A DNA stretch of 41,492 bases from an uncultured bacterium (GTDB lineage Bacteria > CSSED10-310 > CAZUFC01), in assembly GCA_964619725.1 (NCBI GenBank), contig CAZUFC010000073.1:1-41492 (forward strand). The letters are read 5' to 3'. Below, one piece after another: positions 1 to 41,492 of this stretch. A program made the position numbers and the translations under genes. The first letter of the stretch is position 1. Every line of letters begins with the position of its first letter. Below the pieces are notes generated by a model. It saw only the letters and a program-made list of their open reading frames with translations, was not told the DNA's origin and made no database searches.

Positions 1-25
1 CGTTATCGGTTATTGAAAGCGCCCC

Positions 26-124
26 TGGAAAGCGGCAGGATGCCGCTTCTACTTTTACTTCTTTGATTTTTATTTAGGTTCAAGATCAAATGTTTTTCTG
101 AATGCAGACGCAGCATCCTGCTGC
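26..124. repeat. REP doublet (REPIN-like), GTAG-type palindromes
   Basis: AAGCGGCAGGATGCCGCTTCTAC at 29-52 (reverse complement GTAG+AAGCGGCATCCTGCCGCTT) and an inverted degenerate copy GCAGACGCAGCATCCTGCTGC at 104-124. The same doublet occurs at 37619-37724. Confidence 0.75.
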
Positions 125-469
125 ATTTTTTTCAGCTCTTTGCAAATTCATTAGCGACGATTCTATTCTGAATTTTGGAAATTTCAACTGCAGGCGTTAC
201 AATATAACCGGGAGACGCTCAGGTCCCGCTTACAGGTTTAAACAGGACTGATCGAAGGGTGATTGCAATTCGTACTGCATATAATAATTTATTGATTACG
301 GTCCTCATTGGAAAAGCTTTTCTGGGGACGTACTTGACGCAGGCGTTCAGCTACAGGATTCTCTTTATAGAATGTCCGTCTGCTATACCGATTACCGAAA
401 CGCCCGGACATCAGCTTATCAGTTTTTTTTTCGATCTGAATCTGAAAGTCATCAGAAGGAATATGACAG

Positions 470-1912
470 ATGTATGATGGTAAAATTGTGAAGTTCGGGC
501 CTTTTCGGTTCCTGCGCCAGTCTGCGATACTCCTTTTCATTATCGCATTCACCGTTTTAACCGGTTTATTCGCAGGAGTCGCTTTTTGTCTCGAAAACCC
601 GGAGGAAAAGGACTACAATGTAATCCTGATATCGATAGATGCGTTGCGGGCCGATCATTTATCCACCTACGGCTACAAACCTGCGGCCCCGGACATCGAA
701 TCATTCAGCCGCCGATGCACGGTTTTTTCTCAGGCTTACAGCCAGACGAGCTGGACTTTACCTTCCCATATATCAATGTTGACGTCGGAATATCCTTCTT
801 TTCACAAGGTAATTTTCAACGACAGAAGGTTGCCCCCTCAGAAAAGGACGTTGACCGAAATATTGCGGGACCACGGCTATAACACGGCGGCTTTCGTTTC
901 GGCTCCTTACGCCAAAGCATTATTCGGATTCGATCAGGGATTTAACACCTACGACGACAGCATCGCCGGAGACATGAAGCTGGGGTCTCACAGGCAGATC
1001 ACATCGACTCAACTCAACGACAAAATAAATTCCTGGCTGGACGCAGCCGGACCGGAAAAGTTTTTTCTGTTCCTCCATTACTGGGACGTTCACAGCGATT
1101 ATATTCCTCCATACCCTTATAACATAATGTTTTATCCGGAATATCAGGGCAACCTGGATGTGAACCGTTACTGGTTTAACAGCTCAATCAACAGCAATAT
1201 TTCAGAAAATGACCTCGCTTATCTTATTTCGCAATACGACGGGGAAATCGCCTGGGTGGATGCTCATATCGGAGATTTAATAAGAAAACTATACGACATG
1301 AATCTTATGAACCGCACCAACATCATCCTTACTTCCGATCATGGAGAGGAATTCTTCGAACACGGCGGGAAAACTCATCGAAAAACCATTTATGAAGAAG
1401 TCCTGCACGTTCCGTTGATCATGTACATACCCGATAGAAAACCGGAAATCATCAATACGCCTGCTACTCATGTCGATTTGCCCCCGACGGTCCTCAGTCT
1501 GCTGGGAAAATCCTACCCAAAAGAATTCCAGGGGCTTGATCTGTTTTCACCGGAGGATGATTTGAAACGTTTGCCGGAGTGGGCGGTCTTGAACCAGGAC
1601 AGACTGATATATCACGAGCTGCATAAAAAAGAGAGACTGCTGACTGTCGGAGCCCGTTTTTACATGCAAAATGAACCGCACATGCTGTTTTATCACATGA
1701 AAAAGAAACGGGATGCGGAGTTGATGAACGTATTGAGGGATAAAGATGTAACGGAGCGATTCATGCGCGATCATCCCCGGATATACGAAAAGGTCCTGGA
1801 TAAAATTAAATCGTATCTTAAGCAGTCCGGCAAAACCGCCGGGATGACCGGAACCCTCGATGAGGATACCAGGAAGCAGTTGGAAACGCTGGGGTATATT
1901 GAGGGATATTGA
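470..1912 (+). CDS. Sulfatase-like / alkaline phosphatase superfamily hydrolase-transferase with N-terminal membrane anchor
   Basis: Motifs ISIDALRADHL, SWTLPSH, LHYWDVH, YDGEI, TSDHGE, HVPLI and C-terminal LETLGY; hydrophobic N-terminus. Confidence 0.88.
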   Translation: MYDGKIVKFGPFRFLRQSAILLFIIAFTVLTGLFAGVAFCLENPEEKDYNVILISIDALRADHLSTYGYKPAAPDIESFSRRCTVFSQAYSQTSWTLPSHISMLTSEYPSFHKVIFNDRRLPPQKRTLTEILRDHGYNTAAFVSAPYAKALFGFDQGFNTYDDSIAGDMKLGSHRQITSTQLNDKINSWLDAAGPEKFFLFLHYWDVHSDYIPPYPYNIMFYPEYQGNLDVNRYWFNSSINSNISENDLAYLISQYDGEIAWVDAHIGDLIRKLYDMNLMNRTNIILTSDHGEEFFEHGGKTHRKTIYEEVLHVPLIMYIPDRKPEIINTPATHVDLPPTVLSLLGKSYPKEFQGLDLFSPEDDLKRLPEWAVLNQDRLIYHELHKKERLLTVGARFYMQNEPHMLFYHMKKKRDAELMNVLRDKDVTERFMRDHPRIYEKVLDKIKSYLKQSGKTAGMTGTLDEDTRKQLETLGYIEGY

Positions 1913-2005
1913 CGATTGGATATTATCGCCTATGAGGCTTTACAAACCCGTCTGGGTCGGCAGAATCGTCAACGGCCAATCGTCAATCGCCAATAGCCGA
2001 TAGGC
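1908..2005. repeat. Heptamer tandem array with inverted partner
   Basis: Six 7-mers AATCGTC AACGGCC AATCGTC AATCGCC AATAGCC GATAGGC (1964-2005). ATTGACGATTGG (1908-1919) is the perfect reverse complement of 1976-1987. Confidence 0.65.
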
Positions 2006-2107
2006 GCTCATGCGGAAAAGCATTTTTCTCCGCTTCTTCCGCTTCCGTCCGATAACTCCAAAAACGAATGCTTGACAACAATTTCCGTTTGTTTTAACTT
2101 TTTTTGC

Positions 2108-3676
2108 ATGAATCGCTTCCCGCCTTTTAGATTAACCGTTAATACAGCAGCATTGATAGTTGGAATAGCGGTTTCCCTGATTCCTGTTTTTTCGGCGGAC
2201 GTCTTTCCTTTTGTTGATTATCCGCTGCATCTGTCTATGATGCAGGATTTCAAGGAAGTTTTCACTCCTGGAACGCATGCTGCCGAAACTTACGATCCCC
2301 GGTTTTTCACTCCTTATCTGGGTATGTTTCTAACCGGGACGCTTTTCTCCCTGTTCTTTCCCATCGAATTCGCCGGAAAACTCATTATTGCTCTTTATAT
2401 TATTCTAACTCCGCTTTCGCTGGCTTATCTTTTCCGAAAATTAAAAGTCAACATGGCTTACGTCATTCTTACGCTTCCCTTTCTTTATAACTTCAACCTT
2501 TACTGGGGCTTCCTCCCCTATCTGCTGTCCGTTCCGCTGATGTTTTTCCTGCTCGGTTCACTGGCCGAAACGCGGCATCCGGTAACGACCGCCGGAATAT
2601 TAAAAAACAGCCTGTTATCTATCCTGGTGTTTTTCACTCATCTTTTTTCCTTCCTGATCATAATACCGTTATGGATCATCACGGGAATCATCAATTCAAC
2701 TTCCAGGCATCGCGAATGGCGGCAGTATCTGGCGCTTCTGCCTGGAGTAGGACTCCTGGGAATATGGTTTTTGAGTCTGCGTTATACGGAAGCGGATCGT
2801 TTTTTCTTCAAGAAGAACTTCCGTTTCGGTCCGTTGACGTACAAGCTGAAATTTTTCCCTGATTTCGTTATTTCCGGGGACCCTGATAACGTCAGCAGGC
2901 TGCTTTTCGCGGCTTTCACAATCATTTTTTTATTTATTTTGCTATTGGTTTTACGGGGAAAAAGAACGTTAGCCCAGCCGGAAGAACGAGCTGACGGCAG
3001 GAGGAAATTGTTACGGGCAGTCATCCCTGCTTATTTCATACTGCTATATTTGGCGATGCCGTACGCCATGCTGAATGCCGTCTGGCTTTTCAACAGAACG
3101 GCTTTCCTGATATGTTTGACATTGCCTTTGCTTTTGCCGAAGGGAAACAAGCGGGCGTCGTTAATGTGCATTGGGGCGGCGCTTTTGTTGACAATGATTC
3201 ACAGCAGTGATGCGTATTACAGGTTTAGAGGATTCCAGGAGGAAAGCCGTAACTTTTTCATTTGTCTGGAGAAGATGGACAAAGGGGAAAATTTGTATTC
3301 TGTTATGCTGAACGAAAGAAGCCAGTGGGCCGATCATACGCCTTATGCGCATTTTCCTTTTTATTACGCTTTACGCAAGAACGGGCATCTGCCGAACCCG
3401 TTTGCGGTCCTGGCTCATATGGTCCTGGAATATAAACCTGTTTTGAAAGAAGATATGGTTAAAGTGTGCTTCCCGCAAACGCGAGATCAAGCCGAAGCGC
3501 TCGTGCCCGAAACCGACAGTTTCCCTGTCCGTTATATTCTTTTCCGTATCGGACATCCCGATCATTTGACCCTGATAAGTGAATTCACAAAGGCGTCCGA
3601 AAGGAGCTGGAGTTATCCCTGCCGGCAAAAAGGCTGGTGGTTGCTTGAATCTGCAGAAACAGGGACACAGAAATAA
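2108..3676 (+). CDS. Polytopic membrane protein, possibly GT-C-fold glycosyltransferase
   Basis: About 10-12 hydrophobic segments, a DYPLH motif in the first loop and a soluble C-terminal domain; lies between the sulfatase and the ligase-like gene. The ORF is open from TTG 2072; ATG 2108 preferred. Confidence 0.6.
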   Translation: MNRFPPFRLTVNTAALIVGIAVSLIPVFSADVFPFVDYPLHLSMMQDFKEVFTPGTHAAETYDPRFFTPYLGMFLTGTLFSLFFPIEFAGKLIIALYIILTPLSLAYLFRKLKVNMAYVILTLPFLYNFNLYWGFLPYLLSVPLMFFLLGSLAETRHPVTTAGILKNSLLSILVFFTHLFSFLIIIPLWIITGIINSTSRHREWRQYLALLPGVGLLGIWFLSLRYTEADRFFFKKNFRFGPLTYKLKFFPDFVISGDPDNVSRLLFAAFTIIFLFILLLVLRGKRTLAQPEERADGRRKLLRAVIPAYFILLYLAMPYAMLNAVWLFNRTAFLICLTLPLLLPKGNKRASLMCIGAALLLTMIHSSDAYYRFRGFQEESRNFFICLEKMDKGENLYSVMLNERSQWADHTPYAHFPFYYALRKNGHLPNPFAVLAHMVLEYKPVLKEDMVKVCFPQTRDQAEALVPETDSFPVRYILFRIGHPDHLTLISEFTKASERSWSYPCRQKGWWLLESAETGTQK

Positions 3677-3709
3677 TCCTGGAATGTTAACTCACGAGAA
3701 AAATAAAAT

Positions 3710-6376
3710 ATGACCCTGAACGACAAAAAAACTGCCGCTTCAGTCTTAGGACTTAAAATACTCATCCTGGCGTTGATCACCTTCATCGCCGGCCCCTTTT
3801 CCAAACCCGACATTTCCCTGATCGTCTGGGTTTCCGTTATCTTTGCTGCAGGAGCCGCCTTCTGTCTATGGAAAAAACTCGGGAGCGTCGACCTTTTCAT
3901 ATACACCGCCGTGGGATCATATATCATCTTATGCCAGACACTCTCTTTACTTCCCGATTTCGCCGCCCGCGCTGAGGCATTCTACTTTTATTCCCTCGTT
4001 TTCATTATTCTGCTTTTTTATTTCGGCCTTAAAAATGAGAAGGATACGGGTTATTTCCTGGTGATATTCGGACTATGCTTGTGTCCCTTTACCGAATTGC
4101 ACCTGAAACGGAGCTTGTGGACCAATGCATTGTTCGTTTTCCTATTCATCAACGCAATAACCGATGGGACAGTTCGCCTCAGCCTGCAAAAAAAACATCT
4201 TCCTTCAGTCGTCTGTGCCGTCATATTTTTAATCACGCTTTTCATAAGCTCATTGAATTCCATCTATCCTTACGGAAGTTTCCATCAATTTTCTTTCTAC
4301 ATTTTCAATTTTCTGGCGTTCTCATGGATCGTACTGCGCGGCCGCAACGAAAAATTCAATGATGCGGTCATAAAGTTCCTTTTATTTGCAGCCGTGAGTT
4401 TCACCTTTTTCGGGTTAATGGAGATTGCAAGGCGGTGCGCCGCATTAGGCTGGGATGAAGGATTGACATTCCGAGCTTTCGTTTTCGACAGACACCCGAA
4501 TTACGTTACTTTTTACATAACTTTGGCAGCGCCTTTGTTGTTCGGGCAAATATTTAAAACGGGGAGTCTCAGGGGGAAATTGGGTTATGGAGCTGCAACC
4601 GCGGCGAGTCTGGTTTACTTGTTTTTCACATATTCCAGGACGGCGTGGTTGAGCATTCTACTTTTCGCGGGTCTGGGTTTCGTCATATTTTTCAGGCTGG
4701 TCAACCCCCGGCGCCTGGTCGTAGCCGCTTTGCTTTTAATAATTGTAACGGGTGCAGCAGCAATTTTTCATGAACAACTTCCAGCGCCGTTAGTGGAACG
4801 TTGGAACAGCATAACGGATTTGAGCGGTTCGCCCCGTTTAAAGGCCTGGAAATATATGCTGCAGATAACCGCGGATTATCCTGTGCTGGGTCCGGGACTG
4901 GATACGAAGCGCTTTTTGTTTCCTATGAAGAAGGCGGCGGCGGAGCCTTATCAGCCCGTCACCAGGCAGTATCTTATCGATTCGCATAATACTTATATCG
5001 AGATACTTTCGAGCAGCGGCATAATCGGTTTAATCGGCCTGCTGCTGTTCATAATCTCTTTTACTGCCCCGCTGATAAAAGCCCGGTCGATGCCTGCCAG
5101 GATATTTCTGATAACAGGCAGCGGGTTAATTTTTGATTTTTTATTTCATTATAGACTGCATGCAGCGGACACGGGAATATTAATCTGGATACTGGCGGCG
5201 CTGATGACGGTTCATACGCCTGATTCAGCCTTCGGCAGTTCCTTTAAAAAAGGCGTCCTGTTGGAAGGATCGCCGAAAGCAAAAAAAGTCATCACCTGGG
5301 TGGGAGTTATTCTCATTTTAATCATATCGATTCCACCCCTGGGACAACATATGGTGGAACACGGCAGAACAGCGCTGTCGAAAGGCAAATGGCGTAACGC
5401 CTATGCATTCTTCTCCGCGGCGTCATATCTGGAACCCGTCAACGCTCATCATCATTACCTGCTGGCCTTGTGGAACCAGAGTACCGGCAGCATGAACGAA
5501 GCGACGGAAAACTTCAGCAGAAGCGTTGAACTTCATCCTCATTATGCTTTCTACAGATACTATCTCGGACTGGCCTATCTGAATATGCGTCAGACGGAAA
5601 AGGCCGACGAAAGTCTCGAAACCGCTTTTCTCCTGGACCCCTTCAATGTCGAAGGGACCTATGCTTTTGAATCGGGAAAAGTCTGCTGGTTATTGGGAAA
5701 AAGAAACGAGGCTTTTCACAGAATGCTGATAGCCCTGGGTATGAACCCCAGTCTGGCGTTGAAATCATTCTGGGAAAAAGACGATAACGGAAAACTGCTT
5801 AATGCATTGCTGGAAGAACATGTGCGACAATCTGTCGAGCTGATGCGGAGCGGAAAATCCTGGGTGCAGGCCAAACTAAGGCTGCTTCATGCTGCGGCCG
5901 CGTTTGAGAAAATAAAGGCGTTCGACCAGGCGGAAAACTCCCTGAAGGTTATTTTAGACGCAAATCGGGACGACAGGGAAGCGGTTCTTCAGTTGACCGA
6001 ACTTTATATCAACCGGGAGAAATTCGATGAAGCGGAAAGACTTATACGAGATGCCCTTTCCCGAAACTACCATTACGGGATGTATCATAACGCCCTGGGT
6101 CGTATACTGACCGCAAAAAAAGAATATGAAAAAGCCATTCAAGAATTTCGTCTGGCCATTGATACCTGGACGTCGATAAGCCTGGATAATCTTGTCGCCC
6201 ATCATTTCCTGCACCGACTTTATGAAAAAACAGGACGGAATGAACTGGCGCTGCAGGAAAAACAGGCGCTGGATTTTCTTCATGAGCGAATAGGCGAGGA
6301 GCGCAAGGATATTGAAATTCATGCCGGGAACATAAATGAATTAAAAGAACTTGATCGAATGGAGCCTATTCTATAA
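3710..6376 (+). CDS. O-antigen ligase family (Wzy_C) membrane protein with C-terminal TPR repeats
   Basis: HPN, TYSRTAWL, R-x3-W, PVLGPG and SHNTYIEILSSSGIIG motifs; TPR-like helices (e.g. YHNALGRILTAKKEYEKAIQEFRLAI). Confidence 0.85.
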   Translation: MTLNDKKTAASVLGLKILILALITFIAGPFSKPDISLIVWVSVIFAAGAAFCLWKKLGSVDLFIYTAVGSYIILCQTLSLLPDFAARAEAFYFYSLVFIILLFYFGLKNEKDTGYFLVIFGLCLCPFTELHLKRSLWTNALFVFLFINAITDGTVRLSLQKKHLPSVVCAVIFLITLFISSLNSIYPYGSFHQFSFYIFNFLAFSWIVLRGRNEKFNDAVIKFLLFAAVSFTFFGLMEIARRCAALGWDEGLTFRAFVFDRHPNYVTFYITLAAPLLFGQIFKTGSLRGKLGYGAATAASLVYLFFTYSRTAWLSILLFAGLGFVIFFRLVNPRRLVVAALLLIIVTGAAAIFHEQLPAPLVERWNSITDLSGSPRLKAWKYMLQITADYPVLGPGLDTKRFLFPMKKAAAEPYQPVTRQYLIDSHNTYIEILSSSGIIGLIGLLLFIISFTAPLIKARSMPARIFLITGSGLIFDFLFHYRLHAADTGILIWILAALMTVHTPDSAFGSSFKKGVLLEGSPKAKKVITWVGVILILIISIPPLGQHMVEHGRTALSKGKWRNAYAFFSAASYLEPVNAHHHYLLALWNQSTGSMNEATENFSRSVELHPHYAFYRYYLGLAYLNMRQTEKADESLETAFLLDPFNVEGTYAFESGKVCWLLGKRNEAFHRMLIALGMNPSLALKSFWEKDDNGKLLNALLEEHVRQSVELMRSGKSWVQAKLRLLHAAAAFEKIKAFDQAENSLKVILDANRDDREAVLQLTELYINREKFDEAERLIRDALSRNYHYGMYHNALGRILTAKKEYEKAIQEFRLAIDTWTSISLDNLVAHHFLHRLYEKTGRNELALQEKQALDFLHERIGEERKDIEIHAGNINELKELDRMEPIL

Positions 6377-6505
6377 TAATAGAAGCAGAAGCGATGGCCT
6401 GCGAGATATCCCGGAATTTCATACTGACCGTACCTGAAAACAGACGCAGCCTGTGTTGAATCCTCGCAGCCGTTTTATTCGTTCAGGGAAAAAGGAGGAT
6501 AAGCA

Positions 6506-8143
6506 GTGAAGGAAAAAAATAAATTTTTAACAGCGATCCTGGCGGTCATGCTATTCATACCGGCGACGGCCTGGTCCGGCCTGCCGGAATTGACGGAAAT
6601 TTGCGGTTCCGGTTTCCTGGAAAATTTTCCGGGGGGCAAAATCGTGCACGTCAAGGGAGAACCTTACGAGATGGGATTCCAGTATGGTTACATGCTGGGG
6701 CATGATTTGAATGAACTTATCCCCTTGATGAAGGAAAAGGTATGCGAGGAATATGATATATCTCCGACAGCTTTCGAAATGATGAAGGGACTGATCGTAA
6801 AGTGCTACGAACCCTTTTTCCCTGGGAACATTCTGGAAGAGCTGGAGGGAATATATGCGGGCGCGGACCTTCGAGTCAGCGATCCTTTGACGTTTGATCC
6901 GGATGATTTGATCATGGTGAATGCGGTGATTGATGCCATGGCCACGTTCGATCTGGAAACGTTCGCATGCTGCGGTTTTGCAGCCTGGGGACCTTTGACT
7001 GAGGGGGGCAAGGTATTTTCAACCCGGAATATCGATCTTTTCACCGGTCTCGGCCTGGAGGATTATACGCTGGTTTCAATCATAAAAGAAAAGGGAAAAA
7101 TTCCCGTCGCCAATATAGGATATGCCGGTTTCATCGGTTGCGTTTCCGGGATGAGCGGCCTGGGAATGAGTTTCGCTCAAATTTGGGGTTACAGCGAAGA
7201 CAAAAAATACGGTACGCCCTGGCCGTTAACGACCCGCAAGATATTGCAGAACTGCATTACAGCGGATGATGCGGTCGCTGTTTTCAGTGAAGCGGAAAGA
7301 ACTTACGGCTCCAATTTCGTCTTCAGCGATGCGATTATTCCTTCCGGCGTTTCCATCGAAACGACAGGCTCCCTGATGGCCCATTTTTACGATAACGATC
7401 CCGCAGAACAGGAAGCGCAATACAACGGAGAATGCTATGCCGTCCGCATACCCAACGCGGTATTTCGCGCTTCCGTTGCGCTTGATCCCGAAATACGCAG
7501 TCATCAGACCAGCGACAACGGTCCGGACGGCGACCCGCGAGAGTCCTCAGCCTATAAAAAACGTTACAAGGGCCAGGCCGACGAAATTTTATATTACCGC
7601 GACAACGGCATACCCATCGGAGCGGATGAAGCCATCAACATTTCCAGAAAAGCGGCCATGAGAGGCAGTTCGATGCAATGCGTGGCCTATGCCGGCTCCG
7701 ACCTGGAATTCTGGGTCGCCAATTCTTACGTGGATGAATTCGGTGAAGTATACGATGCCTGGGAACAACCTTATAATCATGTAGACTTCAAAAAGTATCT
7801 CGGCACGGCGGATATTGAGCTGAACCAATCTTCTTATACCGCTGGAGATCGCTTTAAGTTGAACCTGAGAACGACAAACCTGGGGCCTGCCGCAAACCTG
7901 GACCTCTATTTCGCCGGCAGTATCGACAATCATTATTTCTTTTATCCTGAATTCACCGAAACGCCCGTTCCGCTGCGGGTTACGCTGGAACAATACGAAT
8001 ACGACCGCAGCAGGATAGAACTGGCGTTCGACATCGACGCGGGTATGCCTTCGGGATCATACGGCTGGCTGGCCGTTCTCGTCGATACCCAGGACGGAAG
8101 AATCGTCGATATCCACCAAAAATCTTTCCGCATAAATGACTGA
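6506..8143 (+). CDS. Secreted peptidase C45 / Ntn-hydrolase (acyl-CoA:6-APA acyltransferase-like) with C-terminal extension domain
   Basis: RBS AAGGAGG before GTG; signal peptide; G.PYEMG.QYG, EELEGI, nucleophile segment ACCGFAAWG, RNID. Confidence 0.85.
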   Translation: MKEKNKFLTAILAVMLFIPATAWSGLPELTEICGSGFLENFPGGKIVHVKGEPYEMGFQYGYMLGHDLNELIPLMKEKVCEEYDISPTAFEMMKGLIVKCYEPFFPGNILEELEGIYAGADLRVSDPLTFDPDDLIMVNAVIDAMATFDLETFACCGFAAWGPLTEGGKVFSTRNIDLFTGLGLEDYTLVSIIKEKGKIPVANIGYAGFIGCVSGMSGLGMSFAQIWGYSEDKKYGTPWPLTTRKILQNCITADDAVAVFSEAERTYGSNFVFSDAIIPSGVSIETTGSLMAHFYDNDPAEQEAQYNGECYAVRIPNAVFRASVALDPEIRSHQTSDNGPDGDPRESSAYKKRYKGQADEILYYRDNGIPIGADEAINISRKAAMRGSSMQCVAYAGSDLEFWVANSYVDEFGEVYDAWEQPYNHVDFKKYLGTADIELNQSSYTAGDRFKLNLRTTNLGPAANLDLYFAGSIDNHYFFYPEFTETPVPLRVTLEQYEYDRSRIELAFDIDAGMPSGSYGWLAVLVDTQDGRIVDIHQKSFRIND

Positions 8144-8182
8144 TCAATAACTGTCCGGAAACTCATTAAGGACTAAAACACA

Positions 8183-9181
8183 ATGTACCGCGACGGACTT
8201 GTCGGCGACCTTCACAGTCACGCCCTGATGCAGGCCGCTTATCTGGGTAAAAAACTCAACCGGAAACAAAAACCGCCCCTCTTCTGGAATCCTCTCCGAA
8301 GCCAGATCGATCTGGATAAACTATGCCAGGCCGGAGTCGATATACAGGTATTCACTATTTACCTCCCCTTCAAATATCCCTGGCCAGATTTTTACACGGG
8401 ATACCAGGCCATGATGAAAATATTCCGAAAATTGATGCAGAACGGGAAAGATAAAACAGGTCATGCCCGAAACGCAGAAGAAGCCGAATCACTCATTAAA
8501 CAAAAGAAAATCGCTGCCGTCGTTGCTGTTGAAGGCGGTCACTTGATCGACGGCCGACTCGAACGATTGGAGCAGATGAAGCGTGACGGCGTTCTTTACA
8601 TCACCCTCACGCATTTTATCAAAAACCGGATAGCGCAGGCCTGCACTTTCAAATTCTTCAGGGATGAAGGTTTGACAGGTTTCGGAAAAGAAACTTTACA
8701 GGAAATGGAACGCCTCGGCATAGCGCCTGATACCGCCCATTTGTCCGATAAAGCCTTCAACGATGTCGTCAAATATACCAAAGGTCCCCTCATCTGCAGT
8801 CATACCGGATTAAGAAAACTCTGCCGGATCGAACGCAACCTGACCGATGATGGCTTGAAGGCTATTGCTGAAAGAAACGGGATGGCGGGCATAGTCCTTT
8901 TCACTTCCTTTCTGAAAAAACACGCCCTTTTTCTCTCGCCGGAAGCCGTAATCGATCACATGCGACATGCCGTGGAAACGGCAGGAGATGAGCACGTCGG
9001 AATAGGAACCGATTTCGACGGTATGATCCTCACGCCCAAAGGCCTCCATGACATGTCACGTCTTCCCCGCCTCCTGGAAATGATTCACGATGAATTCCCA
9101 GGGGATGCCGCACGTAAAATCTGCGGCAATAATATCCTGAGGTTCATCCGGATTATGGACGGATCAAACTCGTTTTCTTAG
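8183..9181 (+). CDS. Membrane dipeptidase, peptidase family M19
   Basis: DLHSH, VEGG, ITLTH, DTAH, SHTG, RNLTD and GIGTDFDG motifs. Confidence 0.9.
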   Translation: MYRDGLVGDLHSHALMQAAYLGKKLNRKQKPPLFWNPLRSQIDLDKLCQAGVDIQVFTIYLPFKYPWPDFYTGYQAMMKIFRKLMQNGKDKTGHARNAEEAESLIKQKKIAAVVAVEGGHLIDGRLERLEQMKRDGVLYITLTHFIKNRIAQACTFKFFRDEGLTGFGKETLQEMERLGIAPDTAHLSDKAFNDVVKYTKGPLICSHTGLRKLCRIERNLTDDGLKAIAERNGMAGIVLFTSFLKKHALFLSPEAVIDHMRHAVETAGDEHVGIGTDFDGMILTPKGLHDMSRLPRLLEMIHDEFPGDAARKICGNNILRFIRIMDGSNSFS

Positions 9182-9228
9182 AACCATCATTGTGCTAAAC
9201 TTTGGCGAGGATGCGAGAAAGGGCTCCT

Positions 9229-9246
9229 TTCGTGAGACCTCACGAA
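9229..9246. promoter_or_regulatory. Perfect inverted repeat, possible operator
   Basis: TTCGTGAG-AC-CTCACGAA, 19 bp upstream of the nucleotidyltransferase start. Confidence 0.35.
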
Positions 9247-9265
9247 TCGGTGAGTTGTTGAAAGA

Positions 9266-9820
9266 ATGAATTTTAAATTAGTTCTTAACAAAATCATTTC
9301 AGACTTCAATGAGCAGAATATCCGCTATGCTCTTATCGGAGGAATAGCCCTGGGCGCATGGGGAGTGACAAGAGCTACCATTGATCTTGATTTCCTCGTT
9401 ATCCGGGAGGATATGCGAAAAGTACACGAAATTTTAAGGGGGCTGGGCTATAAAAAAGAATACCGTTCTGAAAATGTGTCTCAGTATATTGCTCAAGACA
9501 GGATGTTCGGAGAAATCGATTTTCTTCACGCTTTCAGAGCTCCCTCGCTCAAAATCATCAAAAGAGCAGTAACGAAAAAAATGTTCAATGAAACATTGCC
9601 CGTCAAAATAGCCGGGATTGAAGACCTGATTGGACTCAAAATACAGGCTATGGCTAATGACGAATCGAGAATAACACGCGATCTGGGGGATATTGAATCG
9701 CTGATGGCGACTAACAGAAAAAATATTGACTGGTCAATCATTGAAGAATACTTTGAACTGTTTGAATTAAACGAATTGCTGCATCGACTGCAGAACAAAT
9801 ATTTAACGGACGACAAATGA
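9266..9820 (+). CDS. Nucleotidyltransferase (Pol-beta superfamily, DUF6036/AbiEii-like)
   Basis: IGGIA...RATIDLDF motif, LIGLK and RDLGDI; AT-richer than the flanking genes. Confidence 0.8.
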   Translation: MNFKLVLNKIISDFNEQNIRYALIGGIALGAWGVTRATIDLDFLVIREDMRKVHEILRGLGYKKEYRSENVSQYIAQDRMFGEIDFLHAFRAPSLKIIKRAVTKKMFNETLPVKIAGIEDLIGLKIQAMANDESRITRDLGDIESLMATNRKNIDWSIIEEYFELFELNELLHRLQNKYLTDDK

Positions 9821-10105
9821 ATTACGGATGAAGCTGGAAAATGTCTTTGATGAAATATGCATGAATAGAGGTTATAATTTTCAGAATATTTCGTTATTAC
9901 AAATCGATTCAATTATAAAAAAACCAGCGATGTTTGGAATATGATCATAAAAAAGACAACTCCCCGATCAGCTAATGCTGAGCTTTCGACTGCCCCTTGC
10001 CCAAGCATAAGCGTATCTTTCCCCCTCTTTCGGAAGGGGAATTTCAGTAAGCTGTATTTTTTTGAGAAAAAGTGTAACTGTTTTTAACCGTCCCGGAAAA
10101 ATCAG

Positions 10106-10324
10106 ATGACGAAAAAAGAAAAAGACGACTTTCGACGACAGACAGAATCTGAATCATTCAAAAAAGAGATGCGCAAACTAGCCTCGAAGAAGAACAATCC
10201 CTTCATAAAAGACTGCCGCGTCAATCTGGACGCCTACATAGACTTTCTTACCCAGTACAACGAATTCATCAATCATCGATTAAAAGCCTTCAAAAAAATA
10301 AAAGGCGATAATATGAAATTGTGA
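10106..10324 (+). CDS. Small basic hypothetical protein, probable partner of the nucleotidyltransferase
   Basis: 72 aa, helical pattern (YIDFLTQYNEFINH...MKL), same AT-rich composition as 9266-9820. Confidence 0.6.
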   Translation: MTKKEKDDFRRQTESESFKKEMRKLASKKNNPFIKDCRVNLDAYIDFLTQYNEFINHRLKAFKKIKGDNMKL

Positions 10325-10355
10325 CTTCTAATCGTTCTCTTGTATTAAGGACTAT

Positions 10356-10504
10356 GGGACTGATCAAACAGAAGTTACACTTCATTTAAAACTTTTGAAG
10401 TTTTGTTTCAGTAATCGGGGTCGGTATCGGTATCGTAATCGAAACAAAATGATGGGATATTCTGTCGCATTTTAACATCAAAAGAGGTATTTTTGATCAA
10501 TGCC
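10356..10504 (+). mobile_element. MITE copy A
   Basis: Ends GGGACTGATCAAA / TTTGATCAATGCC; body aligns with 28147-28282 (reverse) and 34462-34624. Confidence 0.8.
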
Positions 10505-10572
10505 GGGGTTCTCCATTACGCCGATTTTCATAACGAGACAAATTTTAACCGGCGCTTGATGATTCCCTCCGC

Positions 10573-12318
10573 TTATATTCCTCTCTTGGCGACGAATATA
10601 GCGGCGGATTCGGCGGGAAGGAAAATGCCGTGGTCGGTCATTCTGCATTTTTCATGAGAGACCAGGGCAATTTTTTTATTTTTTAGTTCTTCGCAGGGGA
10701 TAATTTGATCTGCATGGGAAAAATTGCATGCCGTGATTGCGTGGTTGCGTTTGATGATCATCCATCGTCTTTTTTCGTCAAAGTCTACCCTGGCGTTGTT
10801 CAGGTCATCATTGAGTAAATCGGGGGTATTGCGTCGCAGTCTGATAAGCGAGCGATGCCATTGAAACATTTCGTTGTGAGGGCTTTTGGAAAGTTCGTTC
10901 CAGTTCAGTTTTGATTTTCGGAAGGTTTGTTCGGACTGGGGGTCTGGTATTTGATGCGGTTCCCAGTCGAACCCGGCGAATTCTTCACGTCGGCCTTTTC
11001 TTACGGCTTCAGCGAGATCGGGGTCCTGGTGGTCGGTGAAGTAGAGAAAAGGCGTTGAGGCGGCCCATTCTTCTCCTTGAAAAAGCATTGGAATGAAGGG
11101 CGAGGTGAGAACTACGGCGGCGCCTATTTTCAGCAAACCCTGCGATATCGACCGGCTTATGCGGTCGCCTGCGGCCCTGTTTCCGATCTGATCGTGGTTC
11201 TGCAGACAGCATATGAAACGATGAGCCGGCAGGTCTACGGCGGAACGTCCGTGAAAACGGCGACGGTATTTTGAATATTTACCGTCGTAGACGAATCCTC
11301 TGGTCAGGACACTGGCCAGGTCTTCCAACTGACCGAAGTCCTGATAATATCCGTCCTGTTCTCCCGTCAGCACAGCGTGCAGGGCGTGATGAAAGTCTTC
11401 GTTCCATTGAGCGTGAATGCCGTATCCTCCGGCTTCAGGGGAACGGATAATGCGTGGGTCGTTCAAATCGCTTTCCGCTATGAGAAGCAACGGTCGGTCG
11501 AGTTCAGCTTCCAGTTTTCTCGTTTCAGCGGCCAACTGCTCCAGAAAATGAACGGCTGAGGTATCGAAAATTGCATGGACGGCATCGATACGCAGCCCGT
11601 CCATGTGATAATCCCTGAACCACATCAAGGCATTGTCGATAAAGAATCTTCTTACCTGATCGCTTTCCGGGCCGTCGAGATTGACCGCTTCGCCCCAGGG
11701 AGTGGAATAACGGCCGGTGAAATAGGGTCCGAACATACGGAGGTAATTTCCGTCCGGTCCCAGATGATTGTATACAACGTCCAGTATAACGGCCAATCCT
11801 CTTCTCCTGCAAGCGTTAACCAGCCTTTTAAGAGCATCGGGCCCTCCGTATGCGTGATGAGGCGCATTAAGGTCCACTCCGTCATATCCCCATCCCCGGA
11901 GGCCCGGAAATTCGGCTGCCGGCATCAGCTCCACATGCGATATTCCCAGGTCTATGAGATGGTCCAGGCGTTCGATGGCCGCATCGTAAGCTCCCTCCGG
12001 CGTGAATGTGCCGGGATGCAGTTCATAGATGACTGCGGCGCCCAGTGTAGGCCGTTTTACTTCTCCATCAGTCCATTCAAAACTGTCATGGTCCGTCCAC
12101 TGCGATGGTCCGTGCACCCCTTCGGGTTGATAGGGGGAACGCGGGTCCGGAAAAGGGCCTTCTCCGTCCACGCGAAAGGCGTATCTGGTTCCATGGTTCA
12201 CAAAGTCTGCATCGATCGTCCACCAGCCCTTATCGTCCTTATGCATGGGATGACGTTCACCCTGGGTTTCCAGTTCGATGATGCGGGCATTCGGCGCCCA
12301 GACGCTAATTCTTGCCAT
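10573..12318 (-). CDS. treZ: Malto-oligosyltrehalose trehalohydrolase (GH13)
   Basis: VWAPNA, WGYDGV, DVVYNHLGPDGNY, GLRIDAVHAI, AESD and QNHDQIGNRA motifs; follows treY. Confidence 0.95.
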   Translation of the reverse strand: MARISVWAPNARIIELETQGERHPMHKDDKGWWTIDADFVNHGTRYAFRVDGEGPFPDPRSPYQPEGVHGPSQWTDHDSFEWTDGEVKRPTLGAAVIYELHPGTFTPEGAYDAAIERLDHLIDLGISHVELMPAAEFPGLRGWGYDGVDLNAPHHAYGGPDALKRLVNACRRRGLAVILDVVYNHLGPDGNYLRMFGPYFTGRYSTPWGEAVNLDGPESDQVRRFFIDNALMWFRDYHMDGLRIDAVHAIFDTSAVHFLEQLAAETRKLEAELDRPLLLIAESDLNDPRIIRSPEAGGYGIHAQWNEDFHHALHAVLTGEQDGYYQDFGQLEDLASVLTRGFVYDGKYSKYRRRFHGRSAVDLPAHRFICCLQNHDQIGNRAAGDRISRSISQGLLKIGAAVVLTSPFIPMLFQGEEWAASTPFLYFTDHQDPDLAEAVRKGRREEFAGFDWEPHQIPDPQSEQTFRKSKLNWNELSKSPHNEMFQWHRSLIRLRRNTPDLLNDDLNNARVDFDEKRRWMIIKRNHAITACNFSHADQIIPCEELKNKKIALVSHEKCRMTDHGIFLPAESAAIFVAKRGI

Positions 12319-12327
12319 ATTTTATCC

Positions 12328-14976
12328 TTATTTTTTCTCGAAAAGTCCTACAGGAAAAAGTTTCAAGAGCGTTTGAAGTCTGACGGGACCGCCTTCGATC
12401 TCATCACCTGTTAATATGTTTCGCCACTCTCCTTCCGGCAACTCCATAAACGTTCCTTCCCAATCGTCGTCAAACCTCATCACAAGCCGGGGCGCAACGG
12501 AAACGCTCTCTTCTGCCCGAACGAACGCAATCACATGACGCGCTTTGGGTCCTTCTGCATACAACGGACGATATGATGCTCCGGCGCCGAAGAGTTCCGG
12601 TCTTCTCCGGCGGAACTGCAAGGCTCGATAAATCAACCACATTTTGGGCGCGCCTTCATCCATCCTGGCCATAATATCTTCCGTCAAAAGTGATTTTAAT
12701 TCTTTCAACAGCTCTCTGCGGCGGGAAAAATCGACCGGCCGTCTATTGTCAGGGTCAACCAGGCTCAAGTCCCATAATTCGGAGCCCTGGTAAACGTCCG
12801 GCACGCCCGGCGCCGTGAGTTTAATCAAGGTCAGCGCGAGAGAGTTGATCCTTCCGGGACGCTCCAGTTTTTTGACGAAACTCTCCAGATCGGCCATAAA
12901 GACTTCATCACCCATAACAGTTTTTATGAAATTTTGCAGACGAAGCTCATATTCTTCATTCTGCTGGGTCCAGGAAGTATGCATTTTTGCTTCCCGTACC
13001 GCCTTCTCCATGTAGGCGCTGACGCGTTCCAGGCTGATGGGCCAAGCGCCGACCAGCGTCTGGTACAGGAGATACTCGGTATTTCTCTCCGGCCATTTTT
13101 TGTAACGCCTGCTCTTGTTGTGTTCCGTCCATCTTCGCACCGTTTCAGTCCACTCTTCGGGGATTTCGGACAGTAAAGCGAGACGGGCGCGAACATCTTC
13201 GCTTCGTTTTGTGTCATGAGTCGTAGTTGCAAGCATCGAATCAGGCCGCTCCCGGCATGCTTCTTCACAAGCCTTGTGAAATTGAAGCGGTTCGACTCCG
13301 AACCGGTCCGGCTCCTGTCCCACTTCATTCAGGGCAACCAGGCGGTTATAACGGTATAATGCCGTATCCTCGACCCCCTTGGCCATGGCCGGTCCCGTCA
13401 ACTGCTGAAATCGCATGGCCAGAGCGTTTTCCTGCGGGCCTTTTATCTTAAGAAGCAGCAGATTCTTTAAAAAACGGAACAGTTCGGGGTCCAGGTCTTC
13501 CCGTTTTTCAATAGCCTTGTCGATGGCCTTTCCGACATAATATTCGTCTTCTTTCCTGACCAGGTTCCTGGGAGCGCAAACATAAGACCTGTATACCGGA
13601 AAGTAGACGGCCGTTTCCAGAAGGGCTTCACGCAGATCGTAACGCGTATAATCCCTGTGCCTCCGGTGCCGTTCGCATACATCGACGAAAAGGCTTGTCA
13701 GACGGTTAAGTTCGCTGCCCAACAGTTCAGAAAGCGCCAGGTTCTTGCATTGTTCTACCGATACCTCAAAATCCGTTTCTTCTCCTGTAAACTCTTCATA
13801 AATGCGAGTCACAGCTTCTTCATTCCGGCTTTCGATGAAGAGCCCGTCCACCAGATTCATGAAATCGTAGCCGGTCGTTCCCGCTATGGGCCACTCGGAG
13901 GGTATTTTCTCTCCCGGCATAAGTATCTTTTCAGCGACGATCCAGGCTTCGGGACAGGCTTCGCGGAGTCTCTGGAAATAAATCCAGGGATTGCGCAAAC
14001 CGTCGGGGTGATCGATTCGCAGTCCCTGCACCCAGCCTTTGTGTACCCAGGATATGGGCAGGGCGTGCGTGTCGTTGAAAACTTCAATATCCTCAACCCG
14101 TAATCCCGCCAGCTCGTTTATGTCGAAAAACCTCCGGTATCCCAGGTCTCTGCTGGCCGTGCGCCAGTAAGCCAAACGATAGTTCTGCTGATCGATGAGC
14201 GCATCCATGGCTTCCGGATCGCCGTTCAAACGCTCGATCTCATCGTTTATGGCCTCAGCGCTTTCGGGCTCCTCCTGCATAACCCTTTTCATCAGCTTAA
14301 CCAGGACCGCCTTATCCCGATGACGTCTTTCTATCGCCTGTCGAGCCGTAACCGTGGGCCGCGGCAACCTGGCGTGACTTTCCGCCAGAAACGCCGCCGT
14401 ATCCGATCCGCAAGCCTCAGCCGCTCTTCCCAGCAAATCTCCCAAACTGGAAGGATCAATCGGAAAAATATGCTCATAATAGTGGAGAACGAATATTCCA
14501 TTCTCCTGGGTGAGTTGAAGCTGTCCATCCTCCAGGATTCTGCCGTAATGATCGCCCAGAACCGGCAACAGCACCTTGTTCGGCCAGCGCTCTTCAGAAG
14601 ATTCCCAGTCCACGTCGAAATAACTCGCATACCGGCTTGCCGGACCGTTTTCCAGCACATCCCACCACCAGGGATTCTGTCTGCCCGCGATAGCCATATG
14701 ATTGGGAACCATATCGATCATGTGCCCTAAACCTGCAGACTGCAATTTCCGGCACAGCCGCGCATGCGCTTCAGCGCCTCCAAGCTCCTCATTCACCCGG
14801 CTCGGGTCCGTCATGTCATAACCGTGCTCGCTGCCTGATGCGGCCTGCAGATAAGGTGAAGTATACAGATGACTGATGCCCAGTTCTTTCAGGTAAAAAA
14901 TTATTTCAGCGGCCTGCTCGAATCCGAAATCCGGCCGCAACTGAATGCGATATGTCGCCGTGAGACGTGGGCGCAT
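12328..14976 (-). CDS. treY: Malto-oligosyltrehalose synthase
   Basis: ATYRIQ, VPNHM, YRRFFD, GLRIDHPDGL, AKGVEDTALYRY, THDTKRSEDVRAR and LVDPDNRRPVD motifs. Confidence 0.96.
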   Translation of the reverse strand: MRPRLTATYRIQLRPDFGFEQAAEIIFYLKELGISHLYTSPYLQAASGSEHGYDMTDPSRVNEELGGAEAHARLCRKLQSAGLGHMIDMVPNHMAIAGRQNPWWWDVLENGPASRYASYFDVDWESSEERWPNKVLLPVLGDHYGRILEDGQLQLTQENGIFVLHYYEHIFPIDPSSLGDLLGRAAEACGSDTAAFLAESHARLPRPTVTARQAIERRHRDKAVLVKLMKRVMQEEPESAEAINDEIERLNGDPEAMDALIDQQNYRLAYWRTASRDLGYRRFFDINELAGLRVEDIEVFNDTHALPISWVHKGWVQGLRIDHPDGLRNPWIYFQRLREACPEAWIVAEKILMPGEKIPSEWPIAGTTGYDFMNLVDGLFIESRNEEAVTRIYEEFTGEETDFEVSVEQCKNLALSELLGSELNRLTSLFVDVCERHRRHRDYTRYDLREALLETAVYFPVYRSYVCAPRNLVRKEDEYYVGKAIDKAIEKREDLDPELFRFLKNLLLLKIKGPQENALAMRFQQLTGPAMAKGVEDTALYRYNRLVALNEVGQEPDRFGVEPLQFHKACEEACRERPDSMLATTTHDTKRSEDVRARLALLSEIPEEWTETVRRWTEHNKSRRYKKWPERNTEYLLYQTLVGAWPISLERVSAYMEKAVREAKMHTSWTQQNEEYELRLQNFIKTVMGDEVFMADLESFVKKLERPGRINSLALTLIKLTAPGVPDVYQGSELWDLSLVDPDNRRPVDFSRRRELLKELKSLLTEDIMARMDEGAPKMWLIYRALQFRRRRPELFGAGASYRPLYAEGPKARHVIAFVRAEESVSVAPRLVMRFDDDWEGTFMELPEGEWRNILTGDEIEGGPVRLQTLLKLFPVGLFEKK

Positions 14977-14985
14977 AAACAGCTC

Positions 14986-15438
14986 CTACTCCATAGTTAA
15001 ATCAAACCTGACTTCAAAGGACCCGAGCAGGTCGATATACTGTTCCATCAATCTTGAAAGCAAAAATTTGTTTATGACTGTTTTCCGTGCCCGTCGCCCC
15101 ATTTTTTCCCGTAATTCAGCATGCTTCAACAAGGTGACTGTTCGGTCCGCAGCCTCATCCACGCTTGACACGAAAAAACCGTTGTGTCTGTCCTCTATCT
15201 GCAAGGGAATACCTCCGGCTTTGCCGCCGATGACCGGCGTGCCCTTCCAGATAGCCTCAGCAACCGTCAATCCGAAGCCTTCCCGCAGCGACTTCTGAAG
15301 CGCCACAGCCGCCGACCGTTGCAGCGCATTCACAAGCGCCGTGTCATGCCTTGAAATTACTGTAATTTCATCGACCGCTTCACTTCCGAGGTAATGTTCG
15401 TAATCCTGCAAACCCATCATTTTTACAGGAGCATTCAT
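14986..15438 (-). pseudogene. treT: Internally deleted trehalose synthase TreT (GT4); reading frame intact
   Basis: TreT-like N-terminus (LQDYEHYLGSEAVDEI) joined directly to the C-terminal part (VNALQR..QKSLREGFGLTVAEAIWKGTPVIGG); 150 aa versus about 400 typical. ATGA overlap with glgX. Confidence 0.75.
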
Positions 15439-17567
15439 AACCTGTTTATTACCTCCATTTCATCACCATTAAAAGACCGCAACACGCATAACGTCCGGTC
15501 CTTCACTTCAATTTCTTCTTCCGCTTCATGTTGTGAGCCTTCATCCTCTCTCCAGCCGGAATCCGTGTCGAACACAAGTTCCCAAAGATCACTCCACTTT
15601 CGTGAAGGCAATTTGAACCGCAGAGGTTCGAAATGAGCATTGACGATTATATAAAAATCTTCATCAGTCGTCGGTTCTCCCCGAGGATGCGGATTCGGGA
15701 TGGTCTGACCGTTTAGAAAAATACCCAGGGATTTGGCGAATCCCTGTCGCCAATCATCCTCAGACATCTGCCTGCCGTCCATTGTAAACCAGGCAATGTC
15801 CCTGACTTCGCTTCCGTAAATCGATCGCCCCTGAAACCAGCCGCGGCGCCGGAAAACCGGATGGTTGTGTCTTAACCGGATAAGCTTCCGACAGAAAACC
15901 AGCAAATCTTCATCTATATTTTCCCAATCGTAATATGATAATTCATTGTCCTGGCAGTAAGCATTGTTGTTGCCTTTCTGAGTGCGTCCGAGTTCATCTC
16001 CGCCCAGCAACATGGGTACGCCCTGGGAAAGCATCAGCGTAGCGAGAAAATTGCGCTTCTGACGTTTCCGCAATCGATTCACTTCCGGAGCCTCAGAAGG
16101 CCCTTCCTCCCCGCAGTTCCATGACCGGTTGTAATCTTCACCGTCCTGGTTCTCTTCTCCGTTAGCTTGATTATGTTTTTCATTATAGGAAACCAGGTCG
16201 TTCAAAGTGAAGCCGTCGTGAGCCGTGATGAAATTGATGCTGGCGTAAGGCAAACGCCCGGTGTTTTCATAAAGGTCTGAGCTGCCTGTGAAACGTGAAG
16301 CGAATTCTCCCAGCAACTTATCTTCTCCGCGCCAGAAGTCCCGCATGCAATCCCTGTATTTGCCGTTCCATTCGGTCCATACCGGCGGGAAAGCGCCGAC
16401 CTGGTATCCGCCCTCTCCCACATCCCAGGGTTCCGCTATCAGCTTAACCTGGCTGATTACCGGGTCCTGCTGAATAATATCAAAAAATGCGGAAAGCCGG
16501 TCCACATCGTGCAACTCCCGGGCAAGAGCGGCCGCCAGATCAAATCGAAAACCGTCCACATGCATCTCCAGGACCCAATAACGCAGCGAGTCCATAATAA
16601 GTTGCAGGACGTGAGGATTCCTCATATTCAAAGTATTGCCGGTGCCCGTATAATCCATGTAATAACGTTGATCTTCGGTAAGCCGGTAATAATAGGCATT
16701 GTCTATGCCTTTGAAGCACAGCATGGGTCCCAGGTGATTTCCCTCAGCCGTATGATTGTAAACGACGTCCAGAATTACTTCTATGCCTGCCTGATGCAGC
16801 ATCTTGACCATTTGCTTGAATTCCGCAACCGCTGCGCCGGGTCTCTTATCATAGGCATATTCATTGTGCGGGGCAAAATATGCTATGGAATTGTATCCCC
16901 AGTAATTACGCAACCCTCTGTCCGTGAGAATCCTGTCATGAATGAAATAATGTACCGGCATCAGCTCCAGGGTCGTGATGCCGAGTCTCTTGAAATACTG
17001 GATCATTGCCGGCTGCGCCAATCCCGCATAGGTTCCCCTCAATTCAGGAGCGATATCCGGATGCCTGGCCGTTATGCCTTTTACATGAGTCTCATAAATG
17101 ATGGTCTCATGCCAGGGAATCTGCAGTTTCCGGTCGCCTTGCCAGTTAAAATAGGGCTGATTCACTATGCATCGCGGCATATAAGGAGCGCTGTCGCCGT
17201 CATTTTTCGACTCCGGCCCCTCCTTGAAATTGTAAGGAAAAACCGCTTCATTCCATCTGACCTGGCCCTCTACGGCTTTAGCATAAGGGTCCAGCAGAAG
17301 TTTAGCCGGATTGCATCGGTGTCCCTCTTCAGGAGTCCAGGGACCGTAAACGCGGTAGCCGTAACGCCGGCCCGGCTCGACCGCCGGCAAATAACAATGC
17401 CGGACATATCCCGTCATTTCGGTCATTTCAATTCGAGTCTCCCGGTCGTCGTCATCGAAAAGACAGAGTGCGACTCGATCCGCAATATCCGAAAATAAGG
17501 CGAAATTGGTCCCTGCCCCGTCATAGCAAGCTCCCAGAGGATATGAAGTTCCCGGCCATACTTTCAT
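15435..17567 (-). CDS. glgX: Glycogen debranching enzyme (GlgX/TreX)
   Basis: YPLGA, NYWGYN, DVVYNHTAEG, DGFRFDLA, AEPWD, HDGFTL and GNNNAYCQD motifs. Confidence 0.96.
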   Translation of the reverse strand: MKVWPGTSYPLGACYDGAGTNFALFSDIADRVALCLFDDDDRETRIEMTEMTGYVRHCYLPAVEPGRRYGYRVYGPWTPEEGHRCNPAKLLLDPYAKAVEGQVRWNEAVFPYNFKEGPESKNDGDSAPYMPRCIVNQPYFNWQGDRKLQIPWHETIIYETHVKGITARHPDIAPELRGTYAGLAQPAMIQYFKRLGITTLELMPVHYFIHDRILTDRGLRNYWGYNSIAYFAPHNEYAYDKRPGAAVAEFKQMVKMLHQAGIEVILDVVYNHTAEGNHLGPMLCFKGIDNAYYYRLTEDQRYYMDYTGTGNTLNMRNPHVLQLIMDSLRYWVLEMHVDGFRFDLAAALARELHDVDRLSAFFDIIQQDPVISQVKLIAEPWDVGEGGYQVGAFPPVWTEWNGKYRDCMRDFWRGEDKLLGEFASRFTGSSDLYENTGRLPYASINFITAHDGFTLNDLVSYNEKHNQANGEENQDGEDYNRSWNCGEEGPSEAPEVNRLRKRQKRNFLATLMLSQGVPMLLGGDELGRTQKGNNNAYCQDNELSYYDWENIDEDLLVFCRKLIRLRHNHPVFRRRGWFQGRSIYGSEVRDIAWFTMDGRQMSEDDWRQGFAKSLGIFLNGQTIPNPHPRGEPTTDEDFYIIVNAHFEPLRFKLPSRKWSDLWELVFDTDSGWREDEGSQHEAEEEIEVKDRTLCVLRSFNGDEMEVINRL

Positions 17568-17834
17568 TTCGTTTCTCCTTGAAAAATCCGCCCTGTAAAA
17601 GATCGCGATTTCAATATGAAGACGCTGCTGTTTTCTCTCCAGAATCCCTGCACTGCATTATTCCCTACTAATTTTTTCAGGCCGGTGTCAAGTTTTTTAC
17701 CTATTATTGTCATCAATGCAATGCGTGACGGTGACGATTACCGCCCCTCATTTCTTCAGTATCTGATATTTTAAATTGAGTAACGGAAAGACGTGATCAT
17801 GCCGCCCGGCCTGTGAAGGCTTGACTCGCTCGAA

Positions 17835-19517
17835 TTAAAACATACCCGTAATGCGTCCTTTTTCGTCAACATCCATTCCTTCCGCAACCGGAATCTTAGG
17901 TAATCCCGGCATAGTCATGACGTTGCCCAGGTAGGCTACGACGAATCCTGCTCCGGCAGCAGCCTTGAGTCCCCTGACTTTTATCCTGAATCCGGTCGGT
18001 CTTCCTATCAGCTTCGGATCATCGCTCAGGGACAACGGCGTTTTAGCCATACACACCGGCCAACCGGCCATTCCGTATTCATTGATCTGCTGTAACTGCA
18101 CCTCCGCGCTGTCCGTAAAATCCACCCCGTCCGCTCCGTATATTTCTGTCGCGACAGCCGTTATTTTTTCTCGAATTCCCTGGTCCGAATCATAGAGAAA
18201 TTTAAAACGTTCCGAAGCGGCATCCTTTGTGACTTTTATTATTTGTTCGGCTGCTTCCGTGCCTCCGGCGCCGCACATTTTCCAGACATCCGAAACCGTA
18301 ATGGGAACGCACTCGCAGTCGCAGAGTTCCCTGATCATTTCTATTTCTTCGTCCGTATCGCCTTCGAAACGATTGATAACCACAACAACAGGCAGATTGA
18401 ATTTTTTCATGTTTCGCACATGTTTTTCCAGATTCCCCAATCCGCGCTTCATCGCCTCCTTATCCTGCACATCCAGGCGCTTCAGGGGGACTCCGCCGTG
18501 CATCTTCAGCGCTCTTGCCGTAGCTACTATTACCGCTGCGTCCGGTTTCAGGTTACCCATTCGGCATTTGATGTTGAGGAATTTTTCGCCGCCCAGGTCC
18601 GCCCCGAAACCTGCTTCCGTTATGACGTAATCGGCCAGTTTAAGCGCGCATTTCGTGGCTATGAGGCTGTTGCAGCCGTGAGCTATGTTGGCGAAGGGGC
18701 CGCCGTGAAATAGAGCCGGCGTGTGTTCATATGTTTGAACCAGGTTCGGTTTTAAGGCATTTTTCAGCAAAGCCGTCATAGCGCCTTGAACATTCAGTTT
18801 ATCAGCTCTTACCGGTTCTCCCCTCCTGTCGAAACCGAAAATGATATTTCCAAGCTTTCGCTTCAATTCGTCATAATTGATTGATAAACAAAGCACTGCC
18901 ATAACCTCGGACGCCGCCGTAATCTCAAATCCCGACATGTAAGCCCCGCGGCTTCGGGGTTTACCTGCGGGATGTATTATTATCCTTCGCAGCGCACGGT
19001 CGTTCATGTCCATGACACGCTTCCAGGTTATACTTTCCGTGTCTATGTCCAGCGTATTGCCGTGAAATATATGATTGTCTATCGCCGCAGACAGTAAATT
19101 GTTGGCCGACGTCACAGCATGAATATCACCAGTAAAATGGAGATTGATATTCTCGATGGGTACGGCTTGAGCGCAACCTCCGCCCGTCGCTCCCCCTTTC
19201 ACGCCGAACAACGGACCCAATGAAGGCTCTCTTAATGCGATGATCGATCTCTTGCCCAGCAACCCGAACGCCTGCCCCAGACCTACCGTCGTGGTGGTCT
19301 TGCCTTCGCCTGCCGGAGTCGGATTGATCGCCGTCACCAGGATTAATTTACCGTCCGGTTCATCTCTTAATTTTTCCAGTACGTTTAACGATACTTTCGC
19401 GGTATACGCCCCGTACATCTCCAGGTCATCCCTTTCAATCCCCAGGCCGCTCGCTATATCATAGATCGGTTTCGGCACAGCCCTGAACGCCGCCTCCGCC
19501 TCCGAATACTCTTTCAT
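17835..19517 (-). CDS. fhs: Formate--tetrahydrofolate ligase
   Basis: TPAGEGKTT, REPSLGP, GGPFANIAHG, TEAGFGADLG and MTMPGLP motifs. Confidence 0.97.
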   Translation of the reverse strand: MKEYSEAEAAFRAVPKPIYDIASGLGIERDDLEMYGAYTAKVSLNVLEKLRDEPDGKLILVTAINPTPAGEGKTTTTVGLGQAFGLLGKRSIIALREPSLGPLFGVKGGATGGGCAQAVPIENINLHFTGDIHAVTSANNLLSAAIDNHIFHGNTLDIDTESITWKRVMDMNDRALRRIIIHPAGKPRSRGAYMSGFEITAASEVMAVLCLSINYDELKRKLGNIIFGFDRRGEPVRADKLNVQGAMTALLKNALKPNLVQTYEHTPALFHGGPFANIAHGCNSLIATKCALKLADYVITEAGFGADLGGEKFLNIKCRMGNLKPDAAVIVATARALKMHGGVPLKRLDVQDKEAMKRGLGNLEKHVRNMKKFNLPVVVVINRFEGDTDEEIEMIRELCDCECVPITVSDVWKMCGAGGTEAAEQIIKVTKDAASERFKFLYDSDQGIREKITAVATEIYGADGVDFTDSAEVQLQQINEYGMAGWPVCMAKTPLSLSDDPKLIGRPTGFRIKVRGLKAAAGAGFVVAYLGNVMTMPGLPKIPVAEGMDVDEKGRITGMF

Positions 19518-19680
19518 GCTTAATGTCCCTCTCTCAGTGGATTCTTCCAGGTTGTCCTTCTCTTCCGTTCAATTCATTAATCGAATGACCCGCTGCTTCA
19601 TCTCGATTAATGTCCCATATTTTAAACAGCCCCTCTGTTTTTCTCAGTTTCAGCATAATATACAACACGAATTCAAAACG

Positions 19681-21108
19681 TCATTTATTCGTTTCCGGCG
19701 GTTCGTCTGCCTGGATGATATTCCAGAACGGACTGTGGTCTTCCGTCTTCTCGAAAGTCCTGTTCTGCATAACGACGGCCGCTGAATCCTCATCCTGGGA
19801 ATCGACCAGGAAAAACGGCGTCTTCACGCCGAAAGGCAAAACGACGCAGGGCGCCGGTTTAAAAGGTTCATAAGGAAAATCCCGTGGAATGTTGGAAACA
19901 TATGACTTCGGTATGGTATGTCCCGCCAGCAGCATATGGTGAGGTTCCAGATTCAGGATTTCCAGGAAACTTCGTACATCCTCCGGCGTGAATCCGTTAG
20001 CCAGAAAACCGGCGGGTCTCCCGAAAGTCAGTTGCAGCCAGGGGTCCGAGAAACTTGTCCTGTCAGGGGACGGCTCCAGATCAATTATATCCTGTAAGGT
20101 CGGCCTCCATCTCTCAGAAGAGCTTGACTTTCCATTCGGATTGTGCAACGGCCCGGCATGCACTGCAGCGAAAGACCTCCCCACGGCGATTATCGGAAGC
20201 CTGTCGTAAATCTCCTTCTGAAGCCTTTCCACCCATTCCTTACCGAGTTTCTCACTCACATATTTACCATAAAGACGGCTCTGATTGACCGCCAACGAAC
20301 AAGCGACCGTCTCATCCTTACCCTCTTCAGGCTTATACAGAAAATATATTTTACCTTCCACGGTCTTGACGAATATTTTTTTTATCCTTTCAGGATTGTC
20401 GTAATGGCGAAAAATAAGAACCTGGCTTTCCGCCTTTCCTTCGATTCTACTGAAAACGTATTTCTCCCCCTGAAAAAGCGTCTCTCGCAGAAAGAATCCT
20501 GAAAAGCTGAATTGTATGGCTTCCGGCGAATCTGAAAACAGACCGTTGAATTCGTTGCCCGGCTTCTGCAACTGAGGCAATTCGGGCGACATGACCCAGA
20601 TCATGTCCATATCCAGAAAAGCAGCTAAATCGTCTCCCGCTATGTTCTGAGGAATAAAAGAAGCTGACTTGCCGAAATCAGGCCCATAGGGCGAACCTAC
20701 CGATTCATGATCTCCCCGCAATAAAACGACGTTGTCGGGACGCTTCAATTTCAAGGGCAGAAGATAATCCGTCAGAAGTTTCAACGAAGACTCCATCTCG
20801 GTCAGGTCTCCCGTTCCCGGATGAGTGAAATCGCCTCCTACTACCAGTCCTATGTTGCCCTTCAGGATACCCGGCAGATATTTTTCCGTCAGCTTCCTGA
20901 AATTATCGAAGTTGTTCCTGTCGGGATGAAGATCACCTATGAATATCGCCTTCTCCGTATGATCGCCGAATCGAAAAACAGAGCCCGGTCGGCTTGAAGA
21001 ATTTCTCGGACGTCTGACGGGATTGGGTTTCAAGTAATATTCCGCAGCATTTTCCAGCAGACCGTATACTTCGTCGCAGGAACGTTCGAAAAAATCGTAA
21101 TAACTCAT
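19681..21108 (-). CDS. Calcineurin-like metallophosphoesterase with a large internal insertion
   Basis: IGDLH, GGDF, LRGDHE, VHAG and GHT motifs. ATG 21108 has a GGAAGG RBS; the ORF is open to 21177. Confidence 0.72.
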   Translation of the reverse strand: MSYYDFFERSCDEVYGLLENAAEYYLKPNPVRRPRNSSSRPGSVFRFGDHTEKAIFIGDLHPDRNNFDNFRKLTEKYLPGILKGNIGLVVGGDFTHPGTGDLTEMESSLKLLTDYLLPLKLKRPDNVVLLRGDHESVGSPYGPDFGKSASFIPQNIAGDDLAAFLDMDMIWVMSPELPQLQKPGNEFNGLFSDSPEAIQFSFSGFFLRETLFQGEKYVFSRIEGKAESQVLIFRHYDNPERIKKIFVKTVEGKIYFLYKPEEGKDETVACSLAVNQSRLYGKYVSEKLGKEWVERLQKEIYDRLPIIAVGRSFAAVHAGPLHNPNGKSSSSERWRPTLQDIIDLEPSPDRTSFSDPWLQLTFGRPAGFLANGFTPEDVRSFLEILNLEPHHMLLAGHTIPKSYVSNIPRDFPYEPFKPAPCVVLPFGVKTPFFLVDSQDEDSAAVVMQNRTFEKTEDHSPFWNIIQADEPPETNK

Positions 21109-21397
21109 AAATGCCTTCCGTTTAATCCCCTGAATTGCGCCTCTTCCAGTCATACACGATTCCTGTTGTCCCAACAATTAACTTCCCACACGACTTCAAA
21201 TAAACGAACGTTTCCCCTTCCCGGTCAACCTGCGGAACCGTCGCCGGACGTCCGGCGCACACTTCATTATAGTACAGAAAACCAGGATGAAAATGCAAAC
21301 ATTTTTCTTGCTGACGGCAGTCAGTTGATGTTAATGTTATGCGGATGATTTCGACGTTCATGTTTTGAGCGGAAATGAAACCAGAGGAGGAAAAAAA

Positions 21398-22681
21398 ATG
21401 AAATTGATCGGTTTAATGTTGATAATCATGGCGATCATACTTCCTGGATGCGCCAAAGAAGCGGAACAGGCCGAACCGAAAAGCGAACCGCAAATTACGG
21501 AAAAACAGGCGAATGTTGAAGACTACGGTAAGCCGGACTTAATGCTGTCGCAAGCTCAGTTCGTCAAAAAAATGGGCGATGACGGAAGAATGCACCCCGT
21601 GCCCGGCGCCGCTAAACTCGTCATGCTGTACGAAACTGACGGCGGATGGGCGAAACATATACTTGAAGACGACGGCAGCAACGTTTTTCATAAAGCCATG
21701 TATTTCCATCCGGAAAAAGGCGCTCCCGGCATACTGACCATCGGAGCCAACGAAGCCATGCTGAAGATATGGCGTTATAAAGAGGGTGAATGGCAGTCGG
21801 AAACGCTTTGGAATCCGGTGTTCGGAGGAAAGCAGAACCGGTTGCGCGACATGGAGATCGGAGACGTTACCGGCAACGGAAAAGAAGAAATAGTCATTGC
21901 CACGCATGACCAGGGCGTCGTTGCGGTCGTGGAACAGAAAGAAGAAGAATATAAGGTCCATGAACTCGACAGAGAATCCGATACGTTCGTGCATGAAATT
22001 GAACTGGGCGACGTCGACGGAGACGGCAAGATGGAGATTTTCGCCACGCCTAGCGCGCCCAATAAACTGGACGGCTCCATCCAGCCTGGTCTGATAATCC
22101 AATTCGATTATGAGCAGGATGAATTTAAAAAGTCCATCGTAGAAGAATTCCCGGAAAGACACGTAAAAGAGCTGCTGACATACAAGCTCAAAGAAAAGGA
22201 AAGTCCGCTGCTGTTCGCTGCACTGGAAGGTGAAAGCCTGGGCGGCGGGATCGGCGTCGGAGACACCACCCGCATAAAATATTACAAGTTTGAAGACGGC
22301 AAAATGAAACCCTATGACGTCACTTCATTACCCGGAAAATTATGCCGTTTCATTACCGGAGGTGAACTTAAAAAAGCCGGCGAACGCGCCGTCGTCGCTT
22401 CCACACACAAATCCGGCATCTGGCTGCTCTCTCCCGGCGAGGATGAATGGAGCGTCGACCTGATTGACGATCAATCATCAGGCTTCGAACACGCTACGCT
22501 GATCCTGGACCGCAACCAGGACGGCAAAGACGAAATATACGTAGCTGCAGACAACCAGAAAACGGTCAATAAATATGTTTATGAAAACGGTGAATGGAAT
22601 AAAGAACTCATCATGAAGCTGGATGGCGACTACATTACTTTCGGATTAACGGGACAACCCGCCTGGATGCTCGAAAAATAA
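21398..22681 (+). CDS. Lipoprotein with FG-GAP/VCBS repeats (probable beta-propeller)
   Basis: GAGGAGG RBS; lipobox ILPG-C; repeats GDVTGNGKEEI, GDVDGDGKMEI, LDRNQDGKDEI. Confidence 0.8.
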   Translation: MKLIGLMLIIMAIILPGCAKEAEQAEPKSEPQITEKQANVEDYGKPDLMLSQAQFVKKMGDDGRMHPVPGAAKLVMLYETDGGWAKHILEDDGSNVFHKAMYFHPEKGAPGILTIGANEAMLKIWRYKEGEWQSETLWNPVFGGKQNRLRDMEIGDVTGNGKEEIVIATHDQGVVAVVEQKEEEYKVHELDRESDTFVHEIELGDVDGDGKMEIFATPSAPNKLDGSIQPGLIIQFDYEQDEFKKSIVEEFPERHVKELLTYKLKEKESPLLFAALEGESLGGGIGVGDTTRIKYYKFEDGKMKPYDVTSLPGKLCRFITGGELKKAGERAVVASTHKSGIWLLSPGEDEWSVDLIDDQSSGFEHATLILDRNQDGKDEIYVAADNQKTVNKYVYENGEWNKELIMKLDGDYITFGLTGQPAWMLEK

Positions 22682-22813
22682 CAATTCTTTTCCACTTATT
22701 ACTTTTGTGCCGAATCGCCGAACAAGGCCGGAACAGCTCACGGCTTCGGTCGCGTTACCGTTGTTGAATTTTGGACGAATTTGTTTTTCGACCCTGTTCT
22801 CATTTCAGGACTT

Positions 22814-22839
22814 CTGTTATATTGAATTCAATCTAACAG
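22814..22839. promoter_or_regulatory. 26-bp near-perfect palindrome, possible operator
   Basis: CTGTTATATTGAATTCAATCTAACAG, one mismatched pair, 55 bp upstream of the radical SAM gene. Confidence 0.4.
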
Positions 22840-22894
22840 GAACTCCGGAATTACGATTCTTTTAAGCCGCTGTTTTCCAGGGAACCTTTTTAAA

Positions 22895-23860
22895 ATGATG
22901 AAAAACGTCATGAACAGCCATCAATTGCGACTGCTCTCAGAAGAATTGTACAAATTACAAACCCCCTGCCGCTTATGTCCTCGCTTATGCGAAGCAGAAA
23001 GAGACAGGGGCGTGAAAGGTTTTTGCGGAGGCGGAAACAGGGCGAAGGTTTTTTCCTGGGGGCTTCACCAGGGTGAAGAACCTCCGCTTGTAAAAAAGCG
23101 CGGATCGGGAACGGTATTCTTTTCCGATTGTTCTTTGCGCTGCATTTATTGTCAGAATCATCATTTCAGTCAGGAAGGACAGGGGGGTGAAGTAACGGTT
23201 GAGGCCCTGGCGGGTATTTTCCTGGAGCTGCAGGCGGAAGGAGCGTCCAATCTGAATCTCGTCACGGCGACGCATTACCTTCCGGAAACCGTTCATGCCC
23301 TGTCCATGGCGGTCGACAAGGGCTTCGACCTTCCCGTGGTTTGGAATACTTCGGGTTATGAGAGACTTGAAACTGTCCGTAAACTTGAAGGCATAACTGA
23401 TGTGTGGCTGACGGATATGCGTTACGGTTCCGGTCAGACGGCCGAAAAACTATCCGGGGCCCCGGATTATGTTGAAATAAATCGAACAGCGGTCAAAGAA
23501 ATGTTTCGTCAGACCGGTCATTTCAGAATAACGGCTTCCGGGCGGCCCAAAGGAGTCATCATACGGCATCTGGCGCTTCCCGGAGAACTTGAAAATACCC
23601 GTAAAACGCTCCAGTGGATAGCGGAAAACCCGGGCCGGGAGTCTTTCATAAGCTTTATGGGTCAATATTATCCCGCACACAAAACCGTTTCCGGCTGCGG
23701 CCCTCTGTCGCATCCCCTATCGTCTCAGGAATACGAACAGGCGCTCTCCATGCTGTTCGCTTTCAACCTGGAAAACGGCTGGGTGCAGGACCCTCTGTCT
23801 GACCGGGAACGAAAACAGTTCCTCGGCAGCGGTTTCAAGGAGAAGACTGATTTACGATAA
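22895..23860 (+). CDS. Radical SAM protein, PflX-like (putative pyruvate formate-lyase activating enzyme family)
   Basis: N-terminal CRLCPRLC, HQGEEPP, GSGTVFF, CSLRCIYCQN (CxxxCxxC), WNTSGYE, RHLALP. Confidence 0.88.
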   Translation: MMKNVMNSHQLRLLSEELYKLQTPCRLCPRLCEAERDRGVKGFCGGGNRAKVFSWGLHQGEEPPLVKKRGSGTVFFSDCSLRCIYCQNHHFSQEGQGGEVTVEALAGIFLELQAEGASNLNLVTATHYLPETVHALSMAVDKGFDLPVVWNTSGYERLETVRKLEGITDVWLTDMRYGSGQTAEKLSGAPDYVEINRTAVKEMFRQTGHFRITASGRPKGVIIRHLALPGELENTRKTLQWIAENPGRESFISFMGQYYPAHKTVSGCGPLSHPLSSQEYEQALSMLFAFNLENGWVQDPLSDRERKQFLGSGFKEKTDLR

Positions 23861-23931
23861 AAAATGAACGATGCGCATGCCATGGTTGTTTATACATACG
23901 GACATGCAATTGAAAGAACGGAGGTTACAAA

Positions 23932-25326
23932 ATGAGATACAGGTTAATCGGTTCCTTTTTGCTGATTATTGCGGCGATTATCGGATTCTTAACCATACAG
24001 GCGCAACCGGGGTTATCCTCGGAAGAAACCGCCCCCTTTCCCCCACGCAGAAACGCTGTCGTAGCGGTTGTGGAAAAGGCGGGTCCGGCGGTCGTCAACA
24101 TCAGCACGGAAAAGGTGGTTCAAAAGCGCGTCAGTCCTTTTTACCGGCATGATCCGTTGTGGTTCGATTTTTTCGAGCCTTTCCGCCGCGACGTCAGGGA
24201 AGAAAGTCTCGGCACAGGCGTCATCATCAATAAAAACGGTTATGTTTTGACTAACGAACATGTCATATTGCCTGCAGCAACGAAAATACGGATCATGCTG
24301 TCCGACAACCAGGAATTCGAGGGCGAATTGATCGGTTCTTCAGCCCGTTTCGATCTTGCCGTCATCAAAATCGAAGGTGAGAAAAAGCTCCCCTTTCTCG
24401 AACCTGCCGATTCCGACGACCTGATGATAGGGGAAACCGTGATAGCTATAGGCAACCCGTATGGTTTATCGCATACGGTCACTACGGGAGTCATCTCGGC
24501 CCTGAAAAGGTCCGTCGAAGTGGGTGAAGGGAGAGTCTACAGAGATTTCATCCAGACGGACGCATCCATCAATCCGGGCAATTCCGGCGGGCCGCTTCTG
24601 AATATTCAGGGCGAACTGATCGGCGTAAATTCCGCCATTTACAAAGAAGCGCAGGGAATCGGGTTTGCCATTCCCATTAATAAAGCCAAACGGGTCCTGG
24701 ACGACCTTATCAGTTTCGGCAAAGTCCTTCCCGTCTGGTTCGGACTCTATGTTCAGGACATTAACCGCTCGCTCGCCCGCAGCTTCGGTCTTCCCTCCCT
24801 CGAAGGAGTCCTGGTGTCGGAAGTAATGGAAAACGCACCTGCAGACAAAAGCGGCGTAAAACGCGGCGACGTCATATTGGAAATAGCGGGAACCAAAGTC
24901 CTCTCCGCTTCTCATTACAGAGAACTCATCTGCGAATTCACCGTCGGCGATCCCGTTAATCTTACGCTATGGAGGGACTCCAAAGTGATCGAAACCATAA
25001 TGGAAGGCGTCGCCATCCCTGAAGACCGCGCTGAGGAAATTACCCGCAGCCGCTTCGGCGTAGCCGCGGCAAACGTCAACCGAAGAAATATAAGACGCTA
25101 CGGCCTGGCCGTCGACTACGGCGTCGTCATCACTCATGTCGAACCAGGCAGCCCCGCTGCCAAAAAAGGTCTCGCTCCGGGAGACGTCATCACTAAAGTC
25201 AACGACGCCTACGTCGAAAACATGGAACAGTTCAAATCCGCTTCCATCAAAGCGTGCGAGCGCGGCGCCATGCTGCTCGTCGTGGTCAGGGGACGTCGAG
25301 CCTACTACGTTAACCTTGAATCATAA
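23932..25326 (+). CDS. htrA: HtrA/DegP-family serine protease with two PDZ domains
   Basis: TNEHV, DLAVIK, IQTDASINPGNSGGPL catalytic triad motifs; two PDZ repeats; signal anchor. Confidence 0.93.
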   Translation: MRYRLIGSFLLIIAAIIGFLTIQAQPGLSSEETAPFPPRRNAVVAVVEKAGPAVVNISTEKVVQKRVSPFYRHDPLWFDFFEPFRRDVREESLGTGVIINKNGYVLTNEHVILPAATKIRIMLSDNQEFEGELIGSSARFDLAVIKIEGEKKLPFLEPADSDDLMIGETVIAIGNPYGLSHTVTTGVISALKRSVEVGEGRVYRDFIQTDASINPGNSGGPLLNIQGELIGVNSAIYKEAQGIGFAIPINKAKRVLDDLISFGKVLPVWFGLYVQDINRSLARSFGLPSLEGVLVSEVMENAPADKSGVKRGDVILEIAGTKVLSASHYRELICEFTVGDPVNLTLWRDSKVIETIMEGVAIPEDRAEEITRSRFGVAAANVNRRNIRRYGLAVDYGVVITHVEPGSPAAKKGLAPGDVITKVNDAYVENMEQFKSASIKACERGAMLLVVVRGRRAYYVNLES

Positions 25327-26672
25327 GGTCTCCTGAGCAAAGAAACCATCGTAAAAACATGATGACTCGCCGGAATAAGGTCCACCGGCACGACTTTTTC
25401 TATCGCATACTTCTTCCCGGTCAGTACGGATGTTTCTCGGGCAGCGTTCCCAGGCCCAGGCGACAGGTATAATATCTGTTTTACATTCAGATCGGACAGG
25501 AATTCCAGGCTTTCCCTGCCGATCCCCACGCGCATGGGATTTATTATCACGGTATCGGGCAAGGCAGCCTTCCTCAAATGCCGGCGGGCGCTTTTGATCA
25601 ATCTTCCCGCATGAAAAATCACCGGACTACGCAGCAGACTCCTGTTTAAAGCCTTGTTGCGCTCTGCCTGCTGCACTGCGCTTAAACTGTTGTCGACGCC
25701 GAACACCCTCTTTCCATGCATAGCCAGAAACAGACTCAAGCCTCCTATGCCGCAGCAGAAATCCCATATCTCTTGATGCCCCGGAGAGATCATTTCCAGG
25801 GTCTTCTCATATACCTTCAGTCCCATCTCACGGTTTGAGTGTACCCAGTCATGCGAACCGGCTTCCAGCAGTAATGAGCCCAGCCTCATACTGAAACAAG
25901 GCTCGCCTCTTATCACATCATTTTTTCCCTCTTCGCCAATCAGGATCATTGATGTATCTTCGGGAACAAAACGGTTGCGCAGAATTGATTTGAATTCTTC
26001 GGCATCTTCACTATTGAGGTTCGCTTTTATCATAACCAGGCGTGAACCGTCTGAGCCGCCTGAACGCAGGATCAATCTCTGCAGTCTCTTCAGATGCCTT
26101 TCGGGCAGATTCCGTAACAGCGGAATGAATAGACCGGCGAGTTTTCTGATATCGGGGCCCTGCGCAGGACAGTTTCTTATGTCCAGCAGCGTTCCGTTTT
26201 TTTCGAGCGAATAAAAACCCGCTTTTAAAACTCCATCCCGGTATTCCATCGCCAGGTCGGCCTTTAAACGATAATTGGAAACGGATGACGCTGCCAGAGT
26301 CGGTTCAGGCACGATATCAAGACCAGCGAAATCCCTGAACGCCTCCCTGACCAGCCTTCGCTTGTAATTTAACTGCTCGTTGTAAGCGATGTGTCGTATG
26401 CGGCACCCAGGACAATAACGATAATATTCGCAGGAAGGATCAGTCCTCATTTGAGAACTCTCCAGGACATCTTCCACGAAAAAACGAACCGCACGGCCCC
26501 TCACGGATACGACGCGAGCCCGCACAAGATCCCCCGGAGCCGCATGAGGCAGCAACAGCAAACGCCCTGCTTCCCGGCATATCCCTTCGCCGCCGAAACC
26601 CCAATTCTGCACTCGGATTTTATGAACATCATTTATGACGTACCGGTCTTTCTTTGCCTTTTCGTTTTCCAT
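25305..26672 (-). CDS. rlmD: RlmD/TrmA-family RNA m5U methyltransferase-like protein with divergent catalytic motifs
   Basis: TRAM-like N-terminus, C-x5-C-x2-C plus a later Cys, Y.EQL.YK, YR.K, SAM motif DFCCGIG. Start could be 26672, 26690 or 26717; the 3' end overlaps htrA by 22 bp. Confidence 0.72.
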   Translation of the reverse strand: MENEKAKKDRYVINDVHKIRVQNWGFGGEGICREAGRLLLLPHAAPGDLVRARVVSVRGRAVRFFVEDVLESSQMRTDPSCEYYRYCPGCRIRHIAYNEQLNYKRRLVREAFRDFAGLDIVPEPTLAASSVSNYRLKADLAMEYRDGVLKAGFYSLEKNGTLLDIRNCPAQGPDIRKLAGLFIPLLRNLPERHLKRLQRLILRSGGSDGSRLVMIKANLNSEDAEEFKSILRNRFVPEDTSMILIGEEGKNDVIRGEPCFSMRLGSLLLEAGSHDWVHSNREMGLKVYEKTLEMISPGHQEIWDFCCGIGGLSLFLAMHGKRVFGVDNSLSAVQQAERNKALNRSLLRSPVIFHAGRLIKSARRHLRKAALPDTVIINPMRVGIGRESLEFLSDLNVKQILYLSPGPGNAARETSVLTGKKYAIEKVVPVDLIPASHHVFTMVSLLRRPYDSRLT

Positions 26673-26870
26673 TATAACCGCCCGATTCATAAAAAACGCC
26701 GATAGCCGACGTCGCATAACAATTTATGCAACCTGCATCATTTATACAAGCGGATAGTTCAAACTGGACTCATCCGGCGATGAAATCCCTACTCATTCTT
26801 TAATCGAGAGTGGATTCAACCGGTATCGGGGTCAGGGACGATTTCTTATGGCGATTTCATCAGTCAAATA

Positions 26871-26907
26871 TTTTAGAAAAAAGTGCAACCCCGGTTTGCT
26901 CAAATCT
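26871..26907 (-). mobile_element. Partial MITE end (copy E)
   Basis: TTTTAGAAAAAAGTGCAACCCCGGTTTG is nearly identical to 28247-28273 of copy B. Confidence 0.6.
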
Positions 26908-27053
26908 GTAATGTGCATCTTTAGCCTGGATTTCTCCTCATACAACCGGTTAATTTATGAAAAAAGCAGCGCCGGCATTTGATTTAAAAAAATACGATTT
27001 CTATAATGAGAATGTCGGATTTTTCCGTGAGGATTATTAATTCGGAGGGCATC

Positions 27054-28136
27054 ATGAAAAAGTTTATGGGTGTTTTTATCGGCATCGTCGCGGTTTTCTT
27101 TTTTCTTGTAGCGTCGTTCGAGCATCATGTTTTCGGAGCAGTCAGCGCTGATGATCATGCAAGGAATGTTATGTCTCAAAAGTCTGACGGCGGAAATGAA
27201 TTGACTTCTTCCGGCATGAAGACCCTGAACACAGCCACGCCGACCGCCACGGCAACGCCCGGAGCGTCCTATTTTTCAGTTGAGGTGGAAGTCGTGCCTG
27301 AATCGACCGAAGCGGGTGTAGGGGAATCATTCAACGTCACTGTAAACATCATCAACAACAGCGTGGGCTGCATTTTTCCAGTGTATGATCTGACATTGGA
27401 CCAGGACGGCGAGGATGCTCCTGTTTTTTATCCGCCCAGTTCCGTCGTAGGACCGCCTGTAGGCGAAACCACGGTGTTCACGCTGACGGCTGATTCTCCC
27501 GGTACAGTCACATTCTATGCGACGGCGCACGGCGAACGATACTGTAACGATTACTGGCAATGGATGGATATCATCGGAGAATCAGAACCAGTCACCGTCA
27601 CGGAACCCTCGCCCACGCCCTGGCCTGAACCGACTTATACCCCGACTCCTACTGCGACGCCGACAGCGGTCTACACTTACTTCTCCGTCGACGTTCAGGT
27701 GATTCCCGAATCGGATGTAGTCGCGGCAGGCGAAGAATTCGAAGTGACGGTCAATATCATCAATAACAGCGTCGGTTGCATCTTTCCCGTGTATGAACTG
27801 ACGCTGACCCAGGAAGGCGAGGATGCGCCAGTTTTTTCTCCCGAAACGGTCGTTGAAGGCCCGCCGGTAAGTGAAACCACTGTTTTCACGTTAACGGCGG
27901 ATTCGCCGGGAACCGTTACATTCAAAGCCTCAGCATACGGCGAACGCTATTGCAATGACTTCTGGCAATGGATGTACATCAACGGCCAATCCGATCCCGT
28001 TACCGTAATACAAGTTTCTCCTACGCCTACTCAAGGGTCCGCCCAGGTCCCCGCTCAATCCAAACCCGCCCTCATCCTCCTCATCGGCATCGCCTCTGTT
28101 ATGCTTCTACTCCGCCATAAAAACGGTACGGCGTGA
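27054..28136 (+). CDS. Secreted/surface protein with two tandem 110-aa beta-rich domains, Pro/Thr linkers and a C-terminal sorting-like segment
   Basis: GGAGG RBS; signal peptide; repeats at 27270-27599 and 27678-28007; tail VPAQSKPALILLIGIASVMLLLRHK. Confidence 0.85.
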   Translation: MKKFMGVFIGIVAVFFFLVASFEHHVFGAVSADDHARNVMSQKSDGGNELTSSGMKTLNTATPTATATPGASYFSVEVEVVPESTEAGVGESFNVTVNIINNSVGCIFPVYDLTLDQDGEDAPVFYPPSSVVGPPVGETTVFTLTADSPGTVTFYATAHGERYCNDYWQWMDIIGESEPVTVTEPSPTPWPEPTYTPTPTATPTAVYTYFSVDVQVIPESDVVAAGEEFEVTVNIINNSVGCIFPVYELTLTQEGEDAPVFSPETVVEGPPVSETTVFTLTADSPGTVTFKASAYGERYCNDFWQWMYINGQSDPVTVIQVSPTPTQGSAQVPAQSKPALILLIGIASVMLLLRHKNGTA

Positions 28137-28146
28137 ACAAAGAATC

Positions 28147-28282
28147 GGCATTAATCAAAACAGCATCTTTTCAGGTTAAAATTCGACAGTGGCTCCCATC
28201 ATTTTGTTTCGATTTCGACCCCGATTACTGAAACAACTGTCAAAAGTTTTAGGAAAAGTGCAACCCCGGTTTGATACATCCC
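28147..28282 (-). mobile_element. MITE copy B
   Basis: Reverse complement of copies A and D; flanks AAAGAATC / GAAGAATA (6/8, decayed TSD). Confidence 0.8.
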
Positions 28283-28503
28283 GAAGAATATTTATGAGTA
28301 ATAGCCTTATGCTGAGCTGTCCCGTCCGAACAAAAGAACCCGCATGGGGCATATTTGGCCGATAGGGACAACGGGAAAAGAGCGGTTGTGCCAGGAAATG
28401 AGGAGTTCTATTTCAATGCCCTGTCGTCAATCACTGTCGATGATTCCGCACCGCACGGACAAGTCAGTTGCTCGTTCGCTTCGCTCGTCTCGTTCGATTA
28501 TTC

Positions 28504-28748
28504 GGGACTGATCAAACAGGGGTTGCAAATTGTGATCTCGATACTCAACCAGAACTATCGTGCTCAGCGGAGCGGCGCTCATGCTCGTAATCGTAATCGA
28601 TCGATTCAGATGATTACTCTAATTTACTTTCAAACGACCGTACAGATCAGACCAATGGTTCGATTACGATTACCGCTGCACTGAGCACGAGCCCAGAGGA
28701 TTCAAACTGAGAATTGTAAACCTGACATGGCCATTTCTGATCAGCGCC
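28504..28748 (+). mobile_element. MITE copy C (same ends, different palindromic interior)
   Basis: GGGACTGATCAAACAGGGGTTGCA ... TTCTGATCAGCGCC; flanks GATTATTC / GATTATTA (7/8 TSD). Confidence 0.72.
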
Positions 28749-28943
28749 GATTATTATTAATGCAACCTGCGCTTTACGGCATTCGACAGGGACGACGACG
28801 AGCGGTAAGACCGATTTTTAATTCGTGTGGATCGGGAAGAATATTTATCCAGTTGAGTAGATTTTGTTCCGGGTCCCTAACCGAATTTTGGATGACTCAA
28901 ACATTTTTATCCATTTCCGAACAGTAAAGGTTTTTCAATAAAT

Positions 28944-29040
28944 CGACCCTGAAAGGGTCGCAAAGCAAAGCCCAGGGCTAAGCGAGCTTGCGAGCGCAAC
29001 CCTGGGTAGGATGGACAAAATCTATAACCCTGAAAGGGTT
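28944..29040. repeat. Palindrome cluster at the 3' side of a Y1-transposase remnant
   Basis: CGACCCTGAAAGGGTCG (28944-28960), CCCAGGG...CCCTGGG (28971-29006), AACCCTGAAAGGGTT (29026-29040). Confidence 0.75.
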
Positions 29041-29049
29041 GAACAGATT

Positions 29050-29230
29050 TCAAACCCAAATGTATTTTTCATCATAATCTGATGCGTTACTCTTCCAGGG
29101 CCTGTTAATCCCGTTTGTTGCATATTCCGGCGAGATGGGTATGAATAGTTTGTCGGATTGATGGAACGGACAGGAGCTGATTTCGGTTTATTTGGTAAAA
29201 AAATATATGGGGAAGCCTGACTGTCAACAT
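29050..29230 (-). pseudogene. Internally deleted IS200/IS605-family TnpA (Y1) remnant
   Basis: Manual translation: MLTVRLPHIFF...IRQTIHTHLAGICNKRD* (29230-29105), then DYDEKYIWV* ending at 29050. These resemble the N- and C-termini of IS200-type TnpA. Confidence 0.6.
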
Positions 29231-29305
29231 TCTACCCCCTGTCAGAAGGAACTTTAAAAACGTATACCCTTCAATGACTGTAAACAGGATATCCTCGTTA
29301 CCGCC

Positions 29306-30493
29306 TTACGTTTCTATTTCGCCGGCCCCGCTTCCCGTTTCGGTTACATAAATATCGGTTTTTCGCCCTGTTTTCTTCTCGTAAACCTCTTCCATCTTCC
29401 GTCTGAACTCTTCAATGAAAACCCTGCGTACAAGATTGACCGTGCATCCTCCGAATCCCGCGCCTGTCATGCGCGCGCCGGCGACTCCTTTCATCCTCAT
29501 CGCTTCCGTCGCCAGGATATCCAGTTCCGGTCCCGTGACTTCGTAGTCATAACGCAACGAATGATGGGATTCCTCCATCAAACCGCCGAATCTTATCATG
29601 TCCTTTTTTTTCAAAGCATTGACGGCATCGAGCGTTCGCCTGTTTTCCGCAACCACGTGAGCGACCCTTTTTCGATGCGGGAGGGGCAATTTTGATTTAA
29701 TTGTCGTAAAGCGCTCCATCGTCAAATCCGAGAGGTCATCGACCGGAAAGAAGCTGCGGATCATTTCAACGGCCTCTCTGCATTCTTTGACCCTTTCGTT
29801 ATATTTTGATTCCGCCAGGCTTCTCGGTTTATTAGAATTGCAAAGAACGATGCTGAAATCTTTCAACTGAAAAGGGATCATTTCATACTCAAGCGTTTTG
29901 CAGTTGATGAAAACGGCATGCTCCGGGCTCCCCAGTCCGGAGGCAAACTGATCCATTATTCCGCAATCAACGCCCACGAAATCGTTTTCCGCCGCGCGGG
30001 CAGCCATGATCAACTCCATCCGGCTCATGTTGAATCCGAAGGTCTCATTAACGCCGACTGCAGTGACCATCTCGATGGATGCCGAAGATGAAAGTCCGGC
30101 GCCCGAAGGAATATAACCCGACCAGAGCATATCCAGGCCTTCAATTCTACACCCGCGTCTCCAGAACTGGTTCAGAACGCCCAATGGATAATCCACCCAG
30201 TCGTTTTTTTTCTTTTCCTCAATATCGGATAATTTAAGGCGATAGACATCCCCGCAATTCAATGACCTCAAATTCAATATATCGTCCGGCCTCCTCCGCA
30301 ACATAAGGTAAGTCCCGCGGTCCAAGGCACAGGGTAAGACGTATCCGCCGTTGTAATCGGTGTGCTCGCCGATCAGATTGACTCTCCCCGGTGCATAAAA
30401 CAACCTCAGAGGCGTATCGGAAGTTCCGTAAAATTGCAGGAAGCGATTCCGAATTCCTTTCATGATTTCCTGTTCAGTCATTCTCCCTTCCAT
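29306..30493 (-). CDS. galK: Galactokinase
   Basis: APGRVNLIGEHTDYNGG, PSGAGLSSSA, CGIMDQ and GARMTGAGFGG motifs; alternative start 30481. Confidence 0.96.
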   Translation of the reverse strand: MEGRMTEQEIMKGIRNRFLQFYGTSDTPLRLFYAPGRVNLIGEHTDYNGGYVLPCALDRGTYLMLRRRPDDILNLRSLNCGDVYRLKLSDIEEKKKNDWVDYPLGVLNQFWRRGCRIEGLDMLWSGYIPSGAGLSSSASIEMVTAVGVNETFGFNMSRMELIMAARAAENDFVGVDCGIMDQFASGLGSPEHAVFINCKTLEYEMIPFQLKDFSIVLCNSNKPRSLAESKYNERVKECREAVEMIRSFFPVDDLSDLTMERFTTIKSKLPLPHRKRVAHVVAENRRTLDAVNALKKKDMIRFGGLMEESHHSLRYDYEVTGPELDILATEAMRMKGVAGARMTGAGFGGCTVNLVRRVFIEEFRRKMEEVYEKKTGRKTDIYVTETGSGAGEIET

Positions 30494-30810
30494 TCAAGCT
30501 CCAATGAAAAGTTAAGATTCCAATAACATCTCCTGACAATGTTTTACATTTCCTTCTGAAATTATTCAAGCGATGCAGAAAGCCGATAAGCTTTTCAGGA
30601 CAGATGAAACTGTATTTTCTTTTTTTCGGACAGTTACCGGTAAATCTTCGTTTCTATTGAAATACCTATCCCGATTAACGATATAAACTGTTCATTGATT
30701 TTTATTTTAATCGGCGTGATAATGTGTCAAGCGACCGGGGCATTTTGTGATGAATCAAGTCGCTTTTCAGGGAAATTTTGCTGATTGTTTCATTCTCAAG
30801 GAGTTGAAAA

Positions 30811-31569
30811 ATGAACCATAAACTTTTGCGAACAATGATAATCATTCTTTTGCCGTTTCTTTTTTCTACTGCGGCAATCCAGGCCGAAGACAAAACAGAT
30901 GATGCAGAAAAGGAAAAATCGCTTGATGCCGGAAAACTGCCGCAGCCTTTCAACGATCCTACGCAGGCTGAAACCATGCCCGGAGTAAAATATGTCGAAC
31001 CGGGCGTTTTCAGTCTGGGTGAGATAATCATCAGAACGAAACAGAACACTGTGGAATTCCCTGCAGTAGTCAACATGGATAAAGGGTTGCTGGAATACAT
31101 TATAGTGGGCGATCCCGGTAAAACGCACGAAAGTCTGCTGCGGACGGACATTCAACCTTTCAGCCTTCAGGTTGCGCTGCTCCTGCTCGGCCTCGAAGGG
31201 ACTTCCGAGCCGTTGTCTGAACAGGGAGACCCTCGAACGCCTCAAGGCGATAAGATCAGAATGTACGTCAAATGGGAAAAAGAGGGAAAAGAAATGAAAT
31301 GTCCCGTCGAAAGACTGATAAAGAACAAAAATTCGGGAAAAGAGATGGGAGATACGAAATTTGTTTTTACCGGTTCAAAGGTGGAAAAAGGAATATTCGT
31401 CGCTCAGTTGGAACAATCCATAGCCGCGCTTTTCCACGATCCCCTGGCCATGATCGACAACCCTCATCCCGACGGCGTGAGCGATGAAGTGTGGTTCGTC
31501 AACGAGGAAACAACGCCCGCCGTCGGCACGCCCATGACGGTGGTTATCGAAAAAGCGGACGTCAAGTAA
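30811..31569 (+). CDS. Secreted YdjY-like domain protein
   Basis: AGGAG RBS; signal peptide (IQA-ED); LLEY....GKTHESLL, ALLLLG, FVFTGS, P.VGTP motifs. Confidence 0.65.
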   Translation: MNHKLLRTMIIILLPFLFSTAAIQAEDKTDDAEKEKSLDAGKLPQPFNDPTQAETMPGVKYVEPGVFSLGEIIIRTKQNTVEFPAVVNMDKGLLEYIIVGDPGKTHESLLRTDIQPFSLQVALLLLGLEGTSEPLSEQGDPRTPQGDKIRMYVKWEKEGKEMKCPVERLIKNKNSGKEMGDTKFVFTGSKVEKGIFVAQLEQSIAALFHDPLAMIDNPHPDGVSDEVWFVNEETTPAVGTPMTVVIEKADVK

Positions 31570-31622
31570 GATGGATCAATAATAATGATCCTTTCAGCAT
31601 CTGCCGTCCAGTATATCCGTTT

Positions 31623-32855
31623 TCAAATACCAAAGGCTTCTTTGAAGGCCTGAACCAGTCTTTCCGGTCCTTCTTCTTCCAGAATAGTGTATCGATCAGG
31701 CTTGATCTCTCCGGCAGCCCTTATCGCTTTTACGGCTTTTTCTACCGTGATGCCGTAGTTTTCCAGGTCCTGACGCGTAACGGGAAGTCCTACTTTTTGA
31801 AACGCTTCATAAAAAGCTGAGTAATTTTTGTTATGGGCTTTGGCGGAAATGAGAGCGCCTATGGCCGTGAGGATGCCGTGACTGGCGGAGGTGTCCAGTC
31901 GAAGCAGATTCTTGTAGGCGTGGTAGAATTTATGATCAAACCCGGATGCCGGCCGGGAAGAACCTGCCCGCGTCATCGCTTCTCCCGAGGCTCCCAAAGC
32001 GGCGGCCAGTGTGAGGAGAAAATAATCATCCCTCACGGAAAAACCTTCTGATATCATATGCAGGATAATGTCGCCCGCGCTTCTTGATTGCAGCAGGGCG
32101 GCATATTCGAGTTCGTCTTTTCCTTTTCGTGCTGCCAGTTCCCAATCCAAAGCAGCGGTAATGTTCGAGAGGATATCCCCTATCCCGGAACGGACCATTT
32201 CACGAAAGAAAGTCTCGGACGTTGCGCCGTGCGGCCGTATGTAACGCAGTTCAGCGATGATCCCCAGCGGCGTGTTCGTCTGTACCGTAATCTGGGCCGC
32301 CGGCAATCTGCCTTCGGGATCGATTACGGCAAAGGGCGACCCGATACCGTCATTCGCCAATGAAGTTGGAACGCTTATGCATGGAATATGAAGCTTGCGT
32401 GCAGTCAACTTTCCGCAATCTATGACCGTTCCTCCTCCCACAGCGATAATCAAGGAGGCTTTTTTCGGAGCATACAACCGTCTGTTCAACTCCTCCGGTC
32501 CCGTCGTCCAGAACCGCGGCTTCCGGCTTAATTCCTGAACGGTTTTTTCTATTTCCGAATACCTGTTGTCCGCAACGAATAAATGTCTCGGAGCGAATCC
32601 CGCTGCTCGTATATCCCTGAACAATTCCTCTCCCGCTATGCGCCACGTCGTCTCATCGGCAATAATCGCCGCATGCTTCAGAATATAAGGGTTCAAACGG
32701 TTCAGAAGATGCTCCAGTATTGACGTTTCTCCCCGCTCGATGACGACGAAACGGGGAATAATCAATTCCCGAGGTCGATGCGGCTCAAAACCCACATAAT
32801 TGCCCAACAATCGATTCACTGCCTGATCAAAAAAAACTGCCGGTAAAGATCGCAT
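31623..32855 (-). CDS. sn-glycerol-1-phosphate dehydrogenase-like protein (EgsA/AraM family)
   Basis: GGGTVIDCGK, PTSLANDGIGSP, GIGDILSNITAALDW, SSRPASGFDH, HG and PDRYTILE motifs. Confidence 0.8.
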   Translation of the reverse strand: MRSLPAVFFDQAVNRLLGNYVGFEPHRPRELIIPRFVVIERGETSILEHLLNRLNPYILKHAAIIADETTWRIAGEELFRDIRAAGFAPRHLFVADNRYSEIEKTVQELSRKPRFWTTGPEELNRRLYAPKKASLIIAVGGGTVIDCGKLTARKLHIPCISVPTSLANDGIGSPFAVIDPEGRLPAAQITVQTNTPLGIIAELRYIRPHGATSETFFREMVRSGIGDILSNITAALDWELAARKGKDELEYAALLQSRSAGDIILHMISEGFSVRDDYFLLTLAAALGASGEAMTRAGSSRPASGFDHKFYHAYKNLLRLDTSASHGILTAIGALISAKAHNKNYSAFYEAFQKVGLPVTRQDLENYGITVEKAVKAIRAAGEIKPDRYTILEEEGPERLVQAFKEAFGI

Positions 32856-33113
32856 ATATCAAACTCCATCATCACGAAAAAGAATTCCCGGTCGACGAGA
32901 ATCTTTAATTATAACGGAACAATTCCCGCATCGCGAGAATAAATAAATAATCATCCATAATAAAAAGCAAGTCAACCAGGACGAAATATTTCTCTTTCTA
33001 AGCTTTTAAAACCGGCGTAAAGTATACCCCCAAGGGAAACTGGTCCTTATACGCAAATTTATATGTGACAGACTCAGCGCTTTATTTCTGATCCAAGGCG
33101 AAATGTGTCATAG

Positions 33114-33203
33114 ATCGGGGTCGGTATCGGTATCGTAATCGAAATCGCAATCGGTACGGCAATCTCTATTGGTATCGTAATCGCTATCGGTAACGCAATC
33201 AAA
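33114..33203. repeat. Degenerate ATCGNN hexamer array (15 units)
   Basis: ATCGGG GTCGGT ATCGGT ATCGTA ATCGAA ATCGCA ... ATCAAA; its first about 27 nt are identical to the core of MITE copy A. Confidence 0.85.
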
Positions 33204-33318
33204 ACAAAACATCACCATTTGCCGTTCAGCCTTTTATATAACGCCTGACTACTAATAAAAAAAATTGCACTTCAAGGCAAAAATCACGCGCCGGCGGTGA
33301 AGCCCATACACGGTTCAA

Positions 33319-34245
33319 TCAGAGGCTTTCGCAAGCTTCAATAACCCTTCTGATGATCGCTTCTGCCATGGGAACGGGCAGAGCGTTTCCTGTTTGTCTT
33401 CGCGTCTGGTGATCGCTGCTTACTATGCGGAATTCATCCGGGAAACCCTGCAATCGAAGCATCTCTCGCGGCGTCAACCGTCTTTCGCCGTTTACCAGGA
33501 GGTAATTGTATGAAGCTCCGGCCCTGAGTGCGCAGGAATAAGGATAAGCGCTGATGTGGCCTGATTTGTTTTCATGCCATATAGTCGGTTTTTCGGTCGG
33601 TTTCAAGACGCTGTGACGTTTTTTTCTGATGTATTCCGATACGAAATATTTTTGGGGCGGCTCAGGTTCCAGAATTTCATCCAGAGATTTCATCGGAATT
33701 CCGCCGTTAGGCCATTCGAAACGAACGGGGCGGTCGAAACCCGCGATGAATATCCGTTCCCGTTTCTGCGGCAACCCGAAATCAAGCGCATTCAATACCC
33801 TGTAATCAGTCCGGTAACCCAGATTCCTCAGCACATCCAGAATTCTCGCCAGAGTGCGCCCTTTATCATGTCCCGCCAATTGTTTTACATTTTCCAGAAC
33901 GAATGCTCCAGGTTTCTTCGCCTTTAATATCCTCGCAATATCGAAAAACAGCGTGCCCCGTGTGTCGTCAAATCCTTTTCCTGTTCCGATAATGCTGAAA
34001 GGCTGGCACGGAAACCCCGCCAGCAGAATATCTTGATCGGGAACATCCGAAGCGTCTATAACCGTAACGTCGCCCGCAGGCCGCTCACCGTAATTGACCT
34101 CATACGTCTTGCGGCATTCATCATCAATATCGCTTGAAAAAACGCAGTCTGCCGTACGTCCCGCTTTACGTGCCGCCGCTTCCATCGCAATTCTGAATCC
34201 GCCTATGCCGCAGAAAAGATCAATGTATCTGATGGTTCGTTTCAC
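33319..34245 (-). CDS. dcm: DNA (cytosine-5)-methyltransferase, orphan
   Basis: DLFCGIGG, AGFPCQPFS, ENV, QKRERIF, RRLTPRE..RLQGF and QTGNA motifs; GTG start. Confidence 0.93.
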   Translation of the reverse strand: MKRTIRYIDLFCGIGGFRIAMEAAARKAGRTADCVFSSDIDDECRKTYEVNYGERPAGDVTVIDASDVPDQDILLAGFPCQPFSIIGTGKGFDDTRGTLFFDIARILKAKKPGAFVLENVKQLAGHDKGRTLARILDVLRNLGYRTDYRVLNALDFGLPQKRERIFIAGFDRPVRFEWPNGGIPMKSLDEILEPEPPQKYFVSEYIRKKRHSVLKPTEKPTIWHENKSGHISAYPYSCALRAGASYNYLLVNGERRLTPREMLRLQGFPDEFRIVSSDHQTRRQTGNALPVPMAEAIIRRVIEACESL

Positions 34246-34461
34246 ATGCCGACCTTTCGTTAAAGAGGAACCCTCAGGTTAATGTATACCCGCAGAGTCC
34301 GTTTTATCAAGGAAAATCAGGGGTTGATCGATTGTGACGGCAGCATGTCCGGATTCTGCGAATCAAGGCTTCATCCTATGTCTTCGAAATCACGCAAACA
34401 GCGCCTGACCGCTCCATAAGGTCTTCGACAGAAGCGACAAGGTTCAAGATATGAATTTTAA

Positions 34462-34624
34462 GGGACTGATAAAACCGGGGGCTGCACTTCTTTCATAACT
34501 TTTGAAAATTTGTTTCAGTAATCGGGGACGGTATCGGGATCGAAATCGGGATCGAAATCGAAACAAAATGATGGTTATTCTCTCTCGAATCGCAACTTCA
34601 AAAGACGTATTTTTAATCAATGCC
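34462..34624 (+). mobile_element. MITE copy D with perfect 8-bp TSD
   Basis: GGGACTGATAAAA ... TTTAATCAATGCC, flanked by AATTTTAA at 34454-34461 and 34625-34632. Confidence 0.85.
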
Positions 34625-34633
34625 AATTTTAAA

Positions 34634-37201
34634 TCAATATCCCCATCCGAAAGTCCAGTCGTCCCAGTCTCCGAACAGTTCTGTTCTGTCTCTGCCGGTC
34701 ATAGCCGCATACCAGACTATGCCTGATGCGGCGCCGGCATCGGGCGGCCAGGCGAATTCATCCAGGACCTGTATTTCAGTAAGCCCCGGCGTCAGATTGA
34801 TCAACGTGTAATAATCGTAATCCGTGAAGGAAGGAGCGAAATAATACACGCCGAATACGTCGAGAATGACGAACAGTGGAATTCCATCGTAAGTTTCAGG
34901 TCCGGGATTACAGACATAGACCTTGCAACTGCAGGGATGCCCCTGCTGGTAATAATGAGCGGGCATCCATAAGGAGACGCCCAGCGGACCGCATGCTTCG
35001 GTGGGAGTCGGCGGAAGGGATGTAGGAGTAATCGGTCCGGGCGAGACCGTCCCGGTGACGATCGGCGTTACAGAAGGCGGTGGAGTCGCTGTCGGGGGCG
35101 CTGGAGTGGAAGACGCGACGGCAGTCGGCGATTCGGACGGCAGCGGGGTCTCTGTCGGCGGAGGGAAAGTGGGAATTGATGTGGGCGTGGGCGGATATTC
35201 CACGGAAATGTATTCAATGTTCGTTATTCTGTTATACGCCGTAACGGTTAAGGTTAACGTCGTCTGCGCAGGCAAAGGTTCAAAAGCTAACGTGACGCAA
35301 CCGGTTTCATCCGTATAGTCCGATGCTGTAATGCAATAATCTTCAGAAAGGCACGCCAGGGCATTTTCCAGTCCTGCGCATACTTCAAATTCGGTATCGC
35401 CGATGTAAATCGATTCGGCATGCGTTATTTCCATCGCTTCAGGCGTATCCGTCCTCACCTGCAGAGATGCGTCGCCTAATATCTGAAAGGATTGAAAAGT
35501 TTTTTCGCCCCTTGCTCCATAAAGGTCTATGGAAAAACAAGCGCCGTTGTACATCAGTCCGCCGAAGGACTGAACGCTTTCATTCGTCAATAATTGTACC
35601 ATTTCATACATGGCGGCCTGAGGCGAAGCATAGTCCAAATCTGCAGACGACGCATAGACGGCAATTCCGCCCACCGGAGCGCCGTTTTCCGTATTGGTCG
35701 CTCTCATGAAGGCTTCAGCCAGGGTATCGTCAATTTCAAATTGTCCCAGATAGGGAGCCCCCAGGAAAATAAAAGGAAGCTCGAATTCATTCATTAAAGA
35801 ATAGATACAGTCTATGGTCAGGTGTCCTTCGCTGGGCGTTCCCGGAGGTACGGTAAAGGAGCTTTCGCAATCGCCGTGGGAACCGGTATTGAGTATCCCC
35901 CGGCCGTCGTTGACCGCATCCAGAAAGTCCTGCAGGGGGACAGGAGTTATGGCAAACGGCGGCGTTCCCTGTTCGTAAAGCTGATCGACCTGTGTATATG
36001 TATATTCCAGCAGCTCGCCGCGCAGTAATTCCGCCAGGTCGACATCGTTCAGCCCCAGGTATCCGTATCCTTCTCCCCAGACTGAGGCGAGTCCGGTTCC
36101 CTGGTGGAGCCAGCCTCCTCCATCGATATCGCGTTCGTAATATATGGTCCTTTCAACCTGGGTCATAAGCTCATCGACATTTCGTGCAGAAAATCGCCCT
36201 ATAAACAGATCGGGATAGGAATCATCGCCGTCGACAAGGGAGTATGCCGGGTCTGACACGGCCTGGCCCGGACAGAAATCCCGGTCGATCCTCAAGGTCG
36301 GAACCTGCGGCTCGTCCCCAACAAGTTGCACGAACGTCAAACCGTCATTCATGTCATATTGCGACTGAATAAACGCCCGGATGTCCTCGGCGCTCGAACC
36401 CACAGACGACGCTTCATATGCATCGGTTCGTATCCCCTTCTGACGCTTCCAGTCGATGTAAGGCTGAATAGCGGACATGAATTCATCATAATATATCACG
36501 ATCATTCTTCCCTGTTCTGCAACAGGCTCGTAACGGTCCTTTTCGAAATTAACAAATCGGCGTCCGTACATGTTCTTGAAATAACGATTGCATTTTCCCT
36601 TTTTAATAATTCCGGTGACCGACTCCCAGGGAACTGAAAATTCGACGCGTAAAACGATTCGATGATAAAAACGCAAAAGATGCTCTGCAGGATTAATAGC
36701 AAACGGATATATCCTCAACGTAATCCCCTGGATATCCCTTAAAATATAGCGATTCCCGATTTCAACGCACTCAGCCGGATAAAATTCATCCTTTTCGTAA
36801 ACCTCCTCGCACAAATAAGATACATCGGCAGGATCGACTTCCCGGGAAATGAATCCTTTAGAAGGAGCAATCCTCATCCTCATCTCTCTGTATTGCCGGT
36901 CGATCACTTTTACCTTCGCATCCGCATCCCGGGGCATTGCAATGCCGCGAGCGATTGAGGGCAATGCGGGGTAACCCCGGTCATGAGCGACAGCCTCTCC
37001 GGGTATCATGATTTTATGGAAATTAACTCCCTCTATCGCTGCCGGTTCCTGACTGAATTCTTTCACTATGCATTCAATCAGAACTGAGTGATCATCAGCC
37101 GATAAAACGTTGACTTCACATGCCGGCATGGCGGAAAATACGCTCTCCGACAGACCGATCAAACAAAAAAGCCCAAACATAATCGTGTTAATTCTATTCA
37201 T
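34634..37201 (-). CDS. Gingipain-like peptidase family C25 protein (propeptide, catalytic domain, Ig-like domain, P/T linker, C-terminal domain)
   Basis: Signal peptide; IAPSKG, EFYP, WKRQKG, LVGD, SDPAY, GRFSA, ERTIYYE, SHG, LGDASL.VRT motifs. Confidence 0.88.
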   Translation of the reverse strand: MNRINTIMFGLFCLIGLSESVFSAMPACEVNVLSADDHSVLIECIVKEFSQEPAAIEGVNFHKIMIPGEAVAHDRGYPALPSIARGIAMPRDADAKVKVIDRQYREMRMRIAPSKGFISREVDPADVSYLCEEVYEKDEFYPAECVEIGNRYILRDIQGITLRIYPFAINPAEHLLRFYHRIVLRVEFSVPWESVTGIIKKGKCNRYFKNMYGRRFVNFEKDRYEPVAEQGRMIVIYYDEFMSAIQPYIDWKRQKGIRTDAYEASSVGSSAEDIRAFIQSQYDMNDGLTFVQLVGDEPQVPTLRIDRDFCPGQAVSDPAYSLVDGDDSYPDLFIGRFSARNVDELMTQVERTIYYERDIDGGGWLHQGTGLASVWGEGYGYLGLNDVDLAELLRGELLEYTYTQVDQLYEQGTPPFAITPVPLQDFLDAVNDGRGILNTGSHGDCESSFTVPPGTPSEGHLTIDCIYSLMNEFELPFIFLGAPYLGQFEIDDTLAEAFMRATNTENGAPVGGIAVYASSADLDYASPQAAMYEMVQLLTNESVQSFGGLMYNGACFSIDLYGARGEKTFQSFQILGDASLQVRTDTPEAMEITHAESIYIGDTEFEVCAGLENALACLSEDYCITASDYTDETGCVTLAFEPLPAQTTLTLTVTAYNRITNIEYISVEYPPTPTSIPTFPPPTETPLPSESPTAVASSTPAPPTATPPPSVTPIVTGTVSPGPITPTSLPPTPTEACGPLGVSLWMPAHYYQQGHPCSCKVYVCNPGPETYDGIPLFVILDVFGVYYFAPSFTDYDYYTLINLTPGLTEIQVLDEFAWPPDAGAASGIVWYAAMTGRDRTELFGDWDDWTFGWGY

Positions 37202-37618
37202 GATACTTCCTCTTTCCTGTAATTATTACAGCCTCGGTTGTTCTTCCTTCATTTATATTATGACATTTCGAATCGAAAACAAAATATCGCGGAAGAAAAG
37301 CAATCAGGATTGAAACAAACGAACAGTTAATTCTTCAACAAGGAAAAACAGGTAAGAATCAAAATAGTCCATTGCGGGTCCAAATTCAAACAAAGTCAAT
37401 TGGAAAAATCCTGATGACCGGAACATTGCGCATAGAAACGACGACTGAAAACTTGCATCCGCATCAAAATCGAGCGAAACTCGAAAGACAAATATTTGAT
37501 CAGGACCATTGTTGCTCTCAAAGCCTCGATAGAAATTGCCGACTGGTTGCGGGGATAAGATAGACATTTCGTTGACCTTTAATTCGCCGATACAGCTCAG
37601 GGTGATCGGAAACCTTAA

Positions 37619-37724
37619 TGGAAAGCGGCAGGATGCCGCTTCTACTTTCACTTCGTTCTTTTTTTCGGATTTATGCGCGTATCTATTTGGTTTTTTTAAT
37701 CTAAACGCGGCATCCTGCCGCGTT
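37619..37724. repeat. REP doublet (second copy)
   Basis: TGGAAAGCGGCAGGATGCCGCTTCTACTTT is identical to 26-55; inverted partner AACGCGGCATCCTGCCGCGTT at 37704-37724. Confidence 0.8.
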
Positions 37725-37957
37725 CCGTATAGCTTTAGGCAAACCCCTCCGCTGTCGATCCGAAGCTGAGGTTCGCGATGAATCCCCTAACTCAGGCCGT
37801 TAAACGGTAAACGGCTGCCGTAAATTCGTTAACGCAGTCAGGCAAAGATACTTGACGCAGCGCATATGACTGATGTTCCCCAGCGGTTAATTTCAATCTG
37901 CTAACGTTCGGTGTTGCTAATTTGCCGGCTTAAATTCGGAATATTTCCGCGAAGGGA

Positions 37958-38929
37958 ATGCAAACAGAAAACAACACTCAAAACTCATCAGTGGTACTGC
38001 TTGATCCACCGCCCAAACCCCAACTTTCCCGAATATCTCAATTCCAGGCACTCATCGATCAGTTCATCGCATCCCAGGACATTGCCAAATCATCCAAGGA
38101 GACTTACCGGAAAGCCCTCAAACAGTTCGTTTCCTGGTTGGATGAAACCTGTCGCCTGGATCACCCTTCGCAACTCCAGCGGGAAGATATCCTGGCATAC
38201 CGGGATTTCCTGAAAGCTGAGAATCGCAGCTCGTACACAGTCTCGAATTATCTGACACCGGTTCGCAAGCTCTTCGAGTGGCTGGAATCGGAGAAAATCT
38301 ATCCAAACATCGCCAGGAATGTGAAAGGTGCGAAAAAGGCGCGGGGATTCCGGAAGGACTGCCTGACACCGGAACAGATTCGGGAAGCCCTGGATTCCAT
38401 CGACACATCGACTCAGGATGGATTGAGAGATTATGCTCTGTTCAATCTCCTGGTGCGAACCGGTCTTCGTACGATTGAGATTATCAGGGCAACCGTTGGG
38501 GATGTCCGGCAGCAGTCAGGCGAAGCGGTTCTCTGGATTCAGGGAAAAGGTCGAGATGACAAAGATGACTTCGTGCTGCTTTTGCCGGATGCCCTTAGGC
38601 CAATCAACCGATATCTGGCATCAAGGGGGAAGCTATCTGCTAATGATCCCATGTTCTCATCTCACTCCAACCGGAATAACGGCACCGCCCTCACAACCCG
38701 AAGCATCCGCCGGATCATTAAAAACATCCTCCGATCAATAGATATCGACAGTGACCGGTTATCAGCTCACAGTCTCCGGCACACAGCGGTTACTCTGAGT
38801 ATCAAGGGCGGAGCCACCCTCCAACAAGCCCAGGCAATGGCACGGCATTCCGATCCCAAGACCACGATGGTCTACTTCCATAACCTGGATCGGATTAATT
38901 CCGGTGCTGAACGGTTCATTCAGTTCTAA
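37958..38929 (+). CDS. Tyrosine recombinase/integrase
   Basis: N-terminal core-binding domain; catalytic TGLR, GKG, AHSLRHT, ARH and TTMVY residues all present. Confidence 0.93.
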   Translation: MQTENNTQNSSVVLLDPPPKPQLSRISQFQALIDQFIASQDIAKSSKETYRKALKQFVSWLDETCRLDHPSQLQREDILAYRDFLKAENRSSYTVSNYLTPVRKLFEWLESEKIYPNIARNVKGAKKARGFRKDCLTPEQIREALDSIDTSTQDGLRDYALFNLLVRTGLRTIEIIRATVGDVRQQSGEAVLWIQGKGRDDKDDFVLLLPDALRPINRYLASRGKLSANDPMFSSHSNRNNGTALTTRSIRRIIKNILRSIDIDSDRLSAHSLRHTAVTLSIKGGATLQQAQAMARHSDPKTTMVYFHNLDRINSGAERFIQF

Positions 38930-38980
38930 TTGCCTGATATCAATTCAATATCACTGAAAAATACTCCTGAGAAGTCTCAG

Positions 38981-39015
38981 ATTGAAGCAAATCGCCATTT
39001 TTGGGGTGCTTCAAT
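38981..39015. terminator. Possible hairpin between convergent genes
   Basis: ATTGAAGCA ... TGCTTCAAT 9-bp stem; long loop and no clear U-tract. Confidence 0.3.
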
Positions 39016-39190
39016 GGCTGAATAGCCCGACCTTAGCGATTTCCCAGAAGTAATTCAATAAAATCAGTGATTTATATGGTATAATTTTATATGAAATTTG
39101 TTTTTCATTTAAAAAAGTGGCTGAGAATCGATTTGAGCTGTCTTACAGATTGTCTATCCGTGAAAAGCTAATCAGGTTTTGTCACTAAAA

Positions 39191-40489
39191 CTACCGGAAC
39201 CAAGACTTTGAAGATTTTTGAAGTGATGAGAAAGCGTCCAAGACATCTCTGTATTCTTTTTGAAGTAAGTATTGATGAACTTTGGACCGACGGGCTATAT
39301 CGATCGCACCTATTGCATATTTCACGCTGTTTTTCGGGTTATTTTCTTTGAACGAGTTAATTTCATTCAATCTTTCTTGAAAATACATTATATCGTCGTC
39401 AAATCGTTCGATCAGATATGAAACGAGTTCCTGCTGTCCCTTTAAAACTTGTTTTTTACTCCTGATAATTGCCATTTTACTGGCCAATCCATTTGAAATT
39501 GATTCCAACAACCCATTGGATGCTTCAATTAACTTAACTCCGACCTTGTTAGATGCACGAGTGTTTTTGATTATTGATATCAGATTTCTGGATTGCGTTG
39601 CCGCCATTACAGCGATGACTCCCCCAAAAATAACTCCTCCTGCTGGTCCAAAAATCAAGACGCCCACTCCCTTACCAGCGAAGCCACCCAACACGCCAAG
39701 TGAACCTTTAACAGTGACATCAGCAGCAATGTTGGCGATTGCATCAACAATTGAGACATCACTTCGCCACCAGTCATGGACATTACGTACAGAGCTGATT
39801 ACTGCTGCAAACAGTGGGATTTCATAATCCAGAATTTCTGCGCCAGCTTCCAGGGATGAGGAAGTAATTTCAGATATCGTTTCAAGATCGAATCCCTCCA
39901 CGAAAAAAACAAGATCAGCCCAGTCTTCACCACTGTCAGTTATAGATTGAGCCAATTCCGCATTGGCAAATACTGGAGTTTCCGGGTAGTTATCAAAATG
40001 GTGTTCAATACCGTTTAGAGATGAAAGACATTTAATCTGAAACTCCTGCCCATCCACAACAATATCGAATCCTGCTTCATTCGGATTATTCGGAAAACTT
40101 ATCTGATTACCCTGCTCCAGTAGTTTTGATGCAACATATTGTTCAGCCACATAACCCTTTAAACTTGAAAACGCACCGTCAGCAGCAGCTTCATTCATGT
40201 CACTTAATCGATCAGCAAAGAAACCGAACTCAAACACATTGTCCAGGTCTTCGGCACGACTGAAATCCGCAGCTTGTATAGCAAGAGGGTTAACTGATGC
40301 GATGTCATAGACAAAATCACCGAAGGTAAGACCAGCAAGAGCAATATTTTCTTTGATATATGTTTTTTGACCAAATAATGCGGATTTTAGATTGTTTTCA
40401 TCTCCGCTGTCGATTGTTTCCCCCAGAGCACTTTTAAGACCTTGATTTTTTATAGTCTGATGCAATTTTTTCTTTAATCTTTCATTCAT
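39191..40489 (-). CDS. Hypothetical protein: PD-(D/E)xK-like nuclease motif, glycine-zipper hydrophobic segment and C-terminal helical region
   Basis: KGYVAE...AGFDIVVDGQEFQIK; GSLGVLGGFAGKGVGVLIFGPAGGVIFGG. Confidence 0.7.
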   Translation of the reverse strand: MNERLKKKLHQTIKNQGLKSALGETIDSGDENNLKSALFGQKTYIKENIALAGLTFGDFVYDIASVNPLAIQAADFSRAEDLDNVFEFGFFADRLSDMNEAAADGAFSSLKGYVAEQYVASKLLEQGNQISFPNNPNEAGFDIVVDGQEFQIKCLSSLNGIEHHFDNYPETPVFANAELAQSITDSGEDWADLVFFVEGFDLETISEITSSSLEAGAEILDYEIPLFAAVISSVRNVHDWWRSDVSIVDAIANIAADVTVKGSLGVLGGFAGKGVGVLIFGPAGGVIFGGVIAVMAATQSRNLISIIKNTRASNKVGVKLIEASNGLLESISNGLASKMAIIRSKKQVLKGQQELVSYLIERFDDDIMYFQERLNEINSFKENNPKNSVKYAIGAIDIARRSKVHQYLLQKEYRDVLDAFSSLQKSSKSWFR

Positions 40490-40495
40490 ATTGCT

Positions 40496-41491
40496 CTAAT
40501 CCTGTGCACTTAGCTGCCTGTATTTTTCCAGATATCCCTCTGCATTGGGATAGGATTCAGAAATAAATCCCTTTTTAATTTTCGATAGTGTTATGTCACC
40601 GATATTTAGCATGTTTTCTTTGGAGAAAAAATCGGATGGCTGTTTCTTCCTATTTATTTTGTTTTGAGCTTTGTCCAAAATACGTGACGGGACATGCTGA
40701 TGGAAGTCCCTGAAAACGTCCAACATTGGATCGGGATTCAAGTTGTTTTCGGCAATAGCCTTTATTGTTAAAATTGATGCTATCGCAACTCCGAAAGCAC
40801 CACTTAGTTTCTTTGTCAAATTACCGGCAATAAAAACACCTCCAACAAGCACCGCTGGAATAACCAAAAAAGGATTTGCGAGGACAGCCATCGTGCAAAC
40901 CAGTGTCTTCCCTCCGACAAGAGGAATAATCGCAGATGCTTTTGCAGCTAGGATGTATGCAGAGAATCCTGCTAATTCAACCGCTATTCCAAAGCCGATC
41001 AAACTTCCCGAACTTATCAAGAGTTTCAATGCAGCGGAATCCGATAACTCATCAACACCCAGTTGATCCAGTAATTCTTTTTGAGCTTCTGAATCCAGTT
41101 TTGAGACAGTTGTCTTAATTTTCGTGACCAATTCATTTTGAAGATCATCCGGAATATCCCCCCTCTCAGCTGCGCTGGCAATCAATCGCAGCACATTCAT
41201 CTGAACGACTTCCGGAAATGAGGGATTATTCAAACGATGCCTTGAGAAGGGATTTAACCGATACCTGGCGTATTTTTTCCAGTATTCTTCGGTAAAAAAT
41301 CCGGTTTTTTTCGCCGCTTCATCATCAAGTGTTTTGGCAAAAAGGATTTTGGATTGTTCAGCAATATCATTTGTAATATCGTCTAATCCTCTTCGGGAGA
41401 ATGTCATTTGAGGCTTTAATCCGAATCCTTCCCTGAGGTGTATATTCTGGACCAAAGATGCCGGCGATTCCGGTTTAAAGATGCCGCCCAT
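40496..41491 (-). CDS. Hypothetical membrane-associated protein (YaaW/UPF0174-like hydrophobic hairpin); probably 5'-truncated by the window
   Basis: Long ORF reaching the window edge; hydrophobic run GSLIGFGIAVELAGFSAYILAA...AVLANPFLVIPAVLVGG; 6 bp from the next gene. Confidence 0.65.
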   Translation of the reverse strand: MGGIFKPESPASLVQNIHLREGFGLKPQMTFSRRGLDDITNDIAEQSKILFAKTLDDEAAKKTGFFTEEYWKKYARYRLNPFSRHRLNNPSFPEVVQMNVLRLIASAAERGDIPDDLQNELVTKIKTTVSKLDSEAQKELLDQLGVDELSDSAALKLLISSGSLIGFGIAVELAGFSAYILAAKASAIIPLVGGKTLVCTMAVLANPFLVIPAVLVGGVFIAGNLTKKLSGAFGVAIASILTIKAIAENNLNPDPMLDVFRDFHQHVPSRILDKAQNKINRKKQPSDFFSKENMLNIGDITLSKIKKGFISESYPNAEGYLEKYRQLSAQD

Positions 41492-41492
41492 T

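Follow-up and report, generated by a model that had tools for sequence, protein, structure and literature searches.

The AT-rich gene pair at one end of the window (the whole 41,492-nucleotide stretch of DNA that was analysed, which is the entire contig C73) is a split and damaged copy of a usually fused protein family. We propose, with a probability of roughly 50%, that this family is a Juk-like anti-phage system, in which a JukA/YaaW-related sensor half would work with a predicted PD-(D/E)xK nuclease effector half. If this is true, the Juk sensor-effector family gains a widespread, unnamed branch that is missed by current defence finders, and Juk gains a nuclease of its own as effector, which was not known there before. 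Phage DNA exposed by JukAB is presumably degraded by host nucleases, and a sensor-nuclease fusion would therefore test delivery to a protected early compartment. The nuclease half is carried by more than 1,000 clusters at 50% identity and intact one-gene versions occur in cultured strains. The object of interest is the family and not the local copy.

In the ORF list, the two minus-strand ORFs (40496-41491 and 39191-40489) are separated by 6 bp. Their GC contents are 41.1% and 40.3%, compared to 48.7% for window positions 1-37200 and 47.1% for the genome, in agreement with the sequence-only reading of a co-oriented, closely spaced and AT-rich pair. That reading had also placed the pair directly after an intact tyrosine integrase. 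The integrase is indeed full length, but it lies on the plus strand, convergent with the pair and with 261 bp between the two stop codons, and is therefore downstream of the pair rather than before it. Nor is it linked to the pair elsewhere, since no tyrosine-integrase cluster was seen by eye in the 17 neighbour clusters common to at least 3 of 68 homologue loci, and it was rejected as a system component. Genes for a C-5 cytosine methylase (33319-34245) and a gingipain-like C25 peptidase (34634-37201) adjoin the integrase, with no restriction gene seen beside the methylase. Window positions 37513-37959, upstream of the integrase, have a 98%-identical copy beside a transposase-like fragment on contig C332; within them lies a short sequence that is repeated many times across the genome, its depth reaching 887 at 37600-37749. 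A sequencing run of another study contains positions 39603-41437 at 95% identity.

Table 1. Features of the gene pair and its local context (window coordinates).
Feature	Position	Strand	Basis or remark
XerC/D-like tyrosine integrase	37958..38929	+	Pfam PF00589, E 4.5e-23; local context, not a conserved part
Effector half, 432 aa: helical N-terminus, nuclease domain, Gly-rich hairpin, C-terminal helical bundle	39191..40489	-	sequence and model
C-terminal helical bundle (residues 311-431), with a predicted contact site for the upstream protein at residues 365-379	39197..39559	-	model, co-fold
Hydrophobic hairpin rich in Gly (residues 262-298, with the turn FGPAG), predicted to insert into membranes	39596..39706	-	hydropathy 2.19, low pLDDT
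Predicted active site	40031..40144	-	E116 40142-40144, D142 40064-40066, Q151 40037-40039, K153 40031-40033
PD-(D/E)xK-type nuclease domain	about residues 100-200 of the 432-aa protein	-	predicted
Upstream gene remnant, N-terminal half of the fused family	40496..41438	-	313 of about 405 residues, by comparison with homologues
JukA/YaaW-like segment, ORF residues 118-248, with long hydrophobic hairpin	40748..41140	-	JukA/YaaW HMM, E 8e-6
Last 54 bp of an insertion sequence present in many copies, truncating the upstream gene	41439..41492	.	repeat copies, depth, target duplications

The sequence-only reading had suggested looking for further genes beyond 41492, where the contig ends. The upstream ORF is not intact. 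The last 54 bp of the contig recur exactly at seven contig ends and one internal site of the assembly, at a depth of 105 compared to 7.5 in the flank (~14x). A second, related end type was found at six other contig ends, and four of the six other first-type ends match an opposite-type end by 5-6-bp target duplications; no opposite end in the assembly pairs with the one on C73. As multicopy ends with short target duplications, these 54-bp repeats are the ends of an insertion sequence, and the ATG and first 18 residues of the upstream ORF therefore belong to the element. Full-length homologues of the upstream half have about 400-405 aa, and the ~90 N-terminal residues missing from the local gene were searched for in the assembly and are absent from it. 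The local copy of the system is probably impaired. From its end sequences the element is presumably IS21-like; a crude IstB motif scan gave no match, the element interior being unassembled at these ends. Ends of this element were also seen on contigs C4, C15, C29, C63, C76, C88, C114, C148, C233, C249, C292, C307, C319 and C340, and on C88 both end types lie ~100 bp apart, apparently as a miniature, internally deleted copy.

The PADLOC JukA model matched the upstream ORF weakly (E 0.0036), and a JukA/YaaW profile was therefore tested. It was built from 18 sequences, with E. coli yaaW joined by genes from plasmids and from viral loci. In the HMM search, the upstream ORF of the window ranked first among 15,606 targets, which included 220 upstream halves (the N-terminal halves of the fused proteins) and all six-frame ORFs of at least 150 aa from the 9.2-Mb genome, and 83 of the top 100 matches were upstream halves. 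HHalign of the same profile against 219 upstream halves gave 87.0% (E 4e-6, 116 columns), and against six upstream halves of a distant clade 95.5% (E 1.6e-8, 132 columns), compared to 0.3 for a reversed control, at most 0.26 for ten block shuffles and 17.2 for the nuclease half. The hydrophobic hairpin that had been noted in the upstream protein is borne out by a hydropathy peak at residues 152-247. The PADLOC JukA model itself matched none of 18 aligned family members and nothing in the genome search, and DUF3944 (PF13099) is absent from the full-length upstream halves P0010, P0011, P0013, L163, L164, P0149 and P0065. Together, the profile comparisons suggest that the upstream half is likely a remote homologue of JukA/YaaW rather than a member of that family, and we hold common ancestry with JukA/YaaW to be likely.

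The downstream protein had been read as a nuclease with an E...D-x9-QxK site. The residues and positions stand (KGYVAE at 40142-40159; QIK ending at 40031), while the spacing is D142-x8-Q151-x-K153. E116 is conserved in 143, D142 in 144, Q151 in 141 and K153 in 143 of 144 homologues, and all four catalytic residues are present in 108 of 108 fused homologues. The predicted model contains the restriction-endonuclease alpha/beta core fold and its fold neighbours in structural searches were PD-(D/E)xK nucleases, in line with the nuclease assignment of the sequence-only reading. The protein is very probably an active nuclease. Hairpin residues G268, G276, G281, P282 and G284 are kept in 135-139 of the 144 homologues and the hydropathy of the protein peaks at residues 273-298; for either half, it is hydropathy that suggests membrane association. 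A likeness of the C-terminal hairpin to a dynamin paddle (BDLP, E 0.012-0.086) and a LeoA/LeoBC match of one homologue only (E 4e-6) were set aside as weak and probably generic.

We co-folded the nuclease of the window with a 65%-identical full-length relative of the upstream protein. The ipSAE was 0.71, compared to 0.00 for the best of three controls; the mark applied is reached by 116 of 157 solved pairs and by 2 of 215 mismatched pairs. The runs shared at least 36% of contacts, with a partner pLDDT of at least 68. In the predicted interface, residues 106-111 and 402-405 of the upstream protein touch residues 365-379 of the nuclease. The model supports binding of the halves to each other via the C-terminal bundle of the nuclease.

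A search started from the upstream half gave 68 GTDB loci, of which 65 contain both halves, as expected from the proposed partnership. The two-gene design is not the norm, as 61 of these 65 carry both halves in one ORF. Among the 68 loci, the halves are fully fused (~800 aa) in 54, partially fused in 7 and split in 4, and 3 loci have the upstream half only. Among 57 metagenome loci, some of them redundant, 52 have both halves (49 fused, 3 split) and 5 have the upstream half only; in 4 of those 5 the contig breaks off there. Searched from the other side, the nuclease half has 1,042 relatives (profile search, E<=0.001, 50%-identity representatives), and in 77 of the 153 examined the upstream half is part of the same protein. 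Close relatives of the window are also split, which was seen directly for L001 and appears to hold for three more pairs. The fused P0034 is the sister of L001 (FastTree, no clade test), which suggests that the halves have been joined and separated more than once. A distant clade (L163, L164) again has a split pair, with a 4-bp overlap.

The spread of the family across bacteria is patchy. It was found in 0 of 13 other genomes of its own phylum (CSSED10-310) and in 10 of 1,519 sampled genomes, from five other phyla (E<=1e-20; centre genomes excluded). Annotated phages gave no match and plasmids two partial matches. One fused copy on an IMG/VR contig (L070:4729-7218) lies in a prophage-like element, with a LexA/CI-like repressor on one side and a serine recombinase on the other. 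A more distant branch (L165:5235-8165, L166:4035-10528, L150:4769-8757, L151, L171) has the same nuclease and hairpin with an N-terminal hydrophobic helix and no JukA-like partner; in this branch, two copies have CRISPR-associated neighbours (CARF-sigma54 ATPase; Cas_APE2256), and one copy comes after an EcsC gene. The nuclease half is frameshifted or broken in L014, L032, L035, L050, L065, L068, L072, L077 and L081, as expected of a costly gene, although assembly errors are possible.

We next consider the genomic context of the family. PADLOC was run on up to three ORFs per side of L001-L060, with L061-L068 and the metagenome loci outside the scan. Eight of the 60 loci lie inside restriction-modification (R-M)-type operons. 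In five of them (L007, L015, L047, L048, L053) type I hsd genes lie on both sides; the other three (L014, L017, L058) have an SNF2 helicase on one side and a type IIG methylase on the other. Further scanned loci are next to genes of CBASS, Hma/Tiamat, type III R-M or AbiE. Such embedding in R-M, BREX or DISARM operons is argued by Payne et al. to predict defence (10.1101/2024.01.29.577857). Overall counts show no enrichment, with any PADLOC neighbour match at 30 of 60 loci and in 10 of 20 control stretches. Subunits of type I, IIG or III R-M systems flank 12 of 60 loci compared to 0 of 20 controls (p 0.02), in a category picked post hoc, with kin loci that are non-independent and control stretches that are arbitrary. 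The commonest co-oriented upstream neighbour is a predicted RNase gene with NYN and OST-HTH (LOTUS) domains, which immediately precedes the fused gene at 7 of 68 loci (L019, L020, L026, L030, L033, L037, L046). Two observations support the link to defence made in the sequence-only reading: the R-M-type operons, and the likeness of the upstream half to JukA, which that reading had missed. A defence role of the pair is probable.

By analogy with Juk, the JukA-like half would sense infection and gather where phage DNA and protein enter the cell. The two hydrophobic hairpins might then insert into the membrane at the entry site, and the tethered nuclease would be unmasked and cut the incoming phage nucleic acid. 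That the invader is cut at its entry site and the host is spared is a tentative proposal, somewhat short of an even chance. A narrower version, which we regard as doubtful, has the single chain acting against nucleus-forming jumbo phages, whose genome is out of reach of ordinary restriction enzymes: the JukA-like domain would find the early vesicle, the hairpins would open it and the nuclease would destroy the genome, with JukB and host nucleases unneeded. The same parts would also serve abortive infection: once triggered, the nuclease would attack the tRNA, RNA or DNA of the host, the hairpins would depolarise its membrane, or both, and the cell would die; inside R-M operons this would be a back-up like PrrC. 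We consider this rival unlikely overall, if the best placed of those weighed.

Less probable still is a role outside phage defence, as a toxin accompanied by a chaperone or antitoxin, an exported interbacterial nuclease or selfish mobile cargo, where a YaaW/Cbp3-like half would shield the hydrophobic hairpin of the nuclease. The CdiA-like nuclease fold, the unenriched raw counts of defence neighbours and the recurrence of transposases and serine recombinases in the neighbourhoods (by eye) fit this rival, as does the resemblance of JukA-family proteins to the membrane-protein chaperone Cbp3 described in the Juk preprint (10.1101/2022.09.17.508391). Against it, an antitoxin that could be degraded on its own is ruled out by the fusion seen in most genomes, neither secretion genes nor a small immunity gene are among the 17 neighbour clusters common to at least 3 of 68 loci, and the family has inserted repeatedly inside R-M operons. 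Very improbable is a chance hairpin match between JukA and an unrelated scaffold of a Shield- or SNIPE-like membrane-bound nuclease. In its favour, library HMMs mostly miss the upstream half and the Foldseek/VIA fold lists, which barely cover it, contain no Cbp3-like chain. Against it, the composition-preserving controls reached at most 0.3%, the family's own Gly hairpin reached only 17% and the alignment extends past the hairpin into both flanking helices.

The Juk-like reading was finally compared with known systems. As the sequence-only reading had found, no named system matches the pair: neither protein scored above cut-off in the Pfam and NCBIfam scans, and the names in sequence databases and the ESM Atlas are 'hypothetical', with side matches to YeeR_C and MamC clusters in the latter. 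A description of the family was absent from the literature searched, as was the name 'PDC-M72', although Fig. S9/Table S3 of the Juk preprint and the PADLOC candidate tables may list the pairing. The proposed JukA-like identity of the upstream half is new in this analysis, and the system is likely undescribed. CdiA-CT of Burkholderia pseudomallei (PDB 4g6v) shares 12% identity, and the family has neither a CdiA delivery region nor a CdiI gene. Component B of PDC-M72 shares the E...D-x8-QxK nuclease domain (PADLOC E 1.9e-7, residues 93-195), but this match is partial, as the B models are 168-193 positions long and do not cover the hairpin and tail, and PDC-M72A did not match the partner in PADLOC. 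SNIPE/PD-Lambda-1 is a membrane-associated nuclease with a GIY-YIG domain and an N-terminal anchor; unlike the family it has no JukA-like half, and it gave no PADLOC match here. Shield ShdA is likewise a membrane-associated nuclease that also occurs in type I R-M loci (PMC11090510), but it is RmuC-like with an N-terminal anchor and no JukA-like half, and gave no PADLOC match here. Dionysus has a hydrophobic-helix effector that acts on the jumbo-phage EPI vesicle, and differs in its three genes (MAEBL-TM, TerB, pore-forming toxin) and in having no nuclease (10.1101/2025.09.30.679545). Another JukA-effector variant is possibly present on a Citrobacter plasmid (L180:492-3678), where a WYL gene is accompanied by an extended YaaW-family gene of 404 aa and by a large 'membrane protein' that is unannotated.

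Juk itself is the nearest comparison. According to a review (PMC13282480), JukB is a pore-former that acts on the early infection vesicle, and the final destruction of the DNA is presumably left to host nucleases. In the family the effector is a predicted nuclease, whereas neither JukA nor JukB contains one; PADLOC found no JukB match, and the downstream gene has a nuclease site that JukB lacks. The sensor half also differs, with ~400 aa compared to ~245 in JukA, no DUF3944 and only remote similarity. The fusions named in the preprint text are to a GTPase, a patatin and a coiled-coil domain, while the present family is usually fused to a nuclease (10.1101/2022.09.17.508391). The preprint also reports that JukA relocates to where infection takes place and there recruits an effector, that its partners vary, and that uncharacterised PD-(D/E)xK genes lie near jukA. 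As in Juk, a gene that is probably related to JukA/YaaW immediately precedes one for an effector with hydrophobic helices, and some loci have R-M neighbours.
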